From assembly GCA_963707025.1 (NCBI GenBank), contig CAVPOM010000004.1, positions 672,001 through 736,000 of the forward strand: 64,000 nt of DNA, given 5' to 3'. The position numbers were made by a program, and so were the translations under genes. The notes beneath the pieces were generated by a model. The model saw nothing but the letters and a program-made list of their open reading frames with translations. It was not told the DNA's origin and did no database searches. Position 1 is the first letter of the stretch; the number at the start of each line of letters is the position of its first letter. This stretch comes from an uncultured Verrucomicrobiae bacterium (GTDB taxonomy: Bacteria > Verrucomicrobiota > Verrucomicrobiia > Limisphaerales > Palsa-1400). Below are positions 1 to 64,000 of the stretch, in pieces.

Positions 1-1
1 G

Positions 2-121
2 CCAAAATTCCTGGCCGGCGGCGCAGGGACGCGCGTGGCCCAAGCCTTGAAAGAAATCGGCTACGCCCACGTCACGCTGGATTTGCAAGGCTATCGCCAG
101 GGCAGTTCGAAGGGGGTTTAG
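2..121 (+). CDS. larE: 3' end of ATP-dependent sacrificial sulfur transferase LarE-like protein (partial, runs off window start)
   Basis: Frame from base 2 reads PKFLAGGAGTRVAQALKEIGYAHVTLDLQGYRQGSSKGV*; G-Y-x-x-V-T-L-D-L-x-G-Y-R-x-G-S is the typical LarE C-terminus. Confidence 0.7.
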   Translation, partial: PKFLAGGAGTRVAQALKEIGYAHVTLDLQGYRQGSSKGV

Positions 122-222
122 GATTAGGATTAGGATTTGCTGTCACCCGGAGTTTGGATTATTGTCCTGACAGGAAACACGATAAAAGCGACCGTCCTTT
201 GAGCCAGGCCGGTGTTCTGAAT

Positions 223-699
223 ATGAGTGAGGAAACCGCCCGGCAGGCCCTGGCCGAGACTTTGGGCAACGAGACTATTTTACTGGTTGATGACGAGGAG
301 CTCACCCGCCTGATGCTGGTGGAAATATTAACGCGCCAAGGCTATGGCGTGCTGGATGCGGCACGGGGCGCCAACGCGTTGACGCTGGTGGAAAAGGCGG
401 CCAAGCCGATTGATCTGCTGGTGACCGATATGTCCATGCCCGGCATGACGGGCTGGGAATTGGCCAAAAGCCTGCGCACGACCCGCCCCGGCCTTCCCGT
501 GCTCTTTATTTCCGGCCATAATAATCACGAAACGCAAAGTTGGGGCAGGCTGGACCCGCCGCTGGATTATTTGTTCAAACCTTTTTCCTTGGAAGCGTTT
601 TTGTACAAGGCGCGCCACCTGCTGGATCGCGGAAAAATGTCCGCCGCGGACCGGCTGCGGGAAAAAGCGGGCGCCGGCAGCCCGCCGGTCGTTTCGTGA
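223..699 (+). CDS. Single-domain response regulator (CheY-like receiver)
   Basis: ETILLVDDEE, LLVTDMSMPGMTGWELA, VLFISG, YLFKPF receiver motifs; ATG at 223 preferred over TTG 154. Confidence 0.9.
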   Translation: MSEETARQALAETLGNETILLVDDEELTRLMLVEILTRQGYGVLDAARGANALTLVEKAAKPIDLLVTDMSMPGMTGWELAKSLRTTRPGLPVLFISGHNNHETQSWGRLDPPLDYLFKPFSLEAFLYKARHLLDRGKMSAADRLREKAGAGSPPVVS

Positions 700-701
700 A
701 A

Positions 702-1832
702 ATGGAGCCTTCTGCCGCGCCCATTGCCCGGTCGCCCGCGCGGGCCGGCGACGCCCCGGCCGCAGCCTGGCCGGAGTCCATGCAGCGGCAGGCGCTGGAA
801 TACACCCGGCAGTGGGTCGTGGAGCGGCAGGGTTCCTCCGGCGAATTGATCAGGGGGCTGGAGGAGCAACTGGGCTGGCCGGCGCGGCATATTCTCCCGG
901 GTGTGCTGGCGGCCTTGCGCGCCATCAGGGATTTGCCCGCGACGGAGCGCAAATTCCTTAACTACACACTCAACGACGGCGCGGTGCGGGAGGCCCTGGC
1001 CGGGGAAGCGGGCCCCAACGCGGAGCATCAATCTTCGCTGGATGAGTTGTTTGTGCGCAGCCGGCAATATCGCCGCTCCAAAAGGTTCGCCGCGGCGGTG
1101 GATTTCATGTCGAGATTCCGCGAGTATTCGCCGTTCAACAACATGCTGGTTTTTTTGCAGAACCCGCTCGCCACCTACTTCGCCACCGCCAGCCATTGGC
1201 GCAAGGCTTTCCGGCGCACCGTCAAGGACGAGGCCCGGGGCCTGGTCATCCTGGCCCCGCGCACGCCCGTGCTGATGGTTTATGATATTGCCGACACGGA
1301 CGGGCCGCCTTTGCCGCACAAGTTGCGGGTCTTCATGCAAACCACCGGCCCATTCAATCCGCTGATCCTGGAGCGCACTCTGAAAAACGCGGAGAGGGAC
1401 CGCGTCCGCATCGAGCGCAAGGCAATGGGACCGCTGCGCGGGGGGTTCGCCACCGCGCGGGCGCGGGAGCAGCCTTGGAAAATGCGCATCGGCCTGCGCC
1501 AGGAACTGGAGCCGGCGGCGGCCTATGCCGTGCTCTGCCATGAATTGGCCCACATTTATTTGGGGCATTTGGGCGCGGACAAGGAGGGTGGGTGGCCCTG
1601 GCGATTGAGTCTGCCTTACGCGGTCACGGAGATGGAAGCCGAAGCGGTGGCGTACATTGTCTGCCGCCGGACCGGCTTGCACACCCGCTCGGCGGAATAT
1701 CTCTCCGGCTTTGTGGACGAGGAGGCCGGCCTGGAATCCATCAGCCTGGACCTGGTCAGCCGCGCGGCCGCCCGCATCGAGGACATGGGCCGCCGCCTGC
1801 TGCCTCCGCGCCTGGAGGCCGGCGGCGAGTGA
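702..1832 (+). CDS. ArdC-like ssDNA-binding domain fused to ImmA/IrrE-like HExxH metallopeptidase
   Basis: YSPFNNMLVFLQNPLATYFATASHWRKAFRRTVK resembles the ArdC N-terminal domain; LCHELAHIYLGH and EMEAEAVAYIVC are zincin motifs. Confidence 0.75.
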   Translation: MEPSAAPIARSPARAGDAPAAAWPESMQRQALEYTRQWVVERQGSSGELIRGLEEQLGWPARHILPGVLAALRAIRDLPATERKFLNYTLNDGAVREALAGEAGPNAEHQSSLDELFVRSRQYRRSKRFAAAVDFMSRFREYSPFNNMLVFLQNPLATYFATASHWRKAFRRTVKDEARGLVILAPRTPVLMVYDIADTDGPPLPHKLRVFMQTTGPFNPLILERTLKNAERDRVRIERKAMGPLRGGFATARAREQPWKMRIGLRQELEPAAAYAVLCHELAHIYLGHLGADKEGGWPWRLSLPYAVTEMEAEAVAYIVCRRTGLHTRSAEYLSGFVDEEAGLESISLDLVSRAAARIEDMGRRLLPPRLEAGGE

Positions 1833-1886
1833 GGGGAGGCGCAATCCGCGCTGGACAAACAGCGCCGCGCCGCCCTATTTTCCGGC

Positions 1887-2471
1887 ATGGCCTTAACTGC
1901 TTCAACCATGCTGGCGCTGGGAACGGCGGCCCCGGATTTCCGGCTGCCCGACGTGAACGGAAAAATGGTGGCGCTGGCGGATTTTAACTCCGCCCCGGCC
2001 CTGGTGGTTCTGTTCATCTGCAATCACTGTCCCTACGTCAAACATATCCGCGCCGGGCTGGCCGAATTCGGCCGGGACGCGCAGAAGCGCGGCGCCGCCG
2101 TGGTCGCGATCAACGCCAACGACGCCGAAGAGTATGCGGAGGACAGCCCGGCAAAGATGAAGCAGGAAGCGCAGGCGGTGGGTTACCCGTTTGCCTACCT
2201 GTTTGACGAGTCCCAGGCGGTGGCCAAGGCCTACCGGGCGGCCTGCACGCCGGATATATTTCTGTTTGACAAAGATCGCAGGCTGGCTTACCGCGGCCAG
2301 TTTGATGACAGCCGCCCGGGCAAAAGCGCGCCGGTGACGGGCCGGGATTTGCGGGCCGCGCTGGAGGCGGTTTTGGCGGGAAAGCCCGGTCCGGCCATCC
2401 AGACCGCCAGCATCGGCTGCAACATCAAGTGGAAGCCCGGCAACGCGCCGGATTACGCCGGAGGAGTTTAG
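1887..2471 (+). CDS. Thioredoxin-family (AhpC/TSA, PRX-like1) protein
   Basis: APDFRLPD, FICNHCPYV, YRAACTPDIFLFD, YRGQFDDSRP, SIGCNIKWK. Confidence 0.9.
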   Translation: MALTASTMLALGTAAPDFRLPDVNGKMVALADFNSAPALVVLFICNHCPYVKHIRAGLAEFGRDAQKRGAAVVAINANDAEEYAEDSPAKMKQEAQAVGYPFAYLFDESQAVAKAYRAACTPDIFLFDKDRRLAYRGQFDDSRPGKSAPVTGRDLRAALEAVLAGKPGPAIQTASIGCNIKWKPGNAPDYAGGV

Positions 2472-2483
2472 GATTGTGATTGT

Positions 2484-2585
2484 AATGCGCCAGTCCTGGT
2501 TGGCAGGGTCCCGATTCATCGGGATCGAGCCGTAACTCGATTCCGTGGGATTTAGTCACGGCTCGAACAGAGTCTCGCCCTGCCG
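2484..2585. repeat. REP-like inverted repeat containing a TCCCGA-N4-TCGGGA hairpin
   Basis: ggcaggg..tcgagccg pairs with cggctcga..ccctgcc; 5' flank atgcgccagtcctggttgg resembles the reverse complement of the 3' flank of the 3548 element. Confidence 0.6.
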
Positions 2586-2623
2586 ATTGAGAATCGCGCA
2601 TTTCTGGCAGCGAAGATTTCCAC

Positions 2624-3613
2624 ATGCAAAATAGTTTTCTCGGAATCGAAATCGGCGGCACCAAATTGCAAATCGTGGCCGGCAATGAGGCGGGCGCAAT
2701 TGAGGAGCGATTTCGCTTTGCCATCAGGCCCGCCGGCGGCGCTGCCGGGATTCGCCGCCAAATGGAAGAAACGCTCCGCGATCTGGTCCCGCGCCTCAAA
2801 CCGTCCGCCATCGGGGTCGGTTTTGGCGGCCCGGTGGATTGGCGGACCGGAGTCATCTGCTGCTCGCATCACATTGAGGGATGGACGGATTTTCCGCTGG
2901 GGCCGAGGTTGTCCGGGCTGGCGGGCGCGCCGGTTTATGTGGACAATGATGCCAATGTGGCGGCGCTGGCAGAGGCGCGGCGCGGCGGGGGCCATGGATT
3001 TAATCCGGTTTTTTACGTGACGCTGGGCAGCGGAGTCGGGGGCGGCCTGGTGGTGGACGGAAGGATTTATCACGGGGCCAGGCCCGGCGAGGTGGAAATC
3101 GGGCATGTCCGCCTGGACCGGTCCGGCGTCATCCTGGAATCGCGCTGTTCGGGCTGGGCGGTGGATGGGAAAGTGCGGCGGGCCATGGCGGAGAATCCAT
3201 TGGGTTTGCTGGCCAGCCAGGCCGGTGGCGCCACGAGTGGGGAGGCAAGGTTCATCGCGCCGGCCCTGGCGGGAGGCGATGCGGCCGCGCGAAGGATTTT
3301 GGAGGAAACGGCGGGTGATCTGGGTTTTGGCCTGTCGCATGTGGTGCAGTTGCTTCATCCGGAGGTCATCGTGCTGGGCGGAGGATTATCGCTCATTGGC
3401 GAACCGCTGCGGGCGGCGGTGGAAAGAGCATTGCCGCCGTTCGTCATGCAGGCGTTTCGGCCCGGGCCCAGGATTGTGCTGGCCGGGCTTGGGGAGGATG
3501 CCGTGCCGGTGGGGGCGCTGGAATTGGCCAAGCAGTGCCATGAGCCTGTCATGGGTGGCAGGGCGGGTCCCGAATTATCGGGACCCGCCCTGCCTTTCCC
3601 GATCCAACCATGA
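2624..3613 (+). CDS. ROK family sugar kinase (glucokinase-like)
   Basis: GIEIGGTK, VDNDANVAALAE, VTLGSGVGGGLVVDG, GEVEIGH, VIVLGGG; last ~22 codons run through a palindromic repeat. Confidence 0.9.
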   Translation: MQNSFLGIEIGGTKLQIVAGNEAGAIEERFRFAIRPAGGAAGIRRQMEETLRDLVPRLKPSAIGVGFGGPVDWRTGVICCSHHIEGWTDFPLGPRLSGLAGAPVYVDNDANVAALAEARRGGGHGFNPVFYVTLGSGVGGGLVVDGRIYHGARPGEVEIGHVRLDRSGVILESRCSGWAVDGKVRRAMAENPLGLLASQAGGATSGEARFIAPALAGGDAAARRILEETAGDLGFGLSHVVQLLHPEVIVLGGGLSLIGEPLRAAVERALPPFVMQAFRPGPRIVLAGLGEDAVPVGALELAKQCHEPVMGGRAGPELSGPALPFPIQP

Positions 3614-3615
3614 CT
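3548..3615. repeat. ~68 bp palindromic repeat, copy 1
   Basis: gtcatgggtggcagggcgggtcccgaattatcgggacccgccctgcctttcccgatccaaccatgact, near-identical to 48646-48713. Confidence 0.85.
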
Positions 3616-3670
3616 GGCGCAATACAATGGGGTCTTGAATCGCGGGCAAATTGACTTAGACTTGGGAGAG

Positions 3671-4240
3671 ATGAATCCTTGGATTTGCGATTATATCAAG
3701 GCCCAAAAGGCGGCGCTGGATTCCATTCCCGCGCAGGCGGTGGAGGAATTGGTCAAACTGCTGCGTCAGGCGCTGCAGGAGGACCGCCAGATTTTTGTCT
3801 TTGGCAACGGTGGCAGCGCCGCCAACGCCTCCCATTTCGTCACCGATCTGGGCAAAGGCGCCTCCGACAAAGCGGGCAGACGCTTCCGCTGCCTGTCCCT
3901 CAACGACAACGTGAGCTGGATGACGGCGCTGGCCAACGATTACGCCTATGAGGACATCTTCGTCCGCCAGTTGGAGAATTACGGGCGCAAAGGCGACGTG
4001 GCCCTGGCCCTGAGCGTGAGCGGCAATTCCCCCAACGGGGTCAAGGCCCTGGCCTGGGCCAAAAAGGCCGGGCTGACCACCATCGCCCTGGTGGGCGGCA
4101 AACGGGGCGAGATGGCCCGGCTCGCCCAGCATGTCATTGTAATTGACTCCGTTCATTACGGGCGGGTGGAGGACGCCCAGATGGCGATTTGCCACATGCT
4201 TTGTTATGCCTTCATGGAACATCCCGAATGGGCGCAATAG
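3671..4240 (+). CDS. SIS-domain phosphosugar isomerase (GmhA/DiaA-like)
   Basis: FGNGGSAANASH, TALANDYAYEDIFVRQ, SVSGNSPN, VEDAQMAICH. Confidence 0.85.
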   Translation: MNPWICDYIKAQKAALDSIPAQAVEELVKLLRQALQEDRQIFVFGNGGSAANASHFVTDLGKGASDKAGRRFRCLSLNDNVSWMTALANDYAYEDIFVRQLENYGRKGDVALALSVSGNSPNGVKALAWAKKAGLTTIALVGGKRGEMARLAQHVIVIDSVHYGRVEDAQMAICHMLCYAFMEHPEWAQ

Positions 4241-4261
4241 CCTGAAGCGCGCGTCTGTGTT

Positions 4262-5794
4262 ATGCCCGCGACCGAGCAGATTCGCAAAAAGATCGGGAAT
4301 CTGCCGCACAAGCCCGGGGTTTATTTGATGAAGGACCGTTTCGGCACGGTCATTTATGTGGGCAAGGCGCGCGATTTGCGCAAGCGCGTCAGCACCTATT
4401 TTCACCCTTCCCGCCGCCTGGGCTGGGACTTGAAGTTCAACGCGCTGGTGGACGCGGTGCATGACCTGGACACCTACACGGTGGGCAGCGAACCGGAGGC
4501 GCTGCTCCTGGAGGGCAAGCTCATCAAGGAATACCAGCCGCGCTACAACATCAGCTTTCGCGACGACAAACGGTTTCTGCTCATCAAAATCAACTTGAAC
4601 GATCCCATCCCGCGCTTCATGCTGACACGCCTGCGCCAGGACGACGGGGCGCGTTACTTTGGCCCCTTCGCCCATTCGGCCTCGGCGCGCCACACCCTCA
4701 CCCTGGCCCGGCGCAAATTCAATTTGCGCGGCTGCCGCCCCCTCACCCCCGGGGAGGAGGACTACAAACATTGCCTCTACGGCCATCTCAAATACTGCAC
4801 CGCTCCCTGCATCGGCAATGTCAGCCGCGAGGATTACCGCCTCCAGGCCCGGGCAGCCTGCGATTTCCTGGACGGCCAAACCGGCGAAATGGAGCGCGAT
4901 TTGGAAGAGCAGATGAAAAAGGCCGCCGCGGCGGAGGATTTTGAGAAGGCGGCGCAATGGCGCGACGCCCTGGACGACCTGCGCCGCACGGTGGAAAAAA
5001 CCAAAAAATTTCCGCGCCTGCCATACAGCCTTCCCGTGGCCGTGGAGCCGCAGGCGGACCTGGCCGAGCTGGCCAAAGTTCTCGCCCTGCCGGCCAACCC
5101 GGCGCGCATCGAGGGTTTTGACATTTCCAACATCAGCGGCACCTTCGCCGTCGCTTCCATGGTGAGTTTTCGCAACGGCAGGCCCGACCGCTCCAATTAC
5201 CGCCGCTACCGCATTAAAACGGCGGCGGGCCAGGACGACTTTGCCTGCATGGCCGAAACGGTGCGGCGGCGCTACGCGCGGTTGCTGGCGGAAGGCGTGG
5301 CCAGGCCCGGCGGGGAGGGCGGAGGAGCGGCCCCCATCCTGCTGCCCGACTTAATTTTGATTGACGGCGGCAAGGGGCAGCTCAACGCGGCGGTGGCGGA
5401 ACTGACCGCGCTGGGTTTGGAGCGCATCCCCATCCTGGGCCTGGCCAAGGAATTTGAGGAAATCTTCCGGCCCGGGGAGACGGAGCCATTGCGGTTGAGC
5501 CATGATTGCGGCGCATTGAAATTATTGCAGCGGGTGCGGGACGAGTCCCATCGTTTTGCCAACACCTACAACGCGCAACTGCGGCTGAAGAGAATCTCCG
5601 AAAGCATTCTGGATGAGTTTCCCGGAATGGGCGGCCGGCGCAAGGCGGCACTTTTGAAAAAATTCGGTTCCGTGCAACGATTGCGGCTGGCCCGGGTGGA
5701 GCAGATCGCGGAGGTTTGCGGTTTTGGCGGAAAGACGGCGGAGGCCTTGAAGAAGTTTCTGGAGGCGCACTCGCCCTCCGGTGGGAAGGTCTGA
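4262..5794 (+). CDS. uvrC: Excinuclease ABC subunit C
   Basis: GIY-YIG region PGVYLMKD/IYVGKARDLRKRV, UVR motif EDFEKAAQWRD, RIEGFDISN, LILIDGGKGQL, RDESHRFA, C-terminal HhH. Confidence 0.95.
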   Translation: MPATEQIRKKIGNLPHKPGVYLMKDRFGTVIYVGKARDLRKRVSTYFHPSRRLGWDLKFNALVDAVHDLDTYTVGSEPEALLLEGKLIKEYQPRYNISFRDDKRFLLIKINLNDPIPRFMLTRLRQDDGARYFGPFAHSASARHTLTLARRKFNLRGCRPLTPGEEDYKHCLYGHLKYCTAPCIGNVSREDYRLQARAACDFLDGQTGEMERDLEEQMKKAAAAEDFEKAAQWRDALDDLRRTVEKTKKFPRLPYSLPVAVEPQADLAELAKVLALPANPARIEGFDISNISGTFAVASMVSFRNGRPDRSNYRRYRIKTAAGQDDFACMAETVRRRYARLLAEGVARPGGEGGGAAPILLPDLILIDGGKGQLNAAVAELTALGLERIPILGLAKEFEEIFRPGETEPLRLSHDCGALKLLQRVRDESHRFANTYNAQLRLKRISESILDEFPGMGGRRKAALLKKFGSVQRLRLARVEQIAEVCGFGGKTAEALKKFLEAHSPSGGKV

Positions 5795-5826
5795 CCGATC
5801 GGTCCTATCAGTCGGATCCGACTGAT
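5793..5826. repeat. Two adjacent perfect palindromes between convergent uvrC and secA stops
   Basis: gaccgatcggtc (5793-5804) and atcagtcggatccgactgat (5807-5826). Confidence 0.7.
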
Positions 5827-5863
5827 TCCGTTTTGTCAGGCGGTTCCATGACCTTCCCCGCCG

Positions 5864-8800
5864 CTATCCGTTTTTGCCGCAGCACTGTTTGTATTTCTTG
5901 CCGCTGCCACAGGTGCAGGGGTCGTTGCGGCCCACTTTGGGGCCGGTGCGGACGGGCCTGGCCTTCTGGGCCTTGGCCACAAACTCGGTTGCTTCGGGTC
6001 ACCATGTCGCTGGGATTCTTGCCGCCGGCGGAGGCGGTGGCGGTGGGGGACTCCGGCTGGCCGGTGCCAAAGGAACTGACCTCCAGGTGGGTTGTTTTGC
6101 GCGGGATGCGGTTCTGGAATTGGGTCAGGGCCAGCAGGCTGGAGGAACTGCGGAAGATGTTGTGGCAAATCTCGCTTTTGATGCTGGTCATCAACTCCTC
6201 GAACACCTTGAAGGCCTCGGCCTGGTATTCCACCAGCGGATCGCGCTGGCCGTAGGCGCGCAAGCCGACGCTTTCGCGCAAGCCGTCCATGCCGTAGAGA
6301 TGCTCCTGCCAGAGCTTGTCCACGGAAACCAGGATGGTGTAGCGCTCCACCGATTTGAGGGCGTCGGGATTTTCACAACTGACCTTCAATTCATAAATGT
6401 TGCGCACGGCCTTGCAGATAAACTGGCAGACGGCAAATTGGGCCGCGCTCAGGCCGGCAAAGGCCGACCCTTCCAGCGGCGCCTCGTGGCCGGATTTGGC
6501 GGCCTTGATGATTTCCTCTTCGGGCATGGTCAGGGGAAAATTGAGGTTGACCCAGTCGGCCAGGGGCCGGGGCGTCCACTCCTCCGGTTCGGCGTTGTCC
6601 AGGGTCAATTCCCGGACTTTGGAGATGACCACTTCCTCCATGATGTCCATCAGCCGGTCGCGCACGTCGTCGGCGTTGATCACTTCGTCGCGGAAGCCGT
6701 AAATGACCTCGCGCTGTTTGTTCATCACGTCGTCGTATTCCAAGGTGCGTTTGCGGCGCTGGAAGTTCTGCTGTTCGACCCGCTTCTGGGCGGACTGGAT
6801 GGATTTATCGAGCATGAAGTGCTCCAGTTCCTGGCCTTCCTCCAGCCCGACCCGCTCCATCATTTTGACCAGTTTGTCCGAGCCGCCGAACAGGCGCATC
6901 AGGTCGTCCTCCAGGGAGATGAAAAAGTGGGAGGAGCCCGGGTCGCCCTGGCGGGCGCAACGTCCGCGCAACTGGCGGTCAATGCGGCGGGATTCGTGGC
7001 GCTCGGTGCCGATGACGTGCAAGCCGCCCAGCCCTGCCACGGCCTCGCCCAGTTTGATGTCGGTGCCGCGCCCGGCCATGTTGGTGGCGATGGTGACCGA
7101 GCCGCGCTGGCCGGCGCGGGAGACAATCTCGGCTTCCTGCTGGTGATATTTGGCGTTGAGGACGGAATGGATGATGCCGGTTTTCTGCAACATTCTGGAG
7201 ACATGCTCGCTGGTTTCCACCGAGACGGTGCCGACCAGAATGGGGCGGCCCTGGTTGTGAATGGCGGTGATTTCCTTGAGGACGGCGTTGAATTTTTCGC
7301 GTTTGGTTTTATAGACCGAATCGTTGGCGTCCCGCCGCGCCACCGGGCGGTTGGTGGGGATGACCAGGACGCCCAGTTTGTAAATGTCCAGAAATTCGGA
7401 GGCCTCGGTCTCGGCGGTGCCGGTCATGCCGGCCAGCTTTTTGTAAAGCCGGAAATAATTTTGAATGGTGATGGTGGCCAGGGTCTGGGTCTCGCGCTCG
7501 ACCTCCACCCCCTCCTTGGCTTCGACCGCCTGGTGCAAGCCGTCGCTCCAGCGCCGGCCATACATGGGCCGCCCGGTGTGTTCGTCCACGATGACCACCT
7601 TGCCGTTTTCCACCACGTAATGCACGTCCAGTTGGTAAAGACTGTAGGCCTTGAGCAGTTGGGAAATGGTATGGATGTCGCCGGCCTTGGATTCGAACTC
7701 GGCCTGGACTTGCGCTTTTAATTCCAGCCGCCGGCGCGGGTCGGCTTCCGGGCCGGTGTCTATCTCATGAAATTTCACGGTCAAATCCGGCAGGACGAAC
7801 GCGTCCGGGTCCTGGGGCCGCATGAAAGCGCGCCCTTTTTCCGTCAGGTCGGCATCATGGCTCTTCTCGTCCATGGCGAAGAACAGTTCCTCCTTCTCGG
7901 CATAAAGGGCTTTCTTGGTTTGATCGGCATGCAACTCCAATTCGGCCTGGTTCATCAGCCGCTGGTTCTCCGGATTTTCCAGCACTTTGAGAAAATTGGG
8001 CGAGCGGGGGCACCCCGACTTGACGCGAAACAGCAGCAGGCCGATTCTGGCTTCCAGCTCCTGCGGGCGGGCCGGATTGGAGCCGTCGGCCGGGTGCAGT
8101 TTTTTCATCAAATCCTCCGCCTCGGCCAGGAAGCGGGCGCACAGCTTTTCCTGGGCGCGCTCGAGCGATTCGACCACCGGTTTGAACTGGTCGTATTTGT
8201 TGTCAATGGCCAGCACGGACGGGCCGCTGATGATCAGGGGCGTGCGCGCCTCGTCAATAAGAATGGAGTCCACTTCGTCCACAATGGCGAAATAATGCCC
8301 GCGCTGCACCTGTTCCTCCCGGCGCATGGCCATGCCGTTGTCGCGCAAGTAATCGAAGCCGAATTCGGAGTTGGTGCCGTAGGTGATGTCGCAATTGTAT
8401 TGCTCGCGCCGCACGGCGGGGGATTGGTCCCGGAGAATGCAGCCGACCGTCAGGCCCAAAAACCGGTAAACCGCGCCCATCCATTCGCTGTCGCGCGCCG
8501 CCAGATAATCGTTGACCGTGACGACATGCACGCCCAGGCCGGTCAGGGCGTTGAGATAGACCGGCATGGTGGCGACCAGGGTTTTGCCCTCGCCGGTGGC
8601 CATTTCCGCGATCTTGCCCTGGTGCAGGGCGATGGCGCCGACCAGTTGCACGTCGAACGGGATCATCTCCCATTTCAGCGGATGTTCCCGCACGATGATT
8701 TCCGTGCCGCAGAGGCGGCGGCAGGCATCTTTCACCACGGCGCAGGCTTCGGGCAAGATCTCATTCAGGCGCGCCGCCCTTTCCGCCGCGTCCTGGATGG

Positions 8801-8966
8801 GCGCCAGCTCGGCCTTCCATTGTGCGGTTTTTTGGCGCAAAACCTCTTCCGGCTGGGACTGGAGCGCCGTTTCGTGCCCGTTGATCAGTTTGACCAGCGG
8901 ACCGAGCTTTCTCACCTCGCGTTCGTTTTTTGAACCGACAATTTTCTTGATGATATACTTGATCAT
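5864..8966 (-). CDS. secA: Preprotein translocase subunit SecA (apparent +1 frameshift near 5997)
   Basis: [58 protein letters not shown] motif [21 protein letters not shown] lies in another frame ending TAG at 5864. Confidence 0.95.
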
Positions 8967-9104
8967 ACCAGCTTTGGCGCGCCCCCTTCCTTCCAACTCC
9001 GGCCCGCCTGGCACGCCTGCGGCGGCTGGGCCGCCCCTCGCGCTGGGGAAGGCTACGGGAAGACAGGGGAAGCGTCAAAGAATAACCGCCCGGCCCCGCG
9101 CCGG

Positions 9105-9347
9105 CTAAGGGCGCTTGCCGCTCTTGCGGCCGCGATGGCCCTTGCGCCGCGTAACGCTTTCGATCATGAGTGAACTGAGATGATGCGGGGTTTCGTCGGC
9201 CTCAAAGAAGATGATAAACGAGCCTTTGGGCGAAACCATAACAAAATCCGGATGCGGCACGACAAAGCTTTCGCCGCTTACCATTTGGATTTTATATGGC
9301 TGGAACGGCACCGCGCGATTAAATTCACGTATTGATGTGACGACCAT
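9105..9347 (-). CDS. Small conserved hypothetical protein (80 aa)
   Basis: PFQPYKIQMVSGESFVVPHPDF resembles a small protein family common in PVC bacteria; fills the gap between genes. Confidence 0.6.
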   Translation of the reverse strand: MVVTSIREFNRAVPFQPYKIQMVSGESFVVPHPDFVMVSPKGSFIIFFEADETPHHLSSLMIESVTRRKGHRGRKSGKRP

Positions 9348-9397
9348 AGAAATTACATAGCCCGGTTCGCCTGATTTTTCAAGCGCCGGCTGGACCC

Positions 9398-10087
9398 TTA
9401 TTTTTCGCCGGGCGGATCGGCCACATCCACTTTTACCGGCGTGGTGGGAATGCTCACCACCGGGTCTTCCGCCAGCAAGGCCGGTTCGTAGGGGATGACC
9501 AGCGCATGGGTTTGGTCTGTTTTGAAGAGCCGGTCCCCGCTTTTGGCGTGAACCACCACGCTCGCCTCCTTTTCCAGGGGGTAAATCAGTTTCAGCCCGA
9601 AGATCTGCAAATCAGGCGAGCCGGGAATTTTCTTCATTTCACCGCGGATGATTTCCACGTCTTTGAGGGGCCGCATCAGCTCGCCATAATGAATACTGTG
9701 GGAGCGAATGGGGAGGACCTTCAAGCCCACGAACCATCCCAGGCACATGGTGTCTTTGGGCTGGTTGACCACCAGGAAGGGGCGTTCGGCCAGGAGGCTG
9801 TCCCGCATGGGGAGGGAAAAGCCGCCGTTGGTCGGGTTCAGTTCCACCGGGATCCGTCCCTCCTTGCTGTCAACATAAACGATCAAATCCCGGATGGCGA
9901 CCTCCGGCCGGGTCGAAAACATCCCCAAATACATGTAGAGGTTGGTAAAGGTCAGGCTGAGGCGGGCCTGGGTTTTCTGCATCTGGTAGATCAACTCATA
10001 AGGAATGCGGGCCGGCTCCGCCGCCGGGAGCAGGAACGCCCAGAACAGCAGCGCGCAAATTCCCAGGGGCCTGGCTCTCCGGTTCAT
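9398..10087 (-). CDS. Secreted hypothetical protein (possibly DUF2987-like)
   Basis: Signal-peptide-like MNRRARPLGICALLFWAFLLPAA; directly downstream of ccsA; start uncertain (10087 or 10099). Confidence 0.6.
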   Translation of the reverse strand: MNRRARPLGICALLFWAFLLPAAEPARIPYELIYQMQKTQARLSLTFTNLYMYLGMFSTRPEVAIRDLIVYVDSKEGRIPVELNPTNGGFSLPMRDSLLAERPFLVVNQPKDTMCLGWFVGLKVLPIRSHSIHYGELMRPLKDVEIIRGEMKKIPGSPDLQIFGLKLIYPLEKEASVVVHAKSGDRLFKTDQTHALVIPYEPALLAEDPVVSIPTTPVKVDVADPPGEK

Positions 10088-10104
10088 GGGCGGGAACATT
10101 CCTT

Positions 10105-12036
10105 TTAAGTCGCGGCGGCGGCGGGCGCTCCCGGCGGCGGTGGCGGCGGCGCGGCGGCGGCCTTGAAGCTGGCCCAATGGCGTTGCGGCGTCAGCGCCAG
10201 AATGATGAGCGCGAGCTGGGAGGCGTCGAAAAACATCAGCCAGCGAAAGGCCGCGTCCATAAAGCCATAGGAGTGCAGGCCAATGCCCAGCATGTTGACG
10301 CCGAACCAGGAAAAACTGGTGACGATGTTGCCGAAGACGGCCAGGGCCATCAAGCCGCGTTCCCGGATCAGCCCGCCCCAGCGGGCGTGGAGAATAATCG
10401 CGTTCCACAACACAATCAGCAACGCCCCGTTCTCCTTGGGGTCCCAGCCCCAGAAACGGCCCCAGGATTGATCGGCCCAAATCCCGCCCAGAATCGTCCC
10501 CACAAAACTAAACAGCGTGGCGAAACAAACAATCCCATACACCATGCGCGCCAGCGTCCGGCCCAGCTCGGCGGTGAGGGAACGGGTGAAAAAGCCGCGC
10601 ACGATGTAAATGATGGCCAGCAGCCCCGCCACGAACATGGAGGCATAACCCAGCGTCACCACGACAACGTGGGTGGAGAGCCACAAGTTGGTGTCGAGCA
10701 CGGCGCGCAGCATTTCCATGGTGTCGCCCCGCCCCGGCGCGGTCCACAGGTCCTGCAAGGCCAGATGATGGGCGATGTTCAGGGTGATGAAGCCGATCAG
10801 TCCGGCACAAACCAGGCCGATGCCACCCTGGAAGAGCCGTTCCAGAACCAGGCCGAAGAGCACCGCCGCCCAGCCGATGAAGATGGCCGAGGAATAAAGA
10901 TTGGTGACCGGCGGGCGTCCTTGCAAATACATGCGGAAGACCAGCGCGAAGGTGTAAATGGCGAAGGCCAGGACGAGCAGGTAGAATCCCGATTTCCGCG
11001 CGGTGGGGGACAGATTGATCCAATACAAACATCCCAGGATCACCGCGGCCACGCAGATCACCATGCTCACATAAAAGGGCTGGATCTGGTTGAAAAAGAA
11101 TTCCTGCTCTCCCGCGGCCAGCGCGGCGGACAATCCATTGGCCCGCAGCCACTCGCGGTAATCGGCCACCGCCTGGTTGAATTCGCCCGGCCTGTCCGCG
11201 TTGAAGGCCCCGGCCATCCTGGCATAGTCCTTCATCGGCTCGCTCACCGTGCCCGAAAGAATGGCGTCCATAAGATTGGTCCCCACGTTGGACCAGCCCT
11301 GGCGCGGCTGGCCCGGGGCGGGAGGAATCATCAAGGGATAGGCGAGCTGCGAAAGCTCCTCGTAGCGGCGGAAAAAATAGGTGATGCTTTTCAAATCGTC
11401 CTGGTTGGCCGGTTTGCCTTGATCGGTGTTTTGCAAGGCGGCCCGGCCGGCGGGCAGACACTGCTGGTAAGCCTCCAATTCCTTCTGAAAATCTTCCGCC
11501 GCCTCCGGCTGGAGGCTGTTTTTGATGCGAAAATACAGTTGCAGGCTGCTATACAGGTGCAAGACGTCTTTTTGGAACGGCTGGCGCTGTTTCTCCGCCT
11601 CATCGCCCAATCCTTTCTCCGCCTCGAAAATCAACTGCGCCTGCTCCCGGATGAAGGGGTGCTGGTTGGTCAGGTCGTTGAAGGAGAATTTGGTCAATCC
11701 TTCCGTGGTCGCGCCCAGCTTCCCGGCCAGATCGGGATGTTGCACGCGAAAAATTTTCCGCTGATCGGCCAGTTCCGGATTGGTCATGGCTTCCAACAAC
11801 CATTCCGTGGCGCTCAGCCGGCCGCCGCTGGCGTTGGTCAGCGTGGAGGCGCCGCTGATGCCCAGAAGCGAATTGCGCGCCACCGAATCCAGCGGCTGCA
11901 CACGCCCGTTGAGCAGCACGGGCAATCTTCCCCAGGCCGCCACCTGGAAGCCGTTCGCCGGCTTGGGCGCCTGCAGGCCGGACAAAAACCAGGCGGCAAA
12001 AATTCCGGTCAAAATCCAGGGCAGCCATTTTTTCAT
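10105..12036 (-). CDS. ccsA: Cytochrome c biogenesis protein CcsA/ResC (system II) with long periplasmic N-terminal domain
   Basis: WWD motif WADQSWGRFWGWDPKEN, GRPPVTNLYSS, WLSTHV, GLHSYG, many TM helices. Confidence 0.92.
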   Translation of the reverse strand: MKKWLPWILTGIFAAWFLSGLQAPKPANGFQVAAWGRLPVLLNGRVQPLDSVARNSLLGISGASTLTNASGGRLSATEWLLEAMTNPELADQRKIFRVQHPDLAGKLGATTEGLTKFSFNDLTNQHPFIREQAQLIFEAEKGLGDEAEKQRQPFQKDVLHLYSSLQLYFRIKNSLQPEAAEDFQKELEAYQQCLPAGRAALQNTDQGKPANQDDLKSITYFFRRYEELSQLAYPLMIPPAPGQPRQGWSNVGTNLMDAILSGTVSEPMKDYARMAGAFNADRPGEFNQAVADYREWLRANGLSAALAAGEQEFFFNQIQPFYVSMVICVAAVILGCLYWINLSPTARKSGFYLLVLAFAIYTFALVFRMYLQGRPPVTNLYSSAIFIGWAAVLFGLVLERLFQGGIGLVCAGLIGFITLNIAHHLALQDLWTAPGRGDTMEMLRAVLDTNLWLSTHVVVVTLGYASMFVAGLLAIIYIVRGFFTRSLTAELGRTLARMVYGIVCFATLFSFVGTILGGIWADQSWGRFWGWDPKENGALLIVLWNAIILHARWGGLIRERGLMALAVFGNIVTSFSWFGVNMLGIGLHSYGFMDAAFRWLMFFDASQLALIILALTPQRHWASFKAAAAPPPPPPGAPAAAAT

Positions 12037-13319
12037 GCGTCACTCCTTTTTCCGGCCAGGGCCGGTTGCAGGGCTTTGGCCGGCGGCGCGCCGCGGGCCG
12101 GGAGTGGCGGCGTCTGTTGCGCCCGCTTCCGGGCAAAGCCGGACAAGTGCATGAGGAATTGCACGATCAACCCCAGCGCCACCAGACTGCACGCCACATA
12201 GGGCGTGAGCGCGGCCGGATTGCGCACCACCTGCAAAATGGAAACGCGGTCACCCTCCTCAAAACTGGCCTGGTAAAACGTTTCCCCGCCATAGCGCAGC
12301 GGTGCGTTCATTCGGATCAGCACGTCCCGGTCCTCCCCGCGCGCCGGGTCGCGCAGGTGAATCTTGCTGGAAAAATTGCTCGGGATGTCGGTGCCGGCGT
12401 AAATGTCGTGTTTGAACTCCAACAAGGTGATCGTGTAAGGCTTGTAATAGCGCACCGGCCGCAGCGCCATTTCATACGTGCGCCCCGCCGCCTGGAATCT
12501 TTGCGGCTCGGTCAGCGGCTGGCGCAGCAGCCCGCCAAACTCCGCCTGCAATTCCTGCGCCAGCGGCGGCCGGGCCAGCCAAAAGGACACCGTCCAGTCG
12601 CCCAACGAACGGTTGCCGTCCACCACCTCGACCAGCGCGGTGGGCCGGTTTTCGTCGTCCATCCGTTTGGCCTCGGGGAGGGGCGCGAAGAGAAGCTGCC
12701 GGCCGATTCCCTGGCTGGCTTTGAGTTTTTCGCCGCCGCCGGACATCGGGCCGGCCGGGGTTGAGTTTTGAAAATAAGTCTTGACGCGCAAGGCGAAGGG
12801 CAGGCCGGGGGGATGCAGTTCCCCGCCCTGGGCCAGGAGCGCCTCCGGGATGGACACCACCCGGTCGCGTCCGGGATCGGTCACATCCGTCACCGCCAAT
12901 TCATGGCGGCGGCTGTCTTCGGTGTAATTGCCCGACCCGCCCACCGGCAGCCGCATCTGGCTTTCGATCTGAAATGTCTCCGTCAGGAATTGGCCGGCCA
13001 GCAGAATGATCAAGCCGGCGTGAACGAGCAGAATGCCGGTCTTCTTTTTGCTGAGTTGAAATCGTTTGATATGGGCCGCCAGCAAATTGAGCAGCAGCGC
13101 CAGGCCGATCGTCCAGCCTCCCGGAAAGACCGGGATCCGCAGGTGCGATCCCGCCGGCGTCCAATGCACAACAAAGCTGCGGAAAATCTGCGTCTGCGCG
13201 TCGTAAAGCCCCATGTGAACCTCTGCCAAAGTGCCGAAGAAAACCAGCAGGAGCGCCAGCGCCAGCAGGACCACGGTCAGGCGCAGCAACGTCAGGAAAT
13301 TCAGGCAGTTCTTCAGCAT
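12033..13319 (-). CDS. ResB/Ccs1-like cytochrome c biogenesis protein
   Basis: N-terminal TMs, LVHAGLIILLAGQ (conserved His), IRMNAPLRYGGETFYQAS, C-terminal TM; 4-bp overlap with ccsA. Confidence 0.85.
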   Translation of the reverse strand: MLKNCLNFLTLLRLTVVLLALALLLVFFGTLAEVHMGLYDAQTQIFRSFVVHWTPAGSHLRIPVFPGGWTIGLALLLNLLAAHIKRFQLSKKKTGILLVHAGLIILLAGQFLTETFQIESQMRLPVGGSGNYTEDSRRHELAVTDVTDPGRDRVVSIPEALLAQGGELHPPGLPFALRVKTYFQNSTPAGPMSGGGEKLKASQGIGRQLLFAPLPEAKRMDDENRPTALVEVVDGNRSLGDWTVSFWLARPPLAQELQAEFGGLLRQPLTEPQRFQAAGRTYEMALRPVRYYKPYTITLLEFKHDIYAGTDIPSNFSSKIHLRDPARGEDRDVLIRMNAPLRYGGETFYQASFEEGDRVSILQVVRNPAALTPYVACSLVALGLIVQFLMHLSGFARKRAQQTPPLPARGAPPAKALQPALAGKRSDA

Positions 13320-13322
13320 GGC

Positions 13323-14435
13323 TCAGGGGTAGCGGACGGTTTGGACGAATTGGGTGAAGGCATCTTTTTCACGGGCCACGACCGCGCCCGCCCCCATCAA
13401 TTTATAGAACCAGGTCTGGCCGGCGTGCGGCACGGTGACGGCCACCATCCGGCTGGGCTGGCCGCCGGCGTCTGTGCCGGTCAGATCCACCAGTGTGGCC
13501 TTTCCGCCCAGCACATCCAGGGATGCCGTGGCCTTCGCCAGCCCATCCTCCGCAATGTCCGGCAAATTCAACTGCCTGCGCCAGCGATTAACGTTGGCCA
13601 GCGTGCCGCCGCCTTCGCCGCCCAAAACGCTGATGCTGACAACGGCTTTCTGGCCCGCGTCGCCCGCGATGGAGAAGCTTTTCATCACCATGGCGCCGGG
13701 CGGGGTTTCCATCCAGTTCGCCGGGGTGTTCCATTTGGGTTGGTCGTTGGAATTGCCAGGGGCGGCCATGCCCATGCCCATGCCCATGCCCACGCCGGTC
13801 ATGCCCGCGTGCGGATCGGCCTTCGTCACGGCGGCATCGCTTCCGCCGAAATGGACCGATTTTAGAAACTCAAGAAAAACCGGTTTCGCTCCTGCCACCA
13901 CTTCCGCGTCTCCGCGCATTTTAAAAAACCACGAAGCGCCGTCGCGCGGAATCATCGCCACCACCGTCCGTTGCGAGGCGCCCGCCATCTCGTAAAGTTT
14001 TCCTTCGTTGGAATCCACCACCGTCTTTTCGGACACAATGTCTTTTTCCGTGATGTCGCCCAGGCCGACCTCCTGCCGCCAGCGGTTGACGTTGGCCAGC
14101 GTGCCTCCCACGTCGCCGGGAAAGGAGGTGATCGTCACCTCGGCCTTTTTGTCGCCGGGCCCCGGCACCACAAAATTGCCCAGGCGGATGCTGTTGGGCG
14201 GCATTTCCTTCCAGCCGGGCGGCGTGGTCCAATGGACGGCGGCGGAGTTGACGGGGACCGGCGGGGCATCCGCGCCCATCATGGACATGCCGGGGGTCCC
14301 CTGGTTCTGGGCCGCCGGGGCTGGCGCCGCCGGTTCCTTGGGGGCGTCATAACTTTTGATTTGATTGTCGCGCCGGCATCCCGCCAAAAGGCCGGTCACC
14401 AAGCACGCCGAAACAACTGCGCAAGATAATTTCAT
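13323..14435 (-). CDS. Lipoprotein with a duplicated domain, first gene of the ccs operon
   Basis: Lipobox LLAGC; two copies of W-x-x-P-x-x-W-x-E...GGTLANVNRWR...WF(F/Y)K; Met/Gly-rich linker DPHAGMTGVGMGMGMGM. Confidence 0.8.
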   Translation of the reverse strand: MKLSCAVVSACLVTGLLAGCRRDNQIKSYDAPKEPAAPAPAAQNQGTPGMSMMGADAPPVPVNSAAVHWTTPPGWKEMPPNSIRLGNFVVPGPGDKKAEVTITSFPGDVGGTLANVNRWRQEVGLGDITEKDIVSEKTVVDSNEGKLYEMAGASQRTVVAMIPRDGASWFFKMRGDAEVVAGAKPVFLEFLKSVHFGGSDAAVTKADPHAGMTGVGMGMGMGMAAPGNSNDQPKWNTPANWMETPPGAMVMKSFSIAGDAGQKAVVSISVLGGEGGGTLANVNRWRRQLNLPDIAEDGLAKATASLDVLGGKATLVDLTGTDAGGQPSRMVAVTVPHAGQTWFYKLMGAGAVVAREKDAFTQFVQTVRYP

Positions 14436-14672
14436 TTCGAGTGAACACAACATAGCACGCCCCGCGCCGGGCAAAAGACGTTTTTTTCGTTTCCCGTGGC
14501 ATCAACGTGGCACCCTTTGGGCTTCGCCGATCCTGGGCGGGGGCTTGCCAGACATCTGCGATTGGCGGAATCTCCTTGAATTTGTCGTGAAGGACTGCGA
14601 ACAATTGCAACCAAATTATGACAGCGCCGTGGCGCGAAGCGGCGACGAGTCGAACTGAATGGACGACAAATC

Positions 14673-16100
14673 ATGCTAACAAATCTCCAGCTCAAGAACT
14701 TCAAGATTTGGAGGGACACCAAGCCTTTTAAGATGGCCCCCTTGACGGTCCTGTTCGGCACGAACAGTTCGGGCAAAAGCAGTATCGAGCAATTTTTCTT
14801 GATGCTCAAACAGACGATGGAATCCTCCGACCGCAAGGTCGTAATTTATCCCGGGGACCGGGACTCGGCGGTAAACCTCGGCTCGTTCGAAGAACTCGTC
14901 TTCGCCCGCGATCCCAAGAACAAGCTCGAATTTAACTTTGAGTGGAGCTTGGCAAAACCCCTTACCATCAAAGACCCCCGCTCTGAATTCGCCTGCTCTG
15001 GAGACCACCTCCGCTTCTCCGCAGACGTAGGCATGGCAGGAGAAAAGCACCCTAAGCTCGCCGTGGGTCGGTTTGAGTATGAACTCAAGCAGGACGGCAG
15101 CGACGTGATGCGCGTGTGGGTCGTGCGCAAAGCCGGCGAAAAGATCGAATACAAACTTGACGCCTCACCTTATACCCTGATTCGCAATCAGATGCGGGCC
15201 TGGCCGCTCGGCGCCCCCACCAAGTTCTTCGGCTTCCCGGACGAAATTCCGGCCTACTATCAAAATGCCGACTTTGTGCAGGATTTCAGCCTCCAAATGG
15301 AGCAATTGCTTCGCTCCATCAGCTACCTGGGCCCGCTGCGATCCAAGGGCGAAAGGCTCTACTACTGGACCGGCGGCGAACCTGCAAGTGTCGGCTATTC
15401 CGGTGAGAATACGATTAGCGCCCTCCTCGCCGCTAAAGCACGCCAACTCAACACCGGAAGGAAAAAGAGAAGGAAGCCTTTCGAACAGTTTATCGCCGAG
15501 AAACTGCATCAGCTTGAACTGATTGATGAGTTCGAAGTAAAACAGATATCCGAGCATCGCAAAGAATACGAAGTGAAGGTCAAGACGCCAGGTTCCCCAT
15601 TCTGGGTGGACGTTCCTGATGTCGGCTTCGGCATTTCACAGGTCTTGCCCGTCTTGGTGCAGTGCTTCTACGCGCCCGCTGACTCGATTCTCTTCATCGA
15701 ACAACCGGAATTGCACCTCCATCCCAAAGCCCAATCGAACCTCGCGGACTTGTTCATCAATGTTCTATCTTCTCGGGTTGACGGCAGGCCGCGCAACATT
15801 CAACTCGTGATCGAGACACATTCCGAACATTTTCTTCACAGACTCCAGCGCCGTATCGCCGAAAACCACCCGGATCGTCTTATTACTCCCGACCAAGTCG
15901 CCGCTTATTTTGCTTACACCACTGGCGCCGACTCAAAGTTGGAGCCACTCCAGATTGACCTCCTTGGTAACGTCATTAATTGGCCGGAGAATTTCTTTGG
16001 CGACAGCATGGGCGATCTCACGGCCATGACCCAAGCGGCAGCCCTGCGCGAACAGGCGCGCACCATTCCAAATATCCAACCGAAGGCTGCCACAGAGTGA
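14673..16100 (+). CDS. ABC-type (AAA_15/AAA_21-like) ATPase with DUF3696-like C-terminus
   Basis: LKNFKIW, Walker A GTNSSGKS, YLGPLR, signature-like DVGFGISQVLP, Walker B LFIEQPELHLHP, H-loop IETHSEH, C-terminal GNVINWPENFFGD. Confidence 0.9.
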   Translation: MLTNLQLKNFKIWRDTKPFKMAPLTVLFGTNSSGKSSIEQFFLMLKQTMESSDRKVVIYPGDRDSAVNLGSFEELVFARDPKNKLEFNFEWSLAKPLTIKDPRSEFACSGDHLRFSADVGMAGEKHPKLAVGRFEYELKQDGSDVMRVWVVRKAGEKIEYKLDASPYTLIRNQMRAWPLGAPTKFFGFPDEIPAYYQNADFVQDFSLQMEQLLRSISYLGPLRSKGERLYYWTGGEPASVGYSGENTISALLAAKARQLNTGRKKRRKPFEQFIAEKLHQLELIDEFEVKQISEHRKEYEVKVKTPGSPFWVDVPDVGFGISQVLPVLVQCFYAPADSILFIEQPELHLHPKAQSNLADLFINVLSSRVDGRPRNIQLVIETHSEHFLHRLQRRIAENHPDRLITPDQVAAYFAYTTGADSKLEPLQIDLLGNVINWPENFFGDSMGDLTAMTQAAALREQARTIPNIQPKAATE

Positions 16101-16624
16101 GCGCCGTGGTGATTGATACGAACGTCCTGCTCGTAGCCGATGGTAAAGCCAACCAGATGTCGGCAGGTTGCCGCGCGGAATGTGCGCAACGCCTTGAAGC
16201 GGTCAAAAAAGGGGATCGCGTTGTCTTGGATCAGCAGTGGTTGATTTTGCGTGAGTATCAAAATAAACTCAGTCCGTCCGGCAAACCGCCAACGCCAGGG
16301 AACCTCTTTCTTAAATGGCTGATGACAGTCTGTCGCAATGAGCAACATGTCTCACAAGTTTCGATCACACCAACGAATCGGGATCAAACGAAGTTCGCGG
16401 AGTTTCCAGACGACGAGCCTCTTGAATTGGCATTCGATCCGGAGGATCGAAAGTTTGTTGCAGCCGCGCATGTGCATCCAGACAATCCACCAATTTTAGA
16501 AGCAGCCGATTGCAAATGGCTGGGTTGGGAAGCCAGTCTGAAACGACATGGCATACAACTGGAAGTTCTCTGCCGGTGCGAACTTGAATTAATTCGGAAA
16601 CGCAAAAAAGGTGCGGGAACATGA
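16097..16624 (+). CDS. PIN-domain putative ribonuclease
   Basis: GTG start overlapping ATPase stop (GTGA); VVIDTNVL, ILREYQ, FDPEDRKFVA, EAADCKW supply the PIN acidic tetrad. Confidence 0.75.
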   Translation: MSAVVIDTNVLLVADGKANQMSAGCRAECAQRLEAVKKGDRVVLDQQWLILREYQNKLSPSGKPPTPGNLFLKWLMTVCRNEQHVSQVSITPTNRDQTKFAEFPDDEPLELAFDPEDRKFVAAAHVHPDNPPILEAADCKWLGWEASLKRHGIQLEVLCRCELELIRKRKKGAGT

Positions 16625-17310
16625 CCGATGCCTTCCACAAGTTTCCCCACACGCCCCATCTGCTTTGGCTCGGTCTTGGATCGCCGCGTGACGACAAAAT
16701 TCTCAAGGCGGCAGAGGCCGCTGATTTCCTGTCCGCGGAAGTAATCGTCGAAGAGAAGGTGGACGGGGCAAATTTAGGTTTGTCTCTTGGCCCCGACGGC
16801 CGTGTGCGCGCCCAAAGTCGCGGCAATTATCTTGCCTCCGGCCGCAGTCATGCCCAATGGAATCCTCTCTGGCCGTGGCTTGCCGAACGACGTGATATTT
16901 TGGAAAATGGTCTGAGCAACGGCTTGGTAATTTTTGGTGAATGGTGCTATGCCCGGCACACTGTTCCTTACGACGCCCTGCCGGACTGGTTTCTCGGTTT
17001 CGATATTTTCGAAGTTGCTTCACGACGCTTCTGGTCGGTGGAGCGGCGGAATGAGTGGCTGCGACAGAAGGGCTTGGTTTCGGTCCCGGAAGTCAAACGA
17101 GGGCATTTATCCAGCAAGCGCCTGCCTTCCTTGCTGGGCAATTCCGCGGTTGGAAGCACGCCGATGGAGGGCATTTACTTGCGGCGCGATCAGGATGGCT
17201 GGCTCCAGGCACGGGCCAAGGTTGTCAGCACGGCCTTTCAGCAGCAAATTGAGGAACACTGGACACGTCGTACCGTGACCCCAAATCAACTGGCGCTGGT
17301 CCATGTTTGA
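16621..17310 (+). CDS. ATP-dependent RNA ligase family nucleotidyltransferase
   Basis: ATGA overlap with PIN stop; FPHTPHL, motif I EEKVDGAN, III FGEW, IIIa FLGFDI, IV EGIYLR, V RAKVV; no OB-fold domain. Confidence 0.85.
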   Translation: MTDAFHKFPHTPHLLWLGLGSPRDDKILKAAEAADFLSAEVIVEEKVDGANLGLSLGPDGRVRAQSRGNYLASGRSHAQWNPLWPWLAERRDILENGLSNGLVIFGEWCYARHTVPYDALPDWFLGFDIFEVASRRFWSVERRNEWLRQKGLVSVPEVKRGHLSSKRLPSLLGNSAVGSTPMEGIYLRRDQDGWLQARAKVVSTAFQQQIEEHWTRRTVTPNQLALVHV

Positions 17311-17342
17311 AAAACCGCCGATGCCGGGAGCACCTTCCAACC

Positions 17343-19585
17343 ATGAACTCTGACATCCCCGGTTGGCGCACGGACTTCGACAGGGAGTTTACCGCCGCGC
17401 GCCTGGCGCTGCTGCTGGGCGTGCTCATGCTCGTCTCCTATCCGGACATCGTCCTTGGCACGCACGCTTTCTTTTACCGCGATACCGGGCAATTCGGGTT
17501 CCCGGTCGCGTATTATTTGCGGGATTGCTTTTGGCGCGGCGAGGTTCCGCTGTGGAATCCTTACAATAATTGCGGCCTTCCCTTTCTCGCCCAGTGGAAC
17601 ACGCTGGCCCTTTATCCGCCGTCCTTGTTCTACGAGTTGCTGCCTATGCCCTGGGCGATGAACTTTTTCATTCTGGGCCATGTTTTTCTGGCGGGAATCG
17701 GGATGTACTTTCTGGCCTTGCGCTGGTTTGGCAATCGCCTGGCCGCCAGTTTCGCCGGCCTGATTTTCGCCTGGAACGGGCTGGCTCTGCATTGCTGGAT
17801 GTGGCCCTGCCACATTGCCGCCCTGGCCTGGATGCCGTGGGTGGTGCTGCTGGCCGAACGGGCCTGGAGCGGAGGCCAACGCCCTGTCGCCGGGGCGGCG
17901 CTGGCCGGCGCATGCCAGATGGTGACCGGCTCGCCGGAAATAATCATCTTTACATGGCTGATCGTGCTGGGAGTTTTCCTGCCTCGAGGTCTGGCGGCAA
18001 AAGCGTTTGTCCTGGGGCGGGGCGGGGCGGCTGGCCTCGGTGGTCGTGCTCGTCACGGCCCTGAGCGCGGCGCAACTTCTGCCCTGGCTGGATTTGCTGG
18101 CGCACGGCGACCGCACCACGGCTGTCGGCGACAACACCTGGGCGATGCCGGTGTGGGGCGCGGCCAATTTTCTCGTCCCGCTTTTCCGCATGACCTCATC
18201 GCTCAGCGGCGTCTGGATGCAACCGGGCCAGGAATGGACAACGTCTTATTACGCGGGCATCCTCACGCTGCTGCTGGCGTTGCTGGCGGTGGCGAAGGTG
18301 CGCAACGCGCGGACCGCCTTGCTGGGCCTGCTGGCTTTGGGGGGCGTGCTTTGTGCCATGGGCGATTCCGGCCTGCTCCTTAAAATTTTGAAAACGCTCG
18401 CGCCCGCTTTGGGTTTGACCCGTTTCCCGATCAAATTTGTCGTGGTCACGATTTTTTGTTTGCCGCTGCTGGCGGCCGCGGGAATGGTCTGGCTGCAGAG
18501 CGGCGCGGCGTGGCGCGCGCGCCGCAGCTTGCTGGTCATCGGCGGAGCGCTCGCCGTCGCGGTGGCGGCTCTGGCCTTTGGCGTTCCCTATGCCGAGGAC
18601 TCGCGCCGCGTGGTTGGGGCCAATGGCGCCGTGCGCCTGCTGATTCTCGCGGCGGGACTGGCCGCCATGCTTTTTCAGCCGCGCCTTCCGCGCAAGGCGG
18701 GACAGCTCGCAGTCTCTTTCGCGTTTTTATTTTTGTCCGGCCTGGACATCTGCACCCATGTCCCGCGCCAGAACCCAACCGTTCCCGTCCGGGACTACGG
18801 GGCCCTGACTCCGCCCATGACCGCCGTGCCGCGCCTGGGAGAATCGCGCGCCATGCCGGGCCGGGCAGGCCCAGGACCTGCTGCTCAGGCTGGTCAATCC
18901 GGACTTGGAGACCCATTATTTGGGACAGCGCTCCATGCTCTTCAGCGATTGCAATCTGCTGGATAAAATTCCGAAAGTGAACGGCTTTTTTTCCATTCAT
19001 CCGCGGGAAGAAGCCGCCGTGGCCCGGCTGCTCTATGGCTCGAACTCGTTGCCCCGATTGGAGGAATTCCTCGGCGTGTCGCAACTGGGCGTCGCCCAAA
19101 TTTCCCCGCTCAAGCTGGCTTGGGAGCCGCGCACCAATTTCATGCCCTGGGCCACCCTCGGCCAGCAGCCGCTTTTCCTGGATGACGACGCCACCCTGGC
19201 CGCGATGAGCCGGCCCGATTTCGCGCCGCGCGCCGTGGTTTATTTGCCCTCCGATGCGCGCGAAAAGGTTTCCGCCAGGGCCGATCCGCGGGCGCGCCTG
19301 GTGTCAAGCACGATCACGGCGGAGAAATGCGCCTTTCAGACGCAGGCGGCGACCGCCACCATGCTGGTGATGGCGCAGGGCTGGTATCATTGCTGGCAAG
19401 CCTCGGTGGATGGGAGCGGCGTTCCGTTATGGCGGGCCAACGGCGGATTTCAGGCTGTTGAAGTCCCCGCCGGCAATCATCAAGTTCTGTTTGAGTACAA
19501 AGACCGCGCCTTCCAACTCGGCTGCGCAATTTCCGTCGTGGCCTTGTTAGGTTGCGCAGTCCTGTTTTTTGCAAAGAACAAGTAA
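17343..19585 (+). CDS. YfhO-like polytopic membrane protein (putative GT-C glycosyltransferase), two apparent +1 frameshifts
   Basis: [23 protein letters not shown], many TMs, C-terminal [12 protein letters not shown]...[18 protein letters not shown]; frames join on removing one base at ~17982 and one at ~18864. Confidence 0.8.
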
Positions 19586-19665
19586 CGCCGCCCGCTCCGG
19601 CCCTGTCTGGCGGAGTAGAGCCGGGATATGAGATTGCGCAATCGGCAGAGCTATGGTGAGGCAAG

Positions 19666-21212
19666 TCAACTCACCTGCATGGAGAGGAGGAATTCGATAT
19701 TGGTGCGGATTTTTTTCAGCTTGCCCAGCAGCAGTTCCATCGCCTCCACCGGCGGGACGCCGGTCAGGGCGCGGCGCAGGATGACCACTTTGTTGTATTC
19801 GTCGGGATGGTAGAGCAGTTCCTCCTTGCGCGTGCCGGACAGTTCGATGTTGATGGAGGGGAAGATGCGCCGGTCCACCAGATGCGCGGTCCAGATTGAC
19901 CTCCATGTTGCCCGTGCCCTTGAATTCCTCAAAAATGACCTCGTCCATGCGCGAGCCGGTGTCCACCAGCGCGGTGGCGATGATGGTGAGCGAGCCGCCT
20001 TCCTCAATGTTGCGCGCCGCGCCGAAAAAGCGCTTGGGTTTGTGCAGGGCGTTGGCGTCCACCCCGCCGGACAGGATTTTGCCGGAATGCGGCTGGATGG
20101 TGTTGTAGGCGCGGGCCAGGCGGGTGATGGAGTCAAGCAGAATGACAGTGTCGCTTCTTGTGCTCGATCATGCGCTTGGCCTTTTCGATCACCATCTCCG
20201 CCACCTGGACGTGGCGCTCGGGCGGCTCGTCGAAGGTGGAGCTGATGACCTCGGCGCCGCGGCAACTGCGTTCCATGTCGGTGACTTCCTCGGGGCGCTC
20301 GTCAATCAGAAGGATGAAGAGGTAGGCTTCCGGGTTGTTCTTCAGGATGGCGTTGGCCAGCTTTTGCATCAGGACCGTTTTGCCCGTGCGCGGCGGGGCC
20401 ACGATCAGGCCGCGCGTGCCTTTGCCGATGGGGCAGACCAGGTCCAGCACGCGCGTGGAAAGTTCGTCCGGCGAGGTTTCCAGGAGGTAGCGCTTGTTGG
20501 GAAACAGCGGGGTCAGATTGTCGAAATGGGTCTTGTCTTTGGCCTTGTCCGGGTCTTCCGTGTCCACCGCCTCGACTTTGAGCAGGGCGAAGAAGCGTTC
20601 CTTGTCCTTGGGCGGGCGGATCTGGCCGGCGATGAGATTGCCGGTTTGCAGGTCGAAACGGCGGATTTGGGAGGGGGAGACGTAAATGTCCTCCGGGCAG
20701 GGGAGGTAATTGAAACTGCGCGAGCGCAGAAAGCCGAAGCCTTCGGGCAGGATTTCCAGGACGCCTTCGGAGAAGAGGACCCCCGCGCGCTCGGCATTTT
20801 TTTGCAGGATTTGGAAGATGATCTCGTGCTTGCGCATCGTGCCGAAGTTCTCGATGCCCATGTCCTGGGCCATGTGGTTGAGGTCGGCCATGGCCATGGC
20901 CTGGAGCTTGGCGATGTTCGTGGCGCCGCCGCCAGGCCCCTTGGCCGGGCGGACGGGGGATTCCTCCTCCGGGCTGGATTCGACGGCGTGGGTGGGCGGT
21001 TCCAGTTTCATTTCGGCGGGCGGCGGCGGGGCGGCCTTGCCTTTGGCGTGGGCCGGCCGGGCAGGGGACGGCCTTTCGGGCGGGGCCGCCTCCGGCGCGG
21101 GAGACGGTTCGGGCGGCGTCCCGGTCAGGGCGGCCTCTGCGGGGACAGGGGCGGCCGGAGGGGCGGTCTTGGCGCCTTTCTTTGTCACCTTTTTTGTGGC
21201 TGCTCTAGGCAT
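19666..21212 (-). CDS. rho: Transcription termination factor Rho (two apparent +1 frameshifts, ~20153 and ~19883)
   Basis: [72 protein letters not shown] spread over three frames. Confidence 0.95.
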
Positions 21213-21296
21213 GGTAAAAAAATGGATTGCCGGACCCAGGACACGGGCAGGACACCTTCCGCACTGCGGCCCAATCGGGATCAAACCTGAATTTTC

Positions 21297-23468
21297 TTAA
21301 TATGGCAAGGGATACTTTGCCGTCAACTCACGCACACGATCTCTCACCTGGCGGGCCGTGTCAAGGTTCTTAATATCCAACAAGACTTCGCTGATCATGT
21401 CCGCCACGGCGGCCATCTCCGGCTCCTTCATGCCGCGGGTGGTCACGGCCGGGGTCCCCAGCCGGATGCCGCTGGCCTGGAAGGGGGAGCGGGTCTCGAA
21501 GGGGATGGTGTTCTTGTTCACCGTGATGCCCGCTTCGTCCAGGGCGGCCTGGCATTCCTTGCCGGTCAAGCCGCGCGCGCCCACGTCCACCAGCATGAGG
21601 TGGTTGTCGGTTCCGCCGCTGACCAGGCGGAAACGGTTGTGGATCATGCCTTCGGCCAGGGCCTGGGCGTTTTTGAGGATTTGCTCCTGATACTCGCGAA
21701 AGGCCGGCTGCAAGGCCTCCAGGAAACAGACGGCCTTGGCGGCAATGACATGCATGAGCGGTCCGCCTTGAATGCCGGGAAAGATCTGGGAGTCAATCTC
21801 CTTGGCGTATTTCTCCTTGCACAGCACCAGCCCGCCGCGCGGCCCGCGCAGGGTTTTATGGGTGGTGGTGGTGACAAAATCGGCGTGTTCCACCGGGCTG
21901 GGATGCAGCCCCGCCGCCACCAATCCGGCGATGTGGGCGATGTCGGCCAGCAGCCAGGCTCCCACCTCCCGGGCGATCTGGCCCATCCGCTGAAAATCAA
22001 TGATGCGCGGATAGGCGCTGGCGCCCACGGTGATCATGCGCGGACGGTGTTGCTGCGCCATTTTCTGCAATTGATCGTAATCAATCCGCTCATCCTCCTT
22101 GCGCACGCCGTAGTGGACGATTTCAAAAAAGCGGCCGGAGAAATTGGCCTTGTTGCCGTGGGTCAGGTGGCCGCCGTGGGAAAGGTCCATGGTCAGCATC
22201 TTATCGCCCGGCTTGAGCATGGCAAAGTAAACGGCCATGTTGGCCTGGCTGCCGGAATGGGGCTGGACGTTGGCATGCTCGGCGCCGAAGAGTTTTTTGG
22301 CCCGCTCGATGGCCAGCCGCTCCACCGTGTCCATGTGCTCGCAGCCGCCGTACCAGCGTTTGCCGGGGTAGCCCTCGGCGTATTTGTTGGTCAGAACCGA
22401 ACCTTGCGCCTCCAGGACGGCGGGGCTGACAAAGTTCTCGCTGGCGATCAATTCGATGTTTTCCTGCTGGCGCTGTTTTTCCAGAAAGAGCGCGTCGGCG
22501 ATGTCGGGATCCACGCTGCGCAGGCGGAGCGGGGCGGGGGTGGGGTTGTGTATTTCCATTTTATTGACACGACTCTGGTGCCGGCCCCCCTCAAAGGAGG
22601 TGGACAGAAAGATGTCGAGGATTTTGACCGCCCGGTCGGGGGGGGTGGTGCCCGCGCCCAGGCAGAGAATATTGGCGTCGTGGTGCTGGCGGCAGAGCGC
22701 GGCCATGGACTCATCGAAGACCAGCGCGGCGCGCGCGCCGGGGATTTTGTTGGCGGAAATGCTGACGCCAATCCCCGTCGCGCACACCAGCAGGCCAAAA
22801 ACGCTTTTGCGGGCCGCCACCTGCTCGCCCACCGCGTGGCCCAATTCGGTCGCGTCGCACGTTTCGGCGGAAGGCGTCCCCAAATCCACCAGCGAAATGC
22901 CGGAGGCCTGCAGATGCTGCTTGAGATGTTCCTTGAGGGCGAAGCCCGCCTGATCGGAGCCCAGGGCGATGCGGCTCTCCGGCGCGGCGCCGGCCGTCTC
23001 CGGGGCCTGGGCGGTTTGTTCCATGAATTTGAGCATGGAGAGAATCCCCTGCTCGATCTGGTCGCGGCAATAGGTGTAGGTTTCGTAGGAGCCGCCGATG
23101 GGATCGCCGATGTCCTTCTCAAAGTCATCCAGCGTCTCGTCAAATTCGCGCAGCAAAAAAGTCTTTTCCACCGCCTGCGGAAACAGCAGGTTGATCGAAT
23201 CCACATGGCTGTGGGTCATCCCGAAAATATAATCCGCCTGCTCCACCAGTTCCTGAGTGAGCATGCGGCTGCGCAGGTTGGCAATGTCAATGCCCAGTTC
23301 GCGCAGCGCCCGCACCGCATGGACCGTCGGCGGCTGGCCGTCCACGGCGCCGACCCCGGCCGAGAGGGCCTGGAAATCATGGCGGCCCCGCACGGCGTGC
23401 TGGAAGAGTCCTTCGGCCATCGGGCTGCGGCAAACATTGCCGGTGCAAACAAATAAAATTGTCTTCAT
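21297..23468 (-). CDS. glyA: Triple fusion: low-molecular-weight protein phosphatase + RpiB-like domain + serine hydroxymethyltransferase
   Basis: CTGNVCRS and DIGDPIG (LMW-PTP); GSDQAG, CATGIG, ANKIPG, FEGGRH (RpiB); [27 protein letters not shown] (SHMT) in one uninterrupted frame. Confidence 0.92.
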
Positions 23469-23525
23469 TCCTGCCATTACGCCGTCAAACCTTGCGCGGT
23501 GCCCGGAGCATCGTCAATCCAAGAA

Positions 23526-24593
23526 TCATCCCGGATGGGGTTTCTGGACGACGGCCAGGCCCTTGAGCAAGTCCAAGGCTCGCGCCAGAACGGGATCGCG
23601 CACGATTTTTAGGTTGGGGTCGCTTTGCAGACGCCCGGCGCCGCCAAACTCCGCTTCCAGGTCCGCCCCGTCGCGCTGTTCCCGCACCAACTCCGCTTCA
23701 TTGAAACGCCGGAAAGAACCCTCATTGGTCTGCGGCATCCCGGCGGCAACGTTGGTCGCGACCGCATTGGTTTTTCCAGCCTGGCCGGGCACCTGCCAGG
23801 GGTGCTCCCAATAAGCTTTTTCATCCTCCGGATTTGTTTTCACCACGATATCCGGCGTGATGCCGCCGCGGAAGACCGTGCCGTCGCCCAGCTTGATTTC
23901 GCCCACGGCGATGCGCAATTTGCCGCCGTCGTTCAGCGGAAAATCCTGGAACAGGCCGGCCCGGCCCGCGGACTCCGTTCCCAGCAGCAGCCCGGTGCGC
24001 GTTTGGCGCAAGACCGCCGCCAGCCCTTCCGCCGCCTCGCTGGTCTGGGAATTGATCAGCGCGGCCAGCGGCACGGTGATGGCATTATCCTTTTTGGTGG
24101 AACGCGCCGTGACACCCCCGAACTCCAGCAACGGCTCGTCGGCATTGAGAAAACAATCCGCCGCCGCCGCCGCCGCGGCAAAATCCGTGCCGCCGGCGAA
24201 CCGCAAATCCAGAACCACTCCTTTAATCTTGGATTTGTTGGTCGCGGCCATATCCCGGTACGACGCCATCAGTTGGCTGGCCAGATTGGTCTCCACTTTG
24301 AGCACGCGAAAATAAGCGTAGGAATCGTCGTAAATAACGGACTTGCCCAGCGTGGAAGGGGCGGGGGCCTCTTCGCCGGCCGCGGCCGCGCCGACCAGCA
24401 TGGCGCCCGACTTGAGTTGTGCCAGCAACCCCTTCACCGCCGCGCGGTTCAAGTCCGCTTCGCTTGCTCCGTTGAGGTGGGCGCGCAACAACTGGTAAAT
24501 CTCGTCGAATTTCGGCAGTTCGTTGGTGGAACCGCCCACGGCGGCGCCGGCCGCCATCAAGAATAAAATGGAAACACAATGTTTTATCTTCAA
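23526..24593 (-). CDS. S41 (tail-specific protease) family homolog, apparently catalytically degenerate, no PDZ
   Basis: GVVLDLRFAGG, LINSQTSEAAE, LLGTESAGRA, GGITPDIVV, DPVLARALDLL; TTG start at 24593 inferred. Confidence 0.7.
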   Translation of the reverse strand: MKIKHCVSILFLMAAGAAVGGSTNELPKFDEIYQLLRAHLNGASEADLNRAAVKGLLAQLKSGAMLVGAAAAGEEAPAPSTLGKSVIYDDSYAYFRVLKVETNLASQLMASYRDMAATNKSKIKGVVLDLRFAGGTDFAAAAAAADCFLNADEPLLEFGGVTARSTKKDNAITVPLAALINSQTSEAAEGLAAVLRQTRTGLLLGTESAGRAGLFQDFPLNDGGKLRIAVGEIKLGDGTVFRGGITPDIVVKTNPEDEKAYWEHPWQVPGQAGKTNAVATNVAAGMPQTNEGSFRRFNEAELVREQRDGADLEAEFGGAGRLQSDPNLKIVRDPVLARALDLLKGLAVVQKPHPG

Positions 24594-24650
24594 GGTGGAG
24601 AATCTACTGTGTTGTTCGGTGATTTTCAAGCACTCGCGCAACGGCGGTGT

Positions 24651-24739
24651 CTTAATCTTAATCCTAATCTTAATCTTAATCTCCTTCGCGTGCGATCTAT
24701 TGAGCCGGATTAAGATTAAGATTACGAGCAAGATTAAGA
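24651..24739. repeat. Inverted hexamer arrays (CTTAAT)n ... (GATTAA)n
   Basis: cttaatcttaatcctaatcttaatcttaat then gattaagattaagattacgagcaagattaag. Confidence 0.85.
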
Positions 24740-26035
24740 AAACTCCCGCGCAGGGCCTTGGCGCCAATATCCCTTCTGAACTGCGCGCCGTCGAATTTAA
24801 TTTTTGCCACCGCCTGGTAGGCCCGGTCGCGGGCCGCTTAGCCCGAGGTCCCAGGCCGTCACCCCGAGCACTCGCCCGCCCTGGGTGACAATCCCTTCCC
24901 CTTGCGGCGCGACGCCGGCATGGAAAATCTTGGTCTTGGCCAGCGCGCCCGCTTCGGCCAGGCCGCGGATGAGCGCGCCTTTGGCCGGAGTCCCGGGATA
25001 GCCGGCCGCGGCCATGACCACGCAGACGGCCGCTTCGGGCCGCCAGCGCAACTCCATTTTCTCCAAAACCCCGTCCACGCTGGCCTCCAGCAAATCCAGC
25101 AAGTCATTCTCCAAGCGTGTCAAATAAACCTGTGTCTCCGGGTCGCCGAAACGGGCGTTGAACTCCAGGACTTTCGGGCCGTCCCTGGTCAGCATCACGC
25201 CCGGATATAAAATGCCGCGAAAATCAATTCCCTCCTCTTCGCACCCCCGCAGCCACGGCTCCAGAATTTTTCTGCCGGCCTCCGCCAGTTCCATTTCGTT
25301 CAAAAAGGGCGCGGGCGAATAAGCGCCCATCCCGCCGGTGTTGGGGCCGGCGTCGTTTTCCCCGAGCCGCTTGTGGTCCTGCGCGGCGGGAAAAAGCCTG
25401 GCCGTTTTTCCGTCGCAGAGCGCGTGCAGCGAAATCTCCATTCCTTCCAGCAATTCCTGGATGACGACCTGCAGGCCGGCCGCGCCGAATTTTTGTCCGA
25501 GCATGATTTCATCCACCGCCAGGGCCGCCTCCGCCGGGTTGTGGCATATCATGACGCCTTTGCCCAGGGCCAGCCCATCGGCTTTGACGGCGCAGCGCCC
25601 GTGGAGCGCCGCCGCAAAATCCCGGGCCGCGCCGGCCTCGGAGAAAGTTCCGGCCTGCGCCGTCGGAATGCCATATTTCTCCATGAATTTTTGCGCGAAC
25701 ACCTTGGAGGACTCAAACTGGGCTGCTTTCCGGTTCGGCCCCCAGATGCGCAGACCATTGGCCTGGAACAAGTCCACCACGCCCAGGGCCAGCGGATTGT
25801 CCGGGCCAACCACCGTCAGAGCCGCCTTTTTTTCCAGCGCGAAGGCCAGCAAGGAGGGCAGATCGTCGGCGGCGATGGCAGCGCATTGCACCGGGGCGCC
25901 ATCCCGCGCCAGGTGTTCCTGGGCGATGCCGGCATTGCCGGGGGCGCACCACAATTGGGTGATGCGCGGCGACTGCGCCAGTTTCCAAACCAGGGCGTGT
26001 TCGCGTCCGCCCGAACCGAGGACCAAAACATTCAT
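24697..26035 (-). CDS. purD: Phosphoribosylamine--glycine ligase (frameshift near 24840)
   Basis: VLGSGGREHAL, KADGLALGKGV, QDHKR, GPNTGGMGAYSP, EFNARFGDPETQ, GGRVLGV; true C-terminus AARDRAYQAVAKIKFDGAQFRRDIG in another frame ending TAG at 24697. Confidence 0.95.
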
Positions 26036-26082
26036 CGCAGCGGATTGAAGCAGGAAGCGGGGAAGTTGGCCAGATTGCAGTT

Positions 26083-26343
26083 TCAAAAACGCTTATTGTA
26101 GTCCTCATGAGTTCCAATCCATTCCCAGAGGAAGAAATCGCCGGTAAACTTGCCCACAGCGCGATAGTGCTCGCCTACCCTTGCGGACCAATTGGGTTTC
26201 TGGATTGGTTTAAAGTGAAGCGAGGGGTGGAACGCATTTGCTGACCAGAGTTGATAGTTCTTCTGAGCCAGCCGTCTCATGTCAGCAGGCAGGGCGCGAT
26301 AAAGCCGCCAGAATTCAGGCGAGCCGCGGCTGGAAATAGTCAC
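26083..26343 (-). CDS. RelE/ParE-like type II toxin
   Basis: FWRLYRALP...HPSLHFK...WSARVGEHYRAVG...WEWIGTHEDY; basic 86 aa; GTGA overlap with upstream gene. Confidence 0.8.
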   Translation of the reverse strand: MTISSRGSPEFWRLYRALPADMRRLAQKNYQLWSANAFHPSLHFKPIQKPNWSARVGEHYRAVGKFTGDFFLWEWIGTHEDYNKRF

Positions 26344-26561
26344 GGCTCGTGGAGAATGTCGCTGAGGGGAAGCGTTTTGCCTTCGGCGTGGGCAGTATCA
26401 GCCTCGAGGTTGAGGGAAGCGAATTTGCCCGCGACACCGTCGGCTTTCATCTGGCGGTCCCAATCGTCATCGGTCCAACCGCACAGTTCAGCGGTGATTT
26501 CAGCGCGTTCTGCCACAGAAAGCATCTGGATGGCCCTCCTGATGGACTCAACCGTACTCAT
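26340..26561 (-). CDS. Putative antitoxin
   Basis: Small acidic helical protein MSTVESIRRAIQMLS...DDDWDRQMKADGVAGK directly upstream of the toxin. Confidence 0.75.
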   Translation of the reverse strand: MSTVESIRRAIQMLSVAERAEITAELCGWTDDDWDRQMKADGVAGKFASLNLEADTAHAEGKTLPLSDILHEP

Positions 26562-26829
26562 TGTTCAAAATATGCCCTGGAAAGCAGCGGCGCGCAACGG
26601 TGATTTTAGCCTGTCCGCCCGCAGAGCGTCAGGCATGTTCGGGCGGGAAAGCCCGGGCCGGCAGTCCGCTCGCCGCCGGCGGGCATTTGCGCAGGAATCA
26701 ACGTCGCACTCTTGTCGTGCGGCGGGGCCCGATAATTCGAGACCCGCCGTACCTCCGATGACTGACGCCTTGCGTCCACCCCAATTTCACCGCTTGACAC
26801 CATTCCGCCCCGCTTGTTAGCGTCGCTCC

Positions 26830-27729
26830 ATGAAGAATTGCAGCCGTCAAATTTTTCCCGCCCGCGCAACGTCTCAAATGAATTTCCTGTCCCGGCCCCT
26901 TCGCGCCCTTGGGACGTGCGGATTGAGTTTGCTGCTCGGCCTGGCCGCCTCCTGGCCGGCGCCGACGGCATTGGCCCAGGGCACCAACGCCGCAGCCGCG
27001 CCCGTGGCCGCCAAGCCGGGCGCGGTGCAGACGGCGGGCGAATTGGTCGTGAGCCTCGACGCGCGCGACCCCAGCGCCGGCACGACCAATTGGATCAACC
27101 AGGGCACGATGGGCAATTTCACCCGCCTTGGCGCGCCCAAGGTGGCGAAGACCGGCGGCCAGCCGGCGGTGGAGTTCAACGGCAAGAGCGACGCCTATCG
27201 CAGCCAGAAGCCGGCCCCGGCCACCATCACCGGCGCGCACGCCCGCTCCGTCGAAGTGTGGGTTTACAATCCGAGCCTGGACTCCACCGAGGAATGCATG
27301 GTGGCGTGGGGCCATCGCGGCACGACCCTGGCCAACCTGTCTTTCAATTACGGATCGGGCGGCGGCTTCAGCGCCGTGACCCATTACGATCAAGACATGG
27401 GCTGGGGTGATGATCCTCCCGCCCCAGCCCAGTGGCACCACCTGGTTTATACTTACAACGGCAAGACGGCCAAAATCTATGACAATGGGGTGGAGCGCGG
27501 CTCGGAGGACTTCGAGCTGGCGACCGCCGCCAACAACCGGATGAACATCGCGGTGGAGAACAGCACCGAGGGCGAGCCGCTTTTCGAGAGCGAGTTCGCC
27601 GACAACTGGGCCTTGTCGCTTTCAGGCTCCATCGCCCTGGTGCGCGTCCACAGCGGCGCGCTGACGGCGGACCAAGTCAAGACGAACTTCAACGCGGACA
27701 AGGCGCGGTTCGGCATGGGCGCGCCGTAG
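26830..27729 (+). CDS. Secreted LamG-like (ConA jellyroll) domain protein
   Basis: Signal peptide ending ALA-Q; RSVEVWV, QWHHLVYTYNG, KIYDNG, GSIALVRVHSGALTADQV; start 26830 or 26878. Confidence 0.8.
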   Translation: MKNCSRQIFPARATSQMNFLSRPLRALGTCGLSLLLGLAASWPAPTALAQGTNAAAAPVAAKPGAVQTAGELVVSLDARDPSAGTTNWINQGTMGNFTRLGAPKVAKTGGQPAVEFNGKSDAYRSQKPAPATITGAHARSVEVWVYNPSLDSTEECMVAWGHRGTTLANLSFNYGSGGGFSAVTHYDQDMGWGDDPPAPAQWHHLVYTYNGKTAKIYDNGVERGSEDFELATAANNRMNIAVENSTEGEPLFESEFADNWALSLSGSIALVRVHSGALTADQVKTNFNADKARFGMGAP

Positions 27730-27872
27730 CTCGGCCCTCAAGCAATGAACTCAATCACCCGTGGCCAGCCGCCTTGAACCGCCGGGCGAACAAGAGTGAT
27801 GGACTATCCGAGTGTCTGCGTCTCACTGTATAACAGGGCGGTTTAAGAAACTGTGCCGCCCTAAATGAGGAT

Positions 27873-27927
27873 GGTAGGGCGCGCACTCCGTGCGCGCCGC
27901 GGCGGGCAACGGAGTGCCCGCCCCGCC
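27873..27927. repeat. GTAG-type REP doublet between convergent genes
   Basis: ggtagggcgcgcactccgtgcgcgcc followed by inverted ggcgggcaacggagtgcccgccccgcc. Confidence 0.7.
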
Positions 27928-27952
27928 GTCCATGACGGACGCGCCTTGCGCC

Positions 27953-30721
27953 TTACTGCTCCTTCGGGGAGGAGACGGTGGGGGAGGAGACGGCGGCGGC
28001 GGTCAGCGGCCTCTTGAGCAGCGCGATGTAGTCGGCCATGATGCGCCGGGTTTCCGTCAGGGCGGGATCGGTCGCGGCCGGGTCTTCCCCGGCGGCGGCG
28101 GCTTCGACGGGATCCGGGTCGTCGTCGGGGGCAGTGGTTGGCTTGGGTTTGACTTCCGGCGCATGCAACCCGGCCAGGTCCACGTTTTTGAGGGTGATCT
28201 CATAGATCTTCTCCCCGGATTTGGGCCGGGAGGCGCGTTCCTTCTTTCTGGCCTGCAGGCGGGCCGCGGTGGCGCTCTGCTCGGCCAGCCGTTCCGCCTC
28301 GTTGAGGGAAATGCTTTTGTCGGCCAGCATTTTTCGATACTCGTTAATGTCCTCCTGGAGATAGGCAAAATCTTTGTCGGTCGCGCGGCGGTTGAGGGAG
28401 CGTTTGAGCAATTCGGGCAGATAGGGCTTGACCTGATTGAAGTCGGGCAAATCATCGCTGGTGACATCATCCCACGGCAGCGGATTGGGCAGCCAACTTT
28501 CCCCGACCTCCGCGTAATTGAGGATGGAGGGCAGAACGATGTCGGAAACCACCCCGTTGCTTTGGGTGGAGGAACCGCCCGCGCGATAGAATTTCTTGAT
28601 GGTGACCTTGAGCGAACCGGGATCGTAAGCAAACGGCATGTGCGTCCTGGCCATGGCCTCGCTCATGGGTTGCACCATCTGCACGGTTCCCTTGCCGAAA
28701 GTGGCTTTGTCCCCCACGATCAAGGCGCGCCCGTAATCCTGCAACGCCCCCGCCACAATTTCCGAGGCCGACGCGCTCAAGCGGCTGGTCAGGACGATCA
28801 ACGGCCCGTCGTACAAGGCGGGTTGGTCGGGTGTGGATTCGGTTTCCGTGGTGCCGCGACGGCCGGGTCCATCCGGCGACCTGGTTTGCACCACCGGGAC
28901 CTGGCCTTTGACGAACAAGCCGGTCAGCTTGATCGCTTCCTCCAGAAAACCGCCGCCGTTGCGCCGCAAATCCAAAATGATCCCGTCCACATTCTCCTTT
29001 TTCAGCCGGTTAATGATCCGGGCCACGTCTTTGGAGGTGCTGCCGTGCTCGCGCGGCGGTTCGCCGGGCGGGTCCGGCTCGGTGTCCGCATAAAACGAAT
29101 TCAAATCAATCACGCCGACACGGGTGGGCGGGGCGCTGCTGCTGGTGGGGGTTTGGTAAAACTGGGCTTTGGCCGCCTGGTCCTCCAGTTTGATGACATC
29201 CCGCACCAGGGTGATGGTTTTTTGGCGCTCGGAGGGATCGGTCGGATGGGCTTTGACGATGGTCAGGTTCACCGCCGTGCCTTTGGGGCCGCGGATCATT
29301 TCCACCACCTTGGTCAGCGGCATGCCCGTCACCGTCACCGGCTCCTGCCCTTGTTGGGCCACGGCCACGACGGTGTCGTCGTTGGTGAGCTGGCCGGATT
29401 TTGCCGCCGGACCTCCCGCGACCAGATCTTCCACTTTGCAATCCCCGTCCTCACTCCGCAAACGGGCGCCGATGCCGGAGAGGGACAGGTGCATGTCTAT
29501 GTTGAATTTCTCCATCGAAGCGTGCCCCATGTAATCGGAGTGCGGATCGTAGGCGTGGGCCAGCGCCGTCAGGTAGTATTCCAGCACGTAATCATCGTTG
29601 GTCAGGTCGTTGTAATTCTTCAGCAATCCGGTGTAGCGCTTGGTCAGCGTCTTGACGATTTCCGCCGGGTCCTTCCGGTTCAACTCCACCACCCCCTTGA
29701 GTTTGGGCGCCGGCCCGGATTCCGCGGGGGCGGGGCTGTTGGTCTCCGCCGCCGTGTCGGCGGGATGGAGGAAAGTGATGCTGCCAAGGCGTTTGCCATC
29801 CTCGGAATAAAAGTTGTTGGTGATTCTGCGCTGAGTCTCCTTGGGCGAAATCTGCAGCCGCACGATGACGTTTGACCCGGCGGGGGTGATCGCGCCGAAT
29901 TCATGATGCTCCTGATCCAGGAATTTGCCGGGGAGCAGCCATTCCAGCGGCACGGGAAACTCAAACAGACGCCGGTCGCGGGGATCATCCGGGAACTCTC
30001 CGGGGTGAGGCGGCGGCCTCATCCCGTCGGGCAATGCCGCCGTGGTTTTGACGGACACGGAATTGGTGTACGCGGCGGGCAGCAAAATCACCACGTTGCT
30101 CTGCGCGTCAAAACTGGCCGGCCCGGAAATCGCCATGTCCCCCTCCTTGAGCTTTTCATCCAGGTACTCCAGGCGCAATTCCTGGCGCCAAAGCTGATGG
30201 GCCTCGTCCAGGTTGGTGGGATTGGGCAGGGTGTGGCGGTTGGGGATGAAACGATCGTGGTTGGTGAATTCAAAAGTCTCCGTATGCAGCAAATTGGTCA
30301 CATAAGCGGTCTGTTCGGCCGCCCGCTCCATGAAACGCGAAAATATAACCGTGGACGGGGAGAAATCATGTTCGCGCTCCGACAACACCGGCAGGTTGCT
30401 GCGGTAAACGTCGAACTGCTTGAGATCGGATTGCAAAAAGTAAATATGCCTGCCGTCAAAGATATCGAGGTAGCGGTCCAGGAATTTGCTGGACATCCCC
30501 GCGTCAAACGGATGATGCGAATAATGCCATTGCTCCAGCAATTTGGGCACCAGGGCGGTGATGTTGCCTTCGGTTAAGTCGCGGTTGGCCTCGGAGATGT
30601 CCCCGGCATTGGCGGCCGGATGGCCCGGGGCGCCCAGGGCCTGGTCTTGGGCGCGCGCCGCGGCTGGAAAAACGGCCAGAACCAGCGCCAGCCGGCAGCC
30701 ATGATAAAATGGAACTCTCAT
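27953..30721 (-). CDS. prc: Carboxy-terminal processing protease Prc/Tsp with a large insertion in the N-terminal domain
   Basis: YDPHSDY, PDZ GIGARL/IRGPKGT, LDLRRNGGG, SASASEIVAGALQDYGRA, TFGKGTVQ, STQSNGV, C-terminal DUF3340-like region. Confidence 0.92.
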   Translation of the reverse strand: MRVPFYHGCRLALVLAVFPAAARAQDQALGAPGHPAANAGDISEANRDLTEGNITALVPKLLEQWHYSHHPFDAGMSSKFLDRYLDIFDGRHIYFLQSDLKQFDVYRSNLPVLSEREHDFSPSTVIFSRFMERAAEQTAYVTNLLHTETFEFTNHDRFIPNRHTLPNPTNLDEAHQLWRQELRLEYLDEKLKEGDMAISGPASFDAQSNVVILLPAAYTNSVSVKTTAALPDGMRPPPHPGEFPDDPRDRRLFEFPVPLEWLLPGKFLDQEHHEFGAITPAGSNVIVRLQISPKETQRRITNNFYSEDGKRLGSITFLHPADTAAETNSPAPAESGPAPKLKGVVELNRKDPAEIVKTLTKRYTGLLKNYNDLTNDDYVLEYYLTALAHAYDPHSDYMGHASMEKFNIDMHLSLSGIGARLRSEDGDCKVEDLVAGGPAAKSGQLTNDDTVVAVAQQGQEPVTVTGMPLTKVVEMIRGPKGTAVNLTIVKAHPTDPSERQKTITLVRDVIKLEDQAAKAQFYQTPTSSSAPPTRVGVIDLNSFYADTEPDPPGEPPREHGSTSKDVARIINRLKKENVDGIILDLRRNGGGFLEEAIKLTGLFVKGQVPVVQTRSPDGPGRRGTTETESTPDQPALYDGPLIVLTSRLSASASEIVAGALQDYGRALIVGDKATFGKGTVQMVQPMSEAMARTHMPFAYDPGSLKVTIKKFYRAGGSSTQSNGVVSDIVLPSILNYAEVGESWLPNPLPWDDVTSDDLPDFNQVKPYLPELLKRSLNRRATDKDFAYLQEDINEYRKMLADKSISLNEAERLAEQSATAARLQARKKERASRPKSGEKIYEITLKNVDLAGLHAPEVKPKPTTAPDDDPDPVEAAAAGEDPAATDPALTETRRIMADYIALLKRPLTAAAVSSPTVSSPKEQ

Positions 30722-31013
30722 GCTAATCTTCTCATGCCCACAGCATCGCCGATTGCCCCGCGAATATCAAATGCAAAGAATCACCCATGTCGCGAAACCC
30801 CAGGATTTAACCCGCGCATTTCATTCCCCATGGGTGGAATCCCGATCCAATCGGGACCCGGCGGAATATGGCGGACAACCATTCTGTAAAAAAAACTGCG
30901 TCTCACAGCAGGTATTCGTCGCCCGCTCCGGTCGGCGGGTTGCCGACCGTCACAGGTCCCGACTGCATCGGGATGCCAACCACGGGGTGGGGAGCGGGTA
31001 TGAAAAGTCCGGG

Positions 31014-31790
31014 TCAATCCAGGCGCGCTCCACGACGGCCCGGACGCGGAGGCGAACAACGTTGCAGCGCCAACTTGCGTGCGCCAAGCCGGTGGGAAAC
31101 TGCCGCCAGACCGGCCAGACTCAGGGCCAGGAGCCACAGGGTTGTGCCGGTGTCGGGAACAGGAGAATCTCCGGTGTAAACCAATTGGTTTTGGCCTGCG
31201 TTCCCGCTGGAATCCCACAATTCCAGGATTTCCACCCCGAATTGATCGGAACTGGCGGCCGTTTCCAGGTTGGCGCCCAGCGCGCCTGCCGCCAAGTCAT
31301 AGAAAGGATTTCCCGCGCCGCCAAATGCGAAGGAACCCCCGCCACTCTGACCCCCTTGCAAATACCAAAGGGCCGACTGGAGCAGACCGGCGTTTTGCGA
31401 CCGGCTGACCGCGCCATTGTTGCCAAAATCATAACCCGCCAATTGGCCCTGCGCGAATTGGGAGTAAAGGTAGGCCGCGCCCTCCGTCAGGGACCGTCCC
31501 TGGCTGTCCACGCTGCCTGTCGTATAATTATAAGTGACGCCCCCGTAAAAATACACATCCGCTTCCACGCAAAAGGTCTGGAAACCGGTTTGGTTGCCGA
31601 CGGCAAGCTGGGTGGTGGGGGCATAGAATTGGGCAAATCCGTCCGGCGCAGTCACCGCCGTAAACTCGCCGCCATCGGCAAAATAATTAGCCCTCTGCGT
31701 CAGGACAATCGTATTGGCCATGGCGGCGGGAGCCACGGCGACCGCGCCCAGAAACACCCCCGCCAAACTAATGCTGTTAAATTTCATCAT
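31014..31790 (-). CDS. Secreted VPDSG-CTERM (PEP-CTERM-like) protein
   Basis: Signal peptide; C-terminal VPDTGTTLWLLALSLAGLAAVSHRL followed by basic residues; FQTFCVE and LQSALW motifs. Confidence 0.85.
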   Translation of the reverse strand: MMKFNSISLAGVFLGAVAVAPAAMANTIVLTQRANYFADGGEFTAVTAPDGFAQFYAPTTQLAVGNQTGFQTFCVEADVYFYGGVTYNYTTGSVDSQGRSLTEGAAYLYSQFAQGQLAGYDFGNNGAVSRSQNAGLLQSALWYLQGGQSGGGSFAFGGAGNPFYDLAAGALGANLETAASSDQFGVEILELWDSSGNAGQNQLVYTGDSPVPDTGTTLWLLALSLAGLAAVSHRLGARKLALQRCSPPRPGRRGARLD

Positions 31791-32144
31791 ATTATTATTT
31801 CCGGAAAAAAGCCCTCAACGTGTCCCATTATCATCCACGCGCTGTCTCATTGTTAAGCACCTTCCATTCCGCGCATCCTTGCGAATCGAGTCGGTCCGGC
31901 GGGCTCCAGTCTTTGGTGTGAAATCCAAGCATTATTTTCAAAGTGCTAATCTTCAATATGTTACAACAGGATTTGCATTCCAAAGGCTGGGAGAAACGAC
32001 TCATTTTATATGCAAAAATGCTCGCTGATAAACCCAACGAGTAGCGCGGACGGCGGACCGGGGAAGCTGGCGGCCGAGCGGGTCGGCAAGCCGCAAGAGT
32101 CGCAATGGCGAACGGCTTTTTAATAGATGGGGACAAGAACGGAG

Positions 32145-32319
32145 GCGTCTTGACACTGCTGCCGGCGGAGTGCGGCCGTCCCCGGCCGCAGCAAGCCAGG
32201 GATTGTTTGGGTACCCAGGAAAATCACCGCCGCGCCGTGTTTCCCACGCTGCTGCGCCCGAGGACGGGCGCACTCCTGTGGCATTCTTGCGACTGACGCC
32301 GGTAGCAGCGTCAAGATGC
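32145..32319. repeat. Nested inverted-repeat element (outer 23-bp IRs enclosing a REP doublet)
   Basis: Outer gcgtcttgacactgctgccggcg / cgccggtagcagcgtcaagatgc; inner ggagtgcggccgtccccggccgcagca / tgctgcgcccgaggacgggcgcactcc. Confidence 0.75.
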
Positions 32320-32409
32320 ACCCGACAAGAACTGACAGCAGAATATGTGCTTTGACAAGCCTGGCGGCTTGGGGCGAAGATGGCAAGGCCCGCAGTTATC
32401 ATTGAATCT

Positions 32410-34649
32410 ATGAAACGCCTGTCCGCGGTTCTTGGGCTGCTTGAATTGAACAATCTTTTCTATCCGGATTTTTGTTTGTCGGGCTTGATGATTGCCGTCA
32501 TGGTGGCGCTTTCTCCCCCGCGCGCCGCAGCTCAGGACGCCTCCCCGGCCAATCACGATTACTGGGCGGTGGAAGATCGTGGGGAGCGTGAGAAGTTGCC
32601 CCTTTACAAAATCATTCCGGCGGCGGCCACCGCGGAATTGACGCCGGCCAACGGCTATCCCAAGCGGGATACGTTTCTAACCTGGCACCGCTCGCATGGT
32701 GACAACGGCGGCCTGCGTTACTCGGCGCTGGCCCAGATCAATCGTGCCAACGTCAAGAACTTGGAAGTGGCCTGGATTTATCATTCAAAGGATGGCAGCA
32801 ACAATCTCCAATGCAATCCCATCATGGTGCGGGATACCCTGATCGCACCCACGGCCGGCCAATTCATGGTTGGCATCGCCGCGGAGAACGGCCGGGAGTT
32901 GTGGCGGTTCAAGCCGGAAGGCAGGCCGGCTTTTCGCGGGCTGATTTACTGGCCGGGCGGCAACTCTGCCAGTGAGCGCGTCCTGTTTTGCGCGGGCAAA
33001 TATCTTTACGCGCTCAATCCCAAGACCGGCACGCCGATCCCCGATTTCGGCGAGCAAGGACACGCCTTGCTGCCCGGCCGGGTGCAAGGGGATTTCGGCG
33101 CGGCCACGACCGGGCCTGCCATCTTTGAAGACACCATCGTCATTCCCGGCTTTGAGAAGGATGTGTGGGGGCTGAACGCCGGCTCCGGCCAATGGCGCTG
33201 GACTTTTCACACCGTGCCCCATCCGGGAGAGTTTGGCGCCGGGACGTGGGACCGGCCGGAAAGCTACGCCGCCAATTGTTGGAGCGGCATGGCCCTGGAT
33301 GAAGTGCGCGGCATCGCCTACATCCCCACCGCCTCGGCCAAGGAGAATTTCATCGGCGTCGGCCATCTCGGCGACAATCTTTTCGCCAACTGCCTGATCG
33401 CGCTGGATGCGCGCACCGGCCGGCGCCTCTGGCATTTTCAGGAAATCGCCCATGACATCTGGGACCAGGACATCCCCGCCCCGCCCAATCTGGCCACCAT
33501 CCGCCGCGAGGGCAAATTGGTGGACGTTGTCGCCGTGACCACCAAGATCGGCGAAACCCTCGTGCTGGATCGCGTGACCGGGAAGCTCATTTTCCCGTTT
33601 CGCCTGCGCCGCGCCCCAACCAGCGAGTTGCCGGGCGAAGTGACGGCCCCTTACCAGCCGGATCCGGAGTTGCCGGAGCGATTCTCCAAAATGGAGTTCA
33701 CGGCGGCCGATATGACCGATCGCACACCCGAAGCGGCGGAATTTGTGGCGGGCCGCTGCCAAAGCGCAACAACGGGATTTTTCCAGCCGGCCTGCTCGGT
33801 CGGCCCATTTTGTATCTCGGCATTGACGGCGGAGCCGAATGGTCCGGATCCTGCGTGGACCCGGAGACGGGCCGGCTCTACGTCAGCGCCAATCATGCCG
33901 CCTGGCTTATTTCCGTCTTTCGCGATGATGATCCGCCCGACGATCCGGCCGCGCCGCCGACCCTGGGCCAGACGGTCTATCGAGCCAACTGCGCTTCATG
34001 CCACGGCATAAACCGGCTGGGCATCGCCGTGGCTCCGCCGTTGCGCGGATTGCGGTTTCGACTGTCGGACGAGGCCCTTGTCAAACAGATTCGTCTCGGA
34101 AAAAACGGCATGCCGGGCAACACCAACTTGAGCGAGAGCGACCTCAAGGCGCTGGCCGATTATCTCCTGTTGCGCGATCGCCCCGCCCCGCCGCCCCAGC
34201 CAAAGTCCGAGCGCCCGCGTTACGGCTTCACCGGTTATCCCAGGTTTTACGATAATGAGGGCTATCCCGCCAACAAGCCGCCCTGGGGCACGCTCAATTG
34301 CCTGGACCTGAACACGGGCAAGCTGGTCTGGAAAGTCCCGCTGGGCGAATACCCGGAACTGGCGGCCCAGGGCGTTCCCAAAACCGGCACGGAAAACTAC
34401 GGCGGGCCTATTGTCACCGCCGGCGGCCTGGTGTTTTGTTCCGGCACGCGCGACGCCAAAATCCGCGCTTTCGACAAGGAGACCGGGGCGGAATTGTGGT
34501 CGGGCAAACTGCCGTGGGTGGGCAGCGCGCCCCCGGCGACCTATCAAGTCAACGGGCGCCAATATGTCGTGACCGCCGCGACCGGCAACAAGCTGGGCAA
34601 ACAAAACGAGTACGGCGACGCCTACGTCGCCTTCGCCCTGCCCAAATAA
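32410..34649 (+). CDS. PQQ-dependent dehydrogenase (glucose/quinate DH-like) with internal c-type cytochrome domain; apparent -1 frameshift near 33795
   Basis: RYSALAQINRANVKNLEVAW, ANCWSGMALD, WHFQEIAHDIWDQD, GGAEW, CASCH heme motif, PPWGTL, PATYQVNGRQYV; start uncertain. Confidence 0.85.
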
Positions 34650-34789
34650 TGCCATTTCCAGTATGCGCTTGCACTGTAGCGGCGGTCTGCGACCGCCGCC
34701 AATTGCTTTGGCAACAGTGCAGTTACCAACTGGAAGGGGTATAAATCACCGATGCTTTTCCCATCAACTCCAATCCTCTTTCTGCCGCC

Positions 34790-37348
34790 TCATTGCGAGC
34801 CGATGCGGTAGTAGCGTCCGGAACTGCCCGCCTGAAAAGGTTCGCTGAAATAATAGGAACCGTTGGTGAGCGTGAGACTTTGCAGCGGAGTCCACACGGG
34901 GCTGGCCAGATCGGTGCAGGCTTCCACCACGATGGGGATGTTTGTAGCGCCGGTGATGTTGAACCCGAATTGACCGTTCTGCACACCAATGCTGCCGTCG
35001 CCGGTTTGGATCAGCGGGTTCCACAGCACCGCCGGAAGATTGGCCAAACTGTTGCTCCAGCCGGTTGTGCCCGGCAGATAATAGATCGTCAGGTTGGCGT
35101 CGAAACGGAACGCCGAGGAATCAACGGGCAGGGCGTTGCCGTTGAAAAAAATGCTGCTCAGACTCGTGCCTGCGAACGCGTACCCTCCGATGCTGGTCAT
35201 GCTGCTGGGAATCGTGATGCTGGTCAGCAACGTGCAGTAAGCGAAGGCAAACTCCCCTATGTTTGTCACCCCGTTGCCGATTGTGGCGCTGGTCAAACTG
35301 CTGCAAAGGGAAAACGCATCGGCCCCGATGCTGCCGACGCTGCCGGGAATCGTGATGCTGGTCAGATTGGAGCAGCCTTGGAACTCGTACAACGCTCTCC
35401 CCCCGAACCCGGTGACCCCGTTGGCCATCGTGGCATTGGTCAGGCTGGCGCAGAAAGCGAAGGCATAAAACCCGAAGTTGGTGACGCCGGCCGGAATGGT
35501 GACGCTGGTCAAAGCGGCGCCGCAGAAGGCCTCCGGGCCGATGCTGGTGACGCTGCCCGGAATCGCGTAGCCTCCGCTGACGCCCCCTGGGTACTGAAGC
35601 AGCGTCGAGGCGCTCTTGTCAAACAGAACTCCATTGATGCTGCTGTAAAACTCATTCGCCGGGTCCACATTTATCGCTGTCAGGCTGGCACACCAGGCCA
35701 ACACCCCGGGAGAGGCCGTATTGAGGATGGCGCCGAAGGGGGCTCCCAGGTTGGTCACGCTGGCGGGAATCGTCACGCTGGCCAGGCGGGAGCAGCCGGC
35801 GAACGCTTCATCCCCGATGCCGGTGACACCGTTCAGGATCGTGACGTTGGTCAGCCCTAAGCAATATATGAACGAACCCTCTCCGAGGTTGGTGACAGTG
35901 CCGGGGATGGTGACGCTGGTCAGCCTGGTGCAGAATTCAAACGCTTCAGCCCCGATGCCGGTGACACCGTTCGGGATCGAGACGTTGGTCAGCCCTGTGC
36001 AATATATGAACGAACCCTCTCCTAGGTTGGTGACAGTGCCGGGGATCGTGACACTGGTCAGGCTGGCGCAGGATTCAAACGTATCCTCCCCGATGCTGAG
36101 GAGGCCGTTGGCCAGGGCGGCGTTTGTCAGGCTGACGCAATACGCGAACACGGCATCCCCGATTTGGGCGACGCTGCCGGGAATCGTGACGCTGGCCAGG
36201 TTGGAACAGCCGGCGAACGCTTCATCCCCGATGCCGGTGACACCGTTCGGGATCGAGACGTTGGTCAGCACTGTGCAATAGGTGAACGAACCCTCTCCCA
36301 GGTTGGTGACAGTGCCGGGGATGGTGACGCTGGTCAGGTTGGTGCAGAATTCAAACGCATAGTCCCCGATGCTGAGGAGGCCGTTGGCCATGGCGGCGTT
36401 TGTCAGTCTGAAGCAATACGCGAACACGGAATGGCCGAAATTGGTGACGCTGGCGGGAATCGTGACGCTGGTCAGGTTGGAGCAGCCTTCGAACGCTGCC
36501 TCCCCGAGGCTGGGGACACCGTTCTGGATCGTGACGTTGGTCAGCCCTGTGCAATAGCTGAACGAACTCTCTCCGAGATTGGTGACAGTGCTGGGGATGG
36601 TGACGCTGGTCAGGCTGGCGCAATACGCGAACACGGCTTCCCCGATATTGGTGAGGCTGTCGGGAATCGTGACGCTGGCCAGGTTGGAGCAGCCGGCGAA
36701 CGCTTCATCCCCGATGCTGGTGACACCGTTCTGGATTGTGACGTTGGTCAGCCCTGTACAATAGGTGAACGAACCGTCTCCCAGGTTGGTGACAGTGCCG
36801 GGAATCGTGACGCTGGCCAGGTTGGAGCAGCCGGCGAACGCTTCATCCCCGATGCCGGTGACACCGTTCTGGATCGTGACGTTGGTCAGCCCTGTGCAAT
36901 AGGTGAACGAACCGTCTCCCAGGTTGGTGACAGTGCCGGGGATGGTGACGCTGGCCAGGTTGGTGCAGAATTCAAACGCATCCTCCCCGATGCTGAGGAG
37001 GCCGTTGGCCATGGCGGCGTTTGTCAGGCTAACGCAATACGCGAACACGGCATCTCCAATATCAGTGACGCTGCCGGGAATGGCGATGCCAGTCAGGCTG
37101 GTGAGACCCGCAAACGCCCCGCTGCCGAGGCTGGTGACCAGCAGGCCGTTGAGGTTGGTTGGAACGGTCACAGCCCAGGGCGGCCCGGCGTAAGCCGCGA
37201 TGTTGACACTGCCGTCGGCGTTTCTGTTGTAAGTGTAGATACTGCCGTCGGCATTTGTCTTGTAACTGAATTGGGCTTGCACCGCTGCCGGCGCGGCCAA
37301 CAGGGCGGCCATTAATATAATCACGCGAGCCAAAATCATTTTTTCCAT
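34790..37348 (-). CDS. BspA-type leucine-rich repeat (LRR_5) surface protein
   Basis: Signal peptide AVQA-Q; more than 20 repeats like C-x-x-L-T-S-V-T-I-P-x-x-V-T-x-I-G-x-x-A-F; C-terminal VVEACTDLASPVWTPL...RYYRI domain. Confidence 0.92.
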   Translation of the reverse strand: MEKMILARVIILMAALLAAPAAVQAQFSYKTNADGSIYTYNRNADGSVNIAAYAGPPWAVTVPTNLNGLLVTSLGSGAFAGLTSLTGIAIPGSVTDIGDAVFAYCVSLTNAAMANGLLSIGEDAFEFCTNLASVTIPGTVTNLGDGSFTYCTGLTNVTIQNGVTGIGDEAFAGCSNLASVTIPGTVTNLGDGSFTYCTGLTNVTIQNGVTSIGDEAFAGCSNLASVTIPDSLTNIGEAVFAYCASLTSVTIPSTVTNLGESSFSYCTGLTNVTIQNGVPSLGEAAFEGCSNLTSVTIPASVTNFGHSVFAYCFRLTNAAMANGLLSIGDYAFEFCTNLTSVTIPGTVTNLGEGSFTYCTVLTNVSIPNGVTGIGDEAFAGCSNLASVTIPGSVAQIGDAVFAYCVSLTNAALANGLLSIGEDTFESCASLTSVTIPGTVTNLGEGSFIYCTGLTNVSIPNGVTGIGAEAFEFCTRLTSVTIPGTVTNLGEGSFIYCLGLTNVTILNGVTGIGDEAFAGCSRLASVTIPASVTNLGAPFGAILNTASPGVLAWCASLTAINVDPANEFYSSINGVLFDKSASTLLQYPGGVSGGYAIPGSVTSIGPEAFCGAALTSVTIPAGVTNFGFYAFAFCASLTNATMANGVTGFGGRALYEFQGCSNLTSITIPGSVGSIGADAFSLCSSLTSATIGNGVTNIGEFAFAYCTLLTSITIPSSMTSIGGYAFAGTSLSSIFFNGNALPVDSSAFRFDANLTIYYLPGTTGWSNSLANLPAVLWNPLIQTGDGSIGVQNGQFGFNITGATNIPIVVEACTDLASPVWTPLQSLTLTNGSYYFSEPFQAGSSGRYYRIGSQ

Positions 37349-37870
37349 ATCAACGCACTCCTTTGAAATCGCTGGGCGACCGTACCGGCGAACCTACCCC
37401 GGTTGATGGCGAAAAGCAATCGAGATGTTGTGTCAATTAAGACCCGTTTACCGGCCTTTTTGTGGCGCGGGTATCTCCTGGCATAACCCGAAGTTTTCAT
37501 GGCCACGGCTGCTTTGCGCGGCGCCGCGCCGGGCGCAGGCGTCCCATCCGCACTTTGTCAATCCGGCAGGCTTGAGGGCGGAGTCCTGACCCAACCTCTT
37601 CCCATAACCAATCACAGATCTTCAATGGCCAATTCTCAATCGAGATTTCCCAAATCATAAAGTCTTTGCCTGGCCGGCAGGACTTGCCCCAAAAAGTGAA
37701 ATTCACGCGCAGTCTGGAGGGCCTGCTTGACTTGGTTGCGGCGCGGCCTAGCATTTCGGCCATGAACCCCGGCAGCAGGTCGCCCATCACCGCGTTGAGC
37801 TTTGGCCAGGCCGCGCCGCTGGCCGGGTCCTTTTCCATGGCGACATCGCCAATTGAGGAGAGCAACTAAT

Positions 37871-39529
37871 ATGATTCTTGAAACCACCAAACGCTCTTGC
37901 GGCCGGCTTGGCGCCGCAGCCCTGGCCGGTCTTGGCCTTGCCCTTTTCAGCGGTCCAACTCCGGCGCTGGGGGCCGCAAACCCCCTGCCGCAGGTCGTGA
38001 CCCAAAACGGACGCCATGCCCTCATGGTGGACGGCGCGCCCTACCTCATCCTGGGCGCGCAGTGCCACAACTCCAGCGCCTGGCCGGGCTTGCTCCCCAA
38101 GGTCTGGCCGGCCATTGATGATCTCCACGCCAACACGCTGGAAATCCCGGTTTATTGGGAGCAATTCGAGCCGGAACTGGGCGTCTTCGACACCTCGATT
38201 GTTGACTTGATCCTGAAGCAGGCCCGCCAACACAACGCGCGCCTGGTCCTCCTCTGGTTCGGCACCTGGAAAAACGGCAGCTCGCATTACCTCCCATCCT
38301 GGGCCAAAAGCCGGCCGGATCTGTTCCCCCGCATGATCGCCAGGGATGGACGGCGGGTGGATTCGCCCTCCCCTTTCGCCGCGTCGGCCCTGCAGGCCGA
38401 TACGCGCGCCTTCAGTTCCCTGATGCGCCACCTCAAGTCCGCCGACCCCGTTCACACCGTCATCATGGTCCAGGTTGAAAATGAACCGGGAACCTGGGGC
38501 GGCACCGTCCGCGACTATTCCCCGGAGGCGGAAAAAGTGTTTGCCGCGCCCGTGCCGGCGGAGTTCTTGCAGGCGCTGGGCGCCAACCGCGGCGCCGGCG
38601 GGAATTGGCGGGAGGTTTTCGGCACCAACGCCGACGAGTATTTTCAGGCCTGGGCCGTGGCCCGTTACATCGGCCAGGTGGCCGCGGCCGGCAAGGCCCA
38701 ATATCCCTTGCCCATGTATGTCAACGCCGCCTTGCGCGATCCGCTGGCCCCCGGCCCCGCCGGCACCTATGAAGCCGGCGGCGCGACCGACAATGTGCTT
38801 GACATTTGGAAGGCGGCCGCCCCGGCCATTGATATTCTCGCCCCCGACATTTACCAGAATGACAGCGCCAAATATCGCGCGGTGCTGGAACATTATGCCC
38901 GGCCCGACAACACGCTGTTTGTCCCCGAAACCGGCGGCAGCGGCAACGCCAGCCGGATGTGCTTTGCCGCCCTGGGACGCGGCGCCGTCGGCTGGTCGCC
39001 CTTTGGCCTGGACTACACGCGGACAACGGAGGAGGCGCTCGCGCCCGTCGGGCTGAACTACCGGATGCTCGAACCGATCATGCGCGAAGTGGCGCGGCTC
39101 AATTTCGAAGGCAAAGTCCAGGCCGTGGCGGAGGAGGCGGGCCAGCCGGAGGCCGCGCTGGATTTTGGCGCGTGGCGGGCGGTCATCGGTTTTGGCGCGA
39201 CGGGCCGCGGCGGGCGGGGCGCCGCGCCGGGAAACCCCACGCCGACAGGCCGCGCCCTGGTCGCGCAAATTGCGGAAAACCAATTCTACGTCACCGGCGC
39301 TTATTGCAAAATTGATTTCCGGGCCGCCTCCGGCGGACAGCGCGACTTTCTCCGGGTGGAGGAAGCCGCGCCGCTGGAAAGGCCGGCCCGCTCCTCCCGC
39401 AATGAGCCTGGCGGCCCGGCGGCTTCGGCCTTCCGCGCTTTGCGGATTTGGAACGGGGACGAGACCGATTATGGCCTGAACTTCGGTTCCGCGCCGCAAG
39501 CGCTGCGCGTTGCCTTGGGCACCTATTGA
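37871..39529 (+). CDS. GH35-related glycoside hydrolase (DUF5597-type, putative beta-galactosidase)
   Basis: LMVDGAPYLILG, YWEQFEP, LLWFGTWKNG, MVQVENE, LAPDIY, LFVPET, NGDET; signal peptide. Confidence 0.8.
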   Translation: MILETTKRSCGRLGAAALAGLGLALFSGPTPALGAANPLPQVVTQNGRHALMVDGAPYLILGAQCHNSSAWPGLLPKVWPAIDDLHANTLEIPVYWEQFEPELGVFDTSIVDLILKQARQHNARLVLLWFGTWKNGSSHYLPSWAKSRPDLFPRMIARDGRRVDSPSPFAASALQADTRAFSSLMRHLKSADPVHTVIMVQVENEPGTWGGTVRDYSPEAEKVFAAPVPAEFLQALGANRGAGGNWREVFGTNADEYFQAWAVARYIGQVAAAGKAQYPLPMYVNAALRDPLAPGPAGTYEAGGATDNVLDIWKAAAPAIDILAPDIYQNDSAKYRAVLEHYARPDNTLFVPETGGSGNASRMCFAALGRGAVGWSPFGLDYTRTTEEALAPVGLNYRMLEPIMREVARLNFEGKVQAVAEEAGQPEAALDFGAWRAVIGFGATGRGGRGAAPGNPTPTGRALVAQIAENQFYVTGAYCKIDFRAASGGQRDFLRVEEAAPLERPARSSRNEPGGPAASAFRALRIWNGDETDYGLNFGSAPQALRVALGTY

Positions 39530-39540
39530 GGCGCAATAAA

Positions 39541-41505
39541 ATGAAATCAAACTCTCTGGCGAAATGGGCCGGCGGGCTTGCCCTGCTGGCCGCCGTGGCT
39601 TCCCTTTCACCGGCGCGCGCCGGCGGTTACTCCAACCTCAGTGTCTGCGTCTATTTCCGCTATCAGGAGGTCCACTCCATTCCCGCCAGCCTGGCGCGTT
39701 TTTCCAACCAGTGGGCCAATGTCGAAAAACAGGTCAAGGTGGACAAGGTTTATCTGGAAACCACCCGCAACGGCGAATTGGCCGGCGACGCCGACGTGGA
39801 AACGCTGAAAAAATTCTTCCACGACCGTGGCATCCGGACTTCCGGCGGCCTGGGGCTGACCGCCCAGGAAAGCGACGGCTTCCGATCCTACGACTACAAC
39901 GCCCCGGCGGATCGCGCCCGGGTCAAGGCCATGTCCGAGTTCACCGCCCGACACTTCGACGAGATCATTCTGGACGACTTTTTTTTCTCCAACGACAAGG
40001 GCGAGGATGCCATTGCGGCCAAGGGCGGCAAAAGCTGGACGCAATTCCGCACGGAGCTGATGGATGAGGTCTCGCAAAACCTGATCATTGCGCCCGCCAG
40101 AGCTGTCAATCCTAAAGTCCGCCTGATCATCAAGTATCCCAACTGGTACGAGAGCTTCCAGGGCCTGGGTTACGATCTGGCGGTCGAGCCGAAACTTTTT
40201 GACGCCCTCTACACCGGCACGGAGACGCGCGACGCCAATTCCGGCCAGCGGTTGCAGTCCTACCAGAGCTACCTCCAAACCGAGTATTTCAACCGCATCA
40301 AGCCCGGCGGCAACCAGGGCGGGTGGATTGACGGCGGCGGCGACGCCCGCTACGCCGAACAGTTCTGGGACACCTTTTTCGCAAAAGTGCCGGAAATCAT
40401 GCTCTTCAACTCGCAGCAAATCATGCAAGGCCTGGGCGGACGCGGCGGACGCGGCGGACGCGGCGGAGGCGGCGGTGGGGCAGGGGAACCGGACACCAAT
40501 TCCATCCTCGCCAATCTGATGGCGCCCATTGTCCAGGCCGACGGTTCGACTTACACCCCAAACATGGTGGCCCGCACCGCCGGCTACTCGGCGGAACTGC
40601 TGGATCGCTTTCTCGGCAAGCTGGGCAGGCCCATCGGCGTTCCCACCTACAAACCCTGCAACTCCGCCGGCGAAGCCTATCTGCCCGATTACCTCGGCAT
40701 GGCCGGCGTCCCGATTGACCTGGTGCCGGACTTTCCCGGCAATGCTCCAACAATTCTATTGACAGCCGCCTCCAAATACGACCCTGACCTGGTGGCCAAG
40801 ACGAAGGAATTTGTGCGAAAAGGCGGCCAGGCCATCGCCACCACGGGCCTGCTTGAGGCCTTGGGTGACAAGGGCTTTCAGGACATCGCGGAAATTGAAG
40901 TGACCGGACACCGCGTCCTGGCCACGCGCTTCGGCGGCGGTCGCGGCGGTTTGGGCGGCGGCAATCGCGGCGCAGACGCGGCCGGGGCGCCGCCGGCCGC
41001 CCTGAACATGCTCCTGCCGCAATTGCGTCATTTTGAAAACGATTCCTGGACGGCCCTCAACTTCGAGACCGCCGATTCCGGCTATCCCATGGTCGTGCGC
41101 GCCTCCTGCGGCAAGGGAACTTTTTATGCGCTGGCCGTGCCGGATGATTTTGGGGACATCTACCGCCTGCCGCAGCCCGTCCTGACCCAGCTCCGCAACC
41201 TCCTGGGCCGGGACCTCTTCGTTAATCTTGACGCCCCGGATCACGTCAGCCTGTTCGCCTACGATAATCGCATGTTTATTGTGCAAAACTTCCAGTCCCA
41301 ACCGGTCACCGCGCGCGTCTCCGTGGTGCGCGCGACCGCCTTGCGCGATCTGCTCAGCGAGCAGACGATTGCGCCAGCGCAGGCCGGTGGCGCTTTTGGT
41401 GGAGGCGGCGGTCGCGGCGGTCGTGGCGGAATTCCCGGCAACGGCGGCAGCACCTTCGAGTTCCCGGTCCCCCCTCATTCCTTCCGCGTCTTCGCCGCCG
41501 AATAA
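39541..41505 (+). CDS. Secreted hypothetical protein, probably a TIM-barrel glycoside hydrolase-like enzyme
   Basis: Signal peptide ARA-G; HFDEIILDDFFF, IIKYPNWYE, YTGTETRD; 11 bp after the GH35-like gene. Confidence 0.6.
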   Translation: MKSNSLAKWAGGLALLAAVASLSPARAGGYSNLSVCVYFRYQEVHSIPASLARFSNQWANVEKQVKVDKVYLETTRNGELAGDADVETLKKFFHDRGIRTSGGLGLTAQESDGFRSYDYNAPADRARVKAMSEFTARHFDEIILDDFFFSNDKGEDAIAAKGGKSWTQFRTELMDEVSQNLIIAPARAVNPKVRLIIKYPNWYESFQGLGYDLAVEPKLFDALYTGTETRDANSGQRLQSYQSYLQTEYFNRIKPGGNQGGWIDGGGDARYAEQFWDTFFAKVPEIMLFNSQQIMQGLGGRGGRGGRGGGGGGAGEPDTNSILANLMAPIVQADGSTYTPNMVARTAGYSAELLDRFLGKLGRPIGVPTYKPCNSAGEAYLPDYLGMAGVPIDLVPDFPGNAPTILLTAASKYDPDLVAKTKEFVRKGGQAIATTGLLEALGDKGFQDIAEIEVTGHRVLATRFGGGRGGLGGGNRGADAAGAPPAALNMLLPQLRHFENDSWTALNFETADSGYPMVVRASCGKGTFYALAVPDDFGDIYRLPQPVLTQLRNLLGRDLFVNLDAPDHVSLFAYDNRMFIVQNFQSQPVTARVSVVRATALRDLLSEQTIAPAQAGGAFGGGGGRGGRGGIPGNGGSTFEFPVPPHSFRVFAAE

Positions 41506-41647
41506 AACCCCCTCATGCGGAAAGAAAACACTGCGATGCGATTAGCATTTTCCCGGGCCTGACGGGTTGACGGCTCAAAACACTTTTAGCCGTCGGCGAG
41601 GCTCTGGCACAACGAGCGGGCGGGGCGGTGCTCCCAAACTCCCCCAT

Positions 41648-41679
41648 CACTCCAGCACTCCAGCACTCCAGCACTCCAT
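41648..41679 (+). repeat. Octamer tandem repeat (CACTCCAG)x4
   Basis: cactccag cactccag cactccag cactccat, intergenic. Confidence 0.85.
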
Positions 41680-41748
41680 CGCCCCTCCCGCGGCGGTTTT
41701 TGCTGTGTTTCGGGCGGCGGGTGCGCCATGCTCCACGGCCACGGAATT

Positions 41749-42651
41749 ATGCGACTGATCGGCCGGCTAAATAGTGAATCCAACGCCAAGTCTTTTGGCG
41801 ATTATTTGACGTGCCTGGAAATCCGCAACGCGGTCGAAGCGGAGCCGGACGGCCAGTGGGCGGTCTGGGTTTTTTCGGAGGATCAACTGGAGGCCAGTCA
41901 TCAGGCGCTGACGGATTTTGTGGCGCATCCAAAAGATCCGAAGTTTCGGCGCGCTTCGGAAAAGGCCGGGGCCATCCGGCAACGCGAGGAGAAGGAAAAA
42001 AGCGAATTTGCCAAACGCGTTCTGACGCCGGAGACGATGTGGGGGGGCTTCTCTCTGGGGCCGTTGACCGTGGTGCTGATGGGCGCGTGCATCGGCCTGG
42101 CGGTGGTGGCCGGGTTTCCCCCGGAGGAAGGATACCTCGTAGATCACCGCGTTTATCGGAACCTCTATATTAGCTTGGCGACTTCCGGTTCGGCGTTTCT
42201 GCCGGAAATCCGCCAAGGCGAGGTTTGGCGGCTCATCACGCCGGCCTTCATTCACATGAATCTGATTCATTTGGTGTTCAACATGTTTTGGTTGAAAGAC
42301 CTCGGTTCGATGATCGAAGCCAGGAAGGGAACCTTGACCCTGCTCGTCATGGTGCTGCTGGTGGCGGCGGTTTCAGATTTCGCCCAGTATTGGGTCTCTG
42401 GGCCGGACTTTGGCGGCATGTCCGGGGTCCTCTATGGCCTGTTCGGCTACATTTGGATGCGCGGCAAATTTGAGCCCGCTTCCGGGCTGCACCTGCATCC
42501 GACCAACGTCATCATCATGGTGGGCTGGTTTTTTCTCTGCCTCCTTCATATTATTCCGCACGTCGCCAATAGCGCGCATGGCGTGGGGTTGGCCCTGGGG
42601 ATGATTTGGGGCGCGGGGCCGCCCCTGGCAAAAAAGCTTTTGAAACTTTGA
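41749..42651 (+). CDS. glpG: Rhomboid intramembrane serine protease GlpG-like with soluble N-terminal domain
   Basis: WRLITPAFIH, HLVFNM, GGMSGVLYGLFG, ANSAHGVGL. Confidence 0.88.
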   Translation: MRLIGRLNSESNAKSFGDYLTCLEIRNAVEAEPDGQWAVWVFSEDQLEASHQALTDFVAHPKDPKFRRASEKAGAIRQREEKEKSEFAKRVLTPETMWGGFSLGPLTVVLMGACIGLAVVAGFPPEEGYLVDHRVYRNLYISLATSGSAFLPEIRQGEVWRLITPAFIHMNLIHLVFNMFWLKDLGSMIEARKGTLTLLVMVLLVAAVSDFAQYWVSGPDFGGMSGVLYGLFGYIWMRGKFEPASGLHLHPTNVIIMVGWFFLCLLHIIPHVANSAHGVGLALGMIWGAGPPLAKKLLKL

Positions 42652-42687
42652 GCTTTTTAGCCCGTAAAAGCGCTTTAAATTACAATT

Positions 42688-44085
42688 ATGAACGAACCAT
42701 TCCGAAGCGAGAGCGATTCCATGGGGCCGATGCAAATCCCCGCCCGCGCCTATTACGGCGCGCAGACGGCGCGGGCGGTGGAGAATTTTCCCATCAGCAA
42801 CCTGCGTTTTCCACGCTCCTTCATCCACGCCCTGGGCTTGATCAAGAAGCACGCCGCGCTGACCAACCAGGAGTTGGGAGGACTCAAGCCGCCGCTGGCC
42901 GGCGCCATCGTCCAGGCCGCGCAGGAGGTGGCGGAGGGCAAGTGGGACGGGGAATTTGTGCTGGACATTTTTCAAACCGGCTCCGGCACCTCCACCAACA
43001 TGAACGCCAACGAGGTCATTGCCAACCGCGCCATGGAGTTGCTCGGCGGCAAACGGGGCGAGAAACTGGTTCACCCCAACGACCACGTCAACCGCGGCCA
43101 ATCCAGCAACGACGTCATTCCCACCGCCATCCACCTGGCCGCGCTGGAGGCGATGGAACGGCGGCTGCTGCCGGCGCTGGCCGGATTGCAGGAGGCGCTG
43201 CAACGGAAGGCGGAGGAATTTCACGACGTGCTCAAAATCGGCCGCACCCATTTGCAGGACGCCACCCCCATCCGGCTCGGCCAGGAATTCGGCGGTTATG
43301 CCAGCCAGGTCCAGCATGGCCTGGCCCGCTTGCGCGCGGCGGAGAAAGATCTGGGCGAATTGGCCCTGGGCGGCACGGCGGTGGGCACCGGCATCAACAC
43401 CCATCCCGAATTTGCCCGCCGCACCATTGCCCGGCTGGCCGCCGAAATGAACCTGCCGCTGCGCGAGGCGGCGGACCATTTCGAGGCGCAAGGCGGACGC
43501 GACGCGGTGGTGGAAGCCAGCGGCATGCTCAAGACGGTGGCCGTGAGCCTGATCAAGATCGCCAACGATATCCGGCTCCTCGGCTCCGGTCCGCGCCTGG
43601 GCTTGGGCGAATTAAAATTGCCCGCCACCCAGCCCGGTTCCTCCATCATGCCCGGCAAGGTCAATCCGGTGATGTGCGAGATGGTCCTGCAAGTTTGCGC
43701 GCAAGTGCTGGGCAACGACGCCGCCATCACGTTCAGCGGCAGTTTTGGCAACTTTGAGCTCAACGTCATGCTGCCGGTCATGGCCCATAATCTTTTGCAG
43801 TCCATCGAACTGCTGGCCGCGGCGGCCGAAGTTTTTGCGCGGCGTTGCGTGGCGGGGCTGGAAGTGGACCGCGACAAATGCCGCAACAACCTGGAATTGA
43901 GCCTTTCCAACTGCACCGTTCTGGCGCCGGTCATCGGCTATGACAAGGCGGCGAAAATTGCCAAGGTCGCTTTTGAAACCAATCGCACCGTCCGCCAGGT
44001 CGCCTTGGAAATCTCCGGCCTGGACCCGGCCCGCCTGGAGGAGTTGCTGGACCCGGCCAAACAAACCGCCCCCGGCGGCGAATGA
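42688..44085 (+). CDS. fumC: Class II fumarate hydratase
   Basis: QTGSGTSTNMNANEV, HPNDHVN, QSSND, IGRTHLQDATP, GSSIMPGKVNP. Confidence 0.95.
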   Translation: MNEPFRSESDSMGPMQIPARAYYGAQTARAVENFPISNLRFPRSFIHALGLIKKHAALTNQELGGLKPPLAGAIVQAAQEVAEGKWDGEFVLDIFQTGSGTSTNMNANEVIANRAMELLGGKRGEKLVHPNDHVNRGQSSNDVIPTAIHLAALEAMERRLLPALAGLQEALQRKAEEFHDVLKIGRTHLQDATPIRLGQEFGGYASQVQHGLARLRAAEKDLGELALGGTAVGTGINTHPEFARRTIARLAAEMNLPLREAADHFEAQGGRDAVVEASGMLKTVAVSLIKIANDIRLLGSGPRLGLGELKLPATQPGSSIMPGKVNPVMCEMVLQVCAQVLGNDAAITFSGSFGNFELNVMLPVMAHNLLQSIELLAAAAEVFARRCVAGLEVDRDKCRNNLELSLSNCTVLAPVIGYDKAAKIAKVAFETNRTVRQVALEISGLDPARLEELLDPAKQTAPGGE

Positions 44086-44918
44086 AAACCGGCCGGCAAA
44101 AAAAGGCCCTGGCCTGCGCGGTCCGGGCGGCGCGGCAGGCCGGCGCCTTGATGCGCCGCAATCAATTAGTCAAGAAGAAAATAAACTCCCAGTCCCGCTA
44201 CGACATCAAGCTGGACCTGGATGTGCGCTGCCAAAAAATCATCCAGGCCATTTTGCTGGGCGCTTTTCCCGGCTCGGGGCTGCTGGGCGAGGAGGGCCTG
44301 GCCGGGGTGGCGGAGGCGGCGCTGCGCTGGGTGGTGGATCCGATTGACGGCACGGTCAACTTCACTTATGGCGTCCCTCATGCCTGCGTCTCCATCGCGC
44401 TGCAAGAGCGCGACGGGAGGGCAGGGGACTACGAGACGATCATCGGGGTGGTCTATGATCCGTTTTGCGACGAACTTTACACGGCGGCGCGCGGCGCTGC
44501 GGCGCGACTCAACGGCCGGATCATCCATGTCAGCGCGAGAAAAAAATTGGCGGCGGCCATCGTGGCCATCGGTTTTTCCAAGGACGCGGCGAGTTTGCGG
44601 GAAAACCTGCCGGTCTTCAACGCCCTGGTGCGGCGCGTGCTCAAAATGCGCATGACCGGTTCGGCGGCGCTTTCCCTGGCTTACGTGGCCAGCGGACGAT
44701 TCGACGCTTATGTGGAATCCGGCGTGCGGATCTGGGACATCGCGGCGGCGGGTTTTATTCTGGAGCGGGCCGGCGGCGACTTCTGGCACAGACCCATTGC
44801 CGGCGATTACAAGTATGCCATGCTGGCGAACAATGGGTTGCTGCGCAGCAAAGTGGAGCGCGTGGCGCGCGAGGCCAGGCGCTCAGCAGCGAGGATGGAA
44901 GATGGCGTGGGGAAATGA
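44082..44918 (+). CDS. suhB: Inositol monophosphatase family protein (SuhB-like)
   Basis: LGEE, WVVDPIDGTVNF, GSAALSLAYVASGRFD, WDIAAA; ATGA overlap with fumC. Confidence 0.85.
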   Translation: MKTGRQKKALACAVRAARQAGALMRRNQLVKKKINSQSRYDIKLDLDVRCQKIIQAILLGAFPGSGLLGEEGLAGVAEAALRWVVDPIDGTVNFTYGVPHACVSIALQERDGRAGDYETIIGVVYDPFCDELYTAARGAAARLNGRIIHVSARKKLAAAIVAIGFSKDAASLRENLPVFNALVRRVLKMRMTGSAALSLAYVASGRFDAYVESGVRIWDIAAAGFILERAGGDFWHRPIAGDYKYAMLANNGLLRSKVERVAREARRSAARMEDGVGK

Positions 44919-44954
44919 GCACATCTGGGATCAGCCGCCCGCGGATGTTTGGTT

Positions 44955-46505
44955 TCAGGATTTCGGCTCTTCCCCGGCATTGCCTTCGCCTCTTGGCTTG
45001 CTGCTTGTCGGCGCGTCTAACTGCTCGAACAGCGGCTTGGCCTTCTCCCAAACCACCGTGGGGACCTTCTCCTCTTGCGCCAGGGTGTCAACGTCGCCAT
45101 CGAACAGCGATTGCCCATCCTTGTCGCGCGCCGTCAGGTGTTTTTTTGCCCCTGCCTCAATGATTAACGTGCCGTTCTCGTCGCTTTGGACAATCGTTCG
45201 GTTTGAATTGCGCTTGTTGCGGACGATGACGGTGGCGTCCTTGTCCACAGCAACGCCGTCGCGCGCCAGGTCCTTCAGTTCACGGCCAACCACGGTCAGG
45301 GTTTTTCCGTCGCTGGACGCCTGGCGCACCGCGTCCTGGATCGCTTTGCTGGTCTGATCCATGGTGCGTTGGATTTCGTAATTCACCTTGGCTTTGTCCA
45401 GACCGGCGCGCGCCAGGGAATCACCCACGAAGCGCAATTGGCCGCTCAGGCGGTTAACCTGGTACTGAAGGATTGGCAGATCGCCTAACAGCGGTCCGTC
45501 TTCCCTGTCAGACGCCCGGTCTGAAGTCGTCTTTCCCAGTTTGACGGCGGCGGTCTGCTTCTTGCCGCCCCGGTAAAAGGTCAGATTGATCGTGTCGCCC
45601 TCCGCGCGCATTTGCACCAATTTGCGCAACTGCATCGGGTGGACGAGCATCTGGCCGTCCAGCTCGACCAAAACATCGTTCGTGTGAAAATCAGCCTTCT
45701 CCGCCGGGCTGTCCGGCGCGATGAAGTTGACCGTCAATCCCTCCCCTGGCTTCAGGCCCAATTGTGAGGACAACGCCTCGTCCTCGGAGGATTCTCCGAA
45801 CGACAACCCCAGCCACGCGACTTCCTTGGCCTGCTTATTTTTGGCAACCCCGGGATAGAATGTAGAGTTCAAGCTTCCATCAGGGTTAAGCCGGGCAATC
45901 TGGGAAGCCCGCTGGAACCAAATGTTTTGCCCGAAGCTCGGCAATGTTCCTTCTTCCTGGTCAGACGCCTGGTCCGAAGTTGTCTTTCCCAGTTTGACGG
46001 AGGCGGTTTGCCTCTCGCCACCGCGGTAGAAGGTCAGTTTAATCGTGTCGCCCACCGCGTGCATTTGCACCAATTTGCGCAACTGCTGCGGGTGGACCAG
46101 CATCTGGCCGTCCAGTTCCACCAGAACATCGTTTGTGTGAAAATCAGCCTTCGCCGCCGGACTTTCCGGCGCGAGGGAGTTGACCGTCAATCCTTCCCCT
46201 GCCTTCAGGCCTAATTGTGAGGACAAGGCCTCGTCCTCGGAGGACTCCTCGACCTTCAATCCCAGCCAGGCGACTTCCTTGGCCGGCCTTTTTTTGGCAT
46301 AAGGCGCGGCGGATTGGAAGCTGATTCGGGGCTGGGCTTTTGATGTGGCGGCCGCCGGCCGGTTATTGTCGGCGCTCTGCGCCTGGGCCGTCAACACCAC
46401 CGCGCGCTCATCCTGGGCCTGCGCCCGCGCCGGCAACCAGCCGGCCAACAAAACGCTGGAACCGATGGTGGCGATTACAACTGTGCTGCGAACAACATTT
46501 TTCAT
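44955..46505 (-). CDS. Secreted protein with two near-identical PDZ domains
   Basis: Signal peptide; two copies of KEVAWLGL...LSSQLGLK.GEGLTVN...SPA.KADFHTNDVLVELDGQMLVHP; no protease domain. Confidence 0.85.
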   Translation of the reverse strand: MKNVVRSTVVIATIGSSVLLAGWLPARAQAQDERAVVLTAQAQSADNNRPAAATSKAQPRISFQSAAPYAKKRPAKEVAWLGLKVEESSEDEALSSQLGLKAGEGLTVNSLAPESPAAKADFHTNDVLVELDGQMLVHPQQLRKLVQMHAVGDTIKLTFYRGGERQTASVKLGKTTSDQASDQEEGTLPSFGQNIWFQRASQIARLNPDGSLNSTFYPGVAKNKQAKEVAWLGLSFGESSEDEALSSQLGLKPGEGLTVNFIAPDSPAEKADFHTNDVLVELDGQMLVHPMQLRKLVQMRAEGDTINLTFYRGGKKQTAAVKLGKTTSDRASDREDGPLLGDLPILQYQVNRLSGQLRFVGDSLARAGLDKAKVNYEIQRTMDQTSKAIQDAVRQASSDGKTLTVVGRELKDLARDGVAVDKDATVIVRNKRNSNRTIVQSDENGTLIIEAGAKKHLTARDKDGQSLFDGDVDTLAQEEKVPTVVWEKAKPLFEQLDAPTSSKPRGEGNAGEEPKS

Positions 46506-46539
46506 GATGATTGTCTCCGATTTCTGTTGGATGCTCTCG

Positions 46540-47025
46540 TCAATAGGTTTCAAAGCGCACCGGCACGACCTCAACTCGCGGGCGGTTTTGCTGAATTTCC
46601 ACCCCGTGGTTCTTGTCCGTCACGACCAGTTGATCCCGCCACTGCCGGCAGCGAAACCGCACCGGCTGTCCCCCCGGCAGGAGCGCGACCACGTCGAAGG
46701 ATGAAACCAACTCCTCATCCACCTGCACGTCGTCGGCCTTGAAACCCGCCGTTGCGCCCGGCGGCAGTTTTTTCGCGCTGCTGGCGAAGTTCGCCTGGAA
46801 GACGAGCCAGCCTGCCATCAGCATGGCCAGGGCCGTGACTGGCGCCAGCCAGCGCCACAACCCCGGCCAGCGGGGCTTCCCGACCGCCGCCTGGAGGAGT
46901 GTCCGCCGCGCCGGCTCCGTTGCGGGCTTGGCCGCTCGCAATCGCGCCATAAAATGCTCTGGCAACGGCGCGGGTGATACACCCCTTAATTCGGTCTCGA
47001 ACCGGTCCAATTCATGTTCGTTCAC
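46540..47025 (-). CDS. Putative single-pass anti-sigma factor
   Basis: GTGA overlap with ECF sigma; N-terminal ELDRFETELR, one TM WLAPVTALAMLMAGWLVF. Confidence 0.7.
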   Translation of the reverse strand: MNEHELDRFETELRGVSPAPLPEHFMARLRAAKPATEPARRTLLQAAVGKPRWPGLWRWLAPVTALAMLMAGWLVFQANFASSAKKLPPGATAGFKADDVQVDEELVSSFDVVALLPGGQPVRFRCRQWRDQLVVTDKNHGVEIQQNRPRVEVVPVRFETY

Positions 47026-47540
47026 GCGACAACCTCCTTCGTCCACTTGCGCAGTTCGAGCAAGCCGTAACGATAGCGCGAGGCCGCCGTATTGGCCGGA
47101 ATGTCGAGTGCTTTGGCAATCTCAGCAAAGGTCAGCCCGCCCCAGACTTTGAGCGTCACGACGTCGCGATAGATTTCCGGCAAATGGCTCATGGCTTTTT
47201 GGATTAACAGGTTGCGCTCCCGTTCGTCCAGGCCGCCATCAAACCAGCAGGATGGGTTGTCCAGATGCGCCGCCACTTCGCGCTCCTGCCGACGCTCATC
47301 CCGGCGCGCCCGATCAATCGCCCGGTGACGAATGGTGGCATACACCAAGCCCAGAGGCGGCGGCGCGCCGTCATGTTGGCGCCGCCATGACTCCACGACC
47401 GCCTCCTGCACCAGGTCCTGGGCGTCGGCTTCGCAACTGATTTGTTGCCGGGCGAAGAGCAACAGCGCGGGCGCATGCCGCGCCAGCCATTGCTCCCACT
47501 CTGAGTCTCCGGGCCATTCATGTTTAGAACCGCTCTTCAC
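47022..47540 (-). CDS. ECF RNA polymerase sigma-70 factor
   Basis: Region 2 DAQDLVQEA, region 4 LPEIYRDVVTLKVWGGLTFAEIAKALDIPANTAASRYR. Confidence 0.92.
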   Translation of the reverse strand: MKSGSKHEWPGDSEWEQWLARHAPALLLFARQQISCEADAQDLVQEAVVESWRRQHDGAPPPLGLVYATIRHRAIDRARRDERRQEREVAAHLDNPSCWFDGGLDERERNLLIQKAMSHLPEIYRDVVTLKVWGGLTFAEIAKALDIPANTAASRYRYGLLELRKWTKEVVA

Positions 47541-47736
47541 GCGATTTCACCTGTGCAAGCGTCGCCGCCGGTCATTTTTGTCTAAAATTATTTAAATTCG
47601 CAAGTGCCAGGCCAACCACGCCTGTGTTTCCGCAACCGGATGAGCTGGACGATGGAAGAGAAATGAAGAATTTGACAACATCGCGCCAGTGCTTTTGTCA
47701 GCGTCCGTCCCTTCTTCTGCCTCCTCCATCCCCGCC

Positions 47737-48591
47737 CTATTTTCCCGCCGGCGGATTGAGCTTGATGCTCACGGTGACCGGAGTGTTGGTGGGGGGCAGG
47801 CTGTTGGTATTGGCCAGCCAGATGGTGTCGTTGTCGTGGCCGCTGCCTTCATTGTTGATGAGGGCTTCGGCGTCGGTCACCAGGGAAACGACCGAGCCGT
47901 CAATTTCCGCCAGGAACAGCCCCTCCATCACGCGGGAACCGGTATAGACCCAGTCGCCCGCGCGCATGGCCGAGTTTTGTTCGGTGTTGAAAATCATTTC
48001 CTCGGCCCGCTTGCGCGTCTCTTTTCCGTCCACCGTCCACTTTAGCTCGATGGCCACCGCTTCCCCCGGCAGACGCTCCTTGGAGGGATGGGAAACAAAT
48101 CCTCCCACGCTGACGGGCGGGCCGTTGCTCGCGGTGGTGGGACTGCCGGCCTTGGCGTCCAGCAAGAGCATGGCCAGGTGGATGCGAAACGGCTCGGTGT
48201 CGGTCTTGAGGATGCTCTCGTGCGTCTTGCCCCAACTGGTGACCAGGAAATATTCCATCGGGCCTTGATCCAGATTCAAGCGGGCCGGGAAACTGACGGT
48301 GCGCTGGCCCTTGTCAATGCGCACATCGCCCAATTCAAAAATGCCGGGACTGATTTCGCGGATGGGCATGTTGGATTTCACCTCGGGAGAGGAGAGGTCG
48401 GGCGGCAGCAGGGCGCGCTCGAACGGATCAAAGGCCGCGCCGTCGCCGCGGGCGGGCGGGGTCGTGTTGGTGGCGGGCGCGGTGTTGGTCGCCGGCTGTT
48501 GTCCGCGCGAGACAAGGCAGGCCAGCGTCAGCGCGACCGCCAGCGCCAACACCGGCAAAACTTTTGACCCGCTGGAATGTGCCCTCGCCAT
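47737..48591 (-). CDS. Secreted YdjY-domain-like protein
   Basis: Signal peptide; GPMEYFLVTSWGKTHESIL, IHLAMLLL, WVYTGS; start uncertain (48591/48600/48621). Confidence 0.65.
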   Translation of the reverse strand: MARAHSSGSKVLPVLALAVALTLACLVSRGQQPATNTAPATNTTPPARGDGAAFDPFERALLPPDLSSPEVKSNMPIREISPGIFELGDVRIDKGQRTVSFPARLNLDQGPMEYFLVTSWGKTHESILKTDTEPFRIHLAMLLLDAKAGSPTTASNGPPVSVGGFVSHPSKERLPGEAVAIELKWTVDGKETRKRAEEMIFNTEQNSAMRAGDWVYTGSRVMEGLFLAEIDGSVVSLVTDAEALINNEGSGHDNDTIWLANTNSLPPTNTPVTVSIKLNPPAGK

Positions 48592-48645
48592 GCCGCGCAT
48601 CAAACCACGTTTCCAACCCATGTCAACCCAGGAGCTAATGCCACA

Positions 48646-48713
48646 GTCATGGCTGGAAGGGCGGGTCCCGAAATATCGGGACCCGCCCTGCCTTTCCCGG
48701 ACCAGCCATGAGT
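48646..48713. repeat. ~68 bp palindromic repeat, copy 2
   Basis: gtcatggctggaagggcgggtcccgaaatatcgggacccgccctgcctttcccggaccagccatgagt, matches 3548-3615. Confidence 0.85.
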
Positions 48714-48853
48714 GACCTATCGAAGGTCCGTTTCGGCAGGGCACTTGCTTACAGGAATAATATAGATGACTTTGCCGGGAGCCGGAGTAGAATCGGCGCA
48801 TCGGCGGTGCTTTAAAATGACCACAGTGCGCAAAATGTGACCGGGGGCGGGCC

Positions 48854-50290
48854 ATGCTGCAGAATTACAAAAATGACGGCTGCTTCGATGAGATGCTCGA
48901 TGGCGCGGGCGCGACGCGGGCGCATTACCAGAAGTTCCGCCGGTTGTTGGAGGAGATTCCACCGGATGATTTCCGCCAGCGGCGCCAATCGGTGGACTTG
49001 TCGTTTCTGCGGCAGGGCATCACCTTCAATGTCTATGGCGACGAAAAAGGGGCGGAAAAGATTTTCCCCTTCGACCTGATCCCGCGCATCATTCCCGCCA
49101 GCGAATGGGAGTTCCTCGAACGCGGGCTGACCCAGCGCATCACGGCGCTGAACCTGTTTTTGCACGATATTTATCACGAGCAAAAAATCGTCAAGGACGG
49201 CGTCATCCCGCCCTACTACGTTTTGTCGGGGAAACATTTCCGGCGCGAGTTTGTCAACTTCAAGGTCCCGCGCGATATTTACATTCATATCTGCGGGACG
49301 GATCTGATTCGCGGCGGCCAGGGGGAATGGCTGGTGCTGGAGGACAACGGGCGCTGCCCGTCCGGCGTGAGCTATCTTCTGGAAAACCGCCGCGCCATGA
49401 AGCGCAGTTTCCCGGGGATGTTCCAGTCCATCGGGGTGCGGCCGGTGGAACATTATCCGCAGGAATTGCTCAAGATGCTGCAATACATCGCCCCCGGCGG
49501 CGTGGCCGACCCCACCGTGGTGCTGCTCACGCCCGGCGCCTGCAACTCGGCCTATTTCGAGCACACTTACCTGGCCCGCCAGATGGGCATCGCGATTGTG
49601 GAAGGCCGCGATTTGATGGTCAAGGACGACAGCGTTTTTATGCGCACCACCAAGGGCCTGCAGCAGGTCCATGTCATTTACCGGCGGATTGACGACGATT
49701 TTCTGGACCCGACCGTTTTCCGGCGCGACTCGGTGCTGGGGGCGCCGGGCATCATCCGGGCCTTCCGCCAGGGCAATGTTTCCCTGGCCAATTCCGTCGG
49801 CACGGGCATCGCCGACGACAAGGTGATGTATTATTTCGTGCCGCGCATCATCAAGTATTACCTGGATCAGGACCCGGTCATCCCCAACGTGGCGACCTGG
49901 CTGGCGAGCGAGGAGGCCGACCGCAAATATATTCTGGAAAACTTGGAAAATCTGGTGGTCAAGGCCGCCAACGAAAGCGGCGGTTACGGCATGCTGATGG
50001 GACCCAAAGCGACCCGGGAGGAAATCGCCGGATTCCGCGGGCGCATCGCGGCCGACCCGCGCAATTACATCGCCCAGCCGATGATCATCCTCTCGCAACA
50101 TCCGACCGAAGTGGCGGGCCATTTCGAGGGCCGGCACATTGACTTGCGCCCCTACATTATTTACGGGGAAAAGATCACCATCGTGCCCAGCGGCCTGACG
50201 CGCGTGGCCTTGCGCAAAGGCTCCCTCGTGGTCAACTCCTCCCAGGGCGGCGGCAGCAAGGACACCTGGGTGCTCTACGGCGATGAATGA
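48854..50290 (+). CDS. Circularly permuted type 2 ATP-grasp protein
   Basis: [68 protein letters not shown]. Confidence 0.92.
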
Positions 50291-50340
50291 AACTGGAAAA
50301 TGGCTCCTGACCAAATCCGCATGACGAAGTTTTCTCCCCC

Positions 50341-51399
50341 ATGTTGAGCCGCGTCGCCAATTCGCTTTACTGGATGTCGCGTTACATCGAGCGCGCGGAA
50401 AACACCGCGCGCCTGGTGGACACCAGCCTGCAACTGCTGCTGGACATGCGCAATCTGAACGAGGAACACGTCGCCAAACAGTGGCTGCCCATTGTCCAGG
50501 CGGCCGGCGACGAGGAGGCCTTTTCCAAGCTTCATCCCAAGGCGACCGGCGCGGCCGTGACTGAATTCCTGGTGTTCCAGGCGCAAAACCCAAACTCCAT
50601 TGTGCAGTGTATCAGCGAGGCGCGGGAAAACGCGCGGATGGCGCGCGATCAAATCACCATTGAATTGTGGGAGGAGTTGAACCGGCTTTATCTGTTTGTC
50701 AAATCGCCCGAGGCGCGCCAGGTTTGGCGGCAAAGCCCGAGCGACTTCTTTTCGGAGATCAAGGCCGCCTCCATGCACCTGACGGGCATCGCCTACGCCA
50801 CCCTCATCCACAATGAAGGCTGGTGGTTCACCCAGGCCGGGCGCTTCCTGGAACGGGCCGACAAGACTTCGCGCATCCTGGACGTGCGCCATCAAAGCCT
50901 GCCCGCCAGCGGAGTGCCCGGGGCCATCAGCCAGAACGAGGCGCTGGAGTGGTCGGCCATCCTGCGTTCCTGCAGCGCCTGGGACGCCTATAAATCCATC
51001 AACGGGGCGGACGTTCACCCGGTGCGGGTGACCGAATTCCTGGTGCTGAGCGAGGATTTCCCGCGCTCCATCCGCTTCTGCGCCGCGCAATTAAACACGG
51101 CCCTGCGCAAGATTTCGGGCGTGGCCGAGGGCCGCTTCGTCAACGACGCCGAACGCCACGCCGGGCGGTTGCTGGCGGAATTGCAATTCAGCACGGTGGA
51201 GGAAATCTTCGAGCGGGGCTTGCACGGTTGCATGGACGATCTCCAGATCAAGCTCAACCGCATCGGCGCCGCGCTCTTCGAGGCCTACTTCTTTCTTTCG
51301 TTCGCGGCGCAGGGCGCGGCAGATTTTGTCCAGCAGGAAGAACAACAGCAGCAAAGCGCGCCGGGCCATCTCCGCTGGAAAGCCGGGGAGTGTCCATGA
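50341..51399 (+). CDS. Alpha-E domain protein
   Basis: MLSRVANSLYWMSRYIERAENTAR, ARENAR, GRFLERADKTSRILD, FPRSIRFC; C-terminal QQEEQQQQ. Confidence 0.92.
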   Translation: MLSRVANSLYWMSRYIERAENTARLVDTSLQLLLDMRNLNEEHVAKQWLPIVQAAGDEEAFSKLHPKATGAAVTEFLVFQAQNPNSIVQCISEARENARMARDQITIELWEELNRLYLFVKSPEARQVWRQSPSDFFSEIKAASMHLTGIAYATLIHNEGWWFTQAGRFLERADKTSRILDVRHQSLPASGVPGAISQNEALEWSAILRSCSAWDAYKSINGADVHPVRVTEFLVLSEDFPRSIRFCAAQLNTALRKISGVAEGRFVNDAERHAGRLLAELQFSTVEEIFERGLHGCMDDLQIKLNRIGAALFEAYFFLSFAAQGAADFVQQEEQQQQSAPGHLRWKAGECP

Positions 51400-52229
51400 G
51401 GTGGGCCATCCGCCATCGCACGGCCTACCGCTATGCGGACGCGGTGCGCGAAAGTTTCAACGAGGCGCGCTTGCGCCCGTTCAACTCCCCGCGGCAGCGG
51501 CTGGAACATTTCGAGTTGACAGTCACGCCGCCGGCGCGGGCGAATCATTACACCGATTTTTACGGCAACTGGGTGGACCAATTCGACGTGGCCGAGCCGC
51601 ACACGACGCTGGAGTTGGAAACCCGCGCCCTGGTGACGACCTTCGCGCCGGACACGCTGGCGCCGGACGCGCGGCCGGCCACGCTGGCCGAGGCGCGCCA
51701 GGCGGGGCAAAGCGACCCCTGCCTGGATTTCGTGCAGGCCAGCCGTTTCACCGACACCGGGCCGGAAACCGGGCGGCTGGCGGCGGACGCGATGGCCGGA
51801 GAAACCGATGCCTGGCAGGCGGCGCTGGCGCTGGCGCGGTGGGTGCATGAGCGGATGGCCTACGAACCGCGGGCGACTCATGTTCACACCCATGCGCGCG
51901 AGGCGCTGGCCGCGGGACGCGGGGTGTGCCAGGACTTTTCCCATGTCCTCATCGGCCTGTGCCGCGCGGCGGCCATCCCGGCGCGGTATGTCAGCGGTTA
52001 TCTGGCGACTCAAAAGACCAGCGCGACCCACGCCTGGACGGAGGTGTTTATTCCCTCCATCGGCTGGGTGGGGCTTGATCCGACCCACAACCGGCAACCT
52101 GACGAAGCCTATGTGAAGATCGCGACGGGCCGCGACTACAACGATGTCCCCCCCTTGCGCGGCACCTACCGCGGCACGCAGGAGCGGACGATGGAAGTCC
52201 TCGTCGAAATCAGCGCGGCAAAGGAATAG
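51396..52229 (+). CDS. Transglutaminase-like protein with bacterial N-terminal domain
   Basis: ATGA overlap; IRHRTAYRY, catalytic GVCQDFSH / HAW / DPT, GRDYNDVPPLRG. Confidence 0.92.
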   Translation: MRWAIRHRTAYRYADAVRESFNEARLRPFNSPRQRLEHFELTVTPPARANHYTDFYGNWVDQFDVAEPHTTLELETRALVTTFAPDTLAPDARPATLAEARQAGQSDPCLDFVQASRFTDTGPETGRLAADAMAGETDAWQAALALARWVHERMAYEPRATHVHTHAREALAAGRGVCQDFSHVLIGLCRAAAIPARYVSGYLATQKTSATHAWTEVFIPSIGWVGLDPTHNRQPDEAYVKIATGRDYNDVPPLRGTYRGTQERTMEVLVEISAAKE

Positions 52230-52364
52230 TGAATGGTGAGTTTTGAATAGTGAATGTGCAGAGGCAAGAGTGGAGGATGGAAGATGGGTTTAAACGCAAA
52301 GTCGCGAAGGCGCAACGGCGCAAAGCTTAGATCCCCTCTCCTGGAGGAGAGGGCCAGGGTGAGG
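52224..52364. repeat. Cluster of short intergenic repeats
   Basis: 7-mer GAATAGT-like x5 (52224-52257), 8-mer CGCAAAG(G/T)-like x4 (52295-52326), CCCTCTCC..GGAGAGGG hairpin (52332-52364). Confidence 0.65.
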
Positions 52365-52537
52365 ACGAGCCACCTCCACTCCATCCTTTCTCTTTGCAGT
52401 GCTATTATCGTGAAGGGGTCGGGGAAAGGCTCGGTCCTGGGAAAATGACACTTTCAACGGAGACGGATCCGCGGTCAGCCACAGGTGTTGATGCTCGGAA
52501 GCAGAGGCCCCAATCCCCTCACGTCCGCCATTCGCTG

Positions 52538-53710
52538 CTATTGTGACTTGAGCCGGTAAAAACTGTTGGCAGCCGGCAAAGGCAGCGTAACGGTGTCCTG
52601 CAAGTTGGTGAGGTTGAGGGCTGGCCGGTTCGTCACATCACTCCAACTGATCAGATCCGAACTCTGTTGCAAAGCAAATGTCATCGAAGGAACGAGCCAC
52701 GAGAGCAAAAGATCACTGTTTGAAGAAGTGGAACTCAACCACGGCGTGGGTGTGGTGAAGGAAATGAAGATTTCTCCGGAAGGGACCGCGTAGGCCAGTC
52801 TGTTTCCATCCGCTGACATTGCGACAAGATTTCGCGAAGGGCTGCTTACATGATTCGACACCCAAGCAGACCCAGAATTTGTCGAAGTGTAAATATGGAA
52901 ACTGCCCGCTATTAACTTCGTGCCATCGGCCGAGCTGGCGACGGAAACCCATTGATCTGCTGGGACTTGGTTGGTCGCCCAATTCCGTCCCGAATTTGTC
53001 GAAGCGTAAATACTGCCGTTCTCGTTCGCCGCGACAAGTCTGCCTCCGTCGGCTGAACACGAAATGGACTGCCAGATCCCGCTGGGCGCATTGTTGGTGT
53101 TCCAGGACAGCCCGGAATTGGTGGAGAGGTAGATCGGGCCGACGTAACTTCCGACCGTCAGAACGCGTCCGTCGGCCGACGAAGCGGCGGACAGATACTC
53201 ATGAAAAGCGCCGGGAATATTATTTGAAACCCAATCGAGACCGCCATCGGGCGAGGTCCAGACAGCCGCGCCGCCACCGCCGCCGCTCGTGACGACCACC
53301 AGTTTTTCGCCATCGGCCGATGACGCCACAGCGGACGGCCCGTCCGAGGAAGGTTCGCAGGTCAAGTTGGTTGAGGTCCAAGTCAGGCCAGTGGCTGTCC
53401 AAACACCGAGATTGCCGCCTCCGGCGCGCGTGACTGCGACCAGCTTGTTCCCGTCGGCTGACGAAGCGATGCCGCTCCACGCAATGCCGGCCGTCAGGTT
53501 ATTAGTGACCCACGTTTGTCCTGAATCTTGAGAGGTCAAGATGCCGCTGTTGTCCGCCGCCGCAGCCAATTTGGAGCCGTCGGCGGAAAATGCGATGCCC
53601 ACCCAGTTCGCAATCGGCGCCGTGGTTGGGTTCCACCCCTGGGCAAAACCGTTGCTCTCCATGCAAAAGGCGCTGACGAGCGCCAACAATAATGCTCGAT
53701 TTATTTGCAT
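52538..53710 (-). CDS. Secreted beta-propeller (BNR/Asp-box-like repeat) protein
   Basis: Repeats W-x-x-(I/V)-A-S-S-A-D-G-x-x-L...S-T-N-S-G-x-x-W; C-terminal FALQQSSDLISW...SFYRL domain. Confidence 0.85.
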   Translation of the reverse strand: MQINRALLLALVSAFCMESNGFAQGWNPTTAPIANWVGIAFSADGSKLAAAADNSGILTSQDSGQTWVTNNLTAGIAWSGIASSADGNKLVAVTRAGGGNLGVWTATGLTWTSTNLTCEPSSDGPSAVASSADGEKLVVVTSGGGGGAAVWTSPDGGLDWVSNNIPGAFHEYLSAASSADGRVLTVGSYVGPIYLSTNSGLSWNTNNAPSGIWQSISCSADGGRLVAANENGSIYASTNSGRNWATNQVPADQWVSVASSADGTKLIAGSFHIYTSTNSGSAWVSNHVSSPSRNLVAMSADGNRLAYAVPSGEIFISFTTPTPWLSSTSSNSDLLLSWLVPSMTFALQQSSDLISWSDVTNRPALNLTNLQDTVTLPLPAANSFYRLKSQ

Positions 53711-54013
53711 TCTGGGATTTCCGGCACATCAAAATGGGATTTCCCATTTGATTTCTTGCCCGGGAAAAGCGCGGGCCTTTTTCTTGATGTTGACCTTTCT
53801 CCACCGATTTGCAAGCCGTTTTGCCAGTCCCTTTTCGGCTTTTCCCTGCCAGAGGGGGTGTTTCCCTGCTTTTTGCTCTTTTCCCCACGCTTTTCGACCG
53901 CATGCAAAGACACCTCTACAGTGGTTTCCTTTGTTCTCATGCCAGTCCTGTCACTTTTCCTTTACCCGGAAGCCGCCGCACCGCAGACCAGCCGGATTTG
54001 ACCACGGATTTCG

Positions 54014-54055
54014 GTAGAGTAGGAGGGGTGCGCATGGCAGCCCCGCCTACTCTAC
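54014..54055. repeat. Strong intergenic hairpin
   Basis: gtagagtagg-agggg...cccc-g-cctactctac; perfect 10-bp outer stem. Confidence 0.6.
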
Positions 54056-54471
54056 TGGTTCTCCTCAGGGGTGTCTTTTTTTTTCGTCGGGCCCTTCATG
54101 AGCCAGCCGTGATGTTCAATCCCGCCATTCAGCATTCCCCGCCGGCAGGCAAACCGGCCTTTTCGCCAAACTATTTTCACTTTTGCAAATCCACTTGTTT
54201 GGGGGCAAAACGGCTTTGAGCGAGTCTTGACAAGGGTTTTTTTGCGGTCATGACCCCCGTTTTCCGGCATGCATTTTGTACCCACGGTGGGCAGTCCCTT
54301 TTTCAAACCTGTGGTTTAATAGTTCCATGAACGCTAAACCAACAATGGATCACCCTGAAAAACCACAGGTAATACCAGCCCCGCACCAATGGGGCAGGGG
54401 ATTCCACCGCCGCTGCCAAGCCCGGGAAGTGTCCCAATTTAACAAACAGCGACGACTCGGGCGCGGTGATC

Positions 54472-54580
54472 GGGGAGCGCACGCGCCCTCGCGTGCCGTC
54501 AGCGACGCCCCCGTCGCTGACATCAGCGAAGTGGGTTCAGCGAGGGCGCTGAACGCTGCACGCCGGGCGCGCGCGCTCCC
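54472..54580. repeat. GGGAGCGC-type REP-like inverted repeat
   Basis: ggggagcgcacgcgccctcgcgtg ... cacgccgggcgcgcgcgctcccc with internal hairpins. Confidence 0.65.
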
Positions 54581-54757
54581 CGAATTAGGACACCGCCCAA
54601 TCCCGCTCACTTCCCTCCCGCCCACGCCGACTTGGTGCGCAAAGCCCAGGGCACTCCTTTTGAACGGTTGTTGCGCGCCCATAACCTCCCTTCCTCGGAA
54701 GAAAAGAAGAAAAAGCCCCGTCCGGCCTCCAAGACAGCCCATACCGGTCCCGGCTGA

Positions 54758-54817
54758 TTTCAGTTATTTTCACCTAGTTTCACCTAGTTTCACTTGTTTT
54801 CACCTGGTTTCAGTTCG
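54758..54817 (+). repeat. 10-bp periodic array (TTTCA-N5)x6
   Basis: tttcagttat tttcacctag tttcacctag tttcacttgt tttcacctgg tttcagttcg. Confidence 0.8.
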
Positions 54818-55016
54818 AGGAGGGGTGGGGGGGGCCTGTTCCACACACACAAAAGCGGCTCGCGCCGTCGAAAGGCAAGGCTGTCACGGAATCTTCTTAT
54901 CGCCATTCGACAGGGTGGAGGTGTGCAAAAGCCCCGCGCTTTCACAAAAACCAGCCAGAGTTTGGCAAGAAACGTGGAGTGCCGCTGCCGCCGGGTGTCG
55001 CATATTATATTCAATT

Positions 55017-55941
55017 ATGGCAAAAAAGCTGGATCAACCAAGCGCCAAGAAAATTGGCCTGACTGGAACGGGGCGCGCGCCGGCCCGTGCCGCCGTCACC
55101 CCCGATGCGGCGTATGGGTATCCGCGGGATTTTCTGGAGAATCAGTTCGTTTACCTGGTGATTTCCCCGCGGGCCGGAGGATTGACCATCGGGGTCAACG
55201 TGAACCCGGTTTTGCAATGCACTTTCCAGTGCTTGGTACTGCGAGATTGATCGCAGCACGCCTGCCCGCGCCACCCGCTTTGATGTGGAGAGAATGGCCG
55301 GGGAACTGCGCGGGACTTTTGGATTGGCCTGCTCGGGCGGGCTGCGGCGACGGGCGCGTTACGCGAATTTGCCGGAGGACTTGCTGCGAGTGCGCCACGT
55401 GGCCGTCAGCGGGGACGGCGAACCGACCTTGTCGAGTTATTTTGGCGAGGCCCTGGAAGCCATGGTCCACCTGCGCGTGGTGGGCGCGCTGCCGTTTTTC
55501 AAAATCGTGGTGGTGACCAATTCGACCGCGCTGGACAGGCCGGAAGTCCAACACAGCTTGAAACTCCTCACGCGGGCGGACGAGATTTGGGCAAAACTGG
55601 ATGGAGGCACGCAGGAGTATCTGAACCGGGTCAACCGCGCGACGGTCCCGCTGGAAAAAATCATGGACAATATTCTCTTGACAGGCCGCCGGCGGCCCGT
55701 GATCATTCAGAGCCTGTTCCCGGCCATCAATGGCGAGCCGCCGCCGGCGCGTGAGATCAAGCAATACGCGCAGCGCTTGAAGGAACTGAAAGAAGCGGGC
55801 GCGGAGATTCCCTTGGTGCAAGTCTATTCCGCGACGCGGCCGATGGCCCGGACGGGATGCAGTCATCTGCCCTTGAAAGAGCTTTCGCAGATCGCGAAGA
55901 CGGTGCGGCAGGTGGCCGGACTGCGCGCGGAAGTCTTTTGA
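55017..55941 (+). CDS. Radical SAM protein (COG0731-like); apparent +1 frameshift inside the CxxxCxxC motif near 55235
   Basis: VISPRAGGLTIGVNVNP; tgc act ttc cag tgc ttg(g)tac tgc gives CTFQCLYC; SGDGEPT, VTNST, WAKLDGG, VQVYS. Confidence 0.85.
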
Positions 55942-55999
55942 GCGGGTCATCCCGGAAGTTGACGCTGCCGGATGTGGTTCATAGAATGGGGGCATTAAT

Positions 56000-57399
56000 T
56001 TGCTGAACAAATGCCTGCCTTTTGCGCTGGCGGCCCTGGCCTTGCTGGTGACGGGTTGTCCGCACAACCAGTACGTTGTCCAACTCAAACCGCGAGGCAA
56101 CAGCATCGAGCGCACGCTGGTCTTTTACCGCGAGGACGGCGTGAAGAATGACGGCACGCCAAAATACCAGGAATTTGATGAGGAGGAACTTGCGCTGATC
56201 GCCGGTGTGTATCCGGCGCGTGGCGTGACCCAGGCGGGCGAGGGTTACGTGGCCCGGGGCGTCTTCACCAACGCGCTGCCGGATGATGTCGGCGGCGCGG
56301 GCGCTTATACGAATCTGACGACGAGCCTTGGCGAGGCGGGCTTTTATGTGGAGCGGTTCCGCGGCAATGACGATTTGGCCGGCATGTCGGAGCGGCGCTT
56401 GCAGGCGGCCGACCGGCTGGCGGACCTGATGACCGGCTGGAGCCAGGCGGAGTTGGGCCGGGAACCCGGCTACGACAAGTTGCGTCAGTTTCTGGAGGTG
56501 GATTTTCGGCGCGATCTCAAGAATCTCAGTGAGTATTGGTGGGAGGGGCGGCTGGCCGGCGGCTACGGCACCAATGCGGGCGAGGAGTTTGCCGTGCGTT
56601 TTGGCCAATACCTCGTCGAACACGGTTATTTCACCATCGCAGAAATTCCGGGCCTTTTCCGGGATGTCTCGGGAGACGACCCGCAGGCCATGTTGCGCTG
56701 GTTTCAACGGCTGGTGGCGCGCAAAATGGGCGTGCCGGACAGCCAACCGGTGCCGGCATCGCTCGGCTTCCTTGCCGACGATACCAAGATGAATGAATCG
56801 TTTGATAAATATCTGGCCGGCACCGAGCTATTCCGCGCCCGGCTCAAGCAGTGGGAGCAAGACGAGAAACTGGACCCCAACCTTGACCGGCCGAAGCCGA
56901 GGGACCTGGTGCAGGAGGCGAGCGACACCTTGATTGATTTCAAGATATTTGACACAGCGGAAGCGGATCATCTGGTGGTCCAGTTATCAGTGCCGGTGTC
57001 TCCCGTTCACAGTAACGGCCGCTGGGATGAGGTGTTGAAGCAGGTGGTTTGGGACACCGACATCCAGAATAGAACCAATGCGACCCATTTGCCCGTTGCT
57101 TGTTACGCCAGTTGGGCACGGGCCAACGAAGCGTTTCAACAAGAACACCTCGGCAAGGTGGCGTTGACCGGGGATGAACTGACGCAGGTACCTGCCTTTG
57201 GCGGATCAGTCAGGATGCGCAACGGGGCGGCGAATGGGACGCCTTTCTGGCGGCCTTGCGGCCCGGCGCCGGGTTGGGGGAGAGGCTGGAGGCCTTCCGG
57301 TTCCCGGGCGAACCGCCTCCGGCGGGGACAAACGACCAACAGAAGACGCCCAGCCCCTCCAACTATCCGCGCCAACTCCTTAAGACCGCGCTGAAGTAG
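56000..57399 (+). CDS. Hypothetical lipoprotein; probable frameshift near 57190
   Basis: Lipobox LVTGC after TTG start; codon usage degrades after ELTQ, while an alternative frame (CLWRISQDAQRGGEWDAFL...LLKTALK*) ends at 57399. Confidence 0.65.
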
Positions 57400-57525
57400 C
57401 CGGCTTGGTTTTACGTTCGCGGCAGCCGGATCCCGCGGTGCGCCAGACCAGCCGGTCGCCGCGAATTTGCTTGGAAAAGAAGGGGCTGGGGTTTAAACCG
57501 GCGCGTGGTTGAATTCAGGATGCGC

Positions 57526-58725
57526 ATGAAAAAGAATATGTTGCGGCGGATCGCCTTGTTTGGCGAGGTGGCGGTCGTGGCCCTGCTGGCGGCCTTTCTC
57601 CCGGCGGGTCCGGCTCCGGCGCAGGACGCCAGGACGGCCGCCAAGACCAACGGGCCTGTTGGGGCCGGCGCGGGCCTGGGCGAGGCAAAACAGGACCTTC
57701 TTTCGCACACCCTGGCCGCCAAGGAGGCTGGCGCGGCTTGGCTTGAACTGCGGGCCGCCATCTCCACGCCTCCTCCGCGTCCGGACGCATGGCAATTGAA
57801 GGAACCCTCCCCGGAAGAGGAAATGCGCTTTCTCCTGCCTTACGCCCTGGCGATTGCCGACAAATCCAAGGATTATTATTCCCGATTTCCCGACGATACC
57901 AATGCCATCGAGGCCAAACTGAGCGAGTTTGGCTTGTTATCATTCGTGGTGGATGAAGCGGCGGCCACCAACCAGCAGGCCCGGCTGGAGGCCGCGTTGC
58001 AAGGGATTCTGGCCGATCCCAAATTGCCGGAGGATGAGCGCTTCGAACTGCGCCATCAGGCCGTGGGCAAGGCGGTGCAGGACAAGAAGGCGGAGGGGGA
58101 CGCGGCGGTGCTGGTGGAATTGGAAAAAGGGACGCGGATGTTGCAGAAGGAGTTCCCCAAACGACCTGAAGTGATGGGGATGTTGATGGATCTGGCCGAG
58201 ATCAGCGAGCCGGAAAAATCCCGCGCCATGCTCCAGGAGATTGCCGCCAGCGAGGCCCCCGCCGAACTCAAGGCGGTGGCGGCGGATATGCAAAAGCAAC
58301 TGGAGAGGGTGGGGCAGCCCCTGGCCTTGAAATATACGGCGGTGGACGGACGCGAGGTGGACCTCGACAAAATGCGCGGGAAAGTGGTGCTGGTGGATTT
58401 CTGGGCCACCGAGAGCCAGTCCTCGCTGGAGATGCTGCCCATGGTCAAGGAGGCTTACGACCGGTTCCATGGCAAAGGATTTGAGATCGCCGGCATTGAT
58501 CTGGACGAGGAGAAGGAGGTTTTGACCAATTTTGTGGCCGGGCAAAAACTGGAGTGGCCGCAGTTTTTCGACGGCAAATCCGCGGAGACCAAGTATGCGG
58601 TTGAACTTGGGGTGAAAGGGAAAGACCTTCCCGCCATGTGGCTGGTGGATAAAAAAGGCGTGCTGCGCTACATCAACGCCGACTTCGATTTTACCAATAA
58701 AATCGGCCATCTTCTCGGCGAATAG
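57526..58725 (+). CDS. TlpA-like thioredoxin-fold protein lacking the CxxC motif
   Basis: VDGREVDLDKMRGKVVLVDFWATESQSS, GFEIAGIDLD, WPQFFDG, LPAMWLVDKKG; helical N-terminal domain and signal peptide. Confidence 0.85.
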   Translation: MKKNMLRRIALFGEVAVVALLAAFLPAGPAPAQDARTAAKTNGPVGAGAGLGEAKQDLLSHTLAAKEAGAAWLELRAAISTPPPRPDAWQLKEPSPEEEMRFLLPYALAIADKSKDYYSRFPDDTNAIEAKLSEFGLLSFVVDEAAATNQQARLEAALQGILADPKLPEDERFELRHQAVGKAVQDKKAEGDAAVLVELEKGTRMLQKEFPKRPEVMGMLMDLAEISEPEKSRAMLQEIAASEAPAELKAVAADMQKQLERVGQPLALKYTAVDGREVDLDKMRGKVVLVDFWATESQSSLEMLPMVKEAYDRFHGKGFEIAGIDLDEEKEVLTNFVAGQKLEWPQFFDGKSAETKYAVELGVKGKDLPAMWLVDKKGVLRYINADFDFTNKIGHLLGE

Positions 58726-58742
58726 CCCGGGGGCGCGCAAAC

Positions 58743-59144
58743 ATGGATTGGCTGCCTCATCTGCTCTGGCCTGACGGCCATTTCCTGGGCATTGAATGGT
58801 CGGTTTGGAAAGTGATCGGCTGGGCGGGCAACGCCGTGTTTTCCACGCGGTTTCTGGTGCAATGGTATGCCACCGAAAAGCGCCAGCAGGTGGTGGTGCC
58901 GCCGCTGTTCTGGTGGTTGAGCCTGGCGGGGTCGCTGCTCCTGTTGTGCTACGCGGTGTTTCACGAGCGCGATTCGGTCTTCATTTTTGCCTACGCCTTC
59001 ACCTGGATTCCTTACATTCGCAACCTGCTGATTCATCGCCGCCATGAACAATCGCAAATCGCCTGTCCCTCCTGCGGGCACAAGGCGCCGGGGTCGGCCA
59101 ACTTCTGCGGCCAGTGCGGTGCCAAACTGGTTAAGGCGAAGTAG
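58743..59144 (+). CDS. Lipid A biosynthesis N-terminal (LAB_N) domain protein with zinc ribbon
   Basis: RFLVQWYATEK, VVPPLFWWLSLAGS, YIRNL; CPSCG...FCGQCG. Confidence 0.85.
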   Translation: MDWLPHLLWPDGHFLGIEWSVWKVIGWAGNAVFSTRFLVQWYATEKRQQVVVPPLFWWLSLAGSLLLLCYAVFHERDSVFIFAYAFTWIPYIRNLLIHRRHEQSQIACPSCGHKAPGSANFCGQCGAKLVKAK

Positions 59145-59156
59145 CCGGTGGCCAGG

Positions 59157-60185
59157 CTAAGGCTTGATGACGGTGCGGATGTGATCGGTGGTGGCTTCCA
59201 GCCCGTCCAGGGCCGCGTTGATGGCCTTGGCCTCCAGCGGAATGATGCGCGTGACCGCGGCCGGAATTTGCAGCTTGCCGCCGCGCGCCAGTTCCAGCAA
59301 CAGGGGCAGCTCGGACGCCAAATGATCGGACACGCCGATGATGTGCGCTTCCTTGTTGAGCAGATTGTCGTAGGGGGAGACGGGGAATGATTGGCGGGTC
59401 AACCCCGCCAGCGCGGCGCGGCCCAACCGGCCGAGGCAGCGCACCGCGCCGTCCATGGTTTCGGGCCGGCCGATCAGTTCCAGCGCGACATCCACCCCGC
59501 GGCCCTTGGTTGCTGCCATGATTTGCCCCGCGGCATCGCCTTTGCCGGCGTCTATGGGGATGGCGCCGAAGCGCGCCGCCGTGCGCAGTTTGTTTGGGTT
59601 GATCTCCACGGCAAAAATGTCGCCGGCGCCGAGGGCTTTGGCCAGTTGCACCGCCGAAAAACCCAGTCCGCCAAAACCAAAAACGGCGACCGATTCGCCC
59701 GCTTGCATGTGGGCTTTGCGCAGGGCGTGCAGCGCCGTGGCGGAGGAACACATCATGATCGCGCCCTGGACAAACGGAATTTCGTCGGGCAGGACGAACA
59801 GGCTGCGCGCCGGCACGCGCACGAATTCGGCGTAGCCGCCGTCCCGTTCCTTGCCGATCATCTGGCCGGTGTCGCAGAATTGTTCCTGGCCGGCGAAGCA
59901 GAAGTGGCAGAGGCCGCAGGTGGCCAGATAATGGACGCAGACGCGCGCCCCCTTGGCAATATGCTTGACGTTCGCGCCGGTCTCCGCGGCCACCCCCGCG
60001 ATTTCGTGGCCCAGCGTCATGGGCAGCGGGCTGACGCGGGAAACCCCGGCGCGGTAATGGGCGTCGGAGTGGCAAATGCCCGCCGCGTGAACGCGCACCA
60101 GCACATCCTCCGGCCCGATTTGCGGCACGGGCAGGGTTTCCAGCCGCAAGGGCTTTCCGACTTTGATGAGGCGCACCGCTTTCAT
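59157..60185 (-). CDS. Zinc-dependent (MDR) alcohol dehydrogenase
   Basis: GICHSD, LGHE, CGLCHFC...C structural zinc, GFGGLG. Confidence 0.92.
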   Translation of the reverse strand: MKAVRLIKVGKPLRLETLPVPQIGPEDVLVRVHAAGICHSDAHYRAGVSRVSPLPMTLGHEIAGVAAETGANVKHIAKGARVCVHYLATCGLCHFCFAGQEQFCDTGQMIGKERDGGYAEFVRVPARSLFVLPDEIPFVQGAIMMCSSATALHALRKAHMQAGESVAVFGFGGLGFSAVQLAKALGAGDIFAVEINPNKLRTAARFGAIPIDAGKGDAAGQIMAATKGRGVDVALELIGRPETMDGAVRCLGRLGRAALAGLTRQSFPVSPYDNLLNKEAHIIGVSDHLASELPLLLELARGGKLQIPAAVTRIIPLEAKAINAALDGLEATTDHIRTVIKP

Positions 60186-60325
60186 GGCGTCAAGAGGTTG
60201 ATTCAAACATTTTAAAGGATTGAATGGACGCCATCTTAATCCAAGGCCGCCGGTCGCGCCAATGGAAAAGGCAAGTATTGAATGGACAATACCGGGGGTC
60301 TATTTCAATCTTAGCAAGATTGACG

Positions 60326-61456
60326 ATGCACCTGCTCGAAACGTTAAACCTCAAAGGCTTTCGCTCCATCAAGGAATTGGAGAACTTCACGCTGGGGCCC
60401 ATCACCGTGCTCATCGGAGCGAATGGATCCGGAAAATCGAACCTCATCGGATTTTTCCGAATGATGAGCTACGTCATGCAGGGCGGCCTCCAGAGATTCC
60501 TGCAAGACGGCGGCGGAGCATCAAATTTTCTTCATTTCGGCCCGGCGCGCACGCGCTCTCTCGAGGCGAATCTGACTTTTCGCAGTGGTGCGGGCCTGAA
60601 CACAAAGCGGAACACCTACAGGTCTGAACTAACTTTCGCGGCCGTTGATCGCCTCATATTCTTTCACGAAGAGGTGCAATCTGAGCTCGCTGGCTCGGAT
60701 AATCCCGAAACGATCCTGTTCGAGAACATTGAGCCTTCAGAAAGCACTCTGAGCCGCGAAATCAAGTTGGACCCGCTACGGGCCGACACATTCATCCGCC
60801 AGTTCCTGAACAAAGTTCGTGCCTTCCATTTTCACGATACAAGCCTGACGTTGCGCATGCGGAATTACTGCGACGAGACTGATGCGCCGTATCTGCGCGC
60901 CGAAGGCGGCAATCTAGCGGCCGTGCTGTTGCGGCTGCTCAAGGAGTTTCCTGCGAATTATCGGCGCGTTGTCGCCGGAGTGAACACGGTTTTTCCAGAG
61001 TTGAAAGACTTCCAACTCGATCCCCCAGGCGGCAACGGCAAGGGCCTGTTGTTACGCTGGCGGCCGACGAGCAATCCGACTGAGATTTTTGGGCGGGCTC
61101 ACCTTTCCGACGGTACGCTACGCATGATTGCTCTCGTTACCCTCTTCAATTTGCCGGAGGCGATGTCGCCGTGGATGATTATCCTTGATGAGCCGGAACT
61201 TGGCTTGCATCCGGCCGCCGAGGCCTACCTTGCTTCGCTTATCCGCGCCGCCTCAGCGCAAACGCAGGTGCTGCTCAGCACACAGTCAGCGACGCTCGTT
61301 GATCACTTCAAACCATCTGAGGTCGTTGTGACTGAGATGCATGAAGGCGCTTCGACATTCAGTCGTCTCGAAGACGAAAAGCTCAGCCAGTGGTTGAAGC
61401 GATATACACTCGGGGAGGCCTGGCGAAAGAACGTCTTTGGGGGTCGCCCGGAATGA
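60326..61456 (+). CDS. ABC-type (AAA_21-like) ATPase
   Basis: KGFRSI, Walker A GANGSGKS, GGNLAAVL, signature LSDGTLR, Walker B ILDEPELGLHP, STQS, YTLGEAWRKN. Confidence 0.9.
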   Translation: MHLLETLNLKGFRSIKELENFTLGPITVLIGANGSGKSNLIGFFRMMSYVMQGGLQRFLQDGGGASNFLHFGPARTRSLEANLTFRSGAGLNTKRNTYRSELTFAAVDRLIFFHEEVQSELAGSDNPETILFENIEPSESTLSREIKLDPLRADTFIRQFLNKVRAFHFHDTSLTLRMRNYCDETDAPYLRAEGGNLAAVLLRLLKEFPANYRRVVAGVNTVFPELKDFQLDPPGGNGKGLLLRWRPTSNPTEIFGRAHLSDGTLRMIALVTLFNLPEAMSPWMIILDEPELGLHPAAEAYLASLIRAASAQTQVLLSTQSATLVDHFKPSEVVVTEMHEGASTFSRLEDEKLSQWLKRYTLGEAWRKNVFGGRPE

Positions 61457-62142
61457 ACCTGTTCCTCTACGTTGAAGGACAGGAGGAAGAGATGTTTGTG
61501 AATCGCGTGTTGCGCGGTCACTTGCTTCCGTTTGGTGTCATGGTTCAAAAACCCATTCTGGCTGCGACAAGTTTTCGCATAGGTGGCGACGAGGACGCGG
61601 ACATCACGGTTGGCGGTGTGACGAACTACGATTCGATCCGCGAAGACATCCTTAACCAATTTGCCACCGGCGACATTAACGCCGCCGATGTGCTTACGAC
61701 CCTGATTGATCTTTATGGGCTGCCGGCGCTCTTCCCCGGTTATGAGGAAGCGAGGATGAGCGGCCTGACCGCGGGCAGAAAGGCCGAACACATCGAACAG
61801 GCATGGAAATCGGACATCGGTCACCCGAATTTTTTCCCCTACATCCAGGTGCATGAGTTCGAGGCTCTCATTCTCACGCGCCCGTCGGTGCTCAAAGAGT
61901 TTTATCCTGAGCACTCTGCCGGCATCGAGCAACTCCGCAATGAATGTGCGGCATTTCGCACACCCGAGGACATCAATGAGGAAAAAGCGACGTTGCCTTC
62001 GCACCGCATCCTTGCCCGCGTCCCGGCGTACCAGAAGGTGGACGGGTTCCGACATCTCCAAGATATTGGATTGCAGGAACTAAAGGCGCACTGCCCGCGA
62101 TTCAAGGCGTGGATGGAGCAATGCGAGAAATTCGTCCGCTAA
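61453..62142 (+). CDS. DUF4276-like (TOPRIM-like) protein
   Basis: ATGA overlap with ATPase; LYVEGQEEE, TTLIDLYGLP, PYIQVHEFEALIL, PEDIN, PSHRI, CPRFKAW. Confidence 0.8.
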   Translation: MNLFLYVEGQEEEMFVNRVLRGHLLPFGVMVQKPILAATSFRIGGDEDADITVGGVTNYDSIREDILNQFATGDINAADVLTTLIDLYGLPALFPGYEEARMSGLTAGRKAEHIEQAWKSDIGHPNFFPYIQVHEFEALILTRPSVLKEFYPEHSAGIEQLRNECAAFRTPEDINEEKATLPSHRILARVPAYQKVDGFRHLQDIGLQELKAHCPRFKAWMEQCEKFVR

Positions 62143-62192
62143 CGGTTTCTTACGGGTCATTTAACTGGCCCGACCTCAATTTTAGGATTAGG

Positions 62193-63077
62193 ATGGAAAA
62201 TCCGGAACCCCCTGAAAACCAGTTGCCCCCGGCGGCGGTGTGGGGCAACGTTTTGAGTGTGGCGCAACATTACGACACCATTGGCATCATCGCGGGCAAC
62301 CGCTCGCTGCCGCTGCTCTTTGCCCGGCAGGCCCGCGCCCAGGGCGCCAAACACATCGTCGCCGCCGCCTTCGTCGGCGAGACGGACCCCCAACTGGCCG
62401 GGTTGGTGGACGAAATCGTCTGGCTCAAAGTCGGGCAGCTTTCCAAAATGATCTCCGCCTTCACCGAACGCGGGGTGCGCCATTGCGTGATGCTGGGCCA
62501 GATCGCGCCCAAGAATCTGTTCGATCTGCGGCCCGATTTCCGGGCGCTGTCCATTCTCCTCAAGCTCAAAGAAAAAAACGCGCAGACCATTTTCGGGGCC
62601 GTCGGTGACGAACTGAAGAAGGATGGAATTGAATTGCTGCCGCCTCTTCCCTGGCTGCGTCCGCTCATGCCTGCGGCGGGATTTGCCCTGGGGCCGGCCT
62701 TGAGCGGCGCACGCAAGGAGGATGTGGCATTTGGTTTTCGCCTGGCCAAGCAGGTTTCCCGCATGGAAATCGGGCAAACCGTCGTGGTCAAAGACGGCGC
62801 GGTGCTGGCGGTCGAGGCGCTGGAGGGCACCGATCAGTGTCTGCGGCGCGGCGGCGCGCTCGCCGGCAAGGCGGGCGGGGCGGTCGCGGTCAAAGTGGCC
62901 CGCGAAAACCACGATCTTCGTTTTGACATCCCCTGCATTGGCGTGAGCACGATGGAAGCCTGCCGCGAGGCCCGGATTGCGGCGCTGGCCTTTGAAGCAG
63001 GCATGACCCTGGTGCTGGAGCAAGAGGAAGTCGGGCCGATGGCCCGCCACCACAAAATCAGCCTGGTCGCCGTTTGA
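62193..63077 (+). CDS. lpxI: UDP-2,3-diacylglucosamine pyrophosphatase LpxI-like (DUF1009)
   Basis: IGIIAGNRSLP, VGQL, IGQTVVVK, AVEALEGTD, DLRFDIPCIG; start uncertain. Confidence 0.85.
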   Translation: MENPEPPENQLPPAAVWGNVLSVAQHYDTIGIIAGNRSLPLLFARQARAQGAKHIVAAAFVGETDPQLAGLVDEIVWLKVGQLSKMISAFTERGVRHCVMLGQIAPKNLFDLRPDFRALSILLKLKEKNAQTIFGAVGDELKKDGIELLPPLPWLRPLMPAAGFALGPALSGARKEDVAFGFRLAKQVSRMEIGQTVVVKDGAVLAVEALEGTDQCLRRGGALAGKAGGAVAVKVARENHDLRFDIPCIGVSTMEACREARIAALAFEAGMTLVLEQEEVGPMARHHKISLVAV

Positions 63078-63109
63078 GCCGGGGCGCGCGCCGGCAAATC
63101 CGCAAAACA

Positions 63110-64000
63110 ATGTCTTATTCCGAGGCCATCCGGTTTCTTTACGATCTCCAGGTTTTTGGCATGAAGCTGGGGTTGGAGAACGCTCTGCGCCTGGCCGCGC
63201 TGGCGGGCCATCCGCAAAACCGCCTGCGCTTCATCCATGTCGCCGGGACCAACGGCAAAGGCTCGACCTGCGCCATGCTGGAAGGCATCTACCGCGCGGC
63301 CGGATGGCGGGTTGGACTGTTCACCTCCCCGCACCTGGTTTCCTTTGCCGAGCGCATGCAGGTGGATCGCCGCCCGATAGGGCAGGGCGAGGTCGCGCGG
63401 TTGGTGGAGGAAATGCGGTCCCTGGTGCAGGGCGGAGATTTTCCCGACGCCCCGCCGACTTTTTTTGAAGTGGTGACGGTGATGGCCTTGCAATACTTCG
63501 CCCGGCAGGGCTGTGATCTGGTCATCTGGGAAACCGGCCTGGGCGGCCGCCTGGATGCCACCAATATCGTCACGCCGCTGGCCAGCGTCATCACCAACAT
63601 CCAGTTGGACCACCAGAAATGGCTGGGCAATACCGTGGCGGAAATCGCCCGGGAAAAAGCCGGCATCATCAAACCCAACATTCCGGTCATCACCACCGCC
63701 GCCGACCCCGCCGCGCTGGAAGTCATTTCCCAAACCGCCCGCGACCGCCCGGCGCCGCTGACCATCCTGACGGGTCGCGATGCGGAAATCCCCGATTATG
63801 AAGTCGGCCTGTGCGGGGAGCACCAGCGCACCAACGCCGCCCTGGCGCTGGCGGTGGTGCGGGCCTTGCGGGAACGCCTCCCGGTGACGGACGCCGCCAT
63901 GCGGGCCGGACTCAAGGAAGTGGAGTGGGCCGGGCGGTTGCAAAGAGTGGAGCGCGCCGACGGACAAATCATTCTGCTGGACGGAGCGCATAACCCCTCC
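63110..64000 (+). CDS. folC: Folylpolyglutamate synthase/dihydrofolate synthase (partial, runs off window end)
   Basis: Not in ORF track; reads MSYSEAIRFLYDLQVFGMKLGL...IHVAGTNGKGST...FTSPHL...ETGLGGRLDATN...EKAGIIK...WAGRLQ...LDGAHNP. Confidence 0.93.
   Translation, partial: MSYSEAIRFLYDLQVFGMKLGLENALRLAALAGHPQNRLRFIHVAGTNGKGSTCAMLEGIYRAAGWRVGLFTSPHLVSFAERMQVDRRPIGQGEVARLVEEMRSLVQGGDFPDAPPTFFEVVTVMALQYFARQGCDLVIWETGLGGRLDATNIVTPLASVITNIQLDHQKWLGNTVAEIAREKAGIIKPNIPVITTAADPAALEVISQTARDRPAPLTILTGRDAEIPDYEVGLCGEHQRTNAALALAVVRALRERLPVTDAAMRAGLKEVEWAGRLQRVERADGQIILLDGAHNPS

Follow-up and report, generated by a model that had tools for sequence, protein, structure and literature searches.

A predicted three-gene form of the HEC-03 anti-phage system with a conserved RNA ligase gene in an uncultured Verrucomicrobiae bacterium

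The DNA analyzed here, which we call the window, is a stretch of 64,000 nucleotides from an uncultured Verrucomicrobiae bacterium (contig CAVPOM010000004.1 of GenBank assembly GCA_963707025.1). It contains three consecutive genes for an ABC-type ATPase, a PIN-domain nuclease and an ATP-dependent RNA ligase (Table 1). An initial annotation, made from the letters alone, had described these genes as joined by short stop/start overlaps, and both the coordinates and the sequence agree: a GTGA at 16097-16100 (4 nt) places the start of the PIN gene within the ATPase stop, and an ATGA at 16621-16624 places the ligase ATG within the PIN stop, which implies co-translation of PIN and ligase. The same annotation rightly found the trio to be more A/T-rich than its surroundings, with a G+C content in 500-nt windows of 0.51-0.57 over 14500-17000 versus 0.60-0.67 on either side. 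To the left lie genes for cytochrome c biogenesis of the CcsB type, along with a 383-aa gene that has no annotation, and to the right a YfhO-like membrane gene, the C-terminal piece of which matches Pfam YfhO slightly below the cut-off (E 1e-6). As had also been stated, no Pnk or Hen1 healing enzyme is encoded at the locus; an HNH gene is likewise absent between or beside the three genes in the window. An Rfam scan of 13000-19000 gave no match, with a single sub-threshold hit to a CRISPR repeat (E 0.53). Over 14300-17600, a promoter scan returned 0 sites, and the 9 terminator-like sites (4.7 expected) include none at an informative place.

Table 1. Features of the ATPase-PIN-ligase locus, in positions of the window
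Feature	Position	Strand	Length	Basis
Variable segment: trio with the 178 non-coding nt that precede it	~14495-17339	+		blastn/tblastn against same-genus genomes
ABC-type ATPase with C-terminal DUF3696 tail, HEC-03 ATPase	14673-16100	+	475 aa	PADLOC, Pfam
VapC-type PIN-domain nuclease, HEC-03 PIN	16097 (GTG)-16624	+	175 aa	PADLOC, residue conservation, AF2/structure match
Minimal ATP-dependent RNA ligase, nucleotidyltransferase domain only (PF09414)	16621-17310	+	229 aa	Pfam, Foldseek

The ATPase, presumed to be the sensor or transducer of HEC-03, aligns through residues 1-460 with positions 1-451 of 458 in the PADLOC HEC-03B model PDLC04148 (E 3e-116) and matches the Pfam families AAA_15 (E 1e-22), AAA_21 (7e-21) and DUF3696 (4e-9). 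Its translation contains the Walker A motif GTNSSGKS, in which G29, N31, S32, G34, K35 and S37 are invariant across 49 sequences, as are E343, E346 and H383. The PIN protein is presumed to be the RNase effector. Its residues 4-159 cover positions 3-151 of the 159 in the HEC-03A model PDLC04147 (E 8e-29), and it reaches 15 bits with Pfam PIN_3 (E 0.039), for which the cut-off is 27. A DTN motif can be read in its translation, and D7, N9, D45, E53, D114, D117 and D138 do not vary in any of 42 sequences that range from 25 to 87% identity; the acidic set is kept in 64 further metagenome PINs, bar one E-to-Q change and gaps at contig ends. With this catalytic set intact, the protein looks like an active nuclease. 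Its AF2 model (pLDDT 96.6) has no extra domain and is structurally closest to VapC toxins, with M. tuberculosis VapC21 (5sv2_A; Z 9.4, rmsd 3.7, 127 aligned residues) in first place. Of the 13 highest-ranking structures, one is a chain of a Cas9 complex; the other 12 have a PIN domain and comprise VapC toxins and archaeal PIN proteins. VapBC modules have this fold and the acidic active-site set in common with the window PIN, but they include a VapB antitoxin. No small upstream ORF resembling VapB lies beside the window PIN; the upstream gene is the ATPase, and an ABC ATPase would act as controller instead, a substitution also remarked upon for HEC-03 in the accessible text of the preprint that describes it (10.1101/2024.01.29.577857).

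The third protein is matched by none of the PADLOC models and corresponds to Pfam RNA_ligase PF09414 (E 2e-32); by these scores the three genes lie well outside what chance would produce. The motifs KVDG, FGEW, FDI, EG and RAK can all be read in its translation, and as with the ATPase and the PIN the catalytic motifs named in the initial annotation are present without exception. No variation occurs across 47 sequences in motifs I (K46-x-D48-G49), III (G106-E107-W108), IV (E183-G184) and V (R198-x-K200). The AF2 model (pLDDT 88.6) yielded 53 Foldseek matches at E<=1e-3, in which RNA ligases outrank DNA ligases and the best are the Naegleria RNA ligase 6vt0 (E 2e-8), T. brucei REL1, Pab1020 and T4 Rnl2; when solved structures were searched with the ligase profile, Pab1020 was the sole match, at a marginal E of 0.017. 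Enzymes of the Rnl2, Rnl5 and Rnl3 types (T4 Rnl2, NgrRnl, REL1, Pab1020) share the nucleotidyltransferase fold and motifs with the window ligase but carry extra N- or C-terminal domains, whereas the window protein lacks these and has a conserved N-terminal stretch.

Within the genus, the trio is a clean presence/absence polymorphism of 2.85 kb that forms one block, and the dip in G+C spans this variable segment. Two genomes (G808 and G807) have an empty site at which both flanking genes abut; G808 matches window positions 14303-14494 and 17340-17700 at 93% identity, with ~49 nt between the two. Diverged alleles occupy the same site in G806 and G810, whose ATPases are 88% and 76% identical to that of the window. 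The alignment of the segment joints contains no direct repeats or target-site duplication. The context of the trio is mobile and defense-island-like.

The initial annotation had made its reading depend on whether the ligase accompanies the pair in other genomes, which it does. Among the best 80 ligase-anchored genome loci, which come from many phyla, ATPase, PIN and ligase follow one another in that order in 66; the trio is interrupted in 2 more, and in 2 others PIN and ligase lie at a contig end. When 80 metagenome loci were anchored on the ATPase instead, the ligase was present in 54, absent in 13 and could not be scored in 13 with <1000 nt of downstream DNA, so that its share excluding the latter is 54 of 67. 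Among the 401 genomes of a phylum sample, 7 have an ATPase that matches strongly, and 6 of these also encode the ligase, as do 8/8 plasmid records with an ATPase of at least 44% identity. The ligase is a conserved third gene in about four fifths of the sampled HEC-03 relatives. Two-gene forms without it occur at 11 intact metagenome loci as well as at L086 and L117-L119. No third gene recurs among the 13 metagenome loci that lack the ligase, where HNH accounts for 0 of the 17 ORFs downstream of PIN, and an HNH gene in third place replacing the ligase was seen only on Acinetobacter soli plasmids. In the 17 ligase-less PINs that were checked, the 15 full-length ones retain the acidic set.

The association is not exclusive, because the ligase occurs without any such pair nearby in 3 of the best 80 ligase-anchored loci (L020, L040 and L079, in defense islands or beside a TacA antitoxin) and behind a PDC-M07 pair in another 3 (L002, L005 and L007). 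PDC-M07, a PADLOC candidate system, likewise consists of an ABC ATPase and a protein of ~180 aa, followed at these three loci by a ligase that is 72-79% identical to the window ligase; L002 and L007 have the BREX genes PglX and BrxHI as flanks. The PDC-M07 ATPase belongs to another family, scoring 26-36 bits with the window ATPase. When the HEC-03 PIN alignment and the small protein of PDC-M07 were compared as profiles, no similarity was detected (probability 0.15), and an ESM Atlas search with the latter gave one weak lead, a rank-22 cluster (score 0.91) with PIN_4 in 10% of its members. It is conceivable, though in our view unlikely, that the ligase is an independent RNA-repair or defense-island gene that travels with ABC-ATPase pairs, has no special tie to PIN and would protect the host's RNA when phages, plasmids or competitors deploy ribotoxins. 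Its occurrence behind two families of pairs and its solitary copies speak for such an origin, as do defense genes as immediate neighbors at 30 of the 71 loci examined and the weak co-variation of the ligase with ATPase and PIN described below. This reading is opposed by the fixed position of the ligase directly after PIN, on the same strand and usually abutting or overlapping (66/80; 54/67), by the movement of the entire trio as a single block in the genus, and by ligase copies that are embedded, together with the pair, inside BREX between PglX and BrxHI/PglZ.

The window ATPase and PIN belong to the same families as those of HEC-03 in PADLOC-DB v2, where the two genes are also adjacent and co-oriented. 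In the accessible text of Payne et al. 2024 (10.1101/2024.01.29.577857), HEC-03 lowered plaquing in E. coli, required both genes and was toxic on induction; the A and B names of its components are swapped between this text and the PADLOC models. Judged by sequence, the locus is predicted to be an anti-phage system of the HEC-03 type with three genes. As presented in the preprint, the system was defined and tested as two genes, whereas the window locus and most relatives add a third, overlapping ligase gene; the word 'ligase' is absent from the preprint's main text. Since HEC-03 is catalogued as a gene pair and about four fifths of its sampled relatives carry the ligase, annotation tools miss a conserved component. 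A second precedent is found in Matelska et al. 2017 (PMC5499597), the available part of which describes operons of a PIN_3-type PIN, an 'ATP-grasp' RNA ligase, an ATPase and an HNH nuclease and, citing Burroughs and Aravind (NAR 2016 44:8525), states that the ligase "would neutralize" the nucleases. As relayed there, this conflict system matches the window trio (ligase, ATPase, PIN) in components and logic. It differs in including HNH, which the window locus lacks. Its PIN is of the PIN_3/COG1569 group; the window PIN scores below the Pfam PIN_3 cut-off (15 against 27 bits) and has a fold that is clearly VapC-like. The ATPase-PIN-ligase trio has therefore already been predicted in print and is not a new system.

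These precedents divide the initial annotation. Its assignment of an ABC ATPase (DUF3696-like), an active-looking PIN and an ATP-dependent RNA ligase to a defense-type operon is upheld by Pfam, PADLOC and conservation, and the conservation of the ligase stands as well. The claim of a novel, unrecognized system fails, since the pair is PADLOC HEC-03 (E 3e-116 and 8e-29), validated according to the accessible preprint text. The trio was not uncatalogued either: operons of ligase, ATPase, PIN and HNH had already been proposed (PMC5499597, citing Burroughs and Aravind 2016, as far as its available part goes), so that with HEC-03 in PADLOC the system is largely on record. Under other wordings, the literature searched held no further description of the trio. 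The idea that the ligase neutralizes the nuclease has been in print since 2016/2017, and no test of it was found in that literature.

Several other defense systems resemble the trio in part. The Menshen system (NsnABC) has an ATPase, NsnB, that is related to the window ATPase (PADLOC E 6e-59) and ends in the same DUF3696 tail, which in the accessible text of PMC12065111 is predicted to clamp the PIN-like domain of NsnC. NsnC, as described there, combines an inactive PIN with a fused C-terminal nuclease, whereas the window PIN keeps its catalytic acids and has no extra domain; a gene for NsnA (ParB/DUF262) is absent from the window flanks. In PrrC/RloC and PARIS (AriAB), an ABC-type ATPase controls an RNase directed against the translation apparatus, as proposed here (PMC2610378; PMC12409363, in their accessible parts). 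According to the same sources, RNA ligation is a counter-move against both, by T4 Pnk and Rnl1 in the case of PrrC/RloC, and the ligase is phage-encoded, whereas the window combines cutter and joiner in one host operon. The nuclease families also differ, with PIN in the window versus the PrrC/RloC nuclease domain and Toprim in PARIS.

PIN nucleases are metal-dependent and yield 5'-phosphate and 3'-OH ends. By analogy with Menshen, Septu and PARIS, we propose that the ABC ATPase keeps hold of the PIN and regulates it, probably via the C-terminal DUF3696 tail of the ATPase. Upon a phage cue, the PIN would cut an essential RNA such as a tRNA or rRNA in a VapC-like manner, and this cleavage would halt translation and phage growth; the basis for this step is conservation of the residues and homology with HEC-03, validated as a two-gene system. 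The 5'-phosphate/3'-OH ends assumed for PIN could be sealed by an ATP-dependent RNA ligase without a kinase or phosphatase, and the co-translated ligase would therefore most likely reseal PIN cuts in the host's own RNA. Resealing would buffer a leaky nuclease and allow recovery after the threat has passed, and the ligase might thus be viewed as an enzymatic 'antitoxin' that acts on the damage rather than on the nuclease. The proposed role in self-immunity or reversibility is the same as that put forward in the accessible part of PMC5499597. We consider the chances that the ligase reseals PIN-cut RNA to be about even. The ligase is dispensable for the core, as natural two-gene forms and the two-gene HEC-03 of the preprint's accessible text demonstrate, and it could therefore have another job. 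Moreover, a ligase that undoes the effector would seem to blunt the defense; the relatives Rnl2, Rnl5 and REL1 carry nick-recognition domains that the 229-aa ligase lacks; and its link to PIN is not exclusive (3/80 alone, 3/80 with PDC-M07). A host operon with both an RNA cutter and a joiner raises the question of whether abortive RNA cleavage is buffered or reversed by a repair enzyme of the cell itself. Natural controls exist in sister loci that either carry or lack the ligase, in loci that combine the ligase with a different ATPase pair, and in the empty site in the genus.

Alternatively, the ligase could be a co-effector: the PIN would make one or perhaps two cuts, possibly with some trimming, after which the ligase would rejoin shortened or wrong ends or circularize fragments, giving sealed aberrant RNA beyond mending by phage RNA-repair enzymes. 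The strong conservation of catalytic residues in both PIN and ligase would fit such a division of labor, as would the overlapping genes with their implied co-translation. Distant homologues of the ligase occur in jumbo phages (14 phage records, 24-35% identity), with two copies in 6 of the large viral contigs, and a host would gain from lesions that these enzymes cannot repair. In its accessible text, PMC7824862 interprets jumbo-phage ligases as RNA repair that counters host RNases and offers, in the wobble-base excision by RloC, a precedent for repair-proofing. Double cutting is without evidence, two-gene forms defend without a ligase (as the preprint reports in its accessible part), and the weak ligase-PIN co-variation (0.34) argues against a tuned two-enzyme machine; we regard the co-effector role as improbable. 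Similarly doubtful is the bolder proposition that PIN and ligase form one cut-and-rejoin machine or that the ligase makes an abortive defense reversible. If cutting and rejoining held, an activated PIN would excise one nucleotide or a short stretch from an important RNA, for instance at the anticodon loop of a tRNA, and the shortened RNA, sealed and with no free ends, would be unmendable by phage ligases, including the jumbo-phage homologues. If reversibility held, this would be the first defense system with an experimentally shown built-in RNA 'undo' step.

The co-variation of the three proteins bears on how the ligase might act. Over 75 sequences, pairwise identities are correlated at 0.80 (Spearman) between ATPase and PIN, and weakly between the ligase and the ATPase (0.30) or PIN (0.34). 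Some ligases with 72-85% identity to that of the window are paired with proteins that are 50% identical to its partners or that belong to another family, PDC-M07. The ligase looks like a loosely coupled module, and its weak co-variation and exchanged partners fit an enzyme with a shared substrate, as in resealing, better than a bound inhibitor. That the ligase is a protein antitoxin which inhibits PIN or ATPase by binding, with its enzyme activity secondary, is very unlikely in our estimation. PIN toxins are usually paired with a bound antitoxin, and the translational coupling of the genes together with the absence of a VapB-like gene at the locus would suit such a role. Against it stand the catalytic lysine and motifs III-V, invariant in 47/47 sequences, the gap between the ligase-PIN (0.34) and ATPase-PIN (0.80) correlations, and ligase-less forms that retain an active-looking PIN. 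A predicted complex of ATPase, PIN and ligase gave the ligase a score of 0.01 against a mark of 0.32 and is neutral as evidence either way.

Ligases pass through AMP-lysine and AppRNA intermediates. This chemistry, in an enzyme that is a bare nucleotidyltransferase domain, could in principle make a signal or mark (5'-adenylylated RNA or DNA ends, or AMP transfer) that activates or tunes the ATPase-PIN complex. The literature searched contains no precedent for such a signal, and the two-gene forms function without a ligase according to the preprint's accessible text, which leaves this role highly improbable.

The ligase does not track host taxonomy more closely than its partners: on trees of the same 55 loci, phylum labels change 27 times each for ligase and ATPase and 29 times for PIN, while shuffled phylum labels, applied to the PIN and ATPase trees only, give ~37. 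Finally, the three sampled sequences that fit PADLOC's ATPase model best (E 4e-215 to 2e-161) all come from loci without a ligase, and these ATPases form one clade (SH-aLRT 98) nested in the ligase-bearing family.

The three genes of the trio lie on one strand, and their junctions (GTGA between ATPase and PIN, ATGA between PIN and ligase) place each start codon inside the stop of the preceding gene. In 500-nt windows, G+C is 0.51-0.57 over the trio, against 0.60-0.67 on both flanks. The initial annotation had pointed out this arrangement and composition, which the ORFs and the sequence confirmed, and all catalytic motifs that it named were found in the translations. The ATPase matches Pfam AAA_15 (E 1e-22), AAA_21 (7e-21) and, at its C-terminus, DUF3696 (4e-9), and the ligase matches PF09414 (2e-32); the sole Pfam match of the PIN protein is a sub-threshold one to PIN_3 (E 0.039). 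Among the PADLOC models, HEC-03B covers the full length of the ATPase (E 3e-116) and HEC-03A matches the PIN protein (E 8e-29); by these sequence models, the identity of the pair as HEC-03 is settled. No PADLOC model matched the ligase, and an NCBIfam scan gave nothing specific for the trio beyond Pfam and PADLOC. The A/B labels are swapped between sources: the ATPase is HEC-03B and the PIN HEC-03A in PADLOC, while the preprint text has the ATPase as A and the PIN as B.

Features of the window discussed here
Feature	Position	Strand	Description
ABC ATPase	14673-16100	+	475 aa; HEC-03B; Pfam AAA_15/AAA_21/DUF3696
PIN-like protein	16097-16624 (start GTG 16097)	+	175 aa; HEC-03A
RNA ligase	16621-17310	+	229 aa; PF09414
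YfhO-like membrane gene	17307-19585	+	three overlapping frames: 17307-18383, 18007-18966, 18905-19585
Second ABC-ATPase defence pair	60224-62142	+	HEC-01A/HEC-01B

HEC-03, an ABC ATPase with a VapC-like PIN protein, was discovered embedded in Hma systems; in E. coli it reduced phage plaquing, required both genes and was toxic on induction (10.1101/2024.01.29.577857). In the main text of the preprint, 'ligase' is never used (10.1101/2024.01.29.577857). In classifying PIN domains, Matelska et al., citing Burroughs and Aravind 2016, describe ligase/ATPase/PIN/HNH operons in which the ligase is predicted to neutralise the nucleases (PMC5499597). Given this operon prediction and HEC-03, both components and the idea are already known, and the earlier proposal that the trio is an unrecognised system had to be abandoned. 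Our literature searches found no link between the validated HEC-03 and the ligase-operon prediction, and no experiment on the ligase. With the trio, a prediction made ten years ago can be put to a clean experiment, for which nature provides controls.

The ligase belongs to a large family, with 2549 matches at E<=1e-3 out of 3165 candidates, the best 120 of which are 68-100% identical. A genome-wide scan with the ligase alignment matched at least 600 stretches, and 541 among the matches listed encode relatives. The best 80 of these loci were retained and classed with HMMs built from our own alignments. ATPase, PIN and ligase follow one another in the same order and on the same strand in 66 of the 80. 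In two loci (L029, L037) the trio is present but interrupted or split, and in two others PIN and ligase are present on contigs that end before the ATPase (L001, L072). One locus (L023) retains ATPase and PIN remnants around an inserted WD40 gene, and in two the ligase lies at the very edge of a contig (L008, L054). In three, the ligase stands behind a different ATPase pair, PDC-M07A/B (L002, L005, L007; E 5e-166 and 1e-45 for L002). Three more have no such pair near the ligase (L020, L040, L079); in L020 an M78-peptidase protein and a DruE-like helicase flank it, and in L040 it adjoins a TacA antitoxin. The 80 loci cover Verrucomicrobiota, Planctomycetota, Myxococcota, Acidobacteriota, Nitrospirota, Chlorobiota, Pseudomonadota (including Vibrio and Endozoicomonas isolates) and others by record title, some MAG labels looking unreliable.

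Several of these loci depart from the standard arrangement in detail. The PIN gene is deleted in one (L011 6526-8690), where the ORF right after the ATPase encodes the ligase with the PIN N-terminus as its first nine residues, which marks the remnant of an in-frame deletion. Two ORFs make up the ATPase in L004 (1833-3259) and in L070 (6040-7508), and what looks like a neighbour upstream is the N-terminal part of the ATPase itself (HEC-03B, E 1e-28 and 7e-31); frameshifts or sequencing errors account for this. In five trios (L047 4202-4498, L049 4759-5055, L050 4196-4492, L059 5784-6080, L080 5772-6068), a 99-aa ORF shares 4 nt with the start of the ATPase gene. It matched nothing in Pfam or PADLOC; one sub-branch may have it as a fourth gene.

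Searches that started from the ATPase also recovered the ligase. Within the window's phylum, seven genomes in a sample of 401, including the window's own, match HEC-03B at E<=1e-115; all seven carry the PIN gene and six the ligase. In the ligase-less one (L086), a housekeeping-type RNA methyltransferase comes next after the pair. A second sample, 400 genomes from the class of a trio-carrying Vibrio, gave 11 matches at E<=1e-40: five with the ligase (one being the genome on which the sample was centred), three without, two on contigs ending too early and one different, fused ATPase. The three ligase-less ATPases are the best three matches to the PADLOC model (E 4e-215, 1e-167, 2e-161), and one of these loci is flanked by an SNF2 helicase and a type III-like methyltransferase, as in the embedded original HEC-03. 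Among the best 80 ATPase-anchored metagenome loci, 54 are trios, 13 are pairs without ligase (a call that required 1000 nt or more of sequence downstream) and 13 were too short to judge, so that the ligase is present in 54 of 67 judgeable loci. The PIN gene is intact in 11 of the 13 ligase-less loci and a mere remnant in two; no third gene recurs, and none of their 17 ORFs is an HNH. Conservation of the ligase beside the pair, on which the initial annotation had made its reading depend, was borne out from both anchors.

We placed 88 ATPases in a tree, built in the quick mode of IQ-TREE with SH-aLRT as the sole measure of support and with an uncertain root. HEC-03-type ATPases form a clade of 82 rows (support 95) that splits into 23 and 59 rows with ligase-bearing loci on both sides; most rows come from ligase-anchored searches and the picture is biased accordingly. 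The three ligase-less gammaproteobacterial ATPases form one clade (support 98) within the 59-row half, and L086 is a single nested ligase loss. Despite the sampling bias, the tree suggests that the catalogued two-gene HEC-03 branched off within a largely three-gene family, and not the other way round. The tree does not follow taxonomy; the window ATPase is nearest two Planctomycetota sequences.

In 75 trios (the window's and those of 74 loci), the pairwise identities of the ATPase track those of the PIN closely (Spearman 0.80), whereas those of the ligase correlate weakly with either partner (0.30 with ATPase, 0.34 with PIN). The ligase is nonetheless the most conserved protein (mean identity 0.52, against 0.44 for ATPase and 0.37 for PIN). 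Compared with one trio (L048), the window ATPase is 74% and the PIN 63% identical, the ligase just 47%; the window ligase is 72-85% identical to those of L001-L007, whose partners are 90% or about 50% identical or belong to the PDC-M07 family. Judged by these identities, the window trio is itself a mosaic, and together with the weak correlation this indicates that the ligase has been exchanged among ATPase-nuclease pairs. That it is an independent, hitch-hiking repair gene seems unlikely to us. Weak co-variation is easier to reconcile with an enzyme that works on a substrate than with a binding inhibitor, and we regard a binding antitoxin as very improbable. The idea that the ligase tracks host phylum better than its partners was rejected (27 label changes, against 27 and 29).

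The catalytic residues of all three proteins are conserved. Among 42 aligned PIN proteins, which share 25-87% identity with that of the window, D7, N9, D45, E53, D114, D117 and D138 never vary. The PIN AlphaFold model is confident (pLDDT 96.6); its PIN matches in Foldseek are weak (best E 6e-3), and VapC toxins lead the results of an exhaustive structural search (best 5sv2_A, with Z 9.4 and an rmsd of 3.7 over 127 aligned residues), 12 of the 13 top rows being PIN-domain proteins and the exception a Cas9-complex chain. The KxDG lysine (K46) and motifs III-V show no variation among 47 ligases. By sequence the ligase has no close solved structure (Pab1020 at E 0.017); in Foldseek its model (pLDDT 88.6) is closest to ATP-dependent RNA ligases, namely Naegleria NgrRnl (E 2e-8), then T. 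brucei REL1, Pab1020 and T4 Rnl2. Among 49 ATPases no change occurs in the Walker A residues, the EQPE...H segment or H383.

We propose, with moderate confidence, that the ligase reseals PIN-cut RNA; the target RNA, end chemistry and ligase activity are all things we infer. The ATPase would sense infection and control the PIN protein, probably by clamping it with its DUF3696 tail, as has been predicted for the tail of the Menshen ATPase and a PIN-like domain (PMC12065111). Once activated, the PIN protein would cleave an essential RNA, and the ligase would reseal the 5'-P/3'-OH breaks, limiting self-damage and permitting recovery. We favour resealing because PIN products chemically fit ligase substrates, the locus encodes no healing enzymes, the catalytic sites of PIN and ligase are both intact, the two-gene core functions alone and is toxic, and the ligase co-varies weakly with its partners. 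A co-effector role, in which the ligase produces repair-proof RNA, is improbable, and a role as signal maker is the least probable of the alternatives considered.

Viral genomes carry relatives as well. The full trio occurs on three small viral contigs, and ligase homologues (24-35% identical) occur on large viral contigs and in 14 phage records, mostly jumbo phages by name or length. Six large viral contigs have two ligase copies, which in large phage genomes are often about 4 kb apart. Jumbo-phage ligases have been interpreted as mending host-inflicted RNA cuts (PMC7824862). Distant homologues of the compact ligase lie on viral contigs of 32-480 kb (L132, L146, L147, L150, L152, L155).

The trio is a real, well-conserved and mobile defence operon. 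Of 25 plasmid records with an ATPase match, all eight with at least 44% identity carry the ligase (Azotobacter, six Aeromonas, Rhodococcus), about 0.5 kb downstream in seven and partial, 2.2 kb away, in one. Two are annotated as DUF3696 protein, hypothetical protein and 'RNA ligase family protein'. The Aeromonas trio, on a conjugative plasmid, adjoins an AbiEii toxin gene, Hok/Gef and a recombinase. On an Acinetobacter soli plasmid (CP119217.1; L105 6001-8658), the ATPase of the HEC-03 pair is frameshifted; a helicase and an N6 methylase precede the pair, and an HNH endonuclease takes the ligase's place. Two sibling plasmids of this species also match the ATPase. When the immediate neighbours of 71 loci were compared with PADLOC (E<=1e-10), 30 loci had a defence-family neighbour: 11 lie inside BREX, with PglX upstream and BrxHI or PglZ downstream, and six adjoin a type IIG/DrmMI-like methyltransferase.

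The flanking genes of the window trio form no such defence island. The site equivalent to window 14495-17339, between a 383-aa gene and the YfhO-like gene, is variable: it is empty in two same-genus genomes (G807, G808), where the flanking genes abut; G808 is 93% identical in nucleotides on both flanks. Two others (G806, G810) have diverged ATPase alleles there (88% and 76% identical), G810 also a PIN gene (57%), and both contigs end before the ligase. By these alignments, the window trio is a recent indel. The YfhO-like gene on its right is either frameshifted or an assembly error, only its last piece matching Pfam YfhO (E 1e-6, under cut-off). The second defence pair in the window consists of a 410-aa ATPase (HEC-01A, E 9e-114) and an overlapping 250-aa DUF4276 protein (HEC-01B, E 8e-59).
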